Shown here: positions 1 to 63,948 of the stretch, piece by piece
Layout: each line of letters starts with the position of its first letter
Numbering within the stretch: the first letter of the stretch is position 1
From: an uncultured Methanosarcinales archaeon
GTDB taxonomy: Archaea; Nanobdellota; Nanobdellia; Woesearchaeales; DATDXC01
DNA: 63,948 nt
Assembly: GCA_964510025.1 (NCBI GenBank)
Contig: CAZDZV010000001.1
Coordinates: 1-63,948 of the forward strand
Direction: 5' to 3'
Translations under genes and position numbers: made by a program
Notes under the pieces: model-generated
The model's database searches: none
What the model was told of the DNA's origin: nothing
Seen by the model: only the letters and a program-made list of their open reading frames with translations

Positions 1-86
1 GTAAACTCCCTATTAAGCTCTTCAAATCTCTCAGCCAAAGCTTCCAGACTTCGTATTTTCGGCCAGTGCAGCAATTCTTCTATCAA
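1..86 (-). CDS. 5' part of a gene running off the window edge (MIEELLHWPKIRSLEALAERFEELNREF...)
   Basis: Frame is open to the edge from a TTG 4 nt downstream of a GGTGAT Shine-Dalgarno-like motif; the same spacing is seen at 30958. Confidence 0.35.
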   Translation of the reverse strand, partial: MIEELLHWPKIRSLEALAERFEELNREF

Positions 87-188
87 ACATATCACCACTA
101 TCCTCTTTTAGAACTACAACAGATAGTTGGCTTGCTGTTTTTAAAGATTTCCAATAATTTAATAAATTCGTTTGTAATCCTTCTGGCA

Positions 189-344
189 ATGAAATGCACA
201 ATCTGCGGAAAGAAGATAGAGGAGACGTTCATGAAGAAGATCATAGGAACATATGTGAAGAAAAAAGGTTCGAGCAAGAAGCATCCGGTATGCTTTGAGT
301 GCCAGAAGAAGTTCAAGGATGAATTATCAAAAAATATTAAATAG
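189..344 (+). CDS. Small zinc-finger-like protein (51 aa)
   Basis: MKCTICGKK...PVCFECQKK has two CxxC pairs; the ATG at 189 lies ~30 nt after a TTTAATAAA TATA-like box. Confidence 0.7.
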   Translation: MKCTICGKKIEETFMKKIIGTYVKKKGSSKKHPVCFECQKKFKDELSKNIK

Positions 345-367
345 GGATGGTCTTTCTTTTTTATTGT

Positions 368-440
368 GCCTCTGTAGCATAGCAGCTATTGCATCGCTCT
401 CGTAAAGCGAAGGTCGGGAGTGCAACTCTCCCCAGAGGCT
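368..440 (+). tRNA. tRNA-Thr(CGU)
   Basis: Acceptor stem GCCTCTG/CAGAGGC, anticodon arm TCGCT-CT-CGT-AA-AGCGA, T arm GGGAG-TGCAACT-CTCCC, U discriminator. Confidence 0.9.
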
Positions 441-443
441 TTC

Positions 444-1388
444 ATGAAAACCTATTTTGAAAGAGCGATATTTTTGTCATGGTACTGCAGCAAGAGAGAC
501 TGCGCTTTCTGCTACCTGTCGTCTCGCGAGCATGCTGCACAAGATCCTGTCAAGGACAGAAGAAGCCTAGCTTCTATTTTCGCGGAAGCAATCATATGCA
601 AAGCCTGCGGCTGGAAGATCGAGTTCCTTTCCGGAGGATGCGACAGCTATACCGATGAAGAACTATTGTCTATCATAAAAAAGGTATACAAGATAACCGG
701 ACAGAAACAATGGCTGAATGTCGGAACACTCAGTAAAAAGCAGATGAAGCTTTTCAGGCCCTACATTCAAGGAGTCTGCGGCACAGTGGAATGCATTACA
801 CCCAGACTAAGGGATAAGCTATGCCCCAGCAAACCCTTGTCAGAGATCGAAAAGATGCTTGAGATAGCTGATAATCTTAAGCTAAGAAAGACAATTACAT
901 TAATAATCGGGCTTGGAGAGGCTGTCGAAGATTTTGGCTATCTCAGGGATTTCATAAGAAAACATATGCTGGACAAGATAACATTTTACAGGCTGAAGCC
1001 GCAAAAAAATACAGCATTCGAGAATTCGGAAGGGCCAAAAACTGAGCATTATGCTGAATGGATAAGGAGGACAAGAAAGGAATTTCCGAAAATCAAGATC
1101 GTTGCCGGCTCATGGTTGTCCCATCTAGATGAGATACACGTCCTGCTGGAGGCTGGTGCTGATTCCATAACCAAATTCCCTGCGATCAGAATGTTCAATA
1201 CAGCCTATTCCAGAAGAATAGAAGAGGAGTGCCGGCTGGCCAATGCCCCGCTATCTGGAACTCTCAGCCAGATGCCGAAGATAAACGTGGAAAGGGAGGT
1301 AGATAGACTAGACCTAAGCAGGGAGCTCAGCAATAAGGTGAGGAAAAGGCTAGGCAAATACATCAGCCGGATGAAGTCTAATTGCTGA
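444..1388 (+). CDS. BioB-fold radical SAM protein, HcgA/HmdB-like (CX4CX2C)
   Basis: FLSWYCSKRDCAFCYLS cluster motif, FLSGG and IIGLGE. True start is the ATG at 444, just after the tRNA. Confidence 0.75.
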   Translation: MKTYFERAIFLSWYCSKRDCAFCYLSSREHAAQDPVKDRRSLASIFAEAIICKACGWKIEFLSGGCDSYTDEELLSIIKKVYKITGQKQWLNVGTLSKKQMKLFRPYIQGVCGTVECITPRLRDKLCPSKPLSEIEKMLEIADNLKLRKTITLIIGLGEAVEDFGYLRDFIRKHMLDKITFYRLKPQKNTAFENSEGPKTEHYAEWIRRTRKEFPKIKIVAGSWLSHLDEIHVLLEAGADSITKFPAIRMFNTAYSRRIEEECRLANAPLSGTLSQMPKINVEREVDRLDLSRELSNKVRKRLGKYISRMKSNC

Positions 1389-2742
1389 TTGGTACATATT
1401 CTGGTTTACCTTTTTTCCAGGACCCTGACTTAAACCAAAAAACAGAAAGAAGGCATACAGCTACTAAAGAGATTATAATAGACCACCAAATGCCTACTGG
1501 TCCCAAGCCTAAGACTATCGCAAAAAGGTAAGCTAAAGGCACCTCGAATACAAAAAGCCTTGCTAAGGTTATGACAAGAGAGGGCCTTCCTTTGCCTGCG
1601 CCCTGGAAGGCGGATGACAGGACAGTAATTATACCGGCCAGCCCAAAAAACAAGGGCACGATCTTCAGATAGCTTGTACCAACACTGATTATTTCTGGAT
1701 TGCTGTTAAAGATCTCTATCCAGAAACCTGAGGTAGAAAAGAAAATGATGCCGATTGTCTCCATAAAAATAAAAGCAAGCAAAGCTCCGATCCATGCTGT
1801 TTTGCCTGCTCTCCTGTACTTACCCGCCCCTACATTGAAGCCAACAATAGTTATCACCGCTGAAGCTATCCCCATTGAGGGAAGTAGAGCCACTGTATAA
1901 AGCCGGCCCGCTATACCGTATGCTGCGATCACCATCGGCCCAAAAAAAGCTGCTATCTTTGTAACAAAAAACATCCCCAGCGATATTATCGACTGAGATA
2001 ATGAAGCAGGTATGCCCACATGAAGGATGTCGGATATAATCTTCCATTTGAACTTGAAATACCTGAGATTCAGGTTGAGAACGGACCTGCCGTTCAATAA
2101 GTGTGAGACTATTATTATGGATCCAACTCCTCTCGAGATTATTGTCGCCAAAGCTGAACCGCCAATGCCCATTCTTGGAAATATCCAGATGCCGAAGATA
2201 AACAAAGGATCCAGGACAATATTCAAAACAGTAGCCAGGATCATCACTTTCATGGGTGTCTTCATATCTCCTGTCCCCCTCAAAATAGAGTTAGCGATAA
2301 ATCCCATGAACATGAAGAAAGAGCCCCCGAAGATGATCCTTACATATTCCATTACCAGCGGCATCATCTCATCTGTTGCCCCTATAAGCTGGAAAAGTGG
2401 TCTTGATAATGTGAGACCTGCCACCGTGAATATTGCTGTCATAACCAGGCCAAGAATCAGGGCGTGTTCGGCAGCGTTTTCCGCTTCCTTCTTCTTTTTT
2501 GCTCCAAGAAGCCTTGCGACAAGAGAGGTAATCCCGATACCTACTCCTGCTGCCAGTGCAATTATCAGAAAAACCACCGGAAATGTGATTGAAATGGAGG
2601 CTAATGCCAAAGAGCTTATTTTACCGACAAAGATTGTATCTACAACATTGAAGCCTGTATGCAGTGCCATGGCCAGCATCACAGGCCAGGAAAGATGCAG
2701 AATGTTTTTTACTATGCTCCCTCTTGTCAGACAGTCGGCCAT
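1378..2742 (-). CDS. MATE family efflux transporter
   Basis: LTRGSI..ILHLSWP, VDTIFVG, RGTGDMKTP, NIVLDPLFI; about 12 hydrophobic segments. Confidence 0.92.
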   Translation of the reverse strand: MADCLTRGSIVKNILHLSWPVMLAMALHTGFNVVDTIFVGKISSLALASISITFPVVFLIIALAAGVGIGITSLVARLLGAKKKKEAENAAEHALILGLVMTAIFTVAGLTLSRPLFQLIGATDEMMPLVMEYVRIIFGGSFFMFMGFIANSILRGTGDMKTPMKVMILATVLNIVLDPLFIFGIWIFPRMGIGGSALATIISRGVGSIIIVSHLLNGRSVLNLNLRYFKFKWKIISDILHVGIPASLSQSIISLGMFFVTKIAAFFGPMVIAAYGIAGRLYTVALLPSMGIASAVITIVGFNVGAGKYRRAGKTAWIGALLAFIFMETIGIIFFSTSGFWIEIFNSNPEIISVGTSYLKIVPLFFGLAGIITVLSSAFQGAGKGRPSLVITLARLFVFEVPLAYLFAIVLGLGPVGIWWSIIISLVAVCLLSVFWFKSGSWKKGKPEYVPISN

Positions 2743-2774
2743 GAAAAGGAGAATTTACATTTCATTTATAATGA

Positions 2775-3980
2775 TTACTCATAGCGAAGAGCTTCAACGG
2801 GCTTTTTTCTAGATGCGTTTATTGCAGGAGCTACGCCTGAAACAGCACCGACAATTGTGGCAAACAATATCCCCCCTGCAAATATTATCCAAGAGTTATG
2901 GGGGCTTAAAAATCCCCAGCCAGATGCATCCAAAATTGCGCCTGTTGCCGTGGTAAAAAGCCAGCCCAGGATTACGCCTATTATGCCTGAGATGAGGCCC
3001 AGAAAGCTTGATTCAAAAAAGAATATATTAAAAACCTCTGAATTGGTGGCCCCAATGGACTTAATCACTCCAATCTCCCTCACCCTTTCCAGCACAGATG
3101 TCACCATTGTGTTTGCGGTATTGACTGCAGAAACAAATACAGATATCAAGGCTATAAACACGATGAAGCCAATGACAATGTTCAATGCTGTTCCAAACGC
3201 CTCTATCTGGTCTGCAAATGATGAGACATAGAATTCTTCTTTTCCCTCTTCCTCATGCCTGGACTTCCTCAAAGCTTTTTCGACTCTTTCAACAGTTGCA
3301 TCCAGATCGTCAATGTCTGCCCTTCCAACAAGGACAGCGTAGTCTTCTTCTTCAGGAAACAGTTTCTTATATCCTTCTTCAGTCATGTAGATGTTGGAAT
3401 CGTCCTGAGGGTTGCCTATCTCCCCGTAAAAACCAACTACCTTGAACTTCTCACCATTTATGGTTATCTTATCGTTTATGTCCAGCGGCCTTGAAAATAT
3501 CTTATCAGGCAGCTGGTAGCTATAGCCAAGAGCTACTTTGGTGGCATCTCCTGCAGTTACCTGCCTGCCCTTCTCTATGGATATGTCAAAGGATTCCATC
3601 AACAGGTCCATGTCATCTGGATCAGCGCCAGCAACAAATGCGTATCTTGTCTGTGAATCATGCTCAATCTCCACAACATCCATATTATAGCCGATTATCT
3701 CAATCACTCCCCTTGTTTTTTGCGCTGCTTCCAGATCAGATTCAGTTAACCTCACATCACCCATGCCCGGAGCCCCAGCCCCTTTGCCGTATACAAGGAA
3801 CTTATCTGCAGAACCACCTGATGCAAGCTCACCTACGTAATCATAAAGCCCCCAGCCAAAGCTGACAAAGATAAAGATAGTCGCAACCCCTATAAAAATA
3901 GAGAGTATTGTAAGAAAGCTTCTTGATTTTCTCATCCTCAGGTTCCTTAGTGAATATAGTATGTTTTCTTTGGATATCAT
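2775..3980 (-). CDS. MacB/FtsX-family ABC transporter permease
   Basis: RSFLTILSIFIG, NTMVTSVLERVREIGVIKSIGA, C-terminal PVEALRYE. Confidence 0.9.
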   Translation of the reverse strand: MISKENILYSLRNLRMRKSRSFLTILSIFIGVATIFIFVSFGWGLYDYVGELASGGSADKFLVYGKGAGAPGMGDVRLTESDLEAAQKTRGVIEIIGYNMDVVEIEHDSQTRYAFVAGADPDDMDLLMESFDISIEKGRQVTAGDATKVALGYSYQLPDKIFSRPLDINDKITINGEKFKVVGFYGEIGNPQDDSNIYMTEEGYKKLFPEEEDYAVLVGRADIDDLDATVERVEKALRKSRHEEEGKEEFYVSSFADQIEAFGTALNIVIGFIVFIALISVFVSAVNTANTMVTSVLERVREIGVIKSIGATNSEVFNIFFFESSFLGLISGIIGVILGWLFTTATGAILDASGWGFLSPHNSWIIFAGGILFATIVGAVSGVAPAINASRKKPVEALRYE

Positions 3981-3981
3981 C

Positions 3982-5196
3982 TTAGTCTCTTAAGGCATCC
4001 ACCGGATTGAGCCTGGCTGCCCTTATCGCAGGAACAATGCCTGCAACAGAACCTATTATGAAAGTACCCGCAAGAGTCAGCATTATTAACCAGAAATTTA
4101 TCTGCGGAGTTGTTTCTGCCCCTACAAATGCATTTATTCCCAACGTTCCTGTATAGGCGATTAGCTGACCGAAGATAGCGCCTATGATACCGCCCATCAG
4201 GCCCATCATCCCTGACTCGACAAAAAACTGCATGAATATATCTCTGTTCCTGGCTCCTATTGACTTCATGATGCCTATCTGGCCCTTTCTTTCCATAACT
4301 GTGGTGGTCATAGTGTTTACTATGCCCACTGAGCCGATAAATATTGAGATCCCTGCTATCAATGAGATAAATATCTGAACACCTGTAAGCACGCTGTTAA
4401 CCTGCTCAAGAGCTGCCTCTGGTGTCTGGACTGTGAAGTCCTCCTGTCCTTTTTCTACATCTCTCCTATCCCTTAAAAGCTTCTCGATATCTGCTTTTGC
4501 CTCATCCATCAGTTCCTTGGACTTGACCTGCACAGCGATTATGTCAACCTGGTCTGGATCATCCATGAGCTCTTTCAACGGCTCTTCGTTCACAAGCACA
4601 ATATTGTCGAAGATAAAGCTGCCTTTTTTTTCCATTATGCCTACCACTTCAAACTTGACATCATCCAGGAGGATCGTATCTCCTGGCTTGATCGGCCTAT
4701 CAAAACCTACGTTGTCTGCGCCAAAATTATACCCAAGAAATGCCTTTTTGTTATCGCCGTCTTTCAGGAGCCTGCCCTGCAGGGCTTCGGCCTCCATAGT
4801 GTCGTAAGTGAATTTCCTGTCATCTCCATCCGGCACGTTCATGGCGTAGCCAAATCCTGCCCTGTCATTGAATTCGAGCTTGCCCTCTTCCAGAATCCTT
4901 GGAATAGCCCGTTCGACAGTGGATAGCTTCCCTATCTCATCCACATCTTCCTGGGTGAGAGGGTTTACAACGCCGGTGCCGGGGGGCCCAAAAGTAATAC
5001 CGCCTGCCTGCACTGAAATAACCTCTGTTGAGCTTATCCCAAACTGAGAAGTAATGGCCAGCTTCAATCCGTCCCCCAACCCTATCAGCGCCACGACCGC
5101 TGTGACCCCTATCAGTATACCTATCAAGGTGAGCCAGCTCCTAAGCTTCTTATGGGTCAGGTTAACCCAGGCAAAAACAAAATAGTCCTTTAGCAT
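3982..5196 (-). CDS. MacB/FtsX-family ABC transporter permease (paralog)
   Basis: RSWLTLIGILIG, NTMTTTVMERKGQIGIMKSIGA, LNPVDALRD. Confidence 0.9.
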   Translation of the reverse strand: MLKDYFVFAWVNLTHKKLRSWLTLIGILIGVTAVVALIGLGDGLKLAITSQFGISSTEVISVQAGGITFGPPGTGVVNPLTQEDVDEIGKLSTVERAIPRILEEGKLEFNDRAGFGYAMNVPDGDDRKFTYDTMEAEALQGRLLKDGDNKKAFLGYNFGADNVGFDRPIKPGDTILLDDVKFEVVGIMEKKGSFIFDNIVLVNEEPLKELMDDPDQVDIIAVQVKSKELMDEAKADIEKLLRDRRDVEKGQEDFTVQTPEAALEQVNSVLTGVQIFISLIAGISIFIGSVGIVNTMTTTVMERKGQIGIMKSIGARNRDIFMQFFVESGMMGLMGGIIGAIFGQLIAYTGTLGINAFVGAETTPQINFWLIMLTLAGTFIIGSVAGIVPAIRAARLNPVDALRD

Positions 5197-5199
5197 AGT

Positions 5200-6471
5200 C
5201 TATTTTTTCTTCTTCTTTTTCCAGCGCCAGTACACGAACAGTCCAGCAGCAACTATCAAGACTATTATAAAGAAGCCGAGGCCGCTGTTGCCCTGCACCA
5301 ACCCATATCGTTTTGCTTCGGCTGCATTGTAAAGGACAATCGGCACCTGTATATTGGTGCTATAATCCTGATTGTTGGCATCCTTATATTCTACGGACAG
5401 GTGCAAAGCTACATCTGAGTCTGTTTTCGGAACGTACAGCTCAAAATCAACAGTCTCGTAGTCATCTGAGTCAATCTGCCCTATGTATACATTCTTAGCT
5501 CCGATTATCTCATAGTCGTCCTTTTCTTCGAGGCCTATGTAAGCAAATTTTATGTTGTTTGTTCCCTTGTTAACGAAGCGGAGCGTAACAGTCCCCCGCT
5601 GGCCTGATGTTCTGATAGTGGAAGAATCCAGGTTGACCACCAAATCCGGCTCATCGCCGATTATCATACCCACTATCAAAGATTTTGAATAGTTCGCTCC
5701 GAGCTCATCTGAGTATTCAAGAAGCAACGGCACCCTATAGATTTTTGATTCTGCATCCGGATCAGCGATAAGCCTAAACTGGATGTCTTCTGTAGCTCCT
5801 GGCTTCAGCATGGCAAGTGTCTTCTCATTAGACGAACCTATTGGCGTAAAGGGGTATTCTGTTGTAGTGACGGATGTTGAGGTTGCCTGTATTTCCCGCA
5901 CGTTAAGGGTTGCCTTCACCTCCTTGAGCAGTGAATCTGCCATATTCTTTATCTCGATGGTAAGTAGGCCCTCCTGCCCGGGCGCTATCTTATTTGGCGA
6001 TGATTCAACCGACTCGACAGCTATTATGGCGTCATGGGTCTGGACATTAACAATAAAAGGCTCCAGCAGCACAGAACCAGGGAATTCACCCGTTGTGTAC
6101 TTCAGCTCTATCTCGTTTTCTCCCTCTACTGCTTCCTCATCCACCTTTAGCCGGAATTTGACGATCACTCCTTTTTTTCCTGTCTGCCTTCCCTGCAAAG
6201 AGCCTATGCTCTGGAAAGAGCTTTCCCCTGGCTCCAGGCTGAAAGGAAATTTAGCCAGCAGCTCAAGTTCAATATCTTCGACTGTCTCAGATCCCCAATT
6301 TTCCACCTTGAAGCGAAGGTCGACATATTGTCCTGGCTCTACCGGGTCTGGTGTCTGGCTGATCAAAGTGATATTCACATAGGTATCTGCATTGGCTGCA
6401 TTCATATAAGTCAATGAACAAGCCATGCTGGCCCACAAAATCATACTTATTACATACAGTATCTTTTTCAT
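5200..6471 (-). CDS. COG1361 S-layer-domain family protein
   Basis: Signal peptide, QTPDPVEPGQYVDLRFKVENWG-type Ig-like modules, C-terminal TM plus lysine tail; usual partner of this archaeal ABC operon. Confidence 0.8.
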   Translation of the reverse strand: MKKILYVISMILWASMACSLTYMNAANADTYVNITLISQTPDPVEPGQYVDLRFKVENWGSETVEDIELELLAKFPFSLEPGESSFQSIGSLQGRQTGKKGVIVKFRLKVDEEAVEGENEIELKYTTGEFPGSVLLEPFIVNVQTHDAIIAVESVESSPNKIAPGQEGLLTIEIKNMADSLLKEVKATLNVREIQATSTSVTTTEYPFTPIGSSNEKTLAMLKPGATEDIQFRLIADPDAESKIYRVPLLLEYSDELGANYSKSLIVGMIIGDEPDLVVNLDSSTIRTSGQRGTVTLRFVNKGTNNIKFAYIGLEEKDDYEIIGAKNVYIGQIDSDDYETVDFELYVPKTDSDVALHLSVEYKDANNQDYSTNIQVPIVLYNAAEAKRYGLVQGNSGLGFFIIVLIVAAGLFVYWRWKKKKKK

Positions 6472-7166
6472 TTTTTCATCACCTTTGTTTTTACAATTTG
6501 TCCGTCCTTAAGATGCTCTATTCTTTGAGCATGACCTGCCACAAACTTGTCATGTGTGACCATAATAATCGTCTTGCCTTCCTGCTTATTGAGGTCCTGC
6601 AGAAAATCCATAAGGTTGTGGCCTGTCTTGGAGTCCAGATTGCCTGTTGGCTCATCTGCCAGGATCACATCAGGATCATTTGACAAGGACCTTGCTATTG
6701 CAACCCGCTGCTGCTGGCCCCCTGAGAGCTCGTTAGGCCTGTGGTTCAGCCTCTCCTTGAGGTTAACAAGTTCGAGCAATTTTGTAGCCCTCTTAAGACG
6801 CTCCTCTTTTGGAGTAGCCTGGAATGACATGGGCAGCATCACGTTCTCAAGGGCAGACAAAGTAGGTATCAGGTTGAACTTCTGGAAGATAAAACCAATC
6901 TTTTTTCCTCTAACCTGCGCCAGCTCGGACTCAGACATATGGGCTATATCTTTGCCGCTTAAATATATAGACCCCTTCGTAGGAATGTCCAGGCAGCCGA
7001 TAGAGTTCATCATCGTCGATTTTCCTGACCCGGAGGGACCCATGATGGCAAGAAACTCACCTTTGTGTATAGTAAGGTTAACTCCCTTCAAAGCAGGCAC
7101 TTCTACCTTGCCCATCTTATATATCTTCCAGACATCCTTCAGCTTTATGATTTCTTCTTTAGCCAT
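6468..7166 (-). CDS. ABC transporter ATP-binding protein (LolD/MacB-type)
   Basis: Walker [10 protein letters not shown], signature LSGGQQQRV, Walker [12 protein letters not shown]; start at MAKEEII. Confidence 0.95.
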
Positions 7167-7635
7167 GCTGCAAACCTTTGAGAAGCTTTTTGATGATATG
7201 CTCAAACTTGAGTATCTGACTATAGTATTTTTCAACTATCCTGAGCTTTTTCTTATCCCTATCTGTGCTGGCTTTTTTCCTGTATTCCTTTATGATGGCC
7301 GGGAGGGTATCCTTAGCCTTAGATATAACATATTCCTCTTTTCTGACCAGGGCTTCCCCCCATATCTTCACGATATCCTTCTCCATATAAAGGTAGATTC
7401 GTTTGGAACCTGGCTTGCGTATCTTTCTGATGTTAAGGGCTGATCCGAGCATCCTGATCTTGTTGCTGATGGATGCGAGGCTATAACCGGTGTCTTTGGC
7501 AAGCCTATCCATAGCTATAGGCTCTGGCTCTAAGTACAGCCGGGCAAAGAGCTCTGTAAGCAGTGAATCATTTATACCCTGGCCTCTTGCCATCTCTCGG
7601 TACATTTCCATCAATCTGTTGTCAAGTTCTTTCAT
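7159..7635 (-). CDS. GbsR/MarR-family transcriptional regulator
   Basis: wHTH ([31 protein letters not shown]...[11 protein letters not shown]); first gene of the ABC operon. Confidence 0.8.
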
Positions 7636-7676
7636 TATTTTTAATAATTATTAAAAATATTATATAAATGTTTTGT

Positions 7677-7829
7677 TTAAGCCTTCCGGATTAGGATATC
7701 ACCCTTATTATCTATGATGAACTCTAAAGCATCCCCCTGCTTCCATCCCTTTGCCATGACCAAACCTTTGGGGATGGTAATGATATACTGCCTGTTGTTT
7801 GGAAACTGGAGCTTTGATTTATTAGACAT
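7677..7829 (-). CDS. AbrB/MazE/SpoVT-type DNA-binding microprotein (50 aa; not in ORF track)
   Basis: Manual translation MSNKSKLQFPNNRQYIITIPKGLVMAKGWKQGDALEFIIDNKGDILIRKA fits the swapped-hairpin pattern (ITIPK...GWxxGD.LEF). Confidence 0.85.
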   Translation of the reverse strand: MSNKSKLQFPNNRQYIITIPKGLVMAKGWKQGDALEFIIDNKGDILIRKA

Positions 7830-7975
7830 TTATATATAATTTTATATATTCTTATATTTAAATTTTTCTATTTAATTAATTATATTTTAATATATAAAAA
7901 TAAATATCTACTATTTCTTCGGGTCCTGTTGAACCCAAGAAAAAATTTAAAAACTAGACTATACAACTCAGTATT

Positions 7976-8551
7976 ATGGGGAAGAAAAAGATAAAATTAG
8001 AGAAATTCATGGTTTATTTTATTGCATTCATAATGGTCAGCTCTATCTTCGGAATAATCTTCTCGGGCTACAGGCAGGATTCCTATTCAGTTAAATACAA
8101 TGGAATAGCATTTGAAAGAAGAGGCAACATGTGGTTTGCTGCAATCAACGGCGGAATCGGTTTTGACTATCATCCAGAAGAAGTGGAAAATATAAACCTA
8201 AGCGGCGAGGTTGAGGCTCTCCTGCAGGATAAGATCGAGATAGATGTGACTTCAGATATTGAGAGCCCTTTCAAGGACGACATTGCTGTGGCCGTCTACA
8301 ACATGGAAAATACGCTGAGTGCCACAGGTGTATATGTAAGAAGCGGATTTACAGAAGAAAATGATTTCAATATCCCTGTAATAAGCTGTTCAGACTCCTC
8401 TCAATTTGTCCCTGTAGTGTATTTTCAGGAAATGAACAAGACAGAAGTAATTGTGAACAACAGCTGCATAATCGCAGGAGCAGCCAGCGAGGCTGACATT
8501 CTTAGAATCAAGGACAGACTGCTCTATTCTATATTGGGAATAATAAGGTGA
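7976..8551 (+). CDS. Membrane-anchored hypothetical protein
   Basis: N-terminal TM helix, extracellular domain with a Cys pair; paralogous to the next gene. Confidence 0.75.
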   Translation: MGKKKIKLEKFMVYFIAFIMVSSIFGIIFSGYRQDSYSVKYNGIAFERRGNMWFAAINGGIGFDYHPEEVENINLSGEVEALLQDKIEIDVTSDIESPFKDDIAVAVYNMENTLSATGVYVRSGFTEENDFNIPVISCSDSSQFVPVVYFQEMNKTEVIVNNSCIIAGAASEADILRIKDRLLYSILGIIR

Positions 8552-9228
8552 ATGTTTTGGACAAGGAAAAATCAGAGCAAGATAAGTCAGATAAAGGCAT
8601 GCTGATAGCAGTTCTTGTAATCATAGCTGTTATAACCGGCATAGTGAGCCTCAAATTTTTCACAAAAAATGAGCCGCAGACAATAGAAGAGCTGCATGAG
8701 CTGAACCTGCAGGGAAAGCTAGCCCCGAGCCAGGGATATATCTATAATGGATACAGTTTTGTAAATGTCTCAAACTTCTGGTATACCCAGATACAGTCAC
8801 CAAACGACAGGATACTATATTCCCTTAATTTCCGATTCGGCCCTAGACAGTTAGAGGACATACCTATTGAGGGCAGACTAAACGCAACATTATTTGACGA
8901 TAGTGAAGAGTATTTTGTAACATTCGATCCACTGGGCTTCATGGGTGATTTTACCTATGTAACTCTAGCTGTAAATGATTTCAATCAGAACATGGTAAAG
9001 GCTTTTGACAAAAGACCAATAGCTGCATGCGACAAAAATGTCACAGCTGAATGCAGGGCACGACCTGTCATAAACTGCAGCAATACTGAGCAACTGGTCT
9101 TCTATATACAAGAGGCTGAGATACCGAGGATCCTGCTTGATGATAACTGCATCATCATCGAAGGGAAGGACTTTGGGCTGGTAAGAGCTGTTGATAAACT
9201 GGTCTTGAAATTTTATGGAATTATGTAA
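8548..9228 (+). CDS. Membrane-anchored hypothetical protein (paralog)
   Basis: TM helix; shares YNG..F...W, P.I.C and CII motifs with the previous ORF; GTGA overlap. Confidence 0.75.
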   Translation: MNVLDKEKSEQDKSDKGMLIAVLVIIAVITGIVSLKFFTKNEPQTIEELHELNLQGKLAPSQGYIYNGYSFVNVSNFWYTQIQSPNDRILYSLNFRFGPRQLEDIPIEGRLNATLFDDSEEYFVTFDPLGFMGDFTYVTLAVNDFNQNMVKAFDKRPIAACDKNVTAECRARPVINCSNTEQLVFYIQEAEIPRILLDDNCIIIEGKDFGLVRAVDKLVLKFYGIM

Positions 9229-9230
9229 TC

Positions 9231-9821
9231 ATGCCATATTATTATTCAAAAAAACAGGAAAGCCCCCTGAACCTGAAAAAGATAAAATGCATACTTAGGG
9301 GAAAAGATCTTGAGTTTTACACTGGTTCTGGCGTCTTTTCAAAGAACAAAGTTGATAGCGGAACCAAATTGCTAGCTGAAAATGCTTATGTTGAGGATGT
9401 ATGGAGGGTCCTAGATATGGGATGCGGATACGGAGCTGTAGGAATCACAATAAACAAGGTGTTTCCAGATACAGAAGTGCTCATGGTGGATATCAACAAG
9501 AGAGCTGTCAAGCTAGCGAAGATGAACGTCAAACTGAATGATGCAAAGGCTGAAGCAATGCAGTCGGACCTTTATGAAAACATCAAGGAGAAATTCAACA
9601 GCATAATAGCCAATCCACCACAAAGAGCTGGAAAAGAGGTCTGCTTCAAAATAATAGAAGACAGCAAAAAATACCTGGTGAAAGATGGTTTGCTGCAGCT
9701 TGTTGCTCGCCATCAGAAAGGAGGGAAAGAGCTGGGAAAAAGGATGGAGCTGGTTTTTGGCAATATAAGGGAGACTGCCAAGAAATCAGGATACAGGGTC
9801 TATGTTTCTAGATTGTCTTAA
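9231..9821 (+). CDS. Class I SAM methyltransferase, RsmC/MJ0882-like
   Basis: SGVFSKNKVDSGTKLL, LDMGCGYG, NPP motif. Confidence 0.85.
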   Translation: MPYYYSKKQESPLNLKKIKCILRGKDLEFYTGSGVFSKNKVDSGTKLLAENAYVEDVWRVLDMGCGYGAVGITINKVFPDTEVLMVDINKRAVKLAKMNVKLNDAKAEAMQSDLYENIKEKFNSIIANPPQRAGKEVCFKIIEDSKKYLVKDGLLQLVARHQKGGKELGKRMELVFGNIRETAKKSGYRVYVSRLS

Positions 9822-10164
9822 CACCATCTGGAGTCAAAGCAACCAGCCTTACGCCAAATCCCATCTTAAGGATGGCAGAAATAAGCGCAGTGTGCTCCTT
9901 GCCGGAGCCAGCAACAATATTGACGGCAACTTCTAGGTCATGAAGCTTTCCGTCCAGCCTTTTTCCTATAAATTCAGATAGTTCACTTATGGTGCTATTC
10001 AGGTCAAGCTTTATGATCTCTGCGCTTTTATTGAATCTAAATGAAGAAATATCCTTTTCTGAGGTGAATATGTAAACGTTGGCCCATTCAATCTCCTCTA
10101 TGACCCTTTTTACATGCTCAAATGCCCCTTTTTGCTTTGACAAGCAGGCTATTAGATCTGTCAT
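9808..10164 (-). CDS. Hypothetical Rossmann-like protein, possibly a stand-alone CARF domain
   Basis: Beta/alpha pattern with VAVNIVAGSGKEHTALISA resembling CARF motif II; the ORF is clear, the fold is inferred. Confidence 0.6.
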   Translation of the reverse strand: MTDLIACLSKQKGAFEHVKRVIEEIEWANVYIFTSEKDISSFRFNKSAEIIKLDLNSTISELSEFIGKRLDGKLHDLEVAVNIVAGSGKEHTALISAILKMGFGVRLVALTPDGVKTI

Positions 10165-10228
10165 AGTAAGATGGATTTAGATAAAGTTTATATAGTTTTT
10201 TGTAGAAATCAGTCTAGAGGTGGTAACC

Positions 10229-10894
10229 ATGAGATTTAATATGTTAGTAGTGCTAGTTGCAATGATTCTGATAGCAGGATGCGGTACAAAACAGGAGATG
10301 CCTGAATATACAGAGCCTGAGCCAATAGCTGAGACAACCACTACCACAGTCCAGCAAATGGAAGAGCCCAAACAAGAACCTGCTATGGCTGATGATATCA
10401 GGGAGCTGCTTGATAAGGGCAAGGCTAAACTAAAAAGCTACAGCTACAGCTACAAGGGGCCTGAGCATAATTTTGACTATGTCATGGATGTAAAGGGCGA
10501 TAAGATAAGGATACAACTGCCTAATCTTGTGTATCTATCTGATAATAGTGCGTATAACACCATCTATCTGGATACGAAAGAAAAAACAGCCAAAGGCTAT
10601 TGTCTGGACTGCAAAAGCTATCAATTGGAAGAAGGCATGATAGCGGACCTGGACTACGATGATGCATATATTGAGACCCCTCTGGAATGGCTTGAAAAGG
10701 TCAACGAGGCCGAGAAATTGGACAGTGTCACAGTAGAAGGAAGGGAATGCGAAAGGCTTCAGACAAATATCGGCAGGATAACTGTTGAAAATTACTACGG
10801 ATTCCTTTATGAGATAAGAGATGGCGAAGACAGATGGGAGTTTACACAAGCTTCCTTCAACTCAGTTGGGGACGCTGATGTGAACCCGGCATAA
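10229..10894 (+). CDS. Putative lipoprotein
   Basis: GAGGTG SD, signal peptide with LIAGC lipobox, Thr/Pro/Glu linker. Confidence 0.75.
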   Translation: MRFNMLVVLVAMILIAGCGTKQEMPEYTEPEPIAETTTTTVQQMEEPKQEPAMADDIRELLDKGKAKLKSYSYSYKGPEHNFDYVMDVKGDKIRIQLPNLVYLSDNSAYNTIYLDTKEKTAKGYCLDCKSYQLEEGMIADLDYDDAYIETPLEWLEKVNEAEKLDSVTVEGRECERLQTNIGRITVENYYGFLYEIRDGEDRWEFTQASFNSVGDADVNPA

Positions 10895-10926
10895 GCTTTA
10901 TATACCTTTTTGCATTAGCTTTTCAT

Positions 10927-11340
10927 ATGCTGAACATATTGGTCTTTCCATTGTTGTTCCTGGTATTCCTAGGTGTAGGTATCGCAGGCTTAATCTTCTG
11001 GATATGGGCAATCGTGGACTGCTTAAAGTCGGACTTAAATGAGCTTGATAAGATAGTATGGACCTTAGTCATAGTAACGTTCAATATCCTGGGCGTGATA
11101 ATATATCTAATCTTTGTGAAAACTAATAAAGAATACAGGGGAATAAGAATGAAAAAAGGCAAAAGGCTATACAGGAGCAATAGGAACAGGATGATCGCTG
11201 GTGTGTGCGGAGGGATTGGGGAGTATTTCGGAACAGATCCCACCTTGATACGTCTTGGATGGATCATACTTACCCTTATGGGGGGTTCTGGACTGATTGC
11301 CTACATAATAGCGTGGATAGTCATACCTGAAAAAAAGTAA
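10927..11340 (+). CDS. PLDc_N + PspC domain membrane protein
   Basis: WIWAIVDCL...KIVW...GVIIYL (PLDc_N) followed by KRLYRSNRNRMIAGVCGGIGEYFG.DPTLIRL (PspC). Confidence 0.85.
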   Translation: MLNILVFPLLFLVFLGVGIAGLIFWIWAIVDCLKSDLNELDKIVWTLVIVTFNILGVIIYLIFVKTNKEYRGIRMKKGKRLYRSNRNRMIAGVCGGIGEYFGTDPTLIRLGWIILTLMGGSGLIAYIIAWIVIPEKK

Positions 11341-11341
11341 G

Positions 11342-11911
11342 ATGTTCATAACTATAGCAGAGGTAATAGACATTTTAGTAATGACATTCGCTATCGGCTT
11401 TATCTTCTCTGACGTCTTCAGAAGGCAGCCTTTGGAAGGATATGATCCCTTAAAATACTTTCAAAAAAGCTCCAATTGGGAGAATATCAAGTTCGCTGCC
11501 ATGATAGCTGCCCCTGCAGTTGTCCTGCATGAGCTTGCCCATAAGTTTGTCGCGATGGGCTTCGGAGCAAATGCGACCCTGCACGCACCCTACAGCCTTT
11601 ATCTTATAGTGATATTGATGAAGCTTTTAAGATTCCCGCTCATATTCTTTGTAGGGGGATATGTCAGCCACAGCGCACTTCCTGCCCTACAGTCATCTTT
11701 GGTGGCTGTGTCTGGGCCGCTCATGAACCTCATAATATGGCTTGCAATATTCTTAATAATAAAATTTGCCTTGGTTGATAAGAAATACTACAGGGTACTG
11801 GAACCAATGGCAAAGATCAACCTTTTCTTATTTGTTTTTAATATGCTGCCAATACCTGGATTTGACGGTTTTCATTTCTTCAGGTCGCTGATCAGTTCTC
11901 TAGGAATATAG
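11342..11911 (+). CDS. M50 site-2 intramembrane metalloprotease
   Basis: HELAH, SGPLMN, FNMLPIPGFDG. Confidence 0.88.
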   Translation: MFITIAEVIDILVMTFAIGFIFSDVFRRQPLEGYDPLKYFQKSSNWENIKFAAMIAAPAVVLHELAHKFVAMGFGANATLHAPYSLYLIVILMKLLRFPLIFFVGGYVSHSALPALQSSLVAVSGPLMNLIIWLAIFLIIKFALVDKKYYRVLEPMAKINLFLFVFNMLPIPGFDGFHFFRSLISSLGI

Positions 11912-12550
11912 GCTAGGATTAGCTGAATCAGCCGGAATAGCCGGCGGCGGCGGAAGGGTCGCTTCAGCAGATATATCTGATTCGGCAGCAAGCATCTCAT
12001 CAGATATCTTATAGGTTTTGGGATTTGGCAAAGCCCTGTCAATCAGTGCGAAGAAACCGTAGAACAAAGGATAGAACAGAATGGATACGCCGATGTAATT
12101 CCAGGAAAGGTCTGCCACACCGTATACTATAGGGGAGAGCACGAGCATGATATAGGACGTCTGCCTAACTCTACCGATACGGCTTATCACCTTTCTTCCC
12201 CTTATCCCCTGGACTATTATAACCAGCCCAAGCATGATCACCAGCGAACATAAGCTAAACTTAAAGAACAGGGGCCATGTCAAAACCCATTCATCGAGAT
12301 TCCTCATGATGAACCTTATCCAGTCGATACCTACCCACAGCATTATGGCGCCATTTGTAACTGCATTGCCGAGCGATGTCCCTCTTTTTTCCTGATAGAA
12401 GTCTGTGAATATCAGGTTTACCCAGATAGGCACTAGGATCCAGAATATCTCAATGTCTTTAAGAGGTATTACGAAGAAGATGGAAAGCCAAGACTTAAAC
12501 AGGCCAAATACAAACAGTATGGCTGTTAAGCTGATTGACAAGATATCCAT
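11900..12550 (-). CDS. Multi-pass membrane hypothetical protein
   Basis: Several hydrophobic segments and a Pro-rich tail; start codon uncertain. Confidence 0.65.
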   Translation of the reverse strand: MDILSISLTAILFVFGLFKSWLSIFFVIPLKDIEIFWILVPIWVNLIFTDFYQEKRGTSLGNAVTNGAIMLWVGIDWIRFIMRNLDEWVLTWPLFFKFSLCSLVIMLGLVIIVQGIRGRKVISRIGRVRQTSYIMLVLSPIVYGVADLSWNYIGVSILFYPLFYGFFALIDRALPNPKTYKISDEMLAAESDISAEATLPPPPAIPADSANPSLYS

Positions 12551-12626
12551 ATATACAAAAGCACTCAATTAATATTTAATTCTTTCCATAACCTTTAAAA
12601 ATAGACTTTTATTTCTCTGGATAAAA

Positions 12627-13526
12627 ATGCGGCAAGTTGTCAGTAAGCTGAAGGATGCCTATGATAGGCACTACAAAAAGTTACTGTTATTGCCTATTTT
12701 CCTTCTGGTAATGTCGATCTCACTTATCTCGCTTAAGGTAGCCAGAACAGGAGATTTCATAAACAAGGATGTGTCCCTTAAGGGCGGCGTTACAGTTACC
12801 ATAACAGAGCGCGCCATCGATGTGCAGAATTTGGAACAGGGGCTGCTGGATGACTTTCCCGGCAAGGATATAGATGTCAGGACAATAAAACAAGCGGCAG
12901 TCCAGACAGGTGTAGTAGTCACATCTGATATAGACGGAACAGATAATGAAGAGCTTGAGGCATTCTTGGCCTCTATTGAAAAACAAACAGGCTTAACACT
13001 TGAGGGAGACAATTACAGCGTTGAAGTGATAGGCTCCTCTTTGGGTGAAAGCTTCTTCAGAGAGGTTTTCAGGGCTCTTGTTATAGCTTTTATCTTTATG
13101 GGGATAGTTGTCTTAATCTACTTCCGCGTGCTTGTCCCTGCGCTTGCGGTCATAATGGCTGCATTATCAGACATATTGGTTACTCTGTCCATAGTCAACC
13201 TGCTTGGGATAAGGCTGAATACAGCCGGAATAGCGGCATTTCTTATGCTTATCGGCTATTCAGTAGATACCAACATACTGCTGTCAACTAAGGTGCTTAA
13301 AAGAAGGGAAGGGAGAACAGTTGCCAAGACAATAACCGACACTATGAAAACAGGACTGATGATGACATTTACAACGATGGCAGCCATAATCATCGCACTG
13401 CTATTTACCCAGTCGGATGTTATCGGACAGATCATGACAATCCTTCTTGTCGGACTGATAGTTGATATCATCAATACATGGATAGGAAACAGCGGCCTGC
13501 TTAGGATATATCTTAAGAAAAAATGA
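12627..13526 (+). CDS. secF: Protein translocase subunit SecF
   Basis: SLKGG and IAAFLMLIGYSVDTNILL motifs; adjacent to secD. Confidence 0.92.
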   Translation: MRQVVSKLKDAYDRHYKKLLLLPIFLLVMSISLISLKVARTGDFINKDVSLKGGVTVTITERAIDVQNLEQGLLDDFPGKDIDVRTIKQAAVQTGVVVTSDIDGTDNEELEAFLASIEKQTGLTLEGDNYSVEVIGSSLGESFFREVFRALVIAFIFMGIVVLIYFRVLVPALAVIMAALSDILVTLSIVNLLGIRLNTAGIAAFLMLIGYSVDTNILLSTKVLKRREGRTVAKTITDTMKTGLMMTFTTMAAIIIALLFTQSDVIGQIMTILLVGLIVDIINTWIGNSGLLRIYLKKK

Positions 13527-15232
13527 ACAAGAAAATAAAGAAAATACTCACAAATACAAGAACAGTAATACTTATTATTTTTCTAGTGCTGGCAATATGG
13601 TCTATCATGCCAATGCCCTGGAACAGCGGGGTCACCATTAGGAATGTGATCTCAAATTCCACTGCAAACATAGCGGGCATAGAGAGACCTAAACCCACTG
13701 CCCAACCTACAGCCAGGGAAAGGATAATATCAATAAACAACAAGCCTGTTAATGATCTTTCTGATTATTATGAGTACATATCCCAGCTGGAAGCAAACCG
13801 GACTGTCCAGATAACAACTAGCAAAGGCAATTATATGCTCAGAACCCGGGAAAGGGTCGAAGTTGAGGAACTGAACGAGACAGTCACCAAAACTGTGACA
13901 GAGCCTGTATTTGATGAAGAGCTCAATAGGACAGTAAACCAAACAAGGACCATAGAGGTGCCAAAGGTACAGATAAACAATACAGGTGAGCTTGAGGATA
14001 TCGGTTTAAGAGTGTATGCTGCTCCGAAGACAAACATCAGGAAAGGACTGGACCTACAGGGAGGCACCAGAATACTTCTGCAGCCTAGCGAAACACTCTC
14101 CAAGCAGGATATGGAATCTTTGCTGGACAACATGAAAGAGAGGCTGAACGTGTATGGCCTGTCAGACCTTATAATCAGGCAGGCTGGCGACCTTTCGGGG
14201 AACCAATATATCCTGGTGGAGATAGCTGGAGCGACTGAGGATGAAGTAAGAGAATTATTGGCAAAACAGGGCAAGTTTGAGGCTAAGGTTGGCAACAGAA
14301 CTGTATTTGTAGGTGGAACAGACATAACATATGTATGCAGGTCTGCTGACTGTGCAGGCATAGACCCTATGCAGGGCTGCGGCAAATCAGGTGAGCAATG
14401 GGTTTGCAGATTCAGATTTTCGATATCGTTGAGCCAGAATGCAGCCCAAAAGGTAGCAGATGCAACGAAAGATCTTGAGATTGTAAGTGAAGAAGGGCAA
14501 CAGTATCTGAGCGAAAAGCTAAAGCTTTACCTGGATGACAACCTAGTTGATGAACTGAACATACATGCTGACCTAAAGGGAAAAGCTTCTACCGATATAC
14601 AAATATCAGGCGCCGGCCTCGGGCAAAGTGAACAGGAAGCAGCTTTGAACTCGCTTAACAACATGAAGCGGCTTCAGACAATCCTTCAAACAGGCTCATT
14701 GCCTGTTAAGCTAGATATTGTCAAGATCGACAGCATATCCCCTGTTCTTGGAGAAGAATTTGTCAGAAATGCCGTTATGATGGGGCTTATAGCGATGCTG
14801 GTTGTTACCGGCGTTATATTCCTAAGATACAGGAAGATACAAATAGTCCTGCCCATATTGCTGACTCTCTCCTCTGAGGTTATAATACTGCTGGGTTTTG
14901 CCTCTTTGGTCAGGTGGAACCTGGATCTTGCCGCTATTGCAGGCATAATAATCGCAGTGGGTACAGGCGTAGATCATCTAATCGTGATATCTGACGAGAC
15001 ATTAAGCAAGGAATCCAGGGAGATATATAACTGGAAAAGAAGGATTAAGAATGCATTTTCGATCATTATGGCCGCTTTTTTGACAACTGCAGCTGCCATG
15101 GTGCCGTTACTTTTTGCAGGGGCAGGGCTAATAAAAGGATTTGCACTTGTGACATTGACAGGAATGCTTATAGGGGTATTCATAGCCAGGCCAGCTTATG
15201 CTTCTATGATTGAGATCTTCTTAAATGACTAA
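13523..15232 (+). CDS. secD: Protein translocase subunit SecD
   Basis: KGLDLQGG, GSLPV, LAAIAGIIIAVGTGVD. Confidence 0.92.
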   Translation: MNKKIKKILTNTRTVILIIFLVLAIWSIMPMPWNSGVTIRNVISNSTANIAGIERPKPTAQPTARERIISINNKPVNDLSDYYEYISQLEANRTVQITTSKGNYMLRTRERVEVEELNETVTKTVTEPVFDEELNRTVNQTRTIEVPKVQINNTGELEDIGLRVYAAPKTNIRKGLDLQGGTRILLQPSETLSKQDMESLLDNMKERLNVYGLSDLIIRQAGDLSGNQYILVEIAGATEDEVRELLAKQGKFEAKVGNRTVFVGGTDITYVCRSADCAGIDPMQGCGKSGEQWVCRFRFSISLSQNAAQKVADATKDLEIVSEEGQQYLSEKLKLYLDDNLVDELNIHADLKGKASTDIQISGAGLGQSEQEAALNSLNNMKRLQTILQTGSLPVKLDIVKIDSISPVLGEEFVRNAVMMGLIAMLVVTGVIFLRYRKIQIVLPILLTLSSEVIILLGFASLVRWNLDLAAIAGIIIAVGTGVDHLIVISDETLSKESREIYNWKRRIKNAFSIIMAAFLTTAAAMVPLLFAGAGLIKGFALVTLTGMLIGVFIARPAYASMIEIFLND

Positions 15233-15895
15233 ATGAAAAAGATAATAATTTCGCTTGGCGGCTCTTTGATACATCCCAAGAACCTAGACATACCTTTTCT
15301 TAAGGGCTTCAGAGATGTCTTATCCGGGCATAGCTGCAAATTTGTAATCTATTGCGGCGGCGGCGCCTTAGCAAGAAGAAGGCAAAGATGGGGCAGCAGA
15401 TTTCTTCTGAACCATCACATACTAGACTGGCTGGGGATAATGGCCACTAGGAAGAATGCCAAGACGGTACAGGAAATTTTGGGCCCAAAGGCACAGAAGA
15501 GCATAGTCACAAATCCTACAAAAAAAGTACAGTTCAAAAAAAAGTACCTGGTAGCTGCTGGATGGAAGCCTGGATGGAGCACGGATTTTGGGGCTGTCCT
15601 AATGGCTGAAAACCTTGGCATCAAATCCCTTATCAATATGTCAAACATCAAATATGTCTATGACAAAGATCCCAAGCAGCATGGAAGCGCCAAAAAACTT
15701 ACTAAACTCAGGTGGAAAAGGTTCAGGGAGATTGTCGGCCATAAATGGAGACCGGGACTAAATATGCCCTTTGACCCCATCGCTTCAAGGAAAGCTCAAG
15801 AGATTGGACTGAAGGTAATCATAATTGGCAGGAGCCTGGATAACCTGGATAATGTGATAAAAGGAAAAAGGTTTGAAGGTACGGTAATATCCTAG
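15233..15895 (+). CDS. pyrH: Archaeal-type UMP kinase
   Basis: ISLGGS, GGGALAR, PGWSTD, VYDKDP, PFDPIA. Confidence 0.88.
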   Translation: MKKIIISLGGSLIHPKNLDIPFLKGFRDVLSGHSCKFVIYCGGGALARRRQRWGSRFLLNHHILDWLGIMATRKNAKTVQEILGPKAQKSIVTNPTKKVQFKKKYLVAAGWKPGWSTDFGAVLMAENLGIKSLINMSNIKYVYDKDPKQHGSAKKLTKLRWKRFREIVGHKWRPGLNMPFDPIASRKAQEIGLKVIIIGRSLDNLDNVIKGKRFEGTVIS

Positions 15896-15907
15896 CTGTC
15901 TTCTATC

Positions 15908-17560
15908 CTAGATATTTTCTCTAATTATAGATATCAGAAGCACAAATCCCAGCACTACAGCTGTTAAGAACGCAAGAAAAGATATCCATGACATATTGAG
16001 GATTTTGGGTTCTATGCTCACGGTCAGAGCACCTCCAATAATCAGCGCCGCTATTACAACGCTGTATGCTATCCTGTTGCTGGACCTGTCTATCTCAACT
16101 GACAGCTTCTTTATGTCGCTATCATGCATGTCTATGCTAAACTTGCCTTCCTGTATCTTCTTCAGTGCCTTTTTGGTCTCTCCTGGAATTTCCTGAAAAA
16201 AACCCACTAAATTCAGCAGGGTTCTTTTAATTTCTTTCCGCATGCCTGAGATATTGGTTCTGTTTTTTATTAATTTTTCTATAAAGGGCTCGGCTTTTTC
16301 GATAAATTTCAAATCTGGTGCATACTCAATAGCTATGCCTTCCAGCTCCACTATGGTCTTGCCGAAAAGGACAAAATTACGAGGTATCCTGACATGATGC
16401 TTCAAAGCGATGCTCAATACCTTCTCCAGAACAAGACTGATCCGGGCATCCTTTATCGAACCCCTTTTCATAGGCTCTATAGCCTGCTTTATGTCCTCCC
16501 TCAGGCTTTGCTGATCCAGCTGCTTGTCAAACATCCCCATTTCCAAGAATGTTTCAATGATAGAATCAACATCCTGCTCGACTATGCCATAAAATAGCCT
16601 GATTGACTTCTCCCTTAAAGAATCATCAAAATAACCCACAATTCCAAAATCAACCAAAGCCAGTACATTGTTCTTCATCACCAAGATGTTGCTGGGATGA
16701 GGATCTGCATGAAAAAAGCCGTGAATAAAAACTTGGGTCAGAATCATATCAAATCCATTCTTCATAATCTCATCCATATCATACCCCTTTTTCCCTTTGA
16801 TCAGATCCAGCCTGTGAAGCTCTACACCATCTATGTACTCAAAGACAACCATGCGTTTGCCTGAATAATCACCATACACCTTCGGAACCTTCACAGTCCG
16901 GGCGCCTTTAAAGTTACTATAAAATCTTCTGGCGTTATTTGCTTCATTTAAGAAATCAAGCTCCTTGGCAGTCCATTGCCTGAATTCCTCAATCAATCCG
17001 GTCGGCTTATATTTCCTTATCCTCTCTGAATGCTTTTCAAGCTTCTTCGCCAGGAATCCCATTATCTCGATATCCTGCTGCATCAGGTCCTTGACTCCGG
17101 GCCTTTGCACCTTAACTGCTACCAGTGTCCCGTCTTTTAGTCTTGCCTTATGGACCTGAGAGATAGAGGCAGATGCTATCGGCTTACGGCTGAAAGAAGA
17201 AAACACCTTGTCAAGCGGCCTTGAGAGCTCCTCTTCAACTGTCCTTCTGGCTTCTTCAAAGGGAAATGGCTTGACAGAATCCTGAAGCTTCCCCAGCTCT
17301 TTTGCATATGCCTTTGGTATAAGGTCTGGCCTGAGACTTAATATCTGGCCCAGCTTGACAAAGGTAGGACCAAGCTTCTCAAGCGTTTTCCTAAGCCTTA
17401 CTTCAGGAGGCAAAGTGGTCTTTCTTGGATGCTTCAGGGTAAGAAAATGCATGACGCTGACTTTTTCAACAAAAAAACCAAAACCCTGTTCAATGAAGAC
17501 ATCCAAGATATGCCTAATCCGGGATAGGTCTCGCATATTTTTCCTCAGACTGTCAAACAT
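15908..17560 (-). CDS. ABC1/UbiB/AarF family atypical kinase
   Basis: LGPTFVKLGQ, IASASISQVH, VAVKVQRP, FFHADPHPSN, DFG. Confidence 0.92.
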   Translation of the reverse strand: MFDSLRKNMRDLSRIRHILDVFIEQGFGFFVEKVSVMHFLTLKHPRKTTLPPEVRLRKTLEKLGPTFVKLGQILSLRPDLIPKAYAKELGKLQDSVKPFPFEEARRTVEEELSRPLDKVFSSFSRKPIASASISQVHKARLKDGTLVAVKVQRPGVKDLMQQDIEIMGFLAKKLEKHSERIRKYKPTGLIEEFRQWTAKELDFLNEANNARRFYSNFKGARTVKVPKVYGDYSGKRMVVFEYIDGVELHRLDLIKGKKGYDMDEIMKNGFDMILTQVFIHGFFHADPHPSNILVMKNNVLALVDFGIVGYFDDSLREKSIRLFYGIVEQDVDSIIETFLEMGMFDKQLDQQSLREDIKQAIEPMKRGSIKDARISLVLEKVLSIALKHHVRIPRNFVLFGKTIVELEGIAIEYAPDLKFIEKAEPFIEKLIKNRTNISGMRKEIKRTLLNLVGFFQEIPGETKKALKKIQEGKFSIDMHDSDIKKLSVEIDRSSNRIAYSVVIAALIIGGALTVSIEPKILNMSWISFLAFLTAVVLGFVLLISIIRENI

Positions 17561-17641
17561 TTGAACATGGCTTAAACTGCTAGTTTATATATATTTTCAT
17601 TAAGCAAAATCTTTTTATATTAGCGGTAGTTTGCTTGAGCT

Positions 17642-18205
17642 ATGAAGGAAGTATTTGAGATAAGGATTCATGGCAGAGGGGGGCAGGGTGCGAAAACAGC
17701 CTCACAATTTATAGCTGAAGCTGGCCTGGGTGAAGGGAAAAAGATCCAGGCATTTCCTGAGTATGGCCCGGAAAGAGCAGGCGCTCCAGTTAAGGCATAT
17801 ACGCGGATATCAGACAAGCCGATAACTACCTACGCCCCAATAACCTGTCCGGATCTTGTCATGGTCATCGATCCTACCCTGATGCAGACAATCAATGTCA
17901 CTGAGGGTCTAACCGAAGAAGGGATATTGCTTGTGAATACGCCTAAAAATCCTGAGGAGATCCGAAACGAAACAGGCTTCAAGGGCAAGATATATACTGT
18001 TGATGCAACAAAGATAAGCATAGATACTGTAGGAAAGAACCTTCCTAACACCCCAATGCTTGGGGCATTTGTCAAGGTCAGTGGAAAAATACCGTTATCT
18101 GCTGTAGAAGAGAGTATCAACAAAAAATTTCTTAAGAAATTAGGTAAGGAAAAAACAAAAGCCACAATAGAGGGCGTCAAGATTGCATATGATGATATAA
18201 AATGA
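17642..18205 (+). CDS. porC: Pyruvate:ferredoxin oxidoreductase gamma subunit
   Basis: EIRIHGRGGQGAKT, FPEYGPERAGAPV. Confidence 0.92.
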   Translation: MKEVFEIRIHGRGGQGAKTASQFIAEAGLGEGKKIQAFPEYGPERAGAPVKAYTRISDKPITTYAPITCPDLVMVIDPTLMQTINVTEGLTEEGILLVNTPKNPEEIRNETGFKGKIYTVDATKISIDTVGKNLPNTPMLGAFVKVSGKIPLSAVEESINKKFLKKLGKEKTKATIEGVKIAYDDIK

Positions 18206-18486
18206 AGAGCAACAAGGAGATCCCAATAGGCGGCCTCATAGATGAAGCAGGAAGCAGCCGCAAATTCAAAACAGGTGACTGGCGCAGTTTCAGGCCTATC
18301 ATCGATGACAAAAAGTGCATAAACTGCCTCATGTGCGTCAGTTTCTGCCCAGAAGACTGCATTGATTCTGATAAGGAAGCCAGGGGCAAGATAAATCTAG
18401 ACTATTGCAAGGGATGCGGCATTTGTGCGAATATATGCCCTGTTAAATGTATCAAGATGGAACCAGAATCAAAATTCACAAAATGA
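18202..18486 (+). CDS. porD: Pyruvate:ferredoxin oxidoreductase delta subunit
   Basis: KTGDWRSFRP, two CxxCxxCxxxCP ferredoxin motifs, YCKGCGICA. Confidence 0.92.
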   Translation: MKSNKEIPIGGLIDEAGSSRKFKTGDWRSFRPIIDDKKCINCLMCVSFCPEDCIDSDKEARGKINLDYCKGCGICANICPVKCIKMEPESKFTK

Positions 18487-19640
18487 AAGAAACCAAAGCT
18501 ATTACAGGAACATCGGCTGCTGCGGAAGCGATGAAGCAGATAAATCCGGATGTTGTACCTGCTTATCCTATCACTCCTCAGACCGCAATAATGCAGACTT
18601 TTGCGACTTTTGTCGCAAACGGCCAGGTAGGAACTGAACTGGTCAGGGTCGAATCTGAGCATTCTGCCATGTCATGCTCAGTTGGAGCATCAGCTGCAGG
18701 AGCCAGGGTTATGACAGCAACTGCCTCTGCCGGGCTAGCATTAATGTGGGAAATTGTAGGTGTAGCCTCGGGCCTGAGGCTTCCTATTGTCATGGAAGTT
18801 GTGAACAGGGCGTTATCTGCTCCGATTAATATTCATTGTGACCATAGTGATGCCATGGGCGCCAGAGATCTGGGATGGATCCAGATTTATTCAGAAAATG
18901 CACAGGAAGTATATGAAAATACGCTGCTTGCTATGAGGCTTGCTGAAAAAGTAATGCTTCCTGCCATGGTATGCCAGGATGGATTCATCACATCGCACGG
19001 CGTGGAAAATGTTGAGATACAGGACCAGGAGGAAGTGAGCAAGTTCATAGGGGAACATGACTATCCTTATTCACTGCTTAATGTTAATAAGCCTGTCACC
19101 CATGGTCCGCTACAGCTTCAGGATTATTATTTCGAGACCAGGAGCCAGCAGATACCGGCTATGGAAGAAGCAAAGAAAGAATACTTAAGGATCGGAGAAG
19201 AGCTATCCAAAATAACAGGAAGAAAATATGCTTATTTTGATGAGTATGAGATGAAGGATGCAGAAGCAGCTGTCATAACAATGAGCTCTACTGCCGGGAC
19301 CACAAAAACCGCCATTGATGAGATGAGAAAGGAAGGTAAAAAGGTCGGACTTCTGAAACTAAGGATGTTCAGACCTTTTCCCTATAAAGAGGTCGCTGAT
19401 GCGCTCAAAAATGTCAAAAGAGTAGCTGTGCTTGACAGGTCAGTCTCGTTCGGCGCCAATCCGCCCCTGTACAGTGAGGTAAAAAACGCACTGTATGATC
19501 TAAGATATGATGGAAAACTGCACAGCTGCGTCTTTGGTCTAGGGGGGAGAAATATCTTTGCGGATGACGTAAAAAACACATTCAATAAACTTCTGGAGGG
19601 AACATTGCCAGAACATTCAACTATAGGTCTTAGAGAATGA
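18483..19640 (+). CDS. porA: Pyruvate:ferredoxin oxidoreductase alpha subunit
   Basis: AYPITPQT, VESEHSAMS, NRALSAPINIHCDHSD; ATGA overlap with porD. Confidence 0.93.
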   Translation: MKETKAITGTSAAAEAMKQINPDVVPAYPITPQTAIMQTFATFVANGQVGTELVRVESEHSAMSCSVGASAAGARVMTATASAGLALMWEIVGVASGLRLPIVMEVVNRALSAPINIHCDHSDAMGARDLGWIQIYSENAQEVYENTLLAMRLAEKVMLPAMVCQDGFITSHGVENVEIQDQEEVSKFIGEHDYPYSLLNVNKPVTHGPLQLQDYYFETRSQQIPAMEEAKKEYLRIGEELSKITGRKYAYFDEYEMKDAEAAVITMSSTAGTTKTAIDEMRKEGKKVGLLKLRMFRPFPYKEVADALKNVKRVAVLDRSVSFGANPPLYSEVKNALYDLRYDGKLHSCVFGLGGRNIFADDVKNTFNKLLEGTLPEHSTIGLRE

Positions 19641-20560
19641 ACTACAAACAATTAGCTCAAAAGTTAAAAACCAGAAAGCTTGAATCAGGCCACAGGAGCT
19701 GTTCTGGATGCGGCTTCCCCTCAATAGTCAGGGCTATCCTGGCTTCTACTGACAAACCTGTTGTAGCATCATGCGCAACAGGGTGCCTGGAAGTAACTAG
19801 CACCATATATCCATTCAGCTCCTGGAATATCCCATTTATCCATTCTGCTTTTGAAAATTCGGCTGCCACCATAACCGGCGCTGAAGCAGCATACAAAGCC
19901 TTGAAAAGAAAAGGTAAAATAAAGGAAGACATCCAGTTTGTAGCTTTTGGCGGGGACGGAGGGACATACGATATAGGCTTTCAAAGCCTTTCCGGAGCTC
20001 TTGAAAGGGGCCATGACTTTCTTTATGTATGCTATGACAACAATGCCTATATGAATACAGGCATCCAGAGAAGCAGCGCCACACCATATGGGGCATCAAC
20101 AACAACAGCGCCTGCGGGCAAGGTGCTTCAAGGAAAAGAAGAGTTTAGAAAAGACCTGGCTAAGGTTTGTGCAGCCCATAACATACCTTATGTTGCCCAG
20201 GCTTCTGTATCTAATCTTATTGACCTTACAAACAAAGCAGAAAAAGCTTTCAGCATTAAGGGCCCGAAGGTGATGATAGTCCTGCAGCCATGCACCCTTG
20301 GGTGGAGATATCCTTCTGACAAGACCATAGAGGTGGCTAAGCTTGCGGTAGAAACAAAGTTCTGGCCACTATATGAAGTAGAAAACGGGAAGTATAAACT
20401 GACCTATCGGCCGAGCAAGGATGTTCCTGTTACCGAATACCTTAAACTCCAGGGAAGGTTTAAACACCTCTTTAAGCCTGAAAATAAGGAGATCCTAGAT
20501 AAGATACAGAATCATGTTAATTCTGAATGGGAAAAGTTGCTGAAGCTTTGCGAAAATTAA
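19637..20560 (+). CDS. porB: Pyruvate:ferredoxin oxidoreductase beta subunit
   Basis: GHRSCSGCG, GGDGGTYDIG, YDNNAYMNTGIQRS. Confidence 0.93.
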   Translation: MNYKQLAQKLKTRKLESGHRSCSGCGFPSIVRAILASTDKPVVASCATGCLEVTSTIYPFSSWNIPFIHSAFENSAATITGAEAAYKALKRKGKIKEDIQFVAFGGDGGTYDIGFQSLSGALERGHDFLYVCYDNNAYMNTGIQRSSATPYGASTTTAPAGKVLQGKEEFRKDLAKVCAAHNIPYVAQASVSNLIDLTNKAEKAFSIKGPKVMIVLQPCTLGWRYPSDKTIEVAKLAVETKFWPLYEVENGKYKLTYRPSKDVPVTEYLKLQGRFKHLFKPENKEILDKIQNHVNSEWEKLLKLCEN

Positions 20561-20564
20561 TATT

Positions 20565-21350
20565 ATGAAAAGAACACCTGAAAGTAAACTGATGACAGGT
20601 AGTTCAGTATCATGTTACACCAGGGAGGGTGAAAAATACCTATCTGCTGTCTACCTCAGGCAGATACAGATATTATCTGCTTATATCGGCAGAGGAAAGT
20701 TTGAGATTCTCGATGTAGGATGCGGCAACGGTATAATCGACCGCCAGCTAGTCAGGATATTTCCAAATATCAGTATCACTGCCATAGATCTTTCAAAAGA
20801 CATGATAATCAGGGCCAGGCTTGAGTCGCTTGATCATGCAGATTACAAAAGAATACAATATCTGCATAGAGACATATCTAAAATCAGGAAAAAATATGAT
20901 ATGGTCATCTCCTCGTTTGTGCTTCACCATACGCAGGATGAGGAGGATGCTGTCTTTTTAGCAAAAAGCATGAAATCTAAGCTCAAGAAAGAAGGCTGCT
21001 TATACCTATTTGATTTCTACCGGCCAACTAAAAGGATAGGAATGAAAATTTTTCTGGCTGTATTCTCCAGGATAAACAAGACACTTCTAGCAGATGGGAC
21101 CAGATCACTAGCAGCTGCTTACAATCTAGAGGAGCTGTCTGAAATCCTGATGAAAAGCCGATTAGAAGCTGACAGCTTCATGTACTGGCCATTTGCCTAT
21201 TGCCAGATGATAATAAAAGGAAGCTGCCGAGCCAAGCCTATAAGGCTTAGCGAGATACCATTGTACAAGAAAACCAGAAAAAAGGACAGGCTGCTGGCCA
21301 GATGCTCAGCTCTGATGAACATGCATTATATACCACATAAAACTATTTAA
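20565..21350 (+). CDS. Class I SAM-dependent methyltransferase (small-molecule type)
   Basis: ILDVGCGNG, AIDLSKDM, SSFVLHH. Confidence 0.85.
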   Translation: MKRTPESKLMTGSSVSCYTREGEKYLSAVYLRQIQILSAYIGRGKFEILDVGCGNGIIDRQLVRIFPNISITAIDLSKDMIIRARLESLDHADYKRIQYLHRDISKIRKKYDMVISSFVLHHTQDEEDAVFLAKSMKSKLKKEGCLYLFDFYRPTKRIGMKIFLAVFSRINKTLLADGTRSLAAAYNLEELSEILMKSRLEADSFMYWPFAYCQMIIKGSCRAKPIRLSEIPLYKKTRKKDRLLARCSALMNMHYIPHKTI

Positions 21351-21396
21351 ATGGCAGCATTTCCCTTAGGACAACAAGTTGATGGGATAAATAAAA

Positions 21397-22488
21397 GTGG
21401 AATACGCTGTGGTGGGCCATCCTTCAAGCATCGAACATCTTGAGAGGATAATGCTGACTAAGAATCTAGGTAGTATTACGGCTGACAAGAAGTTTCTTTT
21501 GAATCTATACAGAAGCCTGCCAAAGTTTCTTAACAAGCAGAAGAGGAAGCTTCTGCTGAAATTCTTTGAGCTATCCAATGCAATCAAGACATGCGACATA
21601 AGCAACCTGCTCTCCAAAACAGGGCAGAAGATAGATGGCTTTTTTATCACCTATCCGGTCATCCCCGGACTTACCAACCTGACAAGCGAGCAGAAGCTGG
21701 AGAAATTAAAGTCTGTATGCCATGTTGCGAAAAAATATGGCGCCAAGATTGTAGGACTGGGCGCTTTTTCATCGATAGATGACGGCAACCAGGGAGCATT
21801 ATTGGCCAAATATTCCGATGTTGCTGTAACGAACGGAAATACACTAACAGCTGCTGCTACGCTGCAAGGCATCTATAAATCTGCAGAGAGACTGGGCTTA
21901 ACCCTGAAAGAGGCAACTGTAGCGATAATCGGCGCGTCCGGTGATGTGGGCAGCGGCTGCGCAAGAGTCCTATCAAACAAAGTAAATGAACTTATCCTGA
22001 CAGCCAGGAATGTAGTAAGATTAGAGGAATTTAGCAGGACAATAGAAAAAAACAGGTCCAAAGTGAACTATACAAATGACAATCTTAAGGCAATTAGCCG
22101 GGCAGATATAGTGATAACCTGCGCAAGCGGCATAACCAGATTCATCAATGCAGATGCCTTTAAAAAAGACGCTATTGTCTGCGATGTGGGCTTCCCTAAA
22201 AATGTCTCTTATGAATACTCCAAAAGAAAGGACCTTTTCGTCTTTTCAGGGGGGCTTATGAAACTTCCTTCTGAAGTGGAATTTGGGGTAGACCTGGACC
22301 TTCCGAAAAATGTGGTCTATGGATGTTTTGCAGAAGCAATGGTACTGGCTTTTGAAAAAAGATTTGAAAATTTCTCTATCGGCAGAGGCAGCATAACCTC
22401 ACAAAAAATTGACTATATATGGAATAAGGCAAAGATAAATGGATTTGAACTTGCTCCTTTCTCAAGAGGAAAACAGAAAATATCATGA
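21397..22488 (+). CDS. Acyl-ACP/acyl-CoA reductase-like NAD(P)-binding protein (cyanobacterial AAR/COG5322 family)
   Basis: VGHP, IVGLGAFSSI, TNGNTLT, VAIIGASGDVGS, CDVGFPKNV, YGCFAEAMVL (AAR catalytic-Cys motif), FSIGRGSI. Confidence 0.8.
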   Translation: MEYAVVGHPSSIEHLERIMLTKNLGSITADKKFLLNLYRSLPKFLNKQKRKLLLKFFELSNAIKTCDISNLLSKTGQKIDGFFITYPVIPGLTNLTSEQKLEKLKSVCHVAKKYGAKIVGLGAFSSIDDGNQGALLAKYSDVAVTNGNTLTAAATLQGIYKSAERLGLTLKEATVAIIGASGDVGSGCARVLSNKVNELILTARNVVRLEEFSRTIEKNRSKVNYTNDNLKAISRADIVITCASGITRFINADAFKKDAIVCDVGFPKNVSYEYSKRKDLFVFSGGLMKLPSEVEFGVDLDLPKNVVYGCFAEAMVLAFEKRFENFSIGRGSITSQKIDYIWNKAKINGFELAPFSRGKQKIS

Positions 22489-24212
22489 AAGTAAGTGAGC
22501 TGATTGCCAGGTTTATAGAAAAAAATAAGATACGGTTTGTATTTGGCATTCCTGGAACGCATATTCTTCCTTTTGTTACAGCCTTTTATAACTCCAGAAC
22601 CAAGCTGATTCTGACCAAACATGAAAGTGGGGCCTCTTTCATGGCTGACGGCTATTCAAAGGTCAGCGGCAGGATCGGGGTGTGCTTTGGCACGACAGGG
22701 CCCGGTGCAACCAACCTAATCACTGGCGTAGCCACATCGTACATGGATTCTATGCCTATTCTTGCTTTAACCGCTGCTGTCCCTACCAAGTTCTTTGGAA
22801 AGGGTGCTCTACAGGAAGGAACCGGCATAGGAAGGTCAGTAGGGCATCTGGATATATTCAAAAGCATAACAAAACATAATGAATGTGTCATGGATCCAAA
22901 AGACATCAAAAAGTCTCTGGAGAAATCCTATAATCTTATGCTAAGCAGAAGGCCAGGGCCGGTCCATCTTGACCTTCCTGTAGATGTCCAGAACAGCAGG
23001 GTTAGAAATTCAAGCTTCAGTCTTAAGAAAGACAAACAAGAAATATCCAGAAAAATCCTGCGCAGAACAGCTAGGATCCTGGCCAAGGCAAAAAATCCTG
23101 TAGTCCTAGCTGGTGGCGGGGTTGTATTTTCGGATGCGTCATATCTGCTCAGGGATTTGTCAGATACCCTTAGAATGCCTGTGGCCACAACTGTAAAGGG
23201 AAAGGGGGCTATCGATGAGGACTCTGAATTGGCCTTGGGTACAGTGGGGCTGTACGGATCAAGCGTTGCAAACTCTTTCATCAGGGATAAGATAGATGTT
23301 ATGCTCGCTTTGGGATGTTCATTTCATGAATTTTCAACCCAGTGCTATGATGAGAGAATCAAGCCCAAGAAACTAATCCATGTGGATATAGACGAAGATG
23401 AGCTGAACAAAAACTATAAGGCACACATCAGCATAAGCGCTGATGCAAAGGAATTTTTGAAATCGCTTCTGACGGAAATTAAAGGTATCAAAGCAGACAG
23501 AAGCCCTATCATAAGCCGTATAAAACATCTAAAAAAGAAGTATAGGTATTTTAATGAAAAGATGATGCATTCAGATGCGGTTCCAATAAAGCCACAAAGA
23601 GCTATGAAGGAGCTTAGAGAGATATTGCCCAGAGATACAATAGTCTTCTCTGAAAGCATAATGTGGACTCAAAGATATTTCAAGGTTCATGAGCCTAAAA
23701 CACACATCGTGGGCACCGGGCTTGCCTCCTTAGGGTACGGAACTGCAGCCTGTATAGGGGGAAAGTTGGCTGCACCAGACAAGCCGGTCATATGCATTTG
23801 CGGCGATGGGGGCTTCCAGTTTATGGCTATGGAGGTTAAAACAGCTGTAACCTACGAGGTGCCAGTAGTCTGGATAATACTGAATAACTCGAGATTTGGT
23901 GTGATATACAACGCTCAGAAAAAGCTTTATAACGGAAGATTCCTATGCTCTGAACTGGAGAATCCTGATTTTATGAAATTTGCTGAGTCTATGGGGGCTG
24001 TCGGCTCAAGGATCAGGAAGCCATGTGACATCAAGGCAGCTGTCAACAAAGCACTGAAGAAAAAAAAGCCAGCCGTAATAGAAATCATTATAGATCCAGA
24101 TGAGGCTCCACCGAACAAGTTAAGAATTCTAGAGCAGGTTAGAGCATCGAAAGTTGATATCAACTATCTTAAGAACCTAAAGGGTTTTGGAAGCCTGTTA
24201 AGAGAAAAATGA
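22485..24212 (+). CDS. ThDP-dependent enzyme, acetolactate-synthase-like
   Basis: VFGIPG, KHESGASFMADGY, TTGPGATN, GDGG...NN ThDP motif; no ilvN/ilvC nearby. Confidence 0.88.
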   Translation: MKVSELIARFIEKNKIRFVFGIPGTHILPFVTAFYNSRTKLILTKHESGASFMADGYSKVSGRIGVCFGTTGPGATNLITGVATSYMDSMPILALTAAVPTKFFGKGALQEGTGIGRSVGHLDIFKSITKHNECVMDPKDIKKSLEKSYNLMLSRRPGPVHLDLPVDVQNSRVRNSSFSLKKDKQEISRKILRRTARILAKAKNPVVLAGGGVVFSDASYLLRDLSDTLRMPVATTVKGKGAIDEDSELALGTVGLYGSSVANSFIRDKIDVMLALGCSFHEFSTQCYDERIKPKKLIHVDIDEDELNKNYKAHISISADAKEFLKSLLTEIKGIKADRSPIISRIKHLKKKYRYFNEKMMHSDAVPIKPQRAMKELREILPRDTIVFSESIMWTQRYFKVHEPKTHIVGTGLASLGYGTAACIGGKLAAPDKPVICICGDGGFQFMAMEVKTAVTYEVPVVWIILNNSRFGVIYNAQKKLYNGRFLCSELENPDFMKFAESMGAVGSRIRKPCDIKAAVNKALKKKKPAVIEIIIDPDEAPPNKLRILEQVRASKVDINYLKNLKGFGSLLREK

Positions 24213-27200
24213 AATATTATCTTGGAATCGATATAGGGTCGGTGAGTGTGAAATCCGCAGTCATTGATTGCAAAGGTAAACTGCTCAATAAACAGTATAG
24301 CCGGTCGGAAGGACAACCTTTGAAAAAACTTACAGAGCAGCTTTCTAAACTAGGCATCCAGAAGGCGGATAATATTGTTGCGACTGGAAGCGGTAAAAAA
24401 TTATTAAAGGATATTCTTGGAATAAGGACAGAGAATGAAATCGTGACAAACATGGTAGCTGCGTACCATATTGACCCGGATGTCAGGACTGTTATCGAAA
24501 TAGGGGGGCAGGATTCAAAGCTGATTTTTATTGAGGATGGCCCAACCCTGAAAGACCATTCAATGAACGAGGTTTGCGCAGCCGGCACAGGCAGCTTTCT
24601 GGACCAGCAAGCAGAAAGGCTAGGCATCTCTGTAAAAGATTTTGGAAAGCTTGCGCTTAGATCGAAAAATCCCGCGAATATTGCCGGCAGGTGCACTGTC
24701 TTTGCAAAAACTGATATGATACACCTGCAGCAGGAAGGCTATGCCAAGGAAGATATTGTGAATGGTCTTTGCTATTCTCTTGCAAGGAACTTCATAGCTG
24801 GGCTTGGAAAAAACAGGGAGATAAAGGACAAGGTTTTTTTTCAGGGAGCAGTAGCCGCTAACAGGGGGGTTGTGAGGTCCTTTGAATCCCTGTTGCAGAA
24901 GAAGCTGATAATACCTAAGCATTATAGGATTATGGGGGCTTTTGGAAGCGCTTTGATAGCGAAACAAAAATCCACGGGATACACGATAAAAGATGTTATA
25001 CAGAAGATAAATGAATATATTAAAAAGGACAAAGGCTCTGGACACAGATTACCCAGGTTCAGAAAATATGTCGGAAACACGGCCATCAAGATAGCTGCAA
25101 CCAAGGATAAGGGGTGCTACCTTGGTGTGGATGTTGGATCGATCAGTATTGACATTGTTGTGATCAATAGATCAAAGGAAATCCTATACCAGAAATACTA
25201 TTACACAAAAGGAGAGCCGCTCAGGGTGATTAAGCAGGCTTTGTCTGAGCTTGGAAGGCGGGATTTTAAAATCAAAGCAGCTGGAATCACCGGTTCCGGC
25301 AGATATCTGTTTGGAGAGTATATTGGGGCCGACATAATTAAGAATGAGATAACATGCCAGGCAAGAGCTGCCTATGAAGTTGACAGTAAGATTGACACGG
25401 TCATAGAGATAGGGGGGCAGGATTCAAAGTTCATAAGGCTGAAGAAAGGGAAAGTCATCAATTTTGAGATGAACAAGGTTTGCGCAGCCGGCACGGGCAG
25501 CTTTCTGGAGGAACAGGCCAAAAGGCTGGATGTGGACATTAAAGACTTCGGCAGGCTAGCATTCAAATCTCAAAATCCCCTGGATTTAGGGACAAAATGC
25601 ACTGTTTTCATGGAGTCAGATGTTATCCATTACCAGCAGCAGGGCCATAGAAAAGAAGACATTATTGCTGGACTTGCTTACGCAATAGCCAGGAATTATC
25701 TTGACAAAGTTGTCATCAACAGGAAAATTGGCAACCATATAATTTTTTTAGGTGGAGTTGCCTCTAATCGATCAGTTGTATCAGCCTTCAAAAAATTGCT
25801 AAAAAAGAGGATTACGGTGCCACCAATTAACAAGGTTTCTGGCGCTTATGGCGCTGCCCTGATTTCTTGTGAATCCAATGTAGCTAAAACCAGGTTCAAT
25901 GGATTTGAGCTGGATAAGATTCCTTATTCAACTTCCCATTTCATCTGCGATCGTTGCATAAATCGCTGCAACATAGAAGAGATCAAAATAAAGGGCAATT
26001 CTTTCTATTTTGGCAGCCTTTGCGGCAGGTATGATAAGAAGAAAGATGAATCAAAGAAACTCCCAAATTATTTTGAACTACATAATAAGGCATTATTCGA
26101 TTGTATAAATAACAGCAATAAAAATAAAAAAGAGATAGGTATCCCAAGAATTTTTCTTTTCTATGATTATTTTCCGCTATGGGCGGGATTTTTTAACAAT
26201 CTAGGTTTCAACATAGTAGTATCTGATGAGACCAACCGTAAGATGTCAGATTTTGGATTAAGAAGGGCAGTAGTCGACACATGTTTCCCTGTAAAATCTG
26301 TGTATGGACATATAAAAAATCTAATAGATAAGGGAGTAAAAAAGATTTTCTATCCTTCTTTTGTTGAGCTGGAGCCTGATAAAGGTCTGAAACGAATAGT
26401 ATGCCCCTATAAATCAACTGTGCCACAATTTGTTTATTCTGCTCTTGGAACTAAGATAATCAGTCCTGTAGTTTCTGATGAATCTGGATTGAATGATATA
26501 CTAATCCAAACAGGCAAAGACCTGGGATTTAAGAGAAGCAAGGTCATAAAAGCTTATGAAGCTGCCCTTAATATTGTATCAGATTACAGAAAAAAAATCA
26601 AAAAGCTAAGAGAAGATATCGACATCGCTAAGTATGAAAAAATCGTCATAGTCATGGGTAAGAGATATAATCTTTATAATAGACTAAACAACCTAAATCT
26701 GGCCCACAAATTCATGATGAAAGGAATCCTCCCATTACCTATGGACATTCTTCCTTTAGAGAATCTCAGCCTATCACATAGGTGGAGGGATCTCGTATGG
26801 AAGGAAAGCCAGGACATTATCAAAGCTGCCAGTTTTATCAATAAAAAAGCTAACTTATTTCCTGTATTTGTCACGAATTTTGGCTGCGGCCAGGATTCTT
26901 TTCTTGAAAAACACCTGGAAAAGATATTCAAGGATAAACCATATGTCAGCCTTGAGATAGATGAGCATACAGCAGATGCCGGAATCTTAACAAGGATAGA
27001 GGCCTTTATAGACACACTTGAGAATAAGCATACTGAATCAAGGTATAATCCTTATGCCTATGACGCAAAAAAACTTTCCAGAGGGAAAACCTATTTTATC
27101 CCCAATAATGCTGATAATTTTGTAGCGATTAAAACTGCATTAGGGGCATTAGGCTACAAGGCAGAGATGCTGCCCAGGGGGGATATGCAATCTTTTTCTA

Positions 27201-28234
27201 TGGGCAGCAAATTTTCTTCAGGAAAAGAGTGTTTAGCATACATATTTGTGCTTGGGGACCTTCTTAAGCTTACTAACAAAAAAGGTTTTGATCCCAAAAA
27301 CGCTGCATTTTTTCTAGCTGCGCATGATCATTGCCTTGCCAACCAATATCCTGCTGCCTATAAAAATATTCTCGGGGAACTAGGTATAGACCTGGATATA
27401 GTAACTGCAAGGATATATCCTGAAAAGGATGAGGTAAGAGAGATACTTGGATTAAGATGCATGAGAATATTTTGGAATGCTTGGATCTCTATAGACTATA
27501 TGCACCGGCTTTATCATGAACTAAAAAAGGGAAGTGATATGGAAAGGGAATACAAAGACTATCTTGAAAAGATGAAAAAAGCAAGGACTGTAAGTGACAT
27601 CTTAAATCTAACAAGGTCAACCATAGATTCATTCAATAGACTTAAGAAAGACAAGAAGAAAAAGCCGATAATCGCCTTAGTAGGAGAGCCCTATGTACTA
27701 TTCAATGAAAATGCAAACAGCAACTTAATCAAACAGCTTGAGGACTTGGATTGTGAGGTGTGGCTGCCCCCACATATGTCTGACTATCTGCGTTTTATAG
27801 AATTCAAAAGAGCGTGCTTATCTTCTAGGAAAAGACAGCTAAGGGCAGTATTGGATAACATTAGGTCTAAGGTAGCGGAGAAAGATGAAGAAAGGATAGC
27901 CGCCCTTTTCAAGACATCATTATGTAATTTTCCAGAACCGACCTTAGCGGAATTATTCAGATATGCTGAGAAGTACATATCTGACAAGCATGATCCTCTG
28001 ACTGTTTTTACAGTTTCAAAGACTGTTGATTTTATTAATAAAGGAGTTGATGGAATAATCAATGTTATGTCCCACCATTGCCTGGTCAACTACTCGGCGA
28101 CTGCAATATTAAAGAGCATAGTGGCAGAGCGCGGCACGCCGATAATAGATATGATATTTACTGGCCAGCAGGATACGCATGTGCAGAATAGGTTAGAGGC
28201 CTTTGTCTACCAGGTTAAGCAGAAATATTCTTAA
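24209..28234 (+). CDS. Fused 2-hydroxyacyl-CoA dehydratase activator-type protein (two ASKHA activator + two reductase/DUF2229-like domains), PlsA/Ger-like
   Basis: GIDIGS/GVDVGS, two copies each of IEIGGQDSK and CAAGTGSFL, RCTVF/KCTVF, IGIPR...CFPVK, FGCGQDS, IDEH...TRIEAF and terminal NRLEAF. Confidence 0.88.
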   Translation: MKYYLGIDIGSVSVKSAVIDCKGKLLNKQYSRSEGQPLKKLTEQLSKLGIQKADNIVATGSGKKLLKDILGIRTENEIVTNMVAAYHIDPDVRTVIEIGGQDSKLIFIEDGPTLKDHSMNEVCAAGTGSFLDQQAERLGISVKDFGKLALRSKNPANIAGRCTVFAKTDMIHLQQEGYAKEDIVNGLCYSLARNFIAGLGKNREIKDKVFFQGAVAANRGVVRSFESLLQKKLIIPKHYRIMGAFGSALIAKQKSTGYTIKDVIQKINEYIKKDKGSGHRLPRFRKYVGNTAIKIAATKDKGCYLGVDVGSISIDIVVINRSKEILYQKYYYTKGEPLRVIKQALSELGRRDFKIKAAGITGSGRYLFGEYIGADIIKNEITCQARAAYEVDSKIDTVIEIGGQDSKFIRLKKGKVINFEMNKVCAAGTGSFLEEQAKRLDVDIKDFGRLAFKSQNPLDLGTKCTVFMESDVIHYQQQGHRKEDIIAGLAYAIARNYLDKVVINRKIGNHIIFLGGVASNRSVVSAFKKLLKKRITVPPINKVSGAYGAALISCESNVAKTRFNGFELDKIPYSTSHFICDRCINRCNIEEIKIKGNSFYFGSLCGRYDKKKDESKKLPNYFELHNKALFDCINNSNKNKKEIGIPRIFLFYDYFPLWAGFFNNLGFNIVVSDETNRKMSDFGLRRAVVDTCFPVKSVYGHIKNLIDKGVKKIFYPSFVELEPDKGLKRIVCPYKSTVPQFVYSALGTKIISPVVSDESGLNDILIQTGKDLGFKRSKVIKAYEAALNIVSDYRKKIKKLREDIDIAKYEKIVIVMGKRYNLYNRLNNLNLAHKFMMKGILPLPMDILPLENLSLSHRWRDLVWKESQDIIKAASFINKKANLFPVFVTNFGCGQDSFLEKHLEKIFKDKPYVSLEIDEHTADAGILTRIEAFIDTLENKHTESRYNPYAYDAKKLSRGKTYFIPNNADNFVAIKTALGALGYKAEMLPRGDMQSFSMGSKFSSGKECLAYIFVLGDLLKLTNKKGFDPKNAAFFLAAHDHCLANQYPAAYKNILGELGIDLDIVTARIYPEKDEVREILGLRCMRIFWNAWISIDYMHRLYHELKKGSDMEREYKDYLEKMKKARTVSDILNLTRSTIDSFNRLKKDKKKKPIIALVGEPYVLFNENANSNLIKQLEDLDCEVWLPPHMSDYLRFIEFKRACLSSRKRQLRAVLDNIRSKVAEKDEERIAALFKTSLCNFPEPTLAELFRYAEKYISDKHDPLTVFTVSKTVDFINKGVDGIINVMSHHCLVNYSATAILKSIVAERGTPIIDMIFTGQQDTHVQNRLEAFVYQVKQKYS

Positions 28235-29647
28235 TTTTTTCCAGGCTATCAGATATTGCCATGATGGTGTTTTGCTGCCCATAAACCTTAACAAGGATTC
28301 TGCAATTGGGCGAAGTGTATTCTGAAGCAGGGTGAGCCTCGTTGTGCTTAAGGACAAGATATTTGAATTATATCTTATAAGCTCTGATATCCTCTTTTCT
28401 ATGTAATGGGAACTAATTGATCCAGAATGGTAGAAGACAGGATGCAGAAGGTCAGTATCTCTGGACATCATTCCCTCTTTAACAGCTAAATCAGCGAGTT
28501 CAGTACCCTCATATATTCTGATACCTGCTACAGTCACAATCAACTGGTTCTTTGGAAGCTGATTGATAAAATCGATTGTTTCTTCAAACGTTTTTTTGGA
28601 CTCATTCGGGCCGCCGAACATAAAAAACCACACTATATTTAGTGTGGAATTCTCGAGCAAATTCTTTGCATGTATGATGTCTGATTTCCTGAATCCTTTT
28701 CTTAAACCATCGATAACTGGCTGTGATGCAGATTCCGGCGTGATATAGATTTCATTGAATCCGGCCTTTTCTAATAAGAAAATAAGCTCTTTAGTAACAT
28801 ACTTTGGATTAATCCCCATTGTAGAGAAATTGGCCCTTATGCCCCTTTTAATTATCTGCCTGCATATTTTTATTGCGTGCTCTAATGGGAAATTAAACAC
28901 ACTATCAGTAAACTCAACATTCTTAATTCCAGTATATTCGATTAACCTAGATATATCATCAACTACTTGTTTCGCTGGCCTCAACCTGATTTCTTTACCC
29001 TCAATCTTGTTATAAGTACAGTATACGCAGTTAAAGCTGCAACCTCTTTTTGTCTGTATGCCAATTTTTCCAGATCGGGCATATTTTCTTACATTGATAA
29101 AACGATACACATCGGAAAAATTTATCTTAGTTAGGTCTTTGACTCTGGCAGTATCATTCAAGACAATTTTGCCATCTTGTTTATATACCGCCCCCTTTAT
29201 TTTTGAAAGGTCCTTATTTCTTTGCAGGGTGTCTATAAGCTCATTCAGGGATTCCTCGCCTTCTCCACAGATAGCATAGTCCAGGTCAAGATATTCAAGA
29301 ATCTTGACAGGACTAACGCCCACTGCTGAGCCACCGATTATCATGTCTGCTTCTGAGCATTTTTTGATTGTCTTGATTATTCTTTCCTTTATTTCGTTTA
29401 AATAAAAATATGGTCTAAGATAGTCTGCGCTATCTATGTTCCTTATGCCGATGCATATGTAATCAGGCTTGAAGGCAAGAATCCTTTTCTTGATTGCTTT
29501 TTCAGGATTATTTTCAAAAGTAAGATCCAAGAAGCTTACTGTATAGCCTTTAAGACTGGATGCTACAATACAAAGCCCAGTCGGCATTACAGGATATGGC
29601 TCTTTCTCTAGGTTAGAATTAATAAATAATACTTTCATTTTATTCAA
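28193..29647 (-). CDS. Cobalamin-binding radical SAM protein (lipid-biosynthesis/TsrM-like N-terminus)
   Basis: EPYPVMPTGL, IGIRNID, GGSA, GEGE, TKRGCSFNCVYC (CX3CX2C), FMFGGPNE. Confidence 0.88.
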   Translation of the reverse strand: MNKMKVLFINSNLEKEPYPVMPTGLCIVASSLKGYTVSFLDLTFENNPEKAIKKRILAFKPDYICIGIRNIDSADYLRPYFYLNEIKERIIKTIKKCSEADMIIGGSAVGVSPVKILEYLDLDYAICGEGEESLNELIDTLQRNKDLSKIKGAVYKQDGKIVLNDTARVKDLTKINFSDVYRFINVRKYARSGKIGIQTKRGCSFNCVYCTYNKIEGKEIRLRPAKQVVDDISRLIEYTGIKNVEFTDSVFNFPLEHAIKICRQIIKRGIRANFSTMGINPKYVTKELIFLLEKAGFNEIYITPESASQPVIDGLRKGFRKSDIIHAKNLLENSTLNIVWFFMFGGPNESKKTFEETIDFINQLPKNQLIVTVAGIRIYEGTELADLAVKEGMMSRDTDLLHPVFYHSGSISSHYIEKRISELIRYNSNILSLSTTRLTLLQNTLRPIAESLLRFMGSKTPSWQYLIAWKKLRIFLLNLVDKGL

Positions 29648-30023
29648 TCCTGGACGGTTTTACTTCTATTATTGGGAGACTAAGGATCAGCATACCTGTC
29701 TTCTTGTCGATAAATGCAATCTTTCCGCCTCGTGCAAAATATGTTCTTACAATCTTTTTCTTTATTCCGTTAACTACATCCTTATCATGAATGGTATATT
29801 GGCCTGTTCGGATTGGTCCTATGTAGCAGCCCAGAATAACTGCTCTTTTTGGAGTGATTAGTTCTGCTCTTTTGGGCTTCGGATCTATACCTGGCACCCA
29901 TACGCAAGGAGGATCCAAAGGATAAATCCAGAATCTGGTAAATCCAGACCGTAGCGAACCTTCTGTCAGCTCAATACAGTACCTAAATTCCTTAGTTGAG
30001 GGGTAGAAGTATCTGACAGTCAT
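29640..30023 (-). CDS. Hypothetical protein
   Basis: 127-aa ORF overlapping both neighbours in operon fashion. Confidence 0.6.
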   Translation of the reverse strand: MTVRYFYPSTKEFRYCIELTEGSLRSGFTRFWIYPLDPPCVWVPGIDPKPKRAELITPKRAVILGCYIGPIRTGQYTIHDKDVVNGIKKKIVRTYFARGGKIAFIDKKTGMLILSLPIIEVKPSRIE

Positions 30024-30328
30024 TTAAGCTGGCCTTTCACCCACCTGGTGTAATCTTCATTGGCTTCTGCATCAATCTTGACTATTGCGGGACATTGGTA
30101 AGAGTGGATTTCTTCTACAAATCCCTTAATTTCCGAGTAAAGGCAGGATCTGGTCTTTGCCAGTATCACATACTCATTGTCTTGTTCTATGCCCCCTTTC
30201 CACCAGTACATGCTTTCTATAGGGAAGATATTTGAACAGGCGATAAGTCGCTTCTCTAGCAGTGCTTTGGAAATCTTTCTTGCTTCTTCCTTGTCTTTGC
30301 AGGTAATGTATATTAATGTCATTGGCAT
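30020..30328 (-). CDS. cutA: Divalent-cation tolerance protein CutA
   Basis: YITC...LLEKRLIACSNI...SMYWWKG...HSYQCP. Confidence 0.92.
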   Translation of the reverse strand: MPMTLIYITCKDKEEARKISKALLEKRLIACSNIFPIESMYWWKGGIEQDNEYVILAKTRSCLYSEIKGFVEEIHSYQCPAIVKIDAEANEDYTRWVKGQLK

Positions 30329-30361
30329 CGAAGAAAACACCTGGTCTTTTATAGTTTTCCT

Positions 30362-30958
30362 TTAATCAAGTATCTGGTCGACAAATATCCATTCATCAGG
30401 CCAGCCTTTTTTTATGATACCGTTCTCCATGTTTATGATAGGTATATAGTTGTGGTGCCTTCTGAGGGTGTTGCTTATCTTTGTTGTTATTATCTCCCTG
30501 ATGCAGTCTTCGCCTAGCTTTGCCTTCATGCTTACAAGTATCTTACCGTTAAATTCATCCACCAGCAGAGATTCTGTCTCAGCATCCAGGATAAGAACTA
30601 AGGCTAATCTTCCATCTTTTTCACCCAGATAAGAGAGGCTTATGTAGCTGTTATTGAAAGCCTGGAAGTTCATATCTTTTTCAACCTTCTCTATATAGTC
30701 GTTTCTGGTCAAACCGGTCTTGAATTTGATTATGTAGAGCTGCTTTGCCTTGAATATGCCTGTGCCAAACTCACCGGTGTCGAGGCTTGTGTAGTACCTT
30801 AAGATCCCTTCTTTTTCCATATTCTTCCTTTTTCTGTTGACCGTCATCACTGGAACACCTGTATTTTTTGATATCTGGTTATCAGATATCCTTGGATTCT
30901 TTATTAGCTCCCTTATCACCTTTCTCTCATTCCCGTCTATATTTCTTGTATTGCCCAT
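30362..30958 (-). CDS. Lrp/AsnC-like transcriptional regulator
   Basis: N-terminal HTH (LIKNPRISDNQISKNTGVPVMTVNRKRKNMEKEG); GGTGAT SD 4 nt upstream of the ATG at 30958. Confidence 0.75.
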   Translation of the reverse strand: MGNTRNIDGNERKVIRELIKNPRISDNQISKNTGVPVMTVNRKRKNMEKEGILRYYTSLDTGEFGTGIFKAKQLYIIKFKTGLTRNDYIEKVEKDMNFQAFNNSYISLSYLGEKDGRLALVLILDAETESLLVDEFNGKILVSMKAKLGEDCIREIITTKISNTLRRHHNYIPIINMENGIIKKGWPDEWIFVDQILD

Positions 30959-31080
30959 ATTTATCACCATTTATATATTTTATAAATTATATATCATTTA
31001 TCGTTATTTTCACGATTATGATATATTCATAACATGAATAAAGGATTAAATATATAAATATTTCTTCACATAGGGGCAGT

Positions 31081-31764
31081 ATGATTATGCCAGATGAGGT
31101 CCTGGATTCCTTGTATACAGGACTAACCCTATACAACCGACCAGACTTTGAGATGCCAACCAGATTTGGCAGCTTGGCAGACCTAGCTTCCCAAGATTTT
31201 CTTGCAGCACAGAAGCAGCTTGACGCATTAGCACAAGAAAGACCGCATCCGCATGAGTCTTTTCGAACCTATGGCGCTGACATGGTTGTTTTTTACAGTG
31301 ATGGTACTGTGGATAAATGTCTTAAGAATGAAAGGTTCAGGGACGGATTATCCTATCAGGAATTATACTTAAGAACCTACCTGCCAGCTGGACACAGACT
31401 TCATGTCGTTGCAGCAGAAAGGAAGAGGGAAAAAGAAAGGCTGAATGGGCAGCTGGATATTGGTATATATGTAACAAATGAACATGGCCAGCTGACTTTC
31501 CAAGATAGTTTCACGTACTCAACAAGCAGAAGGTCATCATACGTTGGGCTGTTATGCGCCCTTGTCAGCAGGACCATAATAAGGGTAAAATATAATCCTG
31601 CTGCAATGGCTGCTGCTGGATGCAGCATACTCGGAATAGGACTCAATGGGCGTGCAAGCAGAGCTATTAGCATGGCTTTAAAGGGTGATGCTATCAGAGA
31701 CTTAGATGCCCATAAACCTACCAGAAGATTTCTGCAGAATGAGAGGCATCAAGTGTTAAGATAG
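31081..31764 (+). CDS. Hypothetical protein
   Basis: 227-aa ORF after an AT-rich TATA region; no recognisable motif. Confidence 0.6.
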   Translation: MIMPDEVLDSLYTGLTLYNRPDFEMPTRFGSLADLASQDFLAAQKQLDALAQERPHPHESFRTYGADMVVFYSDGTVDKCLKNERFRDGLSYQELYLRTYLPAGHRLHVVAAERKREKERLNGQLDIGIYVTNEHGQLTFQDSFTYSTSRRSSYVGLLCALVSRTIIRVKYNPAAMAAAGCSILGIGLNGRASRAISMALKGDAIRDLDAHKPTRRFLQNERHQVLR

Positions 31765-33591
31765 TCAGCCAAGAAGTCTAATCTTCTTGCCTGCATGTAT
31801 AGCATTCATCAGCTGCTTGCCTATGGGGTTCTTTTTCTTGATCCTTATGATCCCTGTGGACCCTGCCTTAGCAGTCACAAGAAAATCCTCATCGATCTTT
31901 ATGTCGATATCCTTATTCTGATTTTTGATACCTAAATCAAAAAGCACAGAATTTTTCTTGTTTGTGATATCATAAGGAATTTCCGTCGCTTTATCAGCAG
32001 CCTTCTTACCGGCTGCCATTTCCTGCACATCAATGCTCATCCCCAGCCTTTTTTCCAGCTGGTCGATATTTTTGCCTTCTTTTCCGATAATCCGGGCAAT
32101 ATATTTCTCCGGAATCTTCACAATGCATTTATTGTCAGACACGCATTTAACGCTTACGTCATCGGTGTACTGCAGAAATTCGTTCCTTATGCTGTCTTCT
32201 GCCAGGCGGTGTATTCCGCTTTTTGTGACCTCTTCCTGCACCGGAACTACAACTGTCTGCTCACCGTAGCTGTAAATCTCGTACATCAACTTATCTGTTT
32301 CAAAATCGGTGATGATAACAACCGGCCTTGCCAAATCAGCTTCTGTCATTCCGGACGGTACCTTCACTGTCATCCTCAGGCTCAGGACATTATTGACTGT
32401 TCCGTTCTTTATGAACACAACTGTGTCAATTATCTGGGGAATCACCCCCATCTCCACTCTCCCAATAAATCTTTGTATAGCGTCAACGGGATTAGTGGCA
32501 TGGACAACCCCGACCATACCTACGCCCGCCAGCCTCATATCTGCAAAAAGCTTGAAATCATCTGTATTTCTCATCTCATCAAATATAGTATAATCTGGCC
32601 TTGAAAGAAGAAGGATGTCATGGACCTCCTGTGCGTCTCCGTGAGATATTGCATATTGAGTAACCTCATCAGGCAATATCAGGTCGCGAGGGGCCTCGAC
32701 TGTCTTAACAACCTTACTCTTAGAAGAATAATGCACAGAAAGCGCCTGAGCAAATGTGCTCTTCCCGTGGCCAGGAGAGCCCGCTATAAGAATGCCTTCA
32801 GCCTGCTCACTGATCCTGTTCTTGAGCTTTTCGCTTAGCTGATAGTCATCCAAATTTAGTATCTTAACGGGTCTGACTGCTGTAATCTCCCATCCATCCG
32901 CAAAAGGCGGCTTTGTGATGACAATCCTGTATCTGTCAAGCTGGACAATGGTGCTGCCCGGCCTTTCTATCTCGATAAAAGAATCGTCCCTGAGCTTAGC
33001 ATTCTCTATTATCTCTCTTGAAATTTTCTGGATCTCTTCCTGCTTCAAGACCTTTTTCCTCAGCGGTGTAAATTTCCAGCTTCCAGGAACCCCTTTTTTT
33101 GCATACGGGATAACATTCTCCCTCAAATGCACAGACATTGTCTCATTATCAAAGAACTTCTCAAGCATGAGTGGCTTAATCTCCACCTTTGGCTCTATGT
33201 AGATAACATCCATGCCCTTGGCCTCAGCAACTTTACTCTGAACATGGTCTGATGTCAATAATGTTGCATCTTCCTCATAGGCAAGGTCGCGTATCATGGA
33301 ATCTATCTCTCCTAATGATGCATACTTTATCTCAGACATTTTAGGACGCTGACCCATAAATTTTATCTCGAAATCCTTGGCCATCCCCTTGATCCTGTTC
33401 AGCTCGTCCAGCCCCAGGTAGCCGATAGCCTTGTCCTGGTTTGCCTGATGCTCAAGTTCAGCCAAGACTGCCTCATGTATTATTATGCTGGCCACTGAAA
33501 TAGCCTTGTTTTTAAGTTTCTCAGAAAGCAGACCTTCAATCAAAACAGATGTATCCGGAACCAGCTTTTCTATTTTATCCACCATGGACAT
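31765..33591 (-). CDS. PIN-domain ATPase with KH domain (PINA-like)
   Basis: N-terminal PIN (VPDTSV), Walker A AGSPGHGKST, DEMR, KH motif IIGKEGKNI. Confidence 0.9.
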   Translation of the reverse strand: MSMVDKIEKLVPDTSVLIEGLLSEKLKNKAISVASIIIHEAVLAELEHQANQDKAIGYLGLDELNRIKGMAKDFEIKFMGQRPKMSEIKYASLGEIDSMIRDLAYEEDATLLTSDHVQSKVAEAKGMDVIYIEPKVEIKPLMLEKFFDNETMSVHLRENVIPYAKKGVPGSWKFTPLRKKVLKQEEIQKISREIIENAKLRDDSFIEIERPGSTIVQLDRYRIVITKPPFADGWEITAVRPVKILNLDDYQLSEKLKNRISEQAEGILIAGSPGHGKSTFAQALSVHYSSKSKVVKTVEAPRDLILPDEVTQYAISHGDAQEVHDILLLSRPDYTIFDEMRNTDDFKLFADMRLAGVGMVGVVHATNPVDAIQRFIGRVEMGVIPQIIDTVVFIKNGTVNNVLSLRMTVKVPSGMTEADLARPVVIITDFETDKLMYEIYSYGEQTVVVPVQEEVTKSGIHRLAEDSIRNEFLQYTDDVSVKCVSDNKCIVKIPEKYIARIIGKEGKNIDQLEKRLGMSIDVQEMAAGKKAADKATEIPYDITNKKNSVLFDLGIKNQNKDIDIKIDEDFLVTAKAGSTGIIRIKKKNPIGKQLMNAIHAGKKIRLLG

Positions 33592-33665
33592 CGAATAATC
33601 GGCCTAGTTTAAAAAGTTTTTTAAAAATAACAAAGTTTTTAAATCTGTATCGGATTTAAGCAGTC

Positions 33666-33899
33666 ATGCCTCCCAAACCGCCCCATAACCCGCCTCCGCC
33701 GCCCCATCGAAGGCATCCGAAATATGGAAGCCTGCTTACAGTAATTTTGGTAAGCTTTCTTGTTTCCAGTGTGATCACATTCATAATTGCCTCTATAATG
33801 CTGTACTTCAGGCTGAATGCAGACATTATGATTCCTTCATTGGCACCTGTCTGGATTGGCCTTATGACAATATCGTACATGGCCCAGACAGAGAAATAG
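33666..33899 (+). CDS. Small membrane protein with Pro-rich N-terminus
   Basis: Two hydrophobic segments; TATA-like TTTAAAT upstream. Confidence 0.55.
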   Translation: MPPKPPHNPPPPPHRRHPKYGSLLTVILVSFLVSSVITFIIASIMLYFRLNADIMIPSLAPVWIGLMTISYMAQTEK

Positions 33900-35876
33900 C
33901 TAATCGAAAATCCTGCTTAGAAACTTTACAAAATCAGTGAAGAATATCTGAATCCTCTGCAGGGCATTGACCTTGTTAAGCGTAATGAAAAAACTCTTTT
34001 CTATAGAAGCCTGACGATTATTTCGGTCGTTGAACGTGAGTTGTATATCCAGCTTGTTCTGCCCAACGCTCAGGTCTTTCCCTTTCAATGTAACAGTAAA
34101 TTTCTTATCATTGTCCACCTCATCCAACGTCCAAGTCTTTTTGAAACCATCCTCATTAAGGTTGATTATTACGTTCTCAGGGTTTGATACAGATCCTTTT
34201 GATAGGATAAAAGAGACGGTATATTCCTCGTCAAACGAGACATGTGTCGGGAAGGTTATGTTGTTTATCTCCAGCCTGGGTGGATCATGGATAGCCACTT
34301 CAATGAACTCATTGGCTATCATCTTTTGGCTCTTCGCTTCCACAATGATCTCATGTTCGCCAACCTTATCGGTGCTGAAGTCAAGATCCACTTTTTTCCT
34401 TTCTCCAATCCCAAGCACGATCCTATTACAGAAATCACCAATACAGATGTCAAGCTCTTCAAGAAGTATATTGCCGGTATTCCTGACTGAGCATGATATC
34501 GTCGGCGTCTCATATGTATAGAAACTTGCCCGGTCTATTGAGCAGTTCAGATCAACCTGTCTTGAATAGTCTTTATGGGAATCATCTTCCTTCATATGCC
34601 TTAATGACTCGATCTCTGAGGGGCTGTAGTAATAGCCCTGATCAGAAGCTGAAAATGTAGCAGAGGATGATATGTTTTCAAGAGAGCTTATTGTAATAGG
34701 GAAAGTATATATGAACCTATCCTCCAAATCAGACCGGACCCTTACTGTCCAGTATATTTTTTTCTTCTGTTGGGGGTAAAGCAATATCTGCTTTCTGGGC
34801 TCTTCTATGACCTCTATCTCTCTCGGCCTTGAAAGAGAAAGCTCATTGGCAAAATAATAGTCCTGGAGATTAGTAATTTCAGCTTCTACAAGATTATAAG
34901 AGCCGAACGTCACTGAATGCTTTATTGCATGAGTTTCAATCTGAATCTTATCCGTTGTGGCATCAAGAGATTGCTGCGGCTTTACGTCAAACATAAGGCT
35001 TTTTGTCTCTGTATCAATATCTCTTCCAACCCATTGATATTTTGTCGAAGCATCATCGGCATCTACCGCATCTTTAAGCTTGATATGCGTTGTATCTATA
35101 TATCCCAGCTGGCCATAAGTTATGTCAAATGGGACCCAGCCATGGCCGGGAAAATACACTTCTGCCCATCCGTGGGGCCCCCATTCTTCCTCAAACTGCT
35201 CTGAATTCGTATAAGATATCCCTGAAACAAATCTTGCCGGGATCCCCAATGCCCTGTTTAAGGCTATAAAAAGATTTGTCAGCTCATCGCAAACACCCTG
35301 CCTTTCTTCTAAAACCCAAGATGCTTTTTGTGTTGCCTCTGCAGTTACAGTACTCAGGTCATATTCAATGTTGCCCTTTACCCATGATGCCAGATTAAAC
35401 ACAACCTGGTATAGGTCATCTTCCCCTTTTGCCAGATGATTTGCCAATGCAAATATAGAAGGATTATCTGAATCAATCGTGGAAGAGGGTTCCTGGTAAA
35501 TCCCCAAATCTATATCAACAGGAAAACCTATCTTGTTCTTAACCTCTATCTGCCGAGCATATGTCCTGACATCTGCATCAACCATGAACTGCAGGTTTGT
35601 CTCAGACGGCTCTTCCCAGATAAATTGGACATATTTATCATCTAATTGAGATCCAGGTGAAGTTGAAAAAGAAATGACATCCTGCCGGTAGCTCTCCCTT
35701 GGGTAAAGGCTTAGATTTATCCGGACGAAACGCACAGCTGAATGTGAAGAGGTCCTGATTATGCCAATATCTGAGTAGATCTTAAGATTAATCAGCATCT
35801 CATCAGAATTAAGAAAACTGTCAGCTGCAGATAATGGAAGCATCACAATCAGGACAAACAAACATAGGTTTCTCAT
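33900..35876 (-). CDS. Secreted transglutaminase-like domain protein
   Basis: Signal peptide; Cys-His-Asp triad motifs GVCDE...GIPARFVSG, HGWAE, WVPFD. Confidence 0.88.
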   Translation of the reverse strand: MRNLCLFVLIVMLPLSAADSFLNSDEMLINLKIYSDIGIIRTSSHSAVRFVRINLSLYPRESYRQDVISFSTSPGSQLDDKYVQFIWEEPSETNLQFMVDADVRTYARQIEVKNKIGFPVDIDLGIYQEPSSTIDSDNPSIFALANHLAKGEDDLYQVVFNLASWVKGNIEYDLSTVTAEATQKASWVLEERQGVCDELTNLFIALNRALGIPARFVSGISYTNSEQFEEEWGPHGWAEVYFPGHGWVPFDITYGQLGYIDTTHIKLKDAVDADDASTKYQWVGRDIDTETKSLMFDVKPQQSLDATTDKIQIETHAIKHSVTFGSYNLVEAEITNLQDYYFANELSLSRPREIEVIEEPRKQILLYPQQKKKIYWTVRVRSDLEDRFIYTFPITISSLENISSSATFSASDQGYYYSPSEIESLRHMKEDDSHKDYSRQVDLNCSIDRASFYTYETPTISCSVRNTGNILLEELDICIGDFCNRIVLGIGERKKVDLDFSTDKVGEHEIIVEAKSQKMIANEFIEVAIHDPPRLEINNITFPTHVSFDEEYTVSFILSKGSVSNPENVIINLNEDGFKKTWTLDEVDNDKKFTVTLKGKDLSVGQNKLDIQLTFNDRNNRQASIEKSFFITLNKVNALQRIQIFFTDFVKFLSRIFD

Positions 35877-35936
35877 GCAGCAAAATTAGCTGGCCGCATA
35901 TATAAGGTTTGTGATTAAACAGGGCAGGATTACCAC

Positions 35937-35965
35937 CTAGCCCTTTTTTGGAAAAAAAGTGCTAG
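35937..35965. terminator. Imperfect hairpin downstream of tRNA-Ser, possible terminator
   Basis: CTAGCCCTTTTTT-GG-AAAAAAAGTGCTAG, extendable by flanking GGATT/AATCC. Confidence 0.3.
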
Positions 35966-36023
35966 AATCCCAAAAAACGTATTTTCTCACTTGTTGGAAT
36001 ATGGGAAATTGGCAGATATTATA

Positions 36024-36139
36024 CGCCGCGGGTGGGATTTGAACCCACATATCCGTGAGGAAACAGGATTAGCAATCCTGCGCAGTTGGCTGACTCGGGG
36101 TCAGTGCCTCCGTCATGTACCAGGTTGTGCCACCGCGGC
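36024..36139 (-). tRNA. tRNA-Ser(GCU) with a 32-nt D-arm intron (36085-36116)
   Basis: GCCGCGG acceptor, CAGGA-TT-GCT-AA-TCCTG anticodon arm, long variable arm, GGTTCAAATCC T arm, G discriminator; removing the intron restores the D arm. Confidence 0.9.
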
Positions 36140-36325
36140 ATAAGGTCTAGGTATTATGATTTATTTTTAAAGTTTTTTAATATTTCGCCAGTTTCGGGAC
36201 ACAATTCAATAGGGAATCCAAGGATGCTATAGATGCCCAAACAGCAGCCCCTTCCTCTTATGCTCTCAGGTATCAAGCTCAGGCGTTACTTTTATAAAGA
36301 GAATAGATTTCCTTTTAGACAATGC

Positions 36326-36439
36326 AGCGGGGTAGGGCAGTCTGGAGTGCCCGGAGGGCTCATAACGCTCATTGTCGCTTTCAAGGCGGCTGAGCTGTCT
36401 GAAACCCTCAGGTCGGTGGTTCAAATCCACTCCCCGCTA
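36326..36439 (+). tRNA. Initiator tRNA-Met(CAU) with a 39-nt anticodon-loop intron (~36365-36403)
   Basis: A1-U72 pair (AGCGGGG/CCCCGCT-A), GAGGG/CCCTC anticodon stem with three G-C pairs, GGTTCAAATCC; TTTATAAA box upstream. Confidence 0.9.
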
Positions 36440-36481
36440 TTCTCCGATAACTATTTAAACGAATTAAGGCTGCTTTTTCGC

Positions 36482-37402
36482 ATGACATTGGTGTGCGGGA
36501 TCGATGAAGCAGGAAGAGGGCCTGTGGTAGGCCCGATGGTAATGGCCGGTGTCGTCATAAACAAGAAAGATCTTTCTAAACTAAAAAGAATGGGTGTAAG
36601 GGATTCCAAGCTGCTAACAAGAAAGAAAAGAGATGAGCTGTTCGACAAAATCAAGGAGAAAGTAGAGGCTTTTGAGATTATAATAATAGAGCCTAGTGAG
36701 ATCGATGATGCTTTAAAATCCGACAACCTGAACCTAAACTGGCTTGAAGCCCAGAAATCTGCTGAGATAATCAAAAAACTTAAGCCTGACGAGATCATCG
36801 TAGACAGCCCTTCGAACAACTGCGGAGCATATTCCAGTTATCTAGAAAAACTTCTAGAACCTGGATCATGGGATATTGCCCACAATAAGGACAGAAGAGG
36901 CTCACATTTGATATGCACACATAAAGCAGACCTTAAATATGTACAGGTAGCGGCAGCTTCTATACTTGCCAAGGTAGTCAGAGACAGAGAGATAGACAAG
37001 ATCAAGAAGAGATACGGTGATTGCGGTCCAGGGTATATGTCAAATCCGATAACGCAGAAATTTTTAGAGGAAAACTGGGAAAAGCATCCTGAAATATTCA
37101 GGAAAAGCTGGGTATCCTACAAGAATCATGAAAAGATGAAATTCCAAAAAAAGATCGAGGATTTTGAGAAATTTCTGCAAGAGCATGACACCCTTGGAGA
37201 AAAATTTGAGAAAGAAGAGCTGTCTTTTCTCAAGGAGTTTGGATACAGGTTCATAAAACCAAAAAGCAAATATGAGATAGCCAGGATGACCGGGGCCGCC
37301 GGAGCTGTAGTATTGTACAATACCGGCAAGGTGCTGGTGCAGGGCAAGAATACAGACCAGATAAAGAAAATTCTAATCAGTAAAGGGTTCAAAGCCAACT
37401 AA
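36482..37402 (+). CDS. rnhB: Ribonuclease HII with an extra C-terminal TBP-like domain
   Basis: GIDEAGRGP, DSK, HKAD, AASILAKV.RD; C-terminal VVLYNTGKVLVQG. Confidence 0.92.
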   Translation: MTLVCGIDEAGRGPVVGPMVMAGVVINKKDLSKLKRMGVRDSKLLTRKKRDELFDKIKEKVEAFEIIIIEPSEIDDALKSDNLNLNWLEAQKSAEIIKKLKPDEIIVDSPSNNCGAYSSYLEKLLEPGSWDIAHNKDRRGSHLICTHKADLKYVQVAAASILAKVVRDREIDKIKKRYGDCGPGYMSNPITQKFLEENWEKHPEIFRKSWVSYKNHEKMKFQKKIEDFEKFLQEHDTLGEKFEKEELSFLKEFGYRFIKPKSKYEIARMTGAAGAVVLYNTGKVLVQGKNTDQIKKILISKGFKAN

Positions 37403-37441
37403 CCATAAAATTAATAAACAAAACTAGATGGTTAAGAATTA

Positions 37442-40400
37442 ATGACAAAAATAAACAGACTTGTCATGCACGGGTTCAAAAGCTTTGCAAAGCATACAGA
37501 GCTAGTTTTTGGACCAAAATTCAACGTGATTCTTGGTCCCAATGGTAGCGGCAAAAGCAATGTACTTGACTCCTTGTGTTTCGTTCTTGGAAAGACGAGC
37601 GCCAAGTCGATGCGAGCGGAAAAGTCATCCAACTTGATCTATAACGGCGGAAAATCCAAAAAGCCTGCTAAACAAGGAGAGGTAAGCATATATTTTGACA
37701 ATGTAAACAAAACGTTCCCCACCGAGGAAAAGGAAGTAAAGATCACCAGGATCGTAAGGCAGACCGGCCAGAGCGTGTATAAGATTAACGATAATATCAG
37801 AACAAGAGAACAGATACTAGATCTCCTAAATATAGCCAAAATCAATCCGGACGCCTACAATATAATACTCCAGGGAGATATAGTAAAATTTGTGGAAATG
37901 TCCCCTAATGACAGAAGAGTTCTAATAGAGGACATTTCGGGCATATCTGTCTATGAGGAAAAGAAGCACAAAGCGCTTCTAGAACTGGAAAAAGTTGAAA
38001 AAAAGCTAAATGATGCAGACATAGTGCTAAAGGAAAGAAACGCCTATCTGAAAGAGCTCAAAAAGGACAGGGACCAGGCTTTGAAATTTAAAGAGATGAA
38101 CGAAAAAATAACAAAATACAGAGCTTCCCTCCTAAAGCTTCAGATCGATAGCAAGGAAAAACAACGGCAGGAGATACAAGCCAGACTGGAAGCCGCCAAT
38201 AAAGAAATCGAAAAGATAAACGGCAAGATAAAGCAGCTTAAGGATGAAAATGCATCAAAAAGCCAGGAACTGGACCGAATAAGCAAGGAAATCGAAGAAA
38301 AGGGCGAGGTTGAACAGGTTAACCTTAATAAGGAAATCGAAGCAAAAAAAATAGAACTCACGAAAAAAGAGTATCGGCAGAATACGGTTAAAGCAGAGCT
38401 CTCCAAGATAGATACAAGAAAGCAGGAATTAACAAACACGATAAAAGAAACCGAGAATAATATATCGTCTTTAGAGGAACAGAAAAAGTCACTAGGGAAT
38501 AAGCTTCTGGAAAATGAAAAAGAAAAACAGGAAGTCAACCAGAAAATAGTGCATTTTAGAAAGAAGAACAATATGGATGATATTTCTAACCTGGATAAGA
38601 CAATAGAGGAGATCGACGGTAAATCGGAGAACCTGCAAAAACAGATCCATAAGCTGAGGGAAGATCAGCATAACCTGATAAGAGAAAAGGATTCTATACA
38701 ACACGATATCAACAGCATTGACAACCAGATTAAGAAAGTGACCGAAATTGAAAAGGAGCACCACAATGAGATAGAAGATCTACGAAGGAAGAGAAAGCAA
38801 TTCAAAGAGATGACTCTTGAGCTAAATAAGCGGCTGAATGAGGACTCCTCCATGGCGGTTGAGTCAAATACCTATGAGGAAAAGCTTAGAAAACTTAAGG
38901 AAGAGCTGGCCGCGCTTCAGGCCAGAAAGGTAAGCATCAGGGAGGCCTCCTTAGGGGATATGGCTATAAAAAAAATATTGGCCTTAAAAAAGCCGGGCAT
39001 TTACGGGACTGTAGCTGAGCTGGGAAATGTCAAGTCTAAGTATTCCTTGGCTTTAGAGATAGCTGCAGGACCACGGCTAAAAAGCATAGTTGTTGAGGAT
39101 GATAAGGTTGCATCTGAATGCATCAAGTACCTCAAGTCAAATAAGCTTGGGATTGCCACTTTTCTGCCGCTATCCAAACTGAAGCCCAAAAGCACTGAAG
39201 AAGATACAAAAAAAATATCTGAAGCAAGAGGCAGCCATGGTCTGGCTTACGAACTGGTGGAATTTGAACCGAGATTCCAGAAAGTATTCCAATATATATT
39301 TGCAAATACCGTCGTAGTAGAGGATATAGACGTTGCAAGAAGACTTGGTGTAGGAAAGGCCAAGATGGTAACCCTGGATGGAGATGTTGCTGAATTAAGC
39401 GGTGTCATGACAGGAGGATTCAGGGACAAGAAAAGGAAAGGCCTTGGCTTCCGGGAAAAAGAGGTCAGCAAAGGGATCGATGATTTCGGAGGCCAGATAG
39501 AAGAAACAGAAAGGAGCATCAGCAATCTTGACAAAAAAAGGAAAGAAAACCAGGCCAGGATCGATGAATTGAGGAAAACAAAGGCTGAAATAGAGGGCGA
39601 AATCATCAAGAGGGAAAAAAGCCTGCACCTGGAGCCAACTGAGCTGGATATTTCCAAGAACAAGAAACAGGAACTTGAACTAAAGCTAAAGGAAGTAGAC
39701 AAAAGCATTGAAAAAGTAATAGGAGAAATATCCGAACTTAACAAGGAACTTGCGCAGTATAAGATTAAAAAACAGGAGATAAGGTCTAAAATTTCCAGCC
39801 TCAGAGACCCTGCGCTTCTGGCTGAGATCAGCACCTTTGAAGAGAAGCTAGGGCAGATAAATTCAACTTCAGTTGAACTGAATTCTGAGATAAAGAATAT
39901 CGGCAGCCAGATCTCCAATATACACCGACCTGAGATCGAAAAAATCATGAGCATATTAAGGCAGCTTGATGCTGAGCATGCGAAATTCGGAGATGAACTA
40001 AAGGCACTGAAGCTGGAGATTAAGGCCATGAAGGATGATCTGGAAAAAAAGGAAAAACAAGCAAAGATATTCTATGCCCAGTTTAAGGAGCTATTCAGCC
40101 GCCAGACCCAACTAAACGAAAAAATGAAAGATAACGAGATAGAGATAAACTCTGAAAGAGAAAAAAGCGTCCAGACCGAAATAAAGAGCAATACCCACTC
40201 CCTTAAGCTATCGGAAGCATCAGCTCATCTCAGCGCCCTGAAACAAGAGTTCCAAAAATATGAAGGGATCAAGCTTTCAACTGAAAAAAACATTGACCAG
40301 CTTAAGCATGAGATAGGCAAATACGAAAAAATGAAGGATGATGTGGGGTTTGTAAACATGAGGGCACTAGAGATATACTCTGATGTGGAAAAAGAGTATA

Positions 40401-40933
40401 ACACTCTTCTGGAGAAAAAGGAAAGGCTTACTGAAGAAAGAAAAGATGTTGTAAAGATGATGGATGAGATAGAGGCCAAGAAAAAAGACCTTTTTATGAA
40501 ACATTTCAATATAATCACCGAGCATTTTAAAAGGGCCTTTTCCGCCCTATCGTCAAAAGGAGATGCTTTTTTGGAACTGGAAAATCCTGACAACCCTTTT
40601 GAGGGCGGCCTAAGGATAAAGGTCAAGATTAGCGGGATGAAATTTATGGACATCAGAAGCCTGTCGGGTGGGGAGAAGACAATGACCGCCTTAGCATTTA
40701 TTTTTGCCATTCAGGAGCATGAACCTGCTTCATTCTATATACTTGATGAAGTTGATGCGGCCCTTGATAAGCATAATTCGGAAAAGCTCGCTAAACTGGT
40801 TGCACAATACTCTGACAGGGCGCAGTATATAATGATATCACACAATGATTCTGTCATATCGTCTGCTGACAACCTCTATGGGGTATCTATGAACGAGCAT
40901 GGAATCAGCAAGGTTGTGAGCCTTAAGATATAA
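37442..40933 (+). CDS. smc: Chromosome segregation protein SMC
   Basis: GFKSF, GPNGSGKSN, hinge (GIYGTVAELG, VTLDGD), LSGGEK, LDEVDAALD. Confidence 0.96.
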   Translation: MTKINRLVMHGFKSFAKHTELVFGPKFNVILGPNGSGKSNVLDSLCFVLGKTSAKSMRAEKSSNLIYNGGKSKKPAKQGEVSIYFDNVNKTFPTEEKEVKITRIVRQTGQSVYKINDNIRTREQILDLLNIAKINPDAYNIILQGDIVKFVEMSPNDRRVLIEDISGISVYEEKKHKALLELEKVEKKLNDADIVLKERNAYLKELKKDRDQALKFKEMNEKITKYRASLLKLQIDSKEKQRQEIQARLEAANKEIEKINGKIKQLKDENASKSQELDRISKEIEEKGEVEQVNLNKEIEAKKIELTKKEYRQNTVKAELSKIDTRKQELTNTIKETENNISSLEEQKKSLGNKLLENEKEKQEVNQKIVHFRKKNNMDDISNLDKTIEEIDGKSENLQKQIHKLREDQHNLIREKDSIQHDINSIDNQIKKVTEIEKEHHNEIEDLRRKRKQFKEMTLELNKRLNEDSSMAVESNTYEEKLRKLKEELAALQARKVSIREASLGDMAIKKILALKKPGIYGTVAELGNVKSKYSLALEIAAGPRLKSIVVEDDKVASECIKYLKSNKLGIATFLPLSKLKPKSTEEDTKKISEARGSHGLAYELVEFEPRFQKVFQYIFANTVVVEDIDVARRLGVGKAKMVTLDGDVAELSGVMTGGFRDKKRKGLGFREKEVSKGIDDFGGQIEETERSISNLDKKRKENQARIDELRKTKAEIEGEIIKREKSLHLEPTELDISKNKKQELELKLKEVDKSIEKVIGEISELNKELAQYKIKKQEIRSKISSLRDPALLAEISTFEEKLGQINSTSVELNSEIKNIGSQISNIHRPEIEKIMSILRQLDAEHAKFGDELKALKLEIKAMKDDLEKKEKQAKIFYAQFKELFSRQTQLNEKMKDNEIEINSEREKSVQTEIKSNTHSLKLSEASAHLSALKQEFQKYEGIKLSTEKNIDQLKHEIGKYEKMKDDVGFVNMRALEIYSDVEKEYNTLLEKKERLTEERKDVVKMMDEIEAKKKDLFMKHFNIITEHFKRAFSALSSKGDAFLELENPDNPFEGGLRIKVKISGMKFMDIRSLSGGEKTMTALAFIFAIQEHEPASFYILDEVDAALDKHNSEKLAKLVAQYSDRAQYIMISHNDSVISSADNLYGVSMNEHGISKVVSLKI

Positions 40934-40934
40934 G

Positions 40935-41771
40935 ATGAAATTTCTAAGCAAGCATAAGAAAATAAAAAGTTTCGACGGTACTAGTATAAGCTATAACATC
41001 TGCAGGATATCGGGGCATTTTTTGGTCTTTATCCATGGTGCAGGAGGCGATCTGAATGCCTGGAAAAAGGAAAGAAGATATTTTCACAAAAAAGGCATAT
41101 CCACGATAGCAATCGATCTTAGGGGGCACGGCATGTCACAGCGACCAAGACTGGCCAAAGACTACAAGCTCGATAATTTTGCCACGGACATCTACCAGGT
41201 GATAAGAAAAGAGAAGATCAGAAATTTTGTCCTAATAGGACACTGCTTCGGTGGGGTTGTCATTACCTCATTTCATAGACTATTCTCCAGGAAAGCCAGG
41301 GCATACATCCTCATCGACATTACCTATAAGGCGCCGAAGCAGCTGAGGATTCTGTTTAAAAACAAGTTTATCAAAAAAATGGTCATAAAGAAACTAGAAA
41401 AGAACCATATCGAAAAGAAGAACTCTCGCAGAGATTTCAGGAAATTTTTCGGGACGGGTGACTGGAACATGAGGAGAATTTTTTCTGATATCAGGAGCAC
41501 CTCACTTAAATCCTGGCTTTTTACCTACAAAAATTTCTCAGGCTTTGATGGAATAAGTGTCTTGAAAAGAATGAAGAAGCCTGTCCTGATAATCGAGGGT
41601 GAGAAAGATACCATATTCAGCCTGGATACAGCTGTAAAGGTAAACAAGCTAATCCCAAAATCACGATTGGCAGTCATACCAGAAGCAAACCATATACTGG
41701 TTGTCAACAATCCTGAAGCGCTGGGGCAAGAGATAGAGGTATTCTTAAGATCGCTCAAAAACTTCCTTTGA
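40935..41771 (+). CDS. Alpha/beta hydrolase with Cys at the nucleophile elbow
   Basis: FIHGAGG, DLRGHGMS, GHCFGG, GEKD, ANH. Confidence 0.85.
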   Translation: MKFLSKHKKIKSFDGTSISYNICRISGHFLVFIHGAGGDLNAWKKERRYFHKKGISTIAIDLRGHGMSQRPRLAKDYKLDNFATDIYQVIRKEKIRNFVLIGHCFGGVVITSFHRLFSRKARAYILIDITYKAPKQLRILFKNKFIKKMVIKKLEKNHIEKKNSRRDFRKFFGTGDWNMRRIFSDIRSTSLKSWLFTYKNFSGFDGISVLKRMKKPVLIIEGEKDTIFSLDTAVKVNKLIPKSRLAVIPEANHILVVNNPEALGQEIEVFLRSLKNFL

Positions 41772-41810
41772 CAGTAAAGTATTTATAGGCCTGCCTTTTT
41801 ATCACCAATT

Positions 41811-43055
41811 ATGAAAATCGCAGTATTTACGGACACGTTCTATCCAAAAGTGGATGGTATAGTAACATCTATACTAAATTCTTCCAGCCAACTGCTGAAA
41901 AGAGACACCCGGGTGGTTGTATTCTGCCCCAAGTATGAATCCTCGAAGGAAGTAAAAATCAAGGGCATGAGCGTATATAGGTTTTTTTCAGTTTCACTTG
42001 CATCCTATAAGGAGGTCAAGATTGTCCTACCTAACATAGCAAGGATTATCAGCCTACTCAAAAAAGAAGAGCCCGACATAATCCACATACACACCCCTGG
42101 TTTTCTGGGGTATATGGGAGTGCTATGCTCCAAAATATTCAAGATACCCTCAGTTGGCACCTACCACACACTGGTGTCTGAGCAACTAATGTACATATCA
42201 TTCAAGAAGCTGCTGAAGATTGAGAGAGTGGTGAACAAGATACTAGAATCCAAGTTTAACAAACTGATAGACAGGAATAGAAGGAAGTTTACCCTATTTA
42301 AAAGAACAAAAAAGGAAAAATTAGGCAAAAGAATCATCTGGAAACTGTCATGCAAGATATACAATAGCTGTGGCCGGGTTATTGTCCCTTCAAAATCCAT
42401 TAAGAAGCTGCTCAGGCATAAAGGAATAAAGAGAAAGATAGATATTGTGTCTAATGGGATAAATACTCGCCTATTTGGGAGCAAAAAAAGATATAATAAA
42501 AAAGTGAAAAGGATCATCCATGTTGGCAGAATCTCTTTCGAAAAGAATGTCGATGTCACAATCAAGGCCTTTGCTCGAATTGCTGAAAAACATAAGGACA
42601 TCAAATATGAGATAATCGGGGATGGACCTGCCCTAGACTCCCTGAGAAAATTAAGCCAAAGATTAGGATTGCAGGACAGAATAGTCTTTACGGGCTATAT
42701 AAACTATAAGAAACTTCCCGTACTTTACAGAAGGTCTGATTTGTTCATCACTGCATCGACGATGGAAACTCAGGGATTGGTAATACTCGAGGCTATGTCC
42801 TGCGGATTGCCAGTTATAGGGGTTGATGCGTACGCAATCCCCAATCTGGTTAAAAACGGGTATAATGGCTTCATTGCAAAACCCGGCAGTGCTGTTTCTA
42901 TGTCAAATTATATGCAGGTTGTTGTTAAAAACCCTAGGCTATGTGAAGTTCTGGGCAAAAATGCCGCTCTAACGGCGAAGGAGCATGACCTGGAAATTAC
43001 CTCAAGATCACTGGAAGATATCTATAAAAAAATGGTCAGCTTGTATAACTTTTAA
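41811..43055 (+). CDS. GT4 glycosyltransferase (diacylglycerol glycosyltransferase-like)
   Basis: MKIAVFTDTFYPKVDG, TYHT, VGRISFEKN, ETQGLVILEAM. Confidence 0.88.
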   Translation: MKIAVFTDTFYPKVDGIVTSILNSSSQLLKRDTRVVVFCPKYESSKEVKIKGMSVYRFFSVSLASYKEVKIVLPNIARIISLLKKEEPDIIHIHTPGFLGYMGVLCSKIFKIPSVGTYHTLVSEQLMYISFKKLLKIERVVNKILESKFNKLIDRNRRKFTLFKRTKKEKLGKRIIWKLSCKIYNSCGRVIVPSKSIKKLLRHKGIKRKIDIVSNGINTRLFGSKKRYNKKVKRIIHVGRISFEKNVDVTIKAFARIAEKHKDIKYEIIGDGPALDSLRKLSQRLGLQDRIVFTGYINYKKLPVLYRRSDLFITASTMETQGLVILEAMSCGLPVIGVDAYAIPNLVKNGYNGFIAKPGSAVSMSNYMQVVVKNPRLCEVLGKNAALTAKEHDLEITSRSLEDIYKKMVSLYNF

Positions 43056-44076
43056 TAAGCTTCTCCAGCTTAGCTAATATTCGCGCATTTCCACTGAATC
43101 TTGCCTTGCTGAGATTCCTGCGATAGCTAGGTATGCGTGAGATAAAATTATCGATCTTTTCTTTTGTCAGTTCCATATGATATTGCCCGAAGCCAAGCTT
43201 TTCGAGATAGACAGCGTTCAATATCTGCTCGAACTGCCCCTTTACAGGAACAGATAGAACCGGCTTTTTCAGCGACAGCGCTTCACCGATAAGGCCAAAC
43301 CCGCCATTGGTCAGCACAGCCTTACAGGTTGACAGATCCTCAACGAAGGCTTTTTCTGAGAATTGTCTAAAGACAATATTCCCTTTTTTTCCTTTGGTAG
43401 GGCCGTAGTAGACAAAATTCTCGTCTATTTCAGCCAAAAGCGGCACAAGCGACTTGTTTGTGCTGGTAGTCTGGTAAACCAGGATATGGTCTTTGTTCTT
43501 GGGCTGCTTTTTGAACAGTTCCTTCCTCAGTATAGGCGGAAAAAGATGTACATTTTCGAATTTTTTCTTTGGAAAAAAGTAGGTCGTTATAAGAAAATGA
43601 TCTGCCCTGAGTATCATCAAGGACACAATAAAACAGCAAATCGAGTATTCCCTGATAAACCTAGCGGGCACATCTATAGCGCATTTGGTGCATACGTGCT
43701 GATTGTCTATGGATATCAACGGTTTCTTGAGCAGCAATGAAAGATACCCTGCCAGAGATTCAAAATCAGAGATTACAATATCCGGCTGAAATTTTTGAGC
43801 TTTTTTCAGTATTCTGGAAAAATAATACAGGATTCTGGGAAACTTTATTAAGTTTCTAAAGAAGGTCCTTATGAAACTTATACTGTTATTTCTGTAGACC
43901 AAGTCAAAGTCATCTATTTTCTTCACATTCTTAAAATATTTAGATAGGTAATCAAAAGGTTTTCCGCCTGCTATAATCAGGAGCTCATGCCTTTTTGAGA
44001 GCTCACCCAATATGATCCTGCTCCGTATGGCATGACCCATCCCCTCTTTAGCTACACCGTATAATATCCTCGCCAT
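43036..44076 (-). CDS. MJ1255/VC2487-family glycosyltransferase (GT-B)
   Basis: ILYGVAKEGMGHAIRS, ISDFE, ISIDNQH, NGGF, GQFEQILNA. Confidence 0.85.
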   Translation of the reverse strand: MARILYGVAKEGMGHAIRSRIILGELSKRHELLIIAGGKPFDYLSKYFKNVKKIDDFDLVYRNNSISFIRTFFRNLIKFPRILYYFSRILKKAQKFQPDIVISDFESLAGYLSLLLKKPLISIDNQHVCTKCAIDVPARFIREYSICCFIVSLMILRADHFLITTYFFPKKKFENVHLFPPILRKELFKKQPKNKDHILVYQTTSTNKSLVPLLAEIDENFVYYGPTKGKKGNIVFRQFSEKAFVEDLSTCKAVLTNGGFGLIGEALSLKKPVLSVPVKGQFEQILNAVYLEKLGFGQYHMELTKEKIDNFISRIPSYRRNLSKARFSGNARILAKLEKLIKSYTS

Positions 44077-44077
44077 T

Positions 44078-44707
44078 TTAAGATAATTTCCTTATTTCAC
44101 TAAATACCTTTTTACTGGATTTTGAAGCGAAAATTGCCTTCCCTATCTTAAGGTACGCTTTTCTCAGACAGCCAACACTTACATATCTTATGCCCACTGG
44201 ATATATGGGTATTTTCTTGTGATATTCCCGCTCGTATAGCAAGGCTAGCCTCACTACACCATCTTTAAACCTGCCGAATTTCATATTTTTTCTTTCTGAA
44301 CGCAAGTAAGCCTCTGGAAAAAAAACTATTGCTTCTCCTTTTTTCAATAAAAAGAGCAGATATCTAAAAAGGTTTTCATTTCTTGCACTATTTTTCTTAT
44401 CAATAGGGATAGCGCCTATCCTAAGCATCAACCAACTCATAAATTTGTTATCGGCCAGACTTTTGCCAAAGGGAGTGGTATCAGCTAGCCAAAAAAGCCT
44501 TCGTCTAATCTGGGCGGCTATAATATATTGGTCAGCTAGTTCCTCATGATGAGCTGCAATAAGCAGAGGTCCTTTCTCAGGAACGAATCCTTCGACATAT
44601 GCTATCCTGGTCCTTAAAAACAGGAGTATAATGGGAGAGACCAACCTAAGAACAGCCACAAAAAGAGGATTGAGATAAACAGCAGACCTGTATTTTATAC
44701 TATTCAT
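44078..44707 (-). CDS. Lysophospholipid acyltransferase (PlsC-like)
   Basis: HX4D (HEELAD), GAIPIDK, FFPEA, IPIYPVGI. Confidence 0.8.
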   Translation of the reverse strand: MNSIKYRSAVYLNPLFVAVLRLVSPIILLFLRTRIAYVEGFVPEKGPLLIAAHHEELADQYIIAAQIRRRLFWLADTTPFGKSLADNKFMSWLMLRIGAIPIDKKNSARNENLFRYLLFLLKKGEAIVFFPEAYLRSERKNMKFGRFKDGVVRLALLYEREYHKKIPIYPVGIRYVSVGCLRKAYLKIGKAIFASKSSKKVFSEIRKLS

Positions 44708-45524
44708 GTTTTTTAAGGGAATTTATGATCCTATAGATATTTCTCAGTACAAAGAGGGTAAATGGTTTTGCCCTGTTATGGTGCTTACCATAACCAAAAT
44801 GCTTTATCGGACGGAATAATGGAGACGCTCCTGCATTATGGACAATGGCAATCTTCTTATTGTCAAGATAGAAGCACCCGTCCTTAATATGAAACCTGTT
44901 CTGAGCTGTAGTTATGACATAGTTATATTTCTTATCTAGCAGACAGAATCCTTTTTTATACAATACATAATTGACTGCCACCTGGTCAGGGCCAAACTTT
45001 GTCTTGTTTATGATCAGCCTGTTGCATTCCCTGCAGAGATAAAGAAATTTTTCATAGGATGCGCAGATTACGCCTGCATTTATCATCCTCTTATCCTGGA
45101 GCAGCTTTTTGATTTTTCGCGCCTCTTCTGGAGCAAAAAAATCCTTAAGAAAAAAATCCTGAAAAGGCACATTGCAGTCCTCGCAGACTGCCCTGTATTC
45201 GCCCTTGTTTTTCTCAAAAAGCTCGTTGATATCGGTCTGGAAGATTATATCTCCACCATCAGTCGAGAGAACCTGATCGTACTTATGCTTCTTCAAGAAC
45301 CTGTAAAAATCCCTAAACCTAATGGAAGTTACATGGCCGTCCCGCTTCCCCTTTATTATCTTTGCGCCTTTAAGCCGGGATATCTGGTCTCTTGTCAATC
45401 CGTAGTCAATTATTACAACGTCAATATTCTTCAGATTGACATTTTTCTTTAGCGACACAAACCACTGGTCTGCCAAGAAATCCCCGTATTTGGAATCAGA
45501 TATTGTAAATATTACATTTTTCAT
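44700..45524 (-). CDS. Hypothetical GT-A-fold glycosyltransferase-like protein
   Basis: IIDYGL, TDGGDIIFQ, INAGV, DQ and HNAG motifs typical of nucleotide-sugar transferases. Confidence 0.6.
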   Translation of the reverse strand: MKNVIFTISDSKYGDFLADQWFVSLKKNVNLKNIDVVIIDYGLTRDQISRLKGAKIIKGKRDGHVTSIRFRDFYRFLKKHKYDQVLSTDGGDIIFQTDINELFEKNKGEYRAVCEDCNVPFQDFFLKDFFAPEEARKIKKLLQDKRMINAGVICASYEKFLYLCRECNRLIINKTKFGPDQVAVNYVLYKKGFCLLDKKYNYVITTAQNRFHIKDGCFYLDNKKIAIVHNAGASPLFRPIKHFGYGKHHNRAKPFTLFVLRNIYRIINSLKKHE

Positions 45525-45564
45525 TAGGAAGAAAATATAGTCTGAACTTTATAAAGATTTTGAA

Positions 45565-45677
45565 TGCGCTAGCCGGGACTTCCGAAGCAAAGCACCAGCT
45601 TAGCTTTTCGAACCCGGATAAACGGCTTTCTTCAATGAGATGGAAGGCCGTTGTCATAGCCATTAGACCACCAGCGC
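45565..45677 (-). tRNA. tRNA-Gly(UCC) with two introns (13 nt at 37/38: 45628-45640; 28 nt in T loop: 45579-45606)
   Basis: GCGCTGG/CTAGCGC-A acceptor, ACGGC-CT-TCC-A^A-GCCGT, CCGGG-TTCGAA^T-CCCGG; mature length 72 nt. Confidence 0.9.
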
Positions 45678-45703
45678 ACTAATCACGAGAATTGGATTTT
45701 CAT

Positions 45704-46753
45704 TTATAAATCTGTCGAAAACTTCTTTAGGGCAGTTCTTATATTACCAATAAAGATTTTTAGGTCGGATTTGCTGATATTCGCGCCGCAAGCATATTCG
45801 TGGCCGCCCCCATACCCTTTGATACCGGTCAGCGCCTTCCTAAGGATCGGCAACAGCGGCTTATGGTATCTCAAGCTCATCTTAATTTCATCATTTTTTT
45901 CCCTCCCTACGATGATAAGCTTTGAAGTATACCTATGAAGGAGCTCATTTGCCAAGTCACCGCTAAAGCTCATCTTGTTCTGGCTATAGATATAAACAAG
46001 AAGCTCATCTTTCTTGACCTGTTTTTTGGCGTCCTCCAAAACCCCCAAATAATCCTTGTAGATCCTTGCATACTTCCTATAGATGAATTTTCCCTTGGGG
46101 GTCTTCTGTTCCAGGATCTCGTAAGGATCCTTAATCCGGGTCATTATTTTATAGCATTTCTTTACGTTATTTGTCTTCCCTTTCAGGATAAATGCCATAA
46201 TCCTAGAGACTTTTCCAAGCTTAGTATTGAACAGTATATATCCTGGGTCCTTAGAATCTGACCTAAGAAGGTCAGGGTACTTCACCTTAAAATCGTTAAT
46301 AAAGTCAGGAATAAACCAATCCCCTATACAGCCGGCAGCAGCTATCCATGTATCCTGGCCCACAACCTGGTAACATAGATAAGTGACGGGCGCTGCATCG
46401 GGCACCTTATTAAGCCTAGGGTTGAATATCTGCACATTATGAAGCTTTATAGGCTTATGATGGTCAATCCAGATTACTGGCACCTTCGCGGCATCCACAA
46501 AATCCTGATCTACTTTTGCCAAATCTAGAATAAATATCTTATCTGGATTGTATTCATGTACCTTAGGTATAAACTGTCCGTCAACTTGAGGTGTTGCTCT
46601 TTTGACTATGATCCCGTGCCCTTCTTTCTTGTAACGGTAAAGAAGAAGAAAAGAACAAAGCCCATCCGGATCATCATGAAAAAAGAATAACGGATTCTTG
46701 CAATTATCCAATTCTTGCCTTATCTTATTGGCCTGGATATCTGTAAGCGGCAT
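45704..46753 (-). CDS. DHH-family phosphoesterase (RecJ-like)
   Basis: HDDPDG, IDHH, GGGH (DHHA1). Confidence 0.88.
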   Translation of the reverse strand: MPLTDIQANKIRQELDNCKNPLFFFHDDPDGLCSFLLLYRYKKEGHGIIVKRATPQVDGQFIPKVHEYNPDKIFILDLAKVDQDFVDAAKVPVIWIDHHKPIKLHNVQIFNPRLNKVPDAAPVTYLCYQVVGQDTWIAAAGCIGDWFIPDFINDFKVKYPDLLRSDSKDPGYILFNTKLGKVSRIMAFILKGKTNNVKKCYKIMTRIKDPYEILEQKTPKGKFIYRKYARIYKDYLGVLEDAKKQVKKDELLVYIYSQNKMSFSGDLANELLHRYTSKLIIVGREKNDEIKMSLRYHKPLLPILRKALTGIKGYGGGHEYACGANISKSDLKIFIGNIRTALKKFSTDL

Positions 46754-46835
46754 AGACTATGGGGCAATATAAAGCTTTATAATTGTTTGTTTTTTAAACA
46801 AAAGATATATATGCTATGCATTATTAGTTTACGCC

Positions 46836-48071
46836 ATGAATATTCCTTGCATCAAATGTAAAGGAGCTAGTCCTATGGAGAGCTGCGGCAGGACCTTCTG
46901 CCCGATACTGGCGAAATCAAGGGCGCTATCCCAGGTCAAGCCAAGAATCCTAAAGGAAGATTTTGCAGGAACCTCGCCTGCTCCTTTCGTCGGGCATAAT
47001 TTTTATCCCAATGTGTACATGGGCATATTGAGTCCCCCTGAGCCAAAGCAGGATGCCTGGCTATACGATTCTCCCAAATACTGGGCTAAAAAGGATTTCG
47101 GCATCCCTACAATTGTGGAATATAGATCGGCTTTGATAAATTCAAGATTCCGGACTAATGTCAGGCAGATATCCAAACTTGCGGATATCGGACAGGAGAT
47201 AGGCTTGTCCTCCAGACCAATTGATCTGGAAATCAGTCTTAAGGATAAGCCCCATTTTACACTCAAGACAGATGCATATCATGCTCCAATGGGCCCCAAC
47301 GCTGTGTTAAGAAAAGCTAAGGTCACGGAGAACCCAAAAATCCATACAAAAGTCCAGAAGGTGGTAGATGACACTGATCTGAAGGCAAACCAAGCCTTAA
47401 ACTATCTCTTTAGACATGGATTTTCTGAAAACTTTCTTACTAAAGCACTGAGTGTGGGTGCTTTCGGGGTGAGAAGCAAAAGAAAACTGGTACCTACAAG
47501 ATGGAGCATAACAGCGACAGATGATGCTCTAGGGAAACAGCTTATAGAAAGCATCAAGAGATACAAGGAAAGCGATTATCTGGCGTATTTCGGCGGTTAC
47601 CTCGGAAATTATTTTTTGGTGCTGCTGTTTCCAGAAATCTGGTCTTTTGAACTTTTTGAAACCTATGCACCCAAGGCTGAATGGAACATCTCAAACGAAT
47701 ACAGGTTTATGACAGACTATGAGCCTTATGAAGGCAGGAAAAGATATGCTGAAAATTGCGGCGGAGGATATTATGCTGCAAGATTGCCGGTGCTCGAAAA
47801 ATTAAATTCTATGAAGAGGCAAGCTTGCGCCTTAGTGCTAAGGTTCATTACAGGGGAGTACGCTGTTCCGTTGGGAGTATGGGTCGTCAGAGAGGCGGTG
47901 AGAAGGACGTTGAACACGAGGCCCCTGAGCTTTGCATCTAAGGAGCTGATGATAAAGTATGTGAACATTGTTGTAAAAAAGAAATTCAGCTACAATGCAG
48001 AAAATTTATTAAAGGAAAGTGTTTTACTAAAGAAACTCAGATCCCAACAAAAATTGTTGAAGTTCATATGA
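46836..48071 (+). CDS. nreA: Nre-family DNA repair protein
   Basis: N-terminal CxxC...CGxxxCP, RKLVPTRWSITATD, GGYYAARL, PLGVWVVRE, C-terminal PIP-like QQKLLKF. Confidence 0.88.
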   Translation: MNIPCIKCKGASPMESCGRTFCPILAKSRALSQVKPRILKEDFAGTSPAPFVGHNFYPNVYMGILSPPEPKQDAWLYDSPKYWAKKDFGIPTIVEYRSALINSRFRTNVRQISKLADIGQEIGLSSRPIDLEISLKDKPHFTLKTDAYHAPMGPNAVLRKAKVTENPKIHTKVQKVVDDTDLKANQALNYLFRHGFSENFLTKALSVGAFGVRSKRKLVPTRWSITATDDALGKQLIESIKRYKESDYLAYFGGYLGNYFLVLLFPEIWSFELFETYAPKAEWNISNEYRFMTDYEPYEGRKRYAENCGGGYYAARLPVLEKLNSMKRQACALVLRFITGEYAVPLGVWVVREAVRRTLNTRPLSFASKELMIKYVNIVVKKKFSYNAENLLKESVLLKKLRSQQKLLKFI

Positions 48072-48811
48072 AATTCAAGAAAAACCTGCATGACTTTAAT
48101 AATGCTATTTCTCTTGCCATAAAAAACAAGATTGACTTAAAAAAACCGCTTGATAAGGAGAAAGCGGTGTACGACTATGATGAGAAACAAAGAATCTACT
48201 ACTACAACAACCTACAGTCGAAGCTGAAGATACTGAAATCTGACTTTCTAGAACTTCCTAGCTTAATAAAATATGATATTAGGAACCAGGCCCCGGTAAA
48301 TCAAATTCTGGAAATGGTTCCTGAGCTAGAGAGTGAAGACTTAAAAAATCTGCAAAATTCCGTTAAAAGAATCATAACCTTAGCAGAACATATAGACTTT
48401 CCAGAGAAGGAGATTGGAAAAAAGTTTTCTGTACCAGATGTACCAGATGAGATCAAGCCTGAGATCAAGGCTGATATCGATGAGATGAACAAGTGCTACA
48501 ACAATAAGTGCTATAGGAGCACAATAATACTGTGCGGCAGAATATTGGAAACTGCCTTGCATCGGAAATATTATGAGGTTACAGGCAACGACCTCCTTGA
48601 AAAGAGCCCTGGAATCGGTCTGGGGAACATAATTGCTAAATTAAGAGATAAAAATGTCGCACTGGATCCTGCCGTAACAAACCAGATCCATCTAATAAAT
48701 CAGGTAAGAATATTCTCAGTGCATAAGAAAAAACAGGCCTTCCACCCGTCTGAACAGCAAACCCAAGCAGCTGTGCTTTATACCTTAGACATAGTGGAAA
48801 AACTATTTTAG
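48068..48811 (+). CDS. DUF4145 (HEPN-like) domain protein
   Basis: CYRSTIILCGRILE...LGNII...RIFSVH (RX4H). Confidence 0.7.
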   Translation: MKFKKNLHDFNNAISLAIKNKIDLKKPLDKEKAVYDYDEKQRIYYYNNLQSKLKILKSDFLELPSLIKYDIRNQAPVNQILEMVPELESEDLKNLQNSVKRIITLAEHIDFPEKEIGKKFSVPDVPDEIKPEIKADIDEMNKCYNNKCYRSTIILCGRILETALHRKYYEVTGNDLLEKSPGIGLGNIIAKLRDKNVALDPAVTNQIHLINQVRIFSVHKKKQAFHPSEQQTQAAVLYTLDIVEKLF

Positions 48812-49756
48812 GATTTTTTCAGGAAAAGGGCAAGACAAATCGCCGCAGCATATAGGGGAAAGGTCCTGGTATAAGGCCTTAATCTGATCCACATTTTTTG
48901 CATCATTCAGCGCAGCCCGATATTTCGCGCCTTTTGGCAATCCTTTGGTGAACCATTGGGAATGCTTCTTAATATTGTCAAATTCCACCTTATATTTCTT
49001 GGAGTATCTAAGATATTTTTCAATAAGCTTCAGCGGATCCTTATCTGGAACCTTTTGGTTCTTCAGATAACATTTTATCTCCTGAAAAACTGCTGGATTG
49101 CCAATAGCTGCCCTAGCTACCATTATTGCATCGCAACCTGTTTTCTCAAACATCCTCTCCGCATCCTGGCCACCGAAGATATCCCCATTCCCAACAACCG
49201 GGATGTTTACAGATTCCTTGACACTTCTGATGATATCATAATCCACTGGTTTTTCATAGTTAACAGTCCTAGCCCTACCATGGACAGCAATAGCACTAGC
49301 TCCTGCTCTTTCTGAGACTTTTGCAATATCCACAGCATTGATGTGGTTTCTGTCGTAGCCGGCTCGCAGCTTGACAGTGACCGGCCTGCTGCACCTCTCC
49401 ACTAAATTCCTTACTATCTTTTCAATAAGTTTGGGATATTTCATCAGATATGCGCCGCATTTTCTCTTGACAACATTGGAATGGGGGCAACCTAGGTTTA
49501 GGTCTATGCAGCGGGCCTTGCGCTCTATCTTAACAGAGCATGCAGCCAGAATCTCTGGATCATTGCCAAAAAACTGAGCTATCATGTTATCTTCATCATG
49601 AAAATCAGAAAGTTTTCTATTCCCCATCTTGAATGCCCTGCTGTCTATCATCTGAGAATAGACAATATCCGCCCCATAGTCTGTGCAGAGCTTCCTGAAG
49701 GCAATGTCATTTACCCCTGCCATTGGCGCCAAGATAACCTTATTCTGAAAGTGCAT
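48803..49756 (-). CDS. tRNA-dihydrouridine synthase (DusB-like)
   Basis: LAPMAG, DLNLGCP, VTVKLR, VHGR, GNGDI. Confidence 0.92.
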   Translation of the reverse strand: MHFQNKVILAPMAGVNDIAFRKLCTDYGADIVYSQMIDSRAFKMGNRKLSDFHDEDNMIAQFFGNDPEILAACSVKIERKARCIDLNLGCPHSNVVKRKCGAYLMKYPKLIEKIVRNLVERCSRPVTVKLRAGYDRNHINAVDIAKVSERAGASAIAVHGRARTVNYEKPVDYDIIRSVKESVNIPVVGNGDIFGGQDAERMFEKTGCDAIMVARAAIGNPAVFQEIKCYLKNQKVPDKDPLKLIEKYLRYSKKYKVEFDNIKKHSQWFTKGLPKGAKYRAALNDAKNVDQIKALYQDLSPICCGDLSCPFPEKILK

Positions 49757-49830
49757 CCCTTCTGGAAATATGCATGCCTATAAAAATTTTTAGAGTAAAC
49801 TTTAAAAATATAGCATAAATCTATCCATGT

Positions 49831-51591
49831 ATGAAAGTCAATGAGCTCAAGAAAAAGTTCCTGGAGTTTTTTGAAGAGAAAGGACATGCCATAATCAGTT
49901 CTGCTTCACTTATACCTGAACACGATCCCACTGTATTATTCACAACAGCAGGCATGCATCCTTTGGTGCCTTACCTAATGGGCCAACCCCATCCACAGGG
50001 AAAAAGGCTGGTAAACTGCCAGAAATGCATAAGGACAGGCGATATTGATGATGTCGGTGACCCATCACACCTTACTTTCTTTGAAATGTTAGGGAACTGG
50101 TCATTGGGCGATTACTTCAAGGAGGATGCTATAAAATGGAGCTTTGAGTTTCTTACTGAACGGCTGGGCCTTGACAAGGACAGGCTAAGCGTGACGTGCT
50201 TTGCCGGGGATAAGGATGCCCCCAAGGACACAGAATCAGCAGAAATATGGGAGTCGGTTGGAATACCAAACGAAAGGATATATTTTATGCCTAAGAAAGA
50301 TAATTGGTGGGGCCCTGCCGGAGAAACAGGGCCATGCGGTCCAGACACTGAGATGTTCTATGATACAGGCAGGAAGAAATGCGGAAAAGACTGCAAACCC
50401 GGGTGCGGATGCGGAAAATATTTCGAGATATGGAACGACGTATTCATGCAATACCATAAATCAACGACAGGAGAATTTGAGCTTCTGAGCCAGAAAAATG
50501 TTGACACTGGAATGGGCTTAGAGAGGACTGCTGCTGTGCTGCAGGGCAAGAATACGGTATATGATATCGAGACCTTTACCCCTATAGTAGATAAAATCAA
50601 AGAGTTGGCTAATGTTAAACTGACAGACAAGAGGGAACTTTCAGTTAGGATAATCGCCGACCATGTCAGGGCTGCTGTCTTCATATTAGGGGATGACCAG
50701 GGTATTGTGCCTTCTAATCTGGATCAGGGCTACATACTAAGGCGGTTTATCAGGAGAGCAATAAGGCATGGCAGGCTGTTAGAGATAAACGGAGAGTTTC
50801 TAACAGAGCTAGCCAAAATTGTAATAGGGCTGCATAAGGGCGATTACGATGAGTTTTCCAGAAATGAGAAATTTATCTTAAATGAACTGAAAAAAGAAGA
50901 TACCAAATTCAGGGCAAGCCTTGAAAAGGGGCTTCACAAGTTTGAGACTGCCATAAAGGACAAAATTATATCAGGAAAGGATGCATTTCTCTTATTCCAG
51001 TCCTATGGTTTTCCGCTAGAGATAACAGAAGAGCTAGCCAAAGAAAGAGGATTGCATGTAGATAGGGAAGGTTTCAAGAGGGAATATAAAAGGCACCAGG
51101 AACTTAGCAGGACAGGAGCTGAGAAAAGATTTAAAGGGGGTCTTGGTGACCATTCAAAAGAGACCACAAAGCTCCATACAGCTACCCATCTGCTCAATCA
51201 GGCTCTAAGAGAGGTTCTTGGCAAAAAAGACATTTATCAGAGAGGCTCAAATATCACACCAGAGAGACTAAGGTTTGATTTTAATTTTGACAGAAAGCTT
51301 ACCAAAGAAGAACTCCAGAAGGTGGAAGATTGGGTTAATAAGAGAATTGAAGAAGAACTGCCTGTCATCAGAAAAGAAATGAGCGTAGAAGAAGCCAAAA
51401 AAGCAGGCGCGCAGGGAGTTTTTGAACAGAAATACGGAGATAGGGTATTTGTTTATTCTATAGGCCATAAGTCAAAGGAGATTTGCGGAGGGCCACATGT
51501 GGAAAATACAAAGGAATTAGGTATTTTCAGGATCAAGAAGGAGGAAAGCTCTGCTGCTGGGGTCAGAAGAATCAAAGCTGTTTTGGCATAG
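49831..51591 (+). CDS. alaS: Alanine--tRNA ligase, short form without C-Ala domain
   Basis: LFTTAGM, HLTFFEMLGNWS.GDYFK, DTGMGLER, HTATH, EICGGPHV, GVRRI at the C-terminus. Confidence 0.95.
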   Translation: MKVNELKKKFLEFFEEKGHAIISSASLIPEHDPTVLFTTAGMHPLVPYLMGQPHPQGKRLVNCQKCIRTGDIDDVGDPSHLTFFEMLGNWSLGDYFKEDAIKWSFEFLTERLGLDKDRLSVTCFAGDKDAPKDTESAEIWESVGIPNERIYFMPKKDNWWGPAGETGPCGPDTEMFYDTGRKKCGKDCKPGCGCGKYFEIWNDVFMQYHKSTTGEFELLSQKNVDTGMGLERTAAVLQGKNTVYDIETFTPIVDKIKELANVKLTDKRELSVRIIADHVRAAVFILGDDQGIVPSNLDQGYILRRFIRRAIRHGRLLEINGEFLTELAKIVIGLHKGDYDEFSRNEKFILNELKKEDTKFRASLEKGLHKFETAIKDKIISGKDAFLLFQSYGFPLEITEELAKERGLHVDREGFKREYKRHQELSRTGAEKRFKGGLGDHSKETTKLHTATHLLNQALREVLGKKDIYQRGSNITPERLRFDFNFDRKLTKEELQKVEDWVNKRIEEELPVIRKEMSVEEAKKAGAQGVFEQKYGDRVFVYSIGHKSKEICGGPHVENTKELGIFRIKKEESSAAGVRRIKAVLA

Positions 51592-51767
51592 TTTTCTCTT
51601 TAATGTGACCTTAATATTTTTATCAAAACTATATTTGCACCTTTTTATAGCTAAAAAGGATACTAAACGTCCTTTTTTACCTTATAATGCTTTTTAGGTC
51701 TTTTTTCTACATTTTATCAAAAAGCAAAACTTTTATAAAAGCACTTCAGTTCCTAAATGATGCAAAA

Positions 51768-54269
51768 ATGGCTGGAAAAGAAATGAAATTAAAGGTTGCT
51801 GAGGCAATCCAGGATGATGTAAATAAGGGCATAGTCCGAATAGATTCTAGTTTTATGCAGGAGCTAGGGGTAAGGGTTGGTGATATCATATCCCTGCAAG
51901 GTGAACGGGAAACGGTAGCTATTGTAGACAGGGCTTATCCGGGAGATATCGGCCTTAATATAATAAGGATGGACGGTATAATAAGGAAGAATGCCAAGAC
52001 TGGCATTGGGGAACTAGTTACTGTAAAGAAGATAGCTGTTAAGGAGGCTAAAAAGGTCATAATAGCACCAACAAAAAAGGATATCATGATAAGGGCTTCT
52101 CCTCAACTCTTCAAGCAGGGGCTTCTTGGAAGAGCAATGACCAAGGGGGATATAGTGTCTTTGGGTGGACAGAAAAGAAGGAGGACTACCATGACCGACA
52201 GCCCATTTTTTGATGACGTGTTCAATATCCTTGATGAAAGCCTCATGGGCTTTGGCTTCGGTGATATGAAGTTCGTGGTTGCTGATACAAATCCAAAAGG
52301 GGCTGTCATAATATCGGAACATACAGAAGTCATATTCAACCCAGAAGCTGTAGAGGTCTCGGAAGAGGTGGCGCCGGAAGTAACATATGAGGACATAGGT
52401 GGCTTAGAGGATGAAATAAAAAAGATCAGAGAGATGGTTGAGCTTCCGCTTAAGCACCCTGAAATATTCGAAAGGCTGGGAATAGAGCCCCCGAAGGGTG
52501 TTCTTCTGCATGGGCCGCCCGGAACAGGAAAGACACTGCTGGCAAAGGCTGTAGCGAATGAGACAAATTCACATTTTATACTTATTAACGGGCCAGAGAT
52601 TATGAGCAAATATTACGGACAGAGCGAGGAAAACCTGAGGAAGAAGTTCGAGGAAGCCCAGAAGAATTCACCTTCCATAATATTCATAGATGAGATAGAC
52701 GCCATAGCTGCCAAACGGGAAGAGACAAAAGGTGAGGTTGAGAGAAGGGTTGTTGCCCAGCTTCTCGCGAACATGGACGGACTAAAAAGTAGGGGCAAAG
52801 TGGTTGTTATAGCTGCAACAAACGTTCCAAATATACTTGATCCTGCATTAAGAAGGCCTGGAAGGTTTGACAGGGAAATCGAGATAGGTGTGCCGGGCAA
52901 GAAGGGGAGGCTTAATATCCTCAAGATACATACAAGGAACATGCCCATGTATAGTAAAGACCAGGCAGTAAGCGAACTGGCAGGAATTGAAGACAACTAC
53001 AGAACCGCCTTATACAGTATCAACAGGATCATGGACAATAAGAAAATCACCAGGAAATCGGTAGAAAAGGCTATCCAAGAATATCTAAAAGAAAATCCTG
53101 ACAAAAATACACTATTTAGGGGCATTGATTCTGAAAAGCTAACAAAATACCTAACTAAGGCTATGCTCAACACAAATATCGTGAAGCTTAATGAGATAGC
53201 TGATGTAACCCATGGCTTTGTCGGAGCTGACCTGGCAAGCCTGGCTAAAGAATCAGCTATGATAGTCCTAAGGCGGGTGTTGCCTGATCTAAAGCTGGAG
53301 GAAGAGGAAAAAATACCTAAAGAGATATTAGACCAACTTAAGATCATGCAGAAGGACTTTTACGAAGCGTTGAAGATAGTAAGACCTTCTGCCTTAAGAG
53401 AGGTGCTAATCGAGAAGCCAAATATCAAGTGGACCGATATTGGTGGCTTAAGCTATGTAAAACAAGAGCTGGAAGAGGCTGTTGAATGGCCGCTTAAGCA
53501 ACCCGAAGTATTCAGAAGGATGGGTATACGGCCGCCGAAAGGTATACTCCTGTTTGGCGCTCCTGGAACAGGAAAAACCTTATTAGCAAAGGCTGTTGCC
53601 CATGAGAGCCAGGCAAATTTCATCTCAGTGAAAGGGCCTGAACTTCTATCTAAATGGGTTGGAGAAAGCGAAAAGGCCGTCAGGGAAGTCTTCAAAAAAG
53701 CCAGACAGACAGCACCTACAATAATATTCTTCGATGAAATAGATTCGCTGACTCCGAGAAGAGGGACGCATGCTGGCGGAAGCCATGTAACGGAGAGCGT
53801 CGTCAACCAGATACTCACAGAGATGGACGGACTTGAAGAGATGCAGGACGTTGTAGTAATTGCTGCTTCCAACCGGCCGGATATAATCGACCCCTCCCTC
53901 CTTAGGCCTGGAAGATTTGACAGGATGATATTGGTACCTGTACCAGACGAAAAAGCAAGACTTGAAATATTCAAAGTGCACACAAAGAAGATGCCGCTTA
54001 AGGGTGTTGCCTTAGAAGATCTTGCAAAAAACACAGAGGGGTATGCTGGAGCTGATATTGAAGCTATATGCAGGGAGGCAGCAATGTTGGCGCTAAGGAA
54101 GAACATCAAGTCCAAGGAAGTATCGATGAAAGCCTTTGAAGAGGCACTGAACAAGGTCCATCCTTCTGCAACAAAGGATGTTGAAAAGGTCTACGAACAG
54201 ATAGGGCAACAGTTTTCTGCTGCGAAAGCAAAGCAGATGAAAGAAGAGATGCCAAATTATTTTGGATAG
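51768..54269 (+). CDS. cdc48: Cdc48/VCP family AAA+ ATPase
   Basis: N domain plus two AAA modules ([23 protein letters not shown] twice); C-terminal NYFG. Confidence 0.95.
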
Positions 54270-54286
54270 AGTTCTTGGTGAAGATA

Positions 54287-55180
54287 ATGGATGAAGTATT
54301 GACTGCTGTAAGAACGAAAGTTGAAAGGATCGAAGCAGAATTGCAGGGGCTAAGTAGAGACCATTGTATTTCTAAGGTGATAGCTGAGCTTGCTCAGAGG
54401 GAAGCAAGAACCCGTGCTCTTATTGGTTATGAAGGATCTGCGGAAAAATCTGCTGCGATTAGGACTGCTAGACATCAGTTTGCGGTATATTTACTGATGG
54501 TCTGGGGAGATGCTGGAAAACAATACTATGAGCCATGGGCGCATAGATTCATGACAGAGATGGCTGAAAATGCAATTCGGGCGGGTCACCACAATGAAAG
54601 TGCGTTTGATAGATTTGCTGTTTGGAATTTCAGCGGAATTGTCCTGGATAGGATTGCTCGGGCTGCTGACATAAAGATAGATGATGAACTTGAACAAAAG
54701 CTAAGGAGCGAGATTGGAAGCGCAAGACAGGATTATCTAAAGAGAGCTGTAGATAAGCTTAAGTATGTCCATTGGATCGGGCATCACCATCCTGACTGTG
54801 CAGAAGCTGAAGAGATGAGATGTGAAGGCTATCCTGTTGGTTATCGGAATGAAACAGATGTGGAGAAACATTTAGACGAAATGGCAGTATCTGCAATGGC
54901 GCCTTATGTAATCCAAAGAAATATTGCTCACCCACATGGCAACTTGGAAAATCCCTACGATCACGGTATTGTCTTAAGAGATATGGTCAGTATTCAAGAA
55001 AAAATGGGTAGAGGCAAATCAGAAGAGACGTGGAATGAAGCAGCGCTGCATCTAGCCAACCGAATAGACTCCCGATTTGGCAATAGTGAAAAAAGGGAAT
55101 TAGAAGAGAGTATCAGGAGGGTATGGGTATCATTGTCCCAGATATATGCCGGAAGAGCCTGTACACCAAAAAATTTATAA
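54287..55180 (+). CDS. Hypothetical protein
   Basis: Long ORF with GGTGA SD before the ATG at 54287; no recognisable motif. Confidence 0.6.
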   Translation: MDEVLTAVRTKVERIEAELQGLSRDHCISKVIAELAQREARTRALIGYEGSAEKSAAIRTARHQFAVYLLMVWGDAGKQYYEPWAHRFMTEMAENAIRAGHHNESAFDRFAVWNFSGIVLDRIARAADIKIDDELEQKLRSEIGSARQDYLKRAVDKLKYVHWIGHHHPDCAEAEEMRCEGYPVGYRNETDVEKHLDEMAVSAMAPYVIQRNIAHPHGNLENPYDHGIVLRDMVSIQEKMGRGKSEETWNEAALHLANRIDSRFGNSEKRELEESIRRVWVSLSQIYAGRACTPKNL

Positions 55181-55199
55181 TAAGGCCCACTATATTTCT

Positions 55200-55256
55200 A
55201 TGGAAGCCAGACAAATGGGATGTTGCGGAGGAAAGAAGAAAAAACCATTCTTCTGA
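55200..55256 (+). CDS. Candidate 18-aa micropeptide MEARQMGCCGGKKKKPFF
   Basis: ATG 26 nt after a TTTATAAT box, matching the leaderless spacing elsewhere; ends 6 nt before gatD. Confidence 0.4.
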   Translation: MEARQMGCCGGKKKKPFF

Positions 55257-55262
55257 ATTAGG

Positions 55263-56543
55263 ATGCCGAAACCAGGAGACAAGGTAAAAGTAGTAACAGA
55301 CGATGAGAAATTAGAAGGAATTCTCATGCCTAATGAGGAGACTGATTCTATCATTATCAAGTTGCACAGCGGCTATAATATAGGTATTGATAAGAGTAAG
55401 GTTAAAAGGGTTGAACTAGTGAAGAAATACAAGGAAAAAAAAGAGAAAAAAGAGAAGGTCTTTATGGAAGGAAAGAAGCTGCCAATGATATCTATACTCC
55501 ACACAGGAGGCACGATTGCTTCAAAGGTTAATTACAAAACAGGAGGGGTTATAGCCAAGTTCGAGCCTGAAGAGCTGCTTGAGATGTTTCCAGAGCTGAA
55601 GAAGATTGCCAATTTTGATTCAAGGCTTATAGATCAGATGTTTAGTGAGGATATGAGATTTGAGCACTATAGAAAGATAGCCCATGCGATAAAAAAAGAA
55701 GTGGATAAAAAGGTAGATGGCATAATCATTACACATGGAACTGACACTCTTGGGTATAGTGGGGCTGCTCTTTCTTTTATTCTGGAGGATATCAACATCC
55801 CTGTCCTGCTGGTAGGCGCTCAGCGCTCCTCTGATAGAGGCTCCAGCGATGCTGCAATGAATCTTATATGCGCAGCAGAGTTCATCGCTAAGACAGATTT
55901 TGCAGGCGTAGCCATATGTATGCATGAAAATACTGATGACAACAGTTCAGTTATACTGCCGGCCTGTAAGACAAGAAAGATGCATACTTCCAGAAGAGAT
56001 GCTTTTAAGGCCATTAACGATGATCCTATCGCCAGGATAAACTACAATACAAGAAAAATTGAGTTTTTGAAAGACTACACAAAAAAATCAGACAGAAAAA
56101 TGCTGCTAAAAGATAACTTTGAAGATAGGGTAGGGATGATAAAGTGCCACCCCAATATGTTTAAGGAGCAGTTTGATTTTTTCAAAGGATATAAAGGATT
56201 AGTTATAGAAGGCACTGGACTGGGCCATGCTCCTGTGGATCCGCCGCAGAAACTGAACATGCATATCCTAGATTCAATCGAAAATCTAGTGAGGAACGGC
56301 ACCATTGTTGTAATGACCTCCCAATGTCTATTTGGCAGGGTCCACCCCCATGTTTATACAGCTGCAATCAACTTATCCAAAATTGGGGTGATATATGCTG
56401 AGGATATGCTGCCTGAGACAGCCTTCGTCAAGCTTGCATGGCTGCTGGGCAACCATAGCAAGGATGAAATAAAAAAACTGATTACTGCTAATCTCCGTGG
56501 AGAGATTAATCCCAGAATACAGCCATATGAGTATTTGGAGTGA
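55263..56543 (+). CDS. gatD: Glu-tRNA(Gln) amidotransferase subunit D
   Basis: KLHSGYNIG, HTGGTIAS, HGTDT, GAQRSSDRGSSD, RKMHTSRRDAF. Confidence 0.95.
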   Translation: MPKPGDKVKVVTDDEKLEGILMPNEETDSIIIKLHSGYNIGIDKSKVKRVELVKKYKEKKEKKEKVFMEGKKLPMISILHTGGTIASKVNYKTGGVIAKFEPEELLEMFPELKKIANFDSRLIDQMFSEDMRFEHYRKIAHAIKKEVDKKVDGIIITHGTDTLGYSGAALSFILEDINIPVLLVGAQRSSDRGSSDAAMNLICAAEFIAKTDFAGVAICMHENTDDNSSVILPACKTRKMHTSRRDAFKAINDDPIARINYNTRKIEFLKDYTKKSDRKMLLKDNFEDRVGMIKCHPNMFKEQFDFFKGYKGLVIEGTGLGHAPVDPPQKLNMHILDSIENLVRNGTIVVMTSQCLFGRVHPHVYTAAINLSKIGVIYAEDMLPETAFVKLAWLLGNHSKDEIKKLITANLRGEINPRIQPYEYLE

Positions 56544-56549
56544 AGAGTT

Positions 56550-57383
56550 CTAAGAAGGTTTTTGTGCCATGAAGGCTGCCATGGGCATACCAAAATATTC
56601 TCCCCTTGGTATTCTGGCTGTAATGTCGAATCCGGCTCTTTCGAGGATTGCCTTAACATATTGGGGAGTAAGATAGGCTTCCTGCACAACGAGCATGCCG
56701 CCTGGCCTGAGGACACGCGCAGATTCCTGTACAGCGGGTTGGGGCCACAAGGATGAACTGTATATCATATCTGCCATAATCACATCAAACTGTCCTGCAA
56801 AAGGCAATTTTGATATATCTGCGGCAATATGGTCTATCCCAGCGCCCCCTGCAACAACTTCTGCGCAGGCTGCTCTTGAATGCTCAAGATACGAATGATT
56901 GATGTCGAGTGCGGCAATCCTTGCTCCAGGAATCTCTTCAATTTGCAGATATTCTAGCAGCTCTCTCACTAGATTGCCATAACCAGAGCCTAATACCAGT
57001 ATATTCGGTTCTTCAGGTATCCTTAGATCAATAGCATCATCATAAAAAATACCTTCAAAACCAGAATTTGACCTACCTGCTTCTTCTGTTCCACCTAGCT
57101 TATCCTTAACCCCTTTAGCCTGCAGCTTCTGCAAAACATCATCCACCGTAGTGCCGATCCTTACTATAGATGGCAGATTTGCGGGAACAGGGATTTCCAG
57201 GGGATATTCAGCAGCAGCTATAACCTCCTCCCTATAATGTAGGGTGCCTTCGAGGTCGTAGATTTCAACCCTTGTCAAATAAGGTGCTGCATATTCTGGC
57301 GGATTTCGGGCTCCAGCCTTATGTTTGTATATTCCTCCACTCCTAACCAGATTCAGTCTGAAAAAGCTGTCAACTATATTCAT
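56550..57383 (-). CDS. Class I SAM methyltransferase-domain protein
   Basis: LVLGSGYG, ALDIN, ADISKLPF, RVLRPGG. Confidence 0.75.
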   Translation of the reverse strand: MNIVDSFFRLNLVRSGGIYKHKAGARNPPEYAAPYLTRVEIYDLEGTLHYREEVIAAAEYPLEIPVPANLPSIVRIGTTVDDVLQKLQAKGVKDKLGGTEEAGRSNSGFEGIFYDDAIDLRIPEEPNILVLGSGYGNLVRELLEYLQIEEIPGARIAALDINHSYLEHSRAACAEVVAGGAGIDHIAADISKLPFAGQFDVIMADMIYSSSLWPQPAVQESARVLRPGGMLVVQEAYLTPQYVKAILERAGFDITARIPRGEYFGMPMAAFMAQKPS

Positions 57384-57504
57384 ACGAAAAAATGAAAGGC
57401 GTATACTTTATAAAACTTTCTATTTTTTACTATTTAAAAGTAGTTAAATATTCGCTGAAGAATCAACACAAACCTTAATATATAATTAATAATTCTATAG
57501 GTTT

Positions 57505-58929
57505 ATGGATTACGAAAAACTTGGGTTTAAATGCGGCATCGAGATCCACCAACAGCTTAAGGGGAAAAAGCTTTTTTGTGGCTGTCCAACGCTGAATTCT
57601 GACAAAAAGCCGGATATTGAGGTGAGAAGAAGGCTGCGTGCAGTAGCCGGAGAAACAGGCAAAGTTGATGTTGCCGCAGCCCATGAGATGAGGAAAGGCA
57701 AGGAGATGATATATATATCTAATTCTGAAGACAGCTGTCTGGTTGAATATGATGAAGAGCCGCCCCAGCCCATCAACCTAGATGCTTTGCATACAACTTT
57801 GAAAATAGCCTTGTTGCTAAACGCAAAAATTATTGATGAGATCCAGGTCATGAGAAAGACAGTTGTAGATGGCAGCAATACGTCTGGCTTCCAAAGAACT
57901 TGCTTGGTAGCCAAGAATGGTTTTATAGACACCTCAATGGGAAAAGTAGGGATCACAAATATTTGTTTAGAGGAAGAAGCGGCACAGAAAGTAAAAGAAG
58001 ACAATGACAGCATAACCTACAAACTTGATCGTCTAGGCATTCCATTAATCGAGATAGGAACTGATGCGTCCATAAAGAGCCCCGAACATGCAAAAGAGGT
58101 AGCCGCTTACCTGGGTATGGTGTTGCGAAGCACAGGTGGCTGCAAGCGAGGTATAGGCACAATACGACAGGATGTCAATATATCAATCAGAGGCGGTGCA
58201 AGGACCGAGATAAAGGGGTTTCAAGACCTAAGAAGCATTGCCAGAGTTATTGAAAATGAAGTGAAGAGACAGAGCAAGCTGATCAAGGAAAAAAAGAAGA
58301 TAAAGGAAGAAGTCAGAAAAGCAGAGCCCGACTTTGCAACTTCTTTCTTGCGGCCTATGCCTGGGGCAGCAAGGATGTATCCTGAGACAGACGTTGAACC
58401 TATCCGGATATCTATGGATATGACAAGAAATATAGAATTGCCGGAACTCATTTCAGAGAAGACAGAGAAAACAGCCAAGAAGTACAATATCAGCCATGAC
58501 CTAGCAAAGGCGCTGGCAAAAAACAAACGTTTGGACACCTTCAAGAAATTTGCTGACAAGTTTCCAGATATCAAGCCAGCTTTTATAGCTACCACTTTAT
58601 CTTCTACTTTGAAGGAAATAGAAAGAAAGTACGAAACAAATACAGATAACCTGACTGATAGGGAATTTGAGGAGATTTTTTCTTACCTAGACAAAGGAAA
58701 GATTAGCAAGGACGTTGTTCTTGATGTTATCATTGACTACGCAAAAGGAAAATTTAACCTAGACAGATACTCAGCTATTTCTGATGAGGAGCTCGAAAAG
58801 CAGATTAAACAGATAGTAGACAGCAACAAAGGCCAGAGTATTGGAGCCTACATGGGAATAGTAATGAAGAAATTCAAAGGAAAAGTAGACGGCAAAAAGG
58901 CCATGGAATTGCTGAAGAAAAACCTTTAA
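57505..58929 (+). CDS. gatE: Glu-tRNA(Gln) amidotransferase subunit E (short)
   Basis: GIEIHQQL, MRKTVVDGSNTSGFQRT, DRLGIPLIEI, GTIRQDVN, RPMPGAARMYPETD. Confidence 0.95.
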   Translation: MDYEKLGFKCGIEIHQQLKGKKLFCGCPTLNSDKKPDIEVRRRLRAVAGETGKVDVAAAHEMRKGKEMIYISNSEDSCLVEYDEEPPQPINLDALHTTLKIALLLNAKIIDEIQVMRKTVVDGSNTSGFQRTCLVAKNGFIDTSMGKVGITNICLEEEAAQKVKEDNDSITYKLDRLGIPLIEIGTDASIKSPEHAKEVAAYLGMVLRSTGGCKRGIGTIRQDVNISIRGGARTEIKGFQDLRSIARVIENEVKRQSKLIKEKKKIKEEVRKAEPDFATSFLRPMPGAARMYPETDVEPIRISMDMTRNIELPELISEKTEKTAKKYNISHDLAKALAKNKRLDTFKKFADKFPDIKPAFIATTLSSTLKEIERKYETNTDNLTDREFEEIFSYLDKGKISKDVVLDVIIDYAKGKFNLDRYSAISDEELEKQIKQIVDSNKGQSIGAYMGIVMKKFKGKVDGKKAMELLKKNL

Positions 58930-58930
58930 G

Positions 58931-59128
58931 CTATGCAACAGCTATCTCTTCTGTATCAACTTTTTTTTTAACTTTTTCTACAGTTCCAGCCCTTACGATG
59001 CCCTGATTTTCCCACCTTCTCATTCTCATGCATTCTATCCTGCCACAAGTTATCATCCTGTTAAATTGTGCTGGGAAATCCAAATCATTAAATTCCCTTC
59101 CACAATATTTACATTTCTTAGTTCTCAT
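58931..59128 (-). CDS. Small zinc-binding protein (65 aa)
   Basis: CKYCG...TCGRIEC. Confidence 0.65.
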   Translation of the reverse strand: MRTKKCKYCGREFNDLDFPAQFNRMITCGRIECMRMRRWENQGIVRAGTVEKVKKKVDTEEIAVA

Positions 59129-59205
59129 TTTTCTCTAAATTCCAGCATCTTATCATTTATATCAACAGCTACAAAGCATTGTCTGGACATATTGATGCGG
59201 TTCAT
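59125..59205 (-). CDS. Candidate 26-aa microprotein (MNRINMSRQCFVAVDINDKMLEFREK)
   Basis: ATGA overlap with the downstream 65-aa gene; starts 2 nt after the upstream stop. Confidence 0.4.
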   Translation of the reverse strand: MNRINMSRQCFVAVDINDKMLEFREK

Positions 59206-59207
59206 TT

Positions 59208-59324
59208 TTATGCAATCTCCGGCAGGTCTAATCCATGCTGTACCCTCTTATCAACCATGTCCAAGTATTCGCCATATACTATCTCGTCTTCTTCTACAAC
59301 CCATCTTCCGTTTGACTGGATCAT
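59208..59324 (-). CDS. Candidate 38-aa microprotein (MIQSNGRWVVEEDEIVYGEYLDMVDKRVQHGLDLPEIA)
   Basis: GGAGGGG SD upstream; protein-like composition. Confidence 0.55.
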   Translation of the reverse strand: MIQSNGRWVVEEDEIVYGEYLDMVDKRVQHGLDLPEIA

Positions 59325-59499
59325 GGTGCTCCCCTCCGAACACATCTTGAAGTATATGTAAATTCCATTTTATATATATTTTTTTCATATATTATATATA
59401 TTTTAAAAAAAGTATATAATTATTAACTTTATAACTAAAGTATAAATAATACATAATGTATATAGCAAAATAAAAAAGTTTATATAGTTTCTCAAACAT

Positions 59500-60420
59500 A
59501 TGGCCAAAGGTATGAGGAGGAAGGTCTTTAAATTAGGGAAATCTACGCTGGTCGTCTCTTTGCCTGCCAAATGGGTAAAAAAATATGAAATTAAGCCAAA
59601 TGATGAGCTTAATGTGGTTGAAAAGGAGAGAAGCATCACCTTGTCAACTGATAAGGAATATTCTGATAATGTTGTTGAGATAGACATCAAGGGGCTTAGC
59701 AAAAAACTGACTAGGCTATACATAATCGCTGCATATGTTAGGGGATATGACAGAATCAAGATAATTTTTGAAGAACAGGAAAACATGTTTTTCGCGCAAC
59801 AGGTCATTGATTCTTTAATAGGCCTAGCGATCATTGAGCAGGGAAAAAAGTATTGTGTTGCAGGCGAAGTATCTGTAACAACAGACAAGCAGTTTGACAA
59901 TATCTTCAGAAGAATATTTTTACTGATAATATCCATTGCAGAAGATACCTTAACTGCGCTGCAACAGGAAGACAAAGAATCCCTTTCATCAATAGAAAGA
60001 CGCGATGTAGATGTCGACAAATTCACTAATTTCTGCCTAAGGATCCTGAATAAAAAGGGTTACAAAGAGTTTGAAAAAACCGCTATCATGTTTGATGTTA
60101 TACAAGAGCTAGAGGAGCTAAGCGACAACTATGAAGGAATGGCCAATGACTTGCTCGCTTCTGAGTCTATAAAAATAAGAAATGAGCTTAAGGTTATATT
60201 TACAGATTCAAACAAGCTTCTTCGCCTTTTTTATGAGCTTCAATATAACTTCAAGAAAGAGAGCATAGTCGAATTTTACAGCAAGAGGACAAAGCTCATT
60301 GAAAAGATAAACAGTCTTAGGAACATTAAGTCATATGAAAGGACAATAGTCTATCATTTAAGGAAGATAAATGATGATCTTCTGGAGCTATTCAAGCTGA
60401 AGATTGCTTCTCATTTCTGA
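59500..60420 (+). CDS. AbrB-PhoU family phosphate uptake regulator
   Basis: RRKVFKLGKSTLVVSLPAKW (AbrB), AYVRGYD, PhoU-like helical repeats (RDVDVDKF). Confidence 0.85.
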   Translation: MAKGMRRKVFKLGKSTLVVSLPAKWVKKYEIKPNDELNVVEKERSITLSTDKEYSDNVVEIDIKGLSKKLTRLYIIAAYVRGYDRIKIIFEEQENMFFAQQVIDSLIGLAIIEQGKKYCVAGEVSVTTDKQFDNIFRRIFLLIISIAEDTLTALQQEDKESLSSIERRDVDVDKFTNFCLRILNKKGYKEFEKTAIMFDVIQELEELSDNYEGMANDLLASESIKIRNELKVIFTDSNKLLRLFYELQYNFKKESIVEFYSKRTKLIEKINSLRNIKSYERTIVYHLRKINDDLLELFKLKIASHF

Positions 60421-60512
60421 CCTAAAGACAGGGCTGAGAATATACATAAAATTTATAAATAGCCTCAAAATCCAAAACAGTTAGGGGGAAATCATTCAAG
60501 GAGGTAGTTAAT

Positions 60513-63128
60513 ATGACAAAGAAATGGGTTTATAGTTTTGACGAAGGTAAGAAGGAACTAAAAAAGTTATTAGGTGGAAAAGGAGCAAACCTAGCTGAGA
60601 TGACCAATCTGGGAATTCCTGTTCCGCCTGGATTCACTATTACAACTGAAGCTTGTGCTGAGTACTATAATGCGGGACAAAAATTTCCTGAAGGAATGTG
60701 GACTCAGGTTGAGCAGAAGCTTCAGGAACTGGAAAAAAAGATGGACATGAAGCTTGGCGATCCTGAAAATCCTCTTCTTGTATCTGTGAGGTCAGGTGCG
60801 GCTGTTTCTATGCCTGGTATGATGGATACTGTTCTCAATCTTGGCTTGAATGATACATCAGTAAAGGGGCTTGCTAAAAAGACAGGTGACGAGAAGTTTG
60901 CCTATGATGCATATAGGAGATTTATCAACATGTTTGGGGATGTTGTTATGGGCATAGAGCATAAACATTTTGAAGCGGTCTTGGACAAGGCCAAGGAGAC
61001 CAAGGGTGTCGAGCAGGATATTGAACTGGATGCAGATGATTGGAAGAAAGTATGTGAGGGATACAAGAAAGTCATCAAGGAGCATGCTGGAGAGCTTTTT
61101 CCAGAGGAACCCAAGGAACAGCTTAAGAAGTCTATTGATGCGGTTTTTGGCAGCTGGAACAACAAAAGAGCTATAGCCTACAGAAGGATCAACAATATCA
61201 CTGGTCTGCTGGGTACAGCAGTGAATATACAGACAATGGCCTTCGGAAACATGGGTAAAGACTCTGGAACAGGAGTATGCTTCACCAGGAACCCATCAAC
61301 CGGTGAGAATAAATTTTATGGGGAATATCTAATGAATGCCCAAGGTGAAGATGTTGTTGCAGGAATAAGGACTCCAAAACACATAGGAGAGCTGCAAAAA
61401 CAAATGCCAAAGAACTACGAACAGCTCGTAAAGATCTATAAAAAGCTTGAAAAGCATTATAAGGATATGCAGGATATGGAATTTACAATACAAGAGGGTA
61501 AGCTATTTATCCTTCAAACCAGGACAGGCAAGCGGACAGCAGTAGCTGCACTGAGAATTGCAGTAGATATGGTGGGAGAGGGACTGATAGACGAAAAGAC
61601 CGCTGTATTAAGGATAGATCCTAACCAGCTTGACCAGCTGCTTCATAAAAGGCTTGATCCCGTAGCAAAGGACAAGGCAACTGTCCTGGCTAAGGGTCTT
61701 CCGGCTTCCCCCGGGGCATCTGTTGGCAAGATCGTCTTTACTGCGGAAAAAGCCCATGAAGTTGCTCAGCAGGGAGAAAAGGTAATACTTGTAAGAACAG
61801 AGACATCTCCAGAAGATATTGAGGGCATGCATGCTGCTCAAGGCATACTGACGTCCAGAGGAGGGATGACAAGCCATGCTGCAGTTGTCGCAAGAGGCAT
61901 GGGAAAGCCTTGTGTGGCCGGATGTTCAGATGCGATTATTAATGAGAATGAAAAAAAGCTGAAGATAGGAGATGAAGAGCTCGGGGATATGGATTACATA
62001 ACCCTAGATGGCTCAACGGGAGAGGTAATCAGGGGAGAGGTCCCTGTCGTTGACCCTGAATTAAGCGGTGATTTTGCAAAGCTTATGAAATGGGCAGACA
62101 AATTCCGGAAACTAAAGGTTAAGACCAATGCGGACACACCACATGATGCAAAGGTTGCGAAGGATTTTGGTGCAGAGGGCATCGGTCTCTGCAGGACAGA
62201 GCATATGTTCTTTGAAGGCGACAGAATAAAGGCAGTCAGAGAGATGATACTTTCTGATGATCTAGAAGGGAGGAAAAATGCCCTGGCAAAACTTAAGCCA
62301 ATGCAGAAAGATGATTTCAAGGGGCTTTTCAAGGTAATGGACGGTATGCCCGTCATAATCAGGCTTTTGGATCCGCCCTTGCACGAATTTTTACCAAAAG
62401 AAGAAGAAGACATAAAAGAGATGGCAAAAAATTTGAAAGTAGATGAGCAAAAAATCAGGGATACAATCTCAAACCTAAGCGAGTTTAATCCTATGCTTGG
62501 ATTCAGGGGATGCAGACTCGGAGTCAAATATCCTGAGATAAGCAGGATGCAGGTCGAAGCAATATTAGAAGCTGCTGTCGAATCCAAAAAGGGCGGAGTA
62601 AAAGCAATGCCATGGATAGAGGTACCGCTAGTGGGCAATATCAAGGAGTTTTCAATCATAAAAGGCATTGTTGAGGGCGCAGCTCAATCACTTAATATCA
62701 AGAGAGGCAAAGATTACTGGGTCGGAACAATGATAGAAGTGCCCAGGGCTGCACTTACGGCTGATGAGATCGCACCTGAATGCGACTTTATGAGCTTTGG
62801 AACAAATGATCTAACGCAGATGACTTGCGGCTTTTCAAGGGATGATGCTGGGAAATTTCTGAAGATATATGTTGAAGAAGGAATTTATGAAAGAGATCCT
62901 TTCCAGAGCATAGACCAAAATGGAGTTGGCAAGCTTATGAAGCTGTGCATCGACAAAGCAAGAAAGACCAATCCTAAGATCGAGATAGGAATATGCGGCG
63001 AACACGGCGGTGAACCTGAATCGGTAAAATTCTGCCACAAGATAGGCCTTAATGATGTAAGCTGCAGCCCATTTAGGGTGCCCATTGCTAGACTAGCTGC
63101 TGCACAAGCTGCTTTAGACAGTGATTAA
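60513..63128 (+). CDS. ppdK: Pyruvate, phosphate dikinase
   Basis: LLGGKGANLAEM, SMPGMMDT, GGMTSHAAVVARG, GLCRTEHM, SFGTNDLTQ; GGAGGT SD. Confidence 0.97.
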   Translation: MTKKWVYSFDEGKKELKKLLGGKGANLAEMTNLGIPVPPGFTITTEACAEYYNAGQKFPEGMWTQVEQKLQELEKKMDMKLGDPENPLLVSVRSGAAVSMPGMMDTVLNLGLNDTSVKGLAKKTGDEKFAYDAYRRFINMFGDVVMGIEHKHFEAVLDKAKETKGVEQDIELDADDWKKVCEGYKKVIKEHAGELFPEEPKEQLKKSIDAVFGSWNNKRAIAYRRINNITGLLGTAVNIQTMAFGNMGKDSGTGVCFTRNPSTGENKFYGEYLMNAQGEDVVAGIRTPKHIGELQKQMPKNYEQLVKIYKKLEKHYKDMQDMEFTIQEGKLFILQTRTGKRTAVAALRIAVDMVGEGLIDEKTAVLRIDPNQLDQLLHKRLDPVAKDKATVLAKGLPASPGASVGKIVFTAEKAHEVAQQGEKVILVRTETSPEDIEGMHAAQGILTSRGGMTSHAAVVARGMGKPCVAGCSDAIINENEKKLKIGDEELGDMDYITLDGSTGEVIRGEVPVVDPELSGDFAKLMKWADKFRKLKVKTNADTPHDAKVAKDFGAEGIGLCRTEHMFFEGDRIKAVREMILSDDLEGRKNALAKLKPMQKDDFKGLFKVMDGMPVIIRLLDPPLHEFLPKEEEDIKEMAKNLKVDEQKIRDTISNLSEFNPMLGFRGCRLGVKYPEISRMQVEAILEAAVESKKGGVKAMPWIEVPLVGNIKEFSIIKGIVEGAAQSLNIKRGKDYWVGTMIEVPRAALTADEIAPECDFMSFGTNDLTQMTCGFSRDDAGKFLKIYVEEGIYERDPFQSIDQNGVGKLMKLCIDKARKTNPKIEIGICGEHGGEPESVKFCHKIGLNDVSCSPFRVPIARLAAAQAALDSD

Positions 63129-63553
63129 GCAGCTATATCAACTAGTTTGATCCTGAAATTCAGGTCTTTCCCAGCTAGTGGGTGATTCAGGTCTATAGTG
63201 ATGTCTTTATCACTAACTTCCTTTATTCTTGCCGGCATCCTCTTACCATCCGGTGTAGCTAAGGACAGCACCATTCCTTTTTTCGGTTCCTGGCCTGCTG
63301 GCAGCTTTTCCTTCGGAATTTTCTGGACTAGCTGTGGATTTGGGGAGCCATATGCATCTGCAGAGCTTATCTTAATGTCTTTTTCCTGGCCTTTTTCCAT
63401 TCCAATTAGTGCGTCATCAAAACCTTTTATAATCCTACCTGAACCTACTTCGAATTCCAGAGGCGCCTTGCCTTCTGATGTATCAAAAACAGTACCGTCT
63501 TCTAGTTTACCTGTATAATCAACTTTAACTTTATCTCCTTTTTTAACTGGCAT
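63125..63553 (-). CDS. FKBP-type peptidyl-prolyl isomerase (SlyD-like, no His tail)
   Basis: YTGKLEDGTVFDTS, IKGF, DAYG, DLNHPLAGKDL. Confidence 0.92.
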   Translation of the reverse strand: MPVKKGDKVKVDYTGKLEDGTVFDTSEGKAPLEFEVGSGRIIKGFDDALIGMEKGQEKDIKISSADAYGSPNPQLVQKIPKEKLPAGQEPKKGMVLSLATPDGKRMPARIKEVSDKDITIDLNHPLAGKDLNFRIKLVDIAA

Positions 63554-63689
63554 TTTATCATCTCCCATGTATCGAAAAAATAAGCAGAAAAAAGCTCATT
63601 TAACCGATTATAGACATGTGAAAGATTGATGATTTTTAAGTTTTTTGCTTCAGGAAAGCTTTTTATACTAGATTATTTCGCGATAGGTA

Positions 63690-63948
63690 ATGTTGAAAGC
63701 AAAACTCATAAGCATATGCATGCTAGTATTCTTTATTGGCTGTTGCTCGGACTGTAAAGAAACAGTAAACGGAGTAAGCCTCACCACAGATAGAGACCTG
63801 TATCATTCTGGAGAAAACATGCATATATCTGCATCTATAGATGCCAATACGGCCATAGATAATGTAAGCTTAAGATTCTATGGCATTTTTTCGAAAATAT
63901 ACAGACTAGAACGTTCAGAAATTGCAGACCTAAGCAAGGGGAGCAATG
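63690..63948 (+). CDS. Partial lipoprotein-like protein (runs off the window)
   Basis: MLKAKLISICMLVFFIGCC... signal/lipobox, TDRDLYHSGE; frame open to the end. Confidence 0.6.
   Translation, partial: MLKAKLISICMLVFFIGCCSDCKETVNGVSLTTDRDLYHSGENMHISASIDANTAIDNVSLRFYGIFSKIYRLERSEIADLSKGSN

Follow-up and report, generated by a model that had tools for sequence, protein, structure and literature searches.

The conserved unit of the archaeal locus described here consists of three genes, encoding an AAR-like reductase, a ThDP carboligase and a Ger-like Fe-S enzyme (AAR-ThDP-Ger), and not of the five that had been read as one pathway in the first-pass annotation. The window, that is the whole stretch of DNA that was analysed, comprises 63,948 nucleotides, and the features concerned are listed in Table 1. 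It is tentatively proposed that the three enzymes convert an acyl-CoA to an aldehyde and then to an acyloin, from which a hydroxyl group would be removed by ATP-driven radical chemistry. A wider reading is put forward with still more reserve: the module may make long-chain ketone or non-glycerol lipid units by an anaerobic route not described before, with a Ger-family enzyme retooled to deoxygenate the acyloin, plugged into the ACP-free bacterial-type lipid synthesis of the host. No paper describing an AAR-ThDP-Ger three-gene module was found in the literature.

Table 1. Features of the island and its downstream flank (positions in the window)
Feature	Position	Strand	Basis or remark
Methyltransferase, class I SAM, 261 aa	20565..21350	+	Pfam Methyltransf_12/25
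TTTAAAT	21346..21352	+	covers methyltransferase stop codon
AAR/PigE-N-like NAD(P)H thioester reductase, 363 aa, core gene 1	21397..22488	+	NCBIfam, PDB
ThDP carboligase, BbmA/CybE (alpha-hydroxy-beta-keto acid synthase) type, 575 aa, core gene 2	22485..24212	+	
PlsA/Ger-family ATP-dependent activator fused to Fe-S reductase/dehydratase, 1341 aa, core gene 3	24209..28234	+	
B12-binding radical SAM enzyme near TIGR04072	28193..29647, likely start ATG 29638	-	
ORF127, 127 aa, native to lrp-cutA operon	29640..30023	-	no Pfam match

The five open reading frames are all present at 20565-29647, the ATGA overlaps joining the middle three were found at 22485-22488 and 24209-24212, and the family assignments made for the five genes hold in profile and PDB sequence comparisons. 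The genes were said to lie between porB and lrp-cutA, which is correct, but the flank was incomplete, ORF127 beside cutA having been missed. The TTTAAAT heptamer had been taken as a TATA-like signal; it contains the methyltransferase stop TAA and is rarer than expected (14 copies in the window versus about 22), thus it gives no evidence of a promoter, and promoter and terminator scans of the block gave matches at chance level. A chimeric assembly was ruled out by reads, whose depth is even over the island and its flanks with no joints. Contig pieces from three runs, all belonging to a single study and one of them possibly the origin of the assembly, bridge porB-methyltransferase, methyltransferase-AAR, AAR-ThDP-Ger, Ger-radical SAM and radical SAM-cutA-lrp. 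Comparison of composition with the flanks, proposed in the first-pass annotation, showed GC, GC3 and codon use of all five genes to fall within the range of the genome, and a compositional island was rejected on these grounds. No terminal repeats of a mobile element were found at the block edges among those listed. The relatives read show no exact empty site either, since porB does not adjoin ORF127 in them.

Among NCBIfam models the reductase is best matched by the N-terminal part of PigE (152.6 bits), while TIGR04058 is matched at 144.4 bits, below its cut-off of 449.7; the best PDB match is the AAR structure 6jzq (E 1.3e-30). Fold family, Rossmann motif and catalytic cysteine are common to the window enzyme and the cyanobacterial acyl-ACP reductase (TIGR04058, PDB 6jzq). 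Cys310 (YGCFAEAM) aligns with the cysteine of the AAR motif FACFAEAM and is invariant in all 18 alignment rows. In contrast to cyanobacterial AAR, the window gene has no ADO neighbour and the host genome no ACP match (PF00550).

For the ThDP enzyme, which keeps Glu47 and the GDG motif, the best PDB sequence match is BbmA 8x3x (369 bits, versus 286 for AHAS), and BbmA holds Foldseek ranks 1-5. The AHAS arginine motif binds the carboxylate of the acceptor; the window enzyme has SFHEF where the two ilvB copies of the genome, both located away from this gene, have RFSDR and RFSNR. Identity as a biosynthetic AHAS (IlvB) was rejected because TIGR00118 is matched below cut-off (471 bits against 538), the arginine motif is replaced and an ilv context is absent. 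BbmA/CsmA/CybE (PDB 8x3x; PMC12395478) are nearest by sequence and structure, at 35-36% identity and with the GKGALQE motif in common. In comparison to their loci, as far as the available text of that paper describes them, the window gene is flanked by neither a furanolide synthase nor a CoA ligase, and no furanolide-type cluster surrounds it in the window; it differs further in its reductase neighbour and in a 3-residue deletion at IVFSES (IVFSES[I/V]xW). Of 150 representatives only three have this deletion, namely the window enzyme, one module member and their sister. Plasmid searches returned only distant PigE-like and generic ThDP matches, and atlas searches generic families only.

The Ger-like protein carries two PF01869 domains, PF09989 and a weak PF06050, thus having the B-B-D domain order of Ger/PlsA; its reductase half had no match in the PDB by sequence. 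Fourteen cysteines are invariant in the 16 rows of the alignment and those of the Fe-S centres are all kept. As far as the available texts describe them, Ger (Tmari_0479) and PlsA/PlsR have the same two PF01869 followed by PF09989, with these cysteines in common (PMC13159169; PMC12838417), and the available part of PMC13159169 already lists Woesearchaeota among the holders of Ger homologues. Unlike Ger/PlsA, the window gene is linked by translational coupling to genes for a ThDP enzyme and a thioester reductase, and its product belongs to a module-specific clade, separate from the other Ger-like proteins of the order (95/95 at full length, 96/97 for the activator half, 99 in a 39-row FastTree); AU tests reject grouping the two (p 7e-68 and 7e-54). 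Against this stands the reductase-half tree, where the clade also includes a non-module protein, G403a. In the last domain of the module proteins GPCRFGQY and CMPG are replaced relative to stand-alone homologues of uncharacterised activity. Since the Cys ligands are kept while both motifs are changed, the alignment may be taken as pointing to a changed substrate.

The order SRPBCC-AAR-ThDP-Ger is contiguous in two Planctomycetota genomes, G401 (locus L045) and G412 (locus L264). In a third, G402, SRPBCC-AAR-ThDP reaches the contig end and the best Ger-like gene opens another contig. The closest AAR (55% identity) and Ger-like (52% over the searched region) relatives of the window proteins are both listed with a longest contig of 24,765 bases, which likely carries a fourth copy of the module. 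Among 80 bacterial AAR loci, AAR-ThDP adjacency occurs in seven, from four phyla, and a second metagenome scan gave no AAR neighbour in the 80 loci that it listed. The co-occurrence search suggested in the first-pass annotation therefore had a divided outcome: the middle three genes recur together as a conserved acyl-processing module, but a single five-gene pathway is unsupported because in other genomes neither the methyltransferase nor this subfamily of radical SAM enzymes was found next to the module. Gene trees were likewise divided, with a module clade for the Ger-like protein but no supported grouping for AAR or ThDP. Several observations weigh against the proposed reading: the AAR tree leaves the window apart from the Planctomycetota genes (a poorly supported placement, AU p 0.09), the branching of module ThDP enzymes lacks support under IQ-TREE, a Ger-like gene accompanies only 1 of the 80 bacterial AAR loci, and the three module Planctomycetota are kin (3/25 of their class and the same 3/251 in the phylum sample). 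Moreover, the SRPBCC gene of the bacterial copies is absent from the window and the host genome has no PF03364 match. It is likely that the module was acquired from anaerobic bacteria. The host has GatD and GatE above cut-off, which are archaeal markers, and two genomes of the same family have proteins with the label Nanoarchaeota/Nanoarchaeia. In Chloroflexota loci an acyl-AMP ligase lies upstream of AAR-ThDP. Due to the ligase-ThDP-SRPBCC-AAR content of these loci a link to the 1,2-diol lipids of Thermomicrobium, whose pathway is described as unknown in the available part of PMC2615216, was considered and rejected, only 3 of 151 class-sample genomes being matched, all at already-known loci.

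In the proposed sequence, the AAR/PigE-like enzyme would reduce a fatty acyl-CoA to an aldehyde, as expected from AAR/PigE chemistry (PMC8341465). The ThDP enzyme would join this aldehyde to an acyl unit derived from a 2-oxo acid, yielding a long-chain acyloin, which is suggested by ThDP carboligase chemistry and the loss of the AHAS arginine motif. The 2-hydroxyacyl-CoA dehydratases work by a ketyl mechanism, for which an alpha-hydroxyketone fits as substrate; the Ger-like enzyme may for this reason strip the hydroxyl by ATP-driven one-electron chemistry, leaving a long-chain ketone or enone. We infer every substrate and product of these steps. There are counterarguments: the AHAS motif is missing from BbmA as well, the substrates joined by BbmA-type enzymes are two 2-oxo acids and not an aldehyde according to the available text of PMC12395478, and in PigD/PigE the ThDP step comes before reduction (PMC8341465), opposite to the order proposed.

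The host lineage had been assumed to have no de novo lipid synthesis, which for this host is contradicted by the genome: the same contig encodes thiolases, FabG-like and FabZ-like proteins, acyl-CoA dehydrogenase/ETF, two PlsC and GpsA, and the host has an ACP-free acyl-CoA and G3P-acyltransferase operon. The only AMP-binding enzyme found in it is an acetate-CoA ligase. Its diacyl-G3P pathway supplies the ordinary substrate of Ger, which speaks against the acyloin route and for the main alternative, itself possible yet improbable, that the protein is a working Ger/PlsA. Ester bonds of diacyl-G3P would then be converted to alkyl or vinyl ethers, and AAR and ThDP would either provide and recover fatty aldehydes or construct an unusual acyloin/diol backbone for later acylation and etherification. 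The B-B-D order is conserved in all alkyl-ether producers tested, as given in the available part of PMC13159169, the host has four PlsC matches besides GpsA, and a PlsC-type gene lies near the AAR-like gene in 45/80 bacterial loci. However, the separate clade and altered last-domain motifs argue otherwise, and a plain Ger needs neither reductase nor carboligase, that of G138 standing alone. Furthermore, G402 has a second, conventional Ger-like paralogue and the host a split PlsA-like pair on contig C9, so the ordinary Ger job may already be covered.

An order resembling prodigiosin synthesis is unlikely. There the Fe-S enzyme would dehydrate a 2-hydroxyacyl thioester (or the ThDP enzyme couple two 2-oxo acids), the ThDP enzyme extend the thioester by an acyl unit and the AAR-like enzyme release an aldehyde that may serve as a signal. 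The precedent is the MAP branch of prodigiosin synthesis (PMC8341465), where PigD/PigE combine a ThDP carboligase with an AAR-like reductase domain and its catalytic cysteine, and PigE is the top NCBIfam match noted above; branched-chain 2-oxo acids are made by the host, which has an ilv/leu cluster on contig C10, and kinase or response-regulator genes occur in 61/80 AAR loci, directly after AAR-ThDP in L064 and L073. Nevertheless, the block has no sensor, aminotransferase or CoA ligase and none was seen directly beside the Planctomycetota modules. In contrast to PigD/PigE, the window module has no aminotransferase domain, its 363-residue reductase stands alone, its ThDP enzyme is of BbmA type and a third enzyme, an anaerobic Fe-S protein, is added.

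The methyltransferase and the radical SAM enzyme are probably outside the core. The former begins 4 nt past the porB stop, reaches no NCBIfam model at cut-off, was matched in 2 of 201 genomes of the order (its own included) and in 0/80 bacterial AAR loci at E<=1e-5, and occupies the place of the SRPBCC gene of bacterial modules; it is probably accessory or unrelated. The latter has CxxxCxxC, and its best model is the lipid-biosynthesis B12 radical SAM family TIGR04072 (336.2 bits over almost the whole profile, below the cut-off of 360), but no fatty-acid synthase genes lie next to it. At the 3' end it shares 42 nt with the Ger-like gene, and its likely start comes 1 nt past the stop of ORF127, which ATGA-overlaps cutA and has a homologue after cutA in a same-family genome (G004). 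This spacing couples it to lrp-cutA-ORF127, and it is probably a separate acquisition on that transcript. That all five genes form one pathway, the core product being methylated by both outer enzymes, is quite improbable. Both abut the core and are rare in relatives, TIGR04072 is labelled lipid-biosynthesis-associated, and AAR has other B12 radical SAM genes in its neighbourhood in 5/80 loci, as does the G412 module 2.3 kb past its end, so replacement by a non-orthologue is possible. On the other hand, the radical SAM proteins near bacterial AARs are only 22-26% identical, across a 100/99 branch, and not orthologous; in the genomes with the module the matches reach only 27-32% and lie on contigs other than that of the module; the gene runs opposite to the core and is coupled to ORF127; and the contig listed for its closest relative (53%) measures 251 kb and is thus different from that of 24,765 bases.

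One-carbon chain editing is very unlikely: the ThDP enzyme, acting as 2-hydroxyacyl-CoA lyase/synthase, would form 2-hydroxyacyl-CoA from aldehyde and formyl-CoA, with Fe-S dehydration and the acyl-CoA dehydrogenase/ETF present in the host completing the cycle, or the reverse as anaerobic alpha-oxidation. Solved 2-hydroxyacyl-CoA lyases score 142-151 bits, far from the BbmA value, and none appears among the Foldseek matches listed (ranks 1-50, in part). That unrelated genes were acquired and came together by chance, or that the assembly is chimeric, is extremely improbable and for the core three largely refuted by the same order in Planctomycetota, the common indel, the Ger-like clade and reads without joints, even if the AAR and ThDP trees give no supported grouping.

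Members of the PlsA/Ger family are routinely taken to indicate ether-lipid synthesis. The clade described here, linked to a thioester reductase and a carboligase and altered in its last domain, suggests other chemistry for some of them, and the module proteins make a small expressible test set. For DPANN archaea, the finding places a specific acyl-modifying module in a genome with bacterial-type lipid synthesis, the same genome (97.7% complete) having no match for ACP or for the archaeal isoprenoid ether enzymes searched, HMG-CoA reductase and UbiA/DGGGPS.

The first-pass annotation had placed five ORFs in this block (in the present naming, a methyltransferase, an AAR/PigE-N-like thioester reductase or AAR, a ThDP enzyme, a 1341-aa Ger-like Fe-S protein and a B12 radical SAM enzyme), and their coordinates are borne out by the ORF listing of the window. 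The middle three genes, which form the core module, do overlap by ATGA when the sequence is read, and the radical SAM gene is convergent to the Ger-like gene as proposed, with a 42-nt overlap of the 3' ends. The methyltransferase starts 4 nt after the porB stop, and the radical SAM ATG comes 1 nt after the stop codon of ORF127, a 127-aa ORF absent from the earlier gene list, which itself overlaps cutA. The supposed TATA-like TTTAAAT takes in the stop codon of the methyltransferase gene and, as a 7-mer, is common (14 copies seen versus about 22 expected). A chimeric block was rejected: in three runs of a single microbial-mat study, one run possibly being the source, contigs cover the island together with its flanks, with even depth and no joints. 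Its base composition is within the ordinary range for the genome, and no transmembrane stretch was predicted from sequence in any of the five proteins.

In the archaeal order, AAR matches were found in 12 of 400 sampled genomes besides the host (all partial, best E 1e-23), Ger-like matches in 35/400 (many partial or split; 5 unpublished genomes included) and radical SAM matches in 9/400 (identity ≤34%; 1 unpublished), while the methyltransferase was matched in 1/200 order genomes. No AAR or ThDP match lay within 1.5 kb of the Ger-like or radical SAM genes at 38 loci (6 from unpublished genomes). In the same-family relative G004 an unrelated convergent gene comes next after lrp-cutA-ORF127, and the porB neighbours in G001 and G138 differ from the window's. 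The block is therefore lineage-restricted, its composition nonetheless being ordinary.

Outside the archaea, a close ThDP orthologue occurs in 3 of 25 genomes of one Planctomycetota class; a phylum sample of 251 genomes yielded those three and no more. SRPBCC, AAR, ThDP and Ger-like genes are contiguous in two of them (G401 and G412); in the third (G402) the contig ends after the ThDP gene and the best Ger-like gene opens another contig. The nearest AAR and the nearest Ger-like protein overall are both listed on a contig of 24,765 bases, and from this shared figure we infer that they come from one locus. Ger-like proteins of the module form one clade (support 95/95 in a 12-row tree from which four near-redundant rows were left out, and 96/97 for the activator half), which holds despite the opposite compositional bias of its members, and their grouping with the order's other homologues was rejected by test; G403a joins the clade when the tree is built on the reductase half. 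In the last reductase domain of module members GPCRFGQY and CMPG are replaced and the Cys is kept. A deletion common to the ThDP members was seen in 3/150 representatives. In the careful ThDP tree, and likewise in the AAR tree, the window's placement is supported neither way.

The bacterial AAR scan used a query alignment weighted to Omnitrophota fusions, and 80 of 90 confirmed loci were kept, none with an archaeal label and many on short contigs. A ThDP homologue was near the AAR in 7/80, a distant radical SAM gene in 5/80 and a Ger-like gene in 1/80; 65/80 had a reductase of SRPBCC-fusion size, and, by labels taken from representatives, 45/80 had a PlsC-type neighbour and 61/80 kinase or regulator genes. 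The proposed five-gene unit is supported in its core, which recurs in order in Planctomycetota, but not at its ends: the methyltransferase was near the AAR in 0/80 loci (3 weak matches at E≤0.01), and by tree the radical SAM genes beside bacterial AARs are not orthologues of the one in the window.

Coordinates of associated features in the window, the host genome and other genomes
Location	Feature	Remark
Window 15908-17560 (-)	ABC1/UbiB-like atypical kinase	Divergent from por operon
Window 29640-30023	ORF127, no Pfam match	Conserved around lrp-cutA in G004
Window 31081-31764	ORF, no Pfam match	Conserved around lrp-cutA in G004
Window 40935-45524	Alpha/beta hydrolase, GT4, GT1-like, PlsC-type acyltransferase, GT8-like	Possible glycolipid cluster
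C1:92302-112400 (L229), window's contig	ACP-free acyl-CoA synthesis genes at 92-105 kb, outside window: FabZ-like, two thiolase, 2-oxoacid oxidoreductase, FabG-like, acyl-CoA dehydrogenase, ETF, two PlsC, GpsA	Biotin carboxylase gene(s) adjoining
C9:1056-2899 (L230), host	Second, split PlsA-like pair	DUF2229 protein and single activator
C10:37248-57174, host	Near-complete ilv/leu cluster, two ilvB copies	Assigned by reading ORF sequences
L212:10749-14909 (G138)	Stand-alone Ger-like gene, divergent TrmB-type regulator	39-41% identity to window's; outside module clade
L218:6482-7369; L219:6487-7350 (G034, G054; order genomes)	Short AAR-like genes	In clusters with many B12 radical SAM genes; different AAR clade
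L017:7864-14698 and similar Omnitrophota loci	Conserved run of PlsC, SRPBCC-AAR fusion, a B12 radical SAM gene at some loci, and 7TM histidine kinase	Lipid or signal cassette, apparently undescribed
L074:4357-12102; L076; L078 (Chloroflexota)	Acyl-AMP ligase, ThDP, SRPBCC, AAR	Glycosyltransferase and SDR-like ORF follow in L074

The host was rightly taken as a DPANN-type archaeon, GatD/GatE being found and same-family genomes being labelled Nanoarchaeota/Nanoarchaeia. Its genome gave no match for ACP, HMG-CoA reductase, UbiA/DGGGPS or SRPBCC; the sole PcrB match covers 52 positions within a HisF-like ORF, and the sole AMP-binding enzyme is an acetate-CoA ligase. Since an acyl-CoA operon is present on C1 and ACP is unmatched, acyl-CoA is the likely substrate class of the module. 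Both sequence and fold (predicted model, pLDDT 78) place the ThDP enzyme nearest to BbmA; the enzyme is not the cell's AHAS, because the two ilvB copies on C10 carry an arginine motif that it lacks. The closest model of the radical SAM enzyme is TIGR04072, slightly below the cut-off score. The 1341-aa protein has 14 invariant cysteines and the B-B-D domain order, by which Ger is defined in PMC13159169; the Ger homologue lists of that paper may include the module clade.

Acyl-CoA would be reduced to an aldehyde, the aldehyde converted to an acyloin, and the acyloin to a deoxygenated ketone or enone. This route is tentatively favoured: it would account both for three coupled genes and for the change in the reductase domain, and the ketyl chemistry of the Ger-like protein's Fe-S family suits alpha-hydroxy carbonyls. 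An ether-lipid role for the module is somewhat less likely, and a PigD/PigE-like reaction order less likely again. An acyl-ACP reductase joined with a ThDP carboligase, PigE or SRPBCC was not found described in the mostly open-access literature searched; the parts are known singly, and no account of their arrangement turned up there. The AAR-ThDP-Ger module is a genuine, rare, cross-domain three-gene unit, its product being solely predicted.
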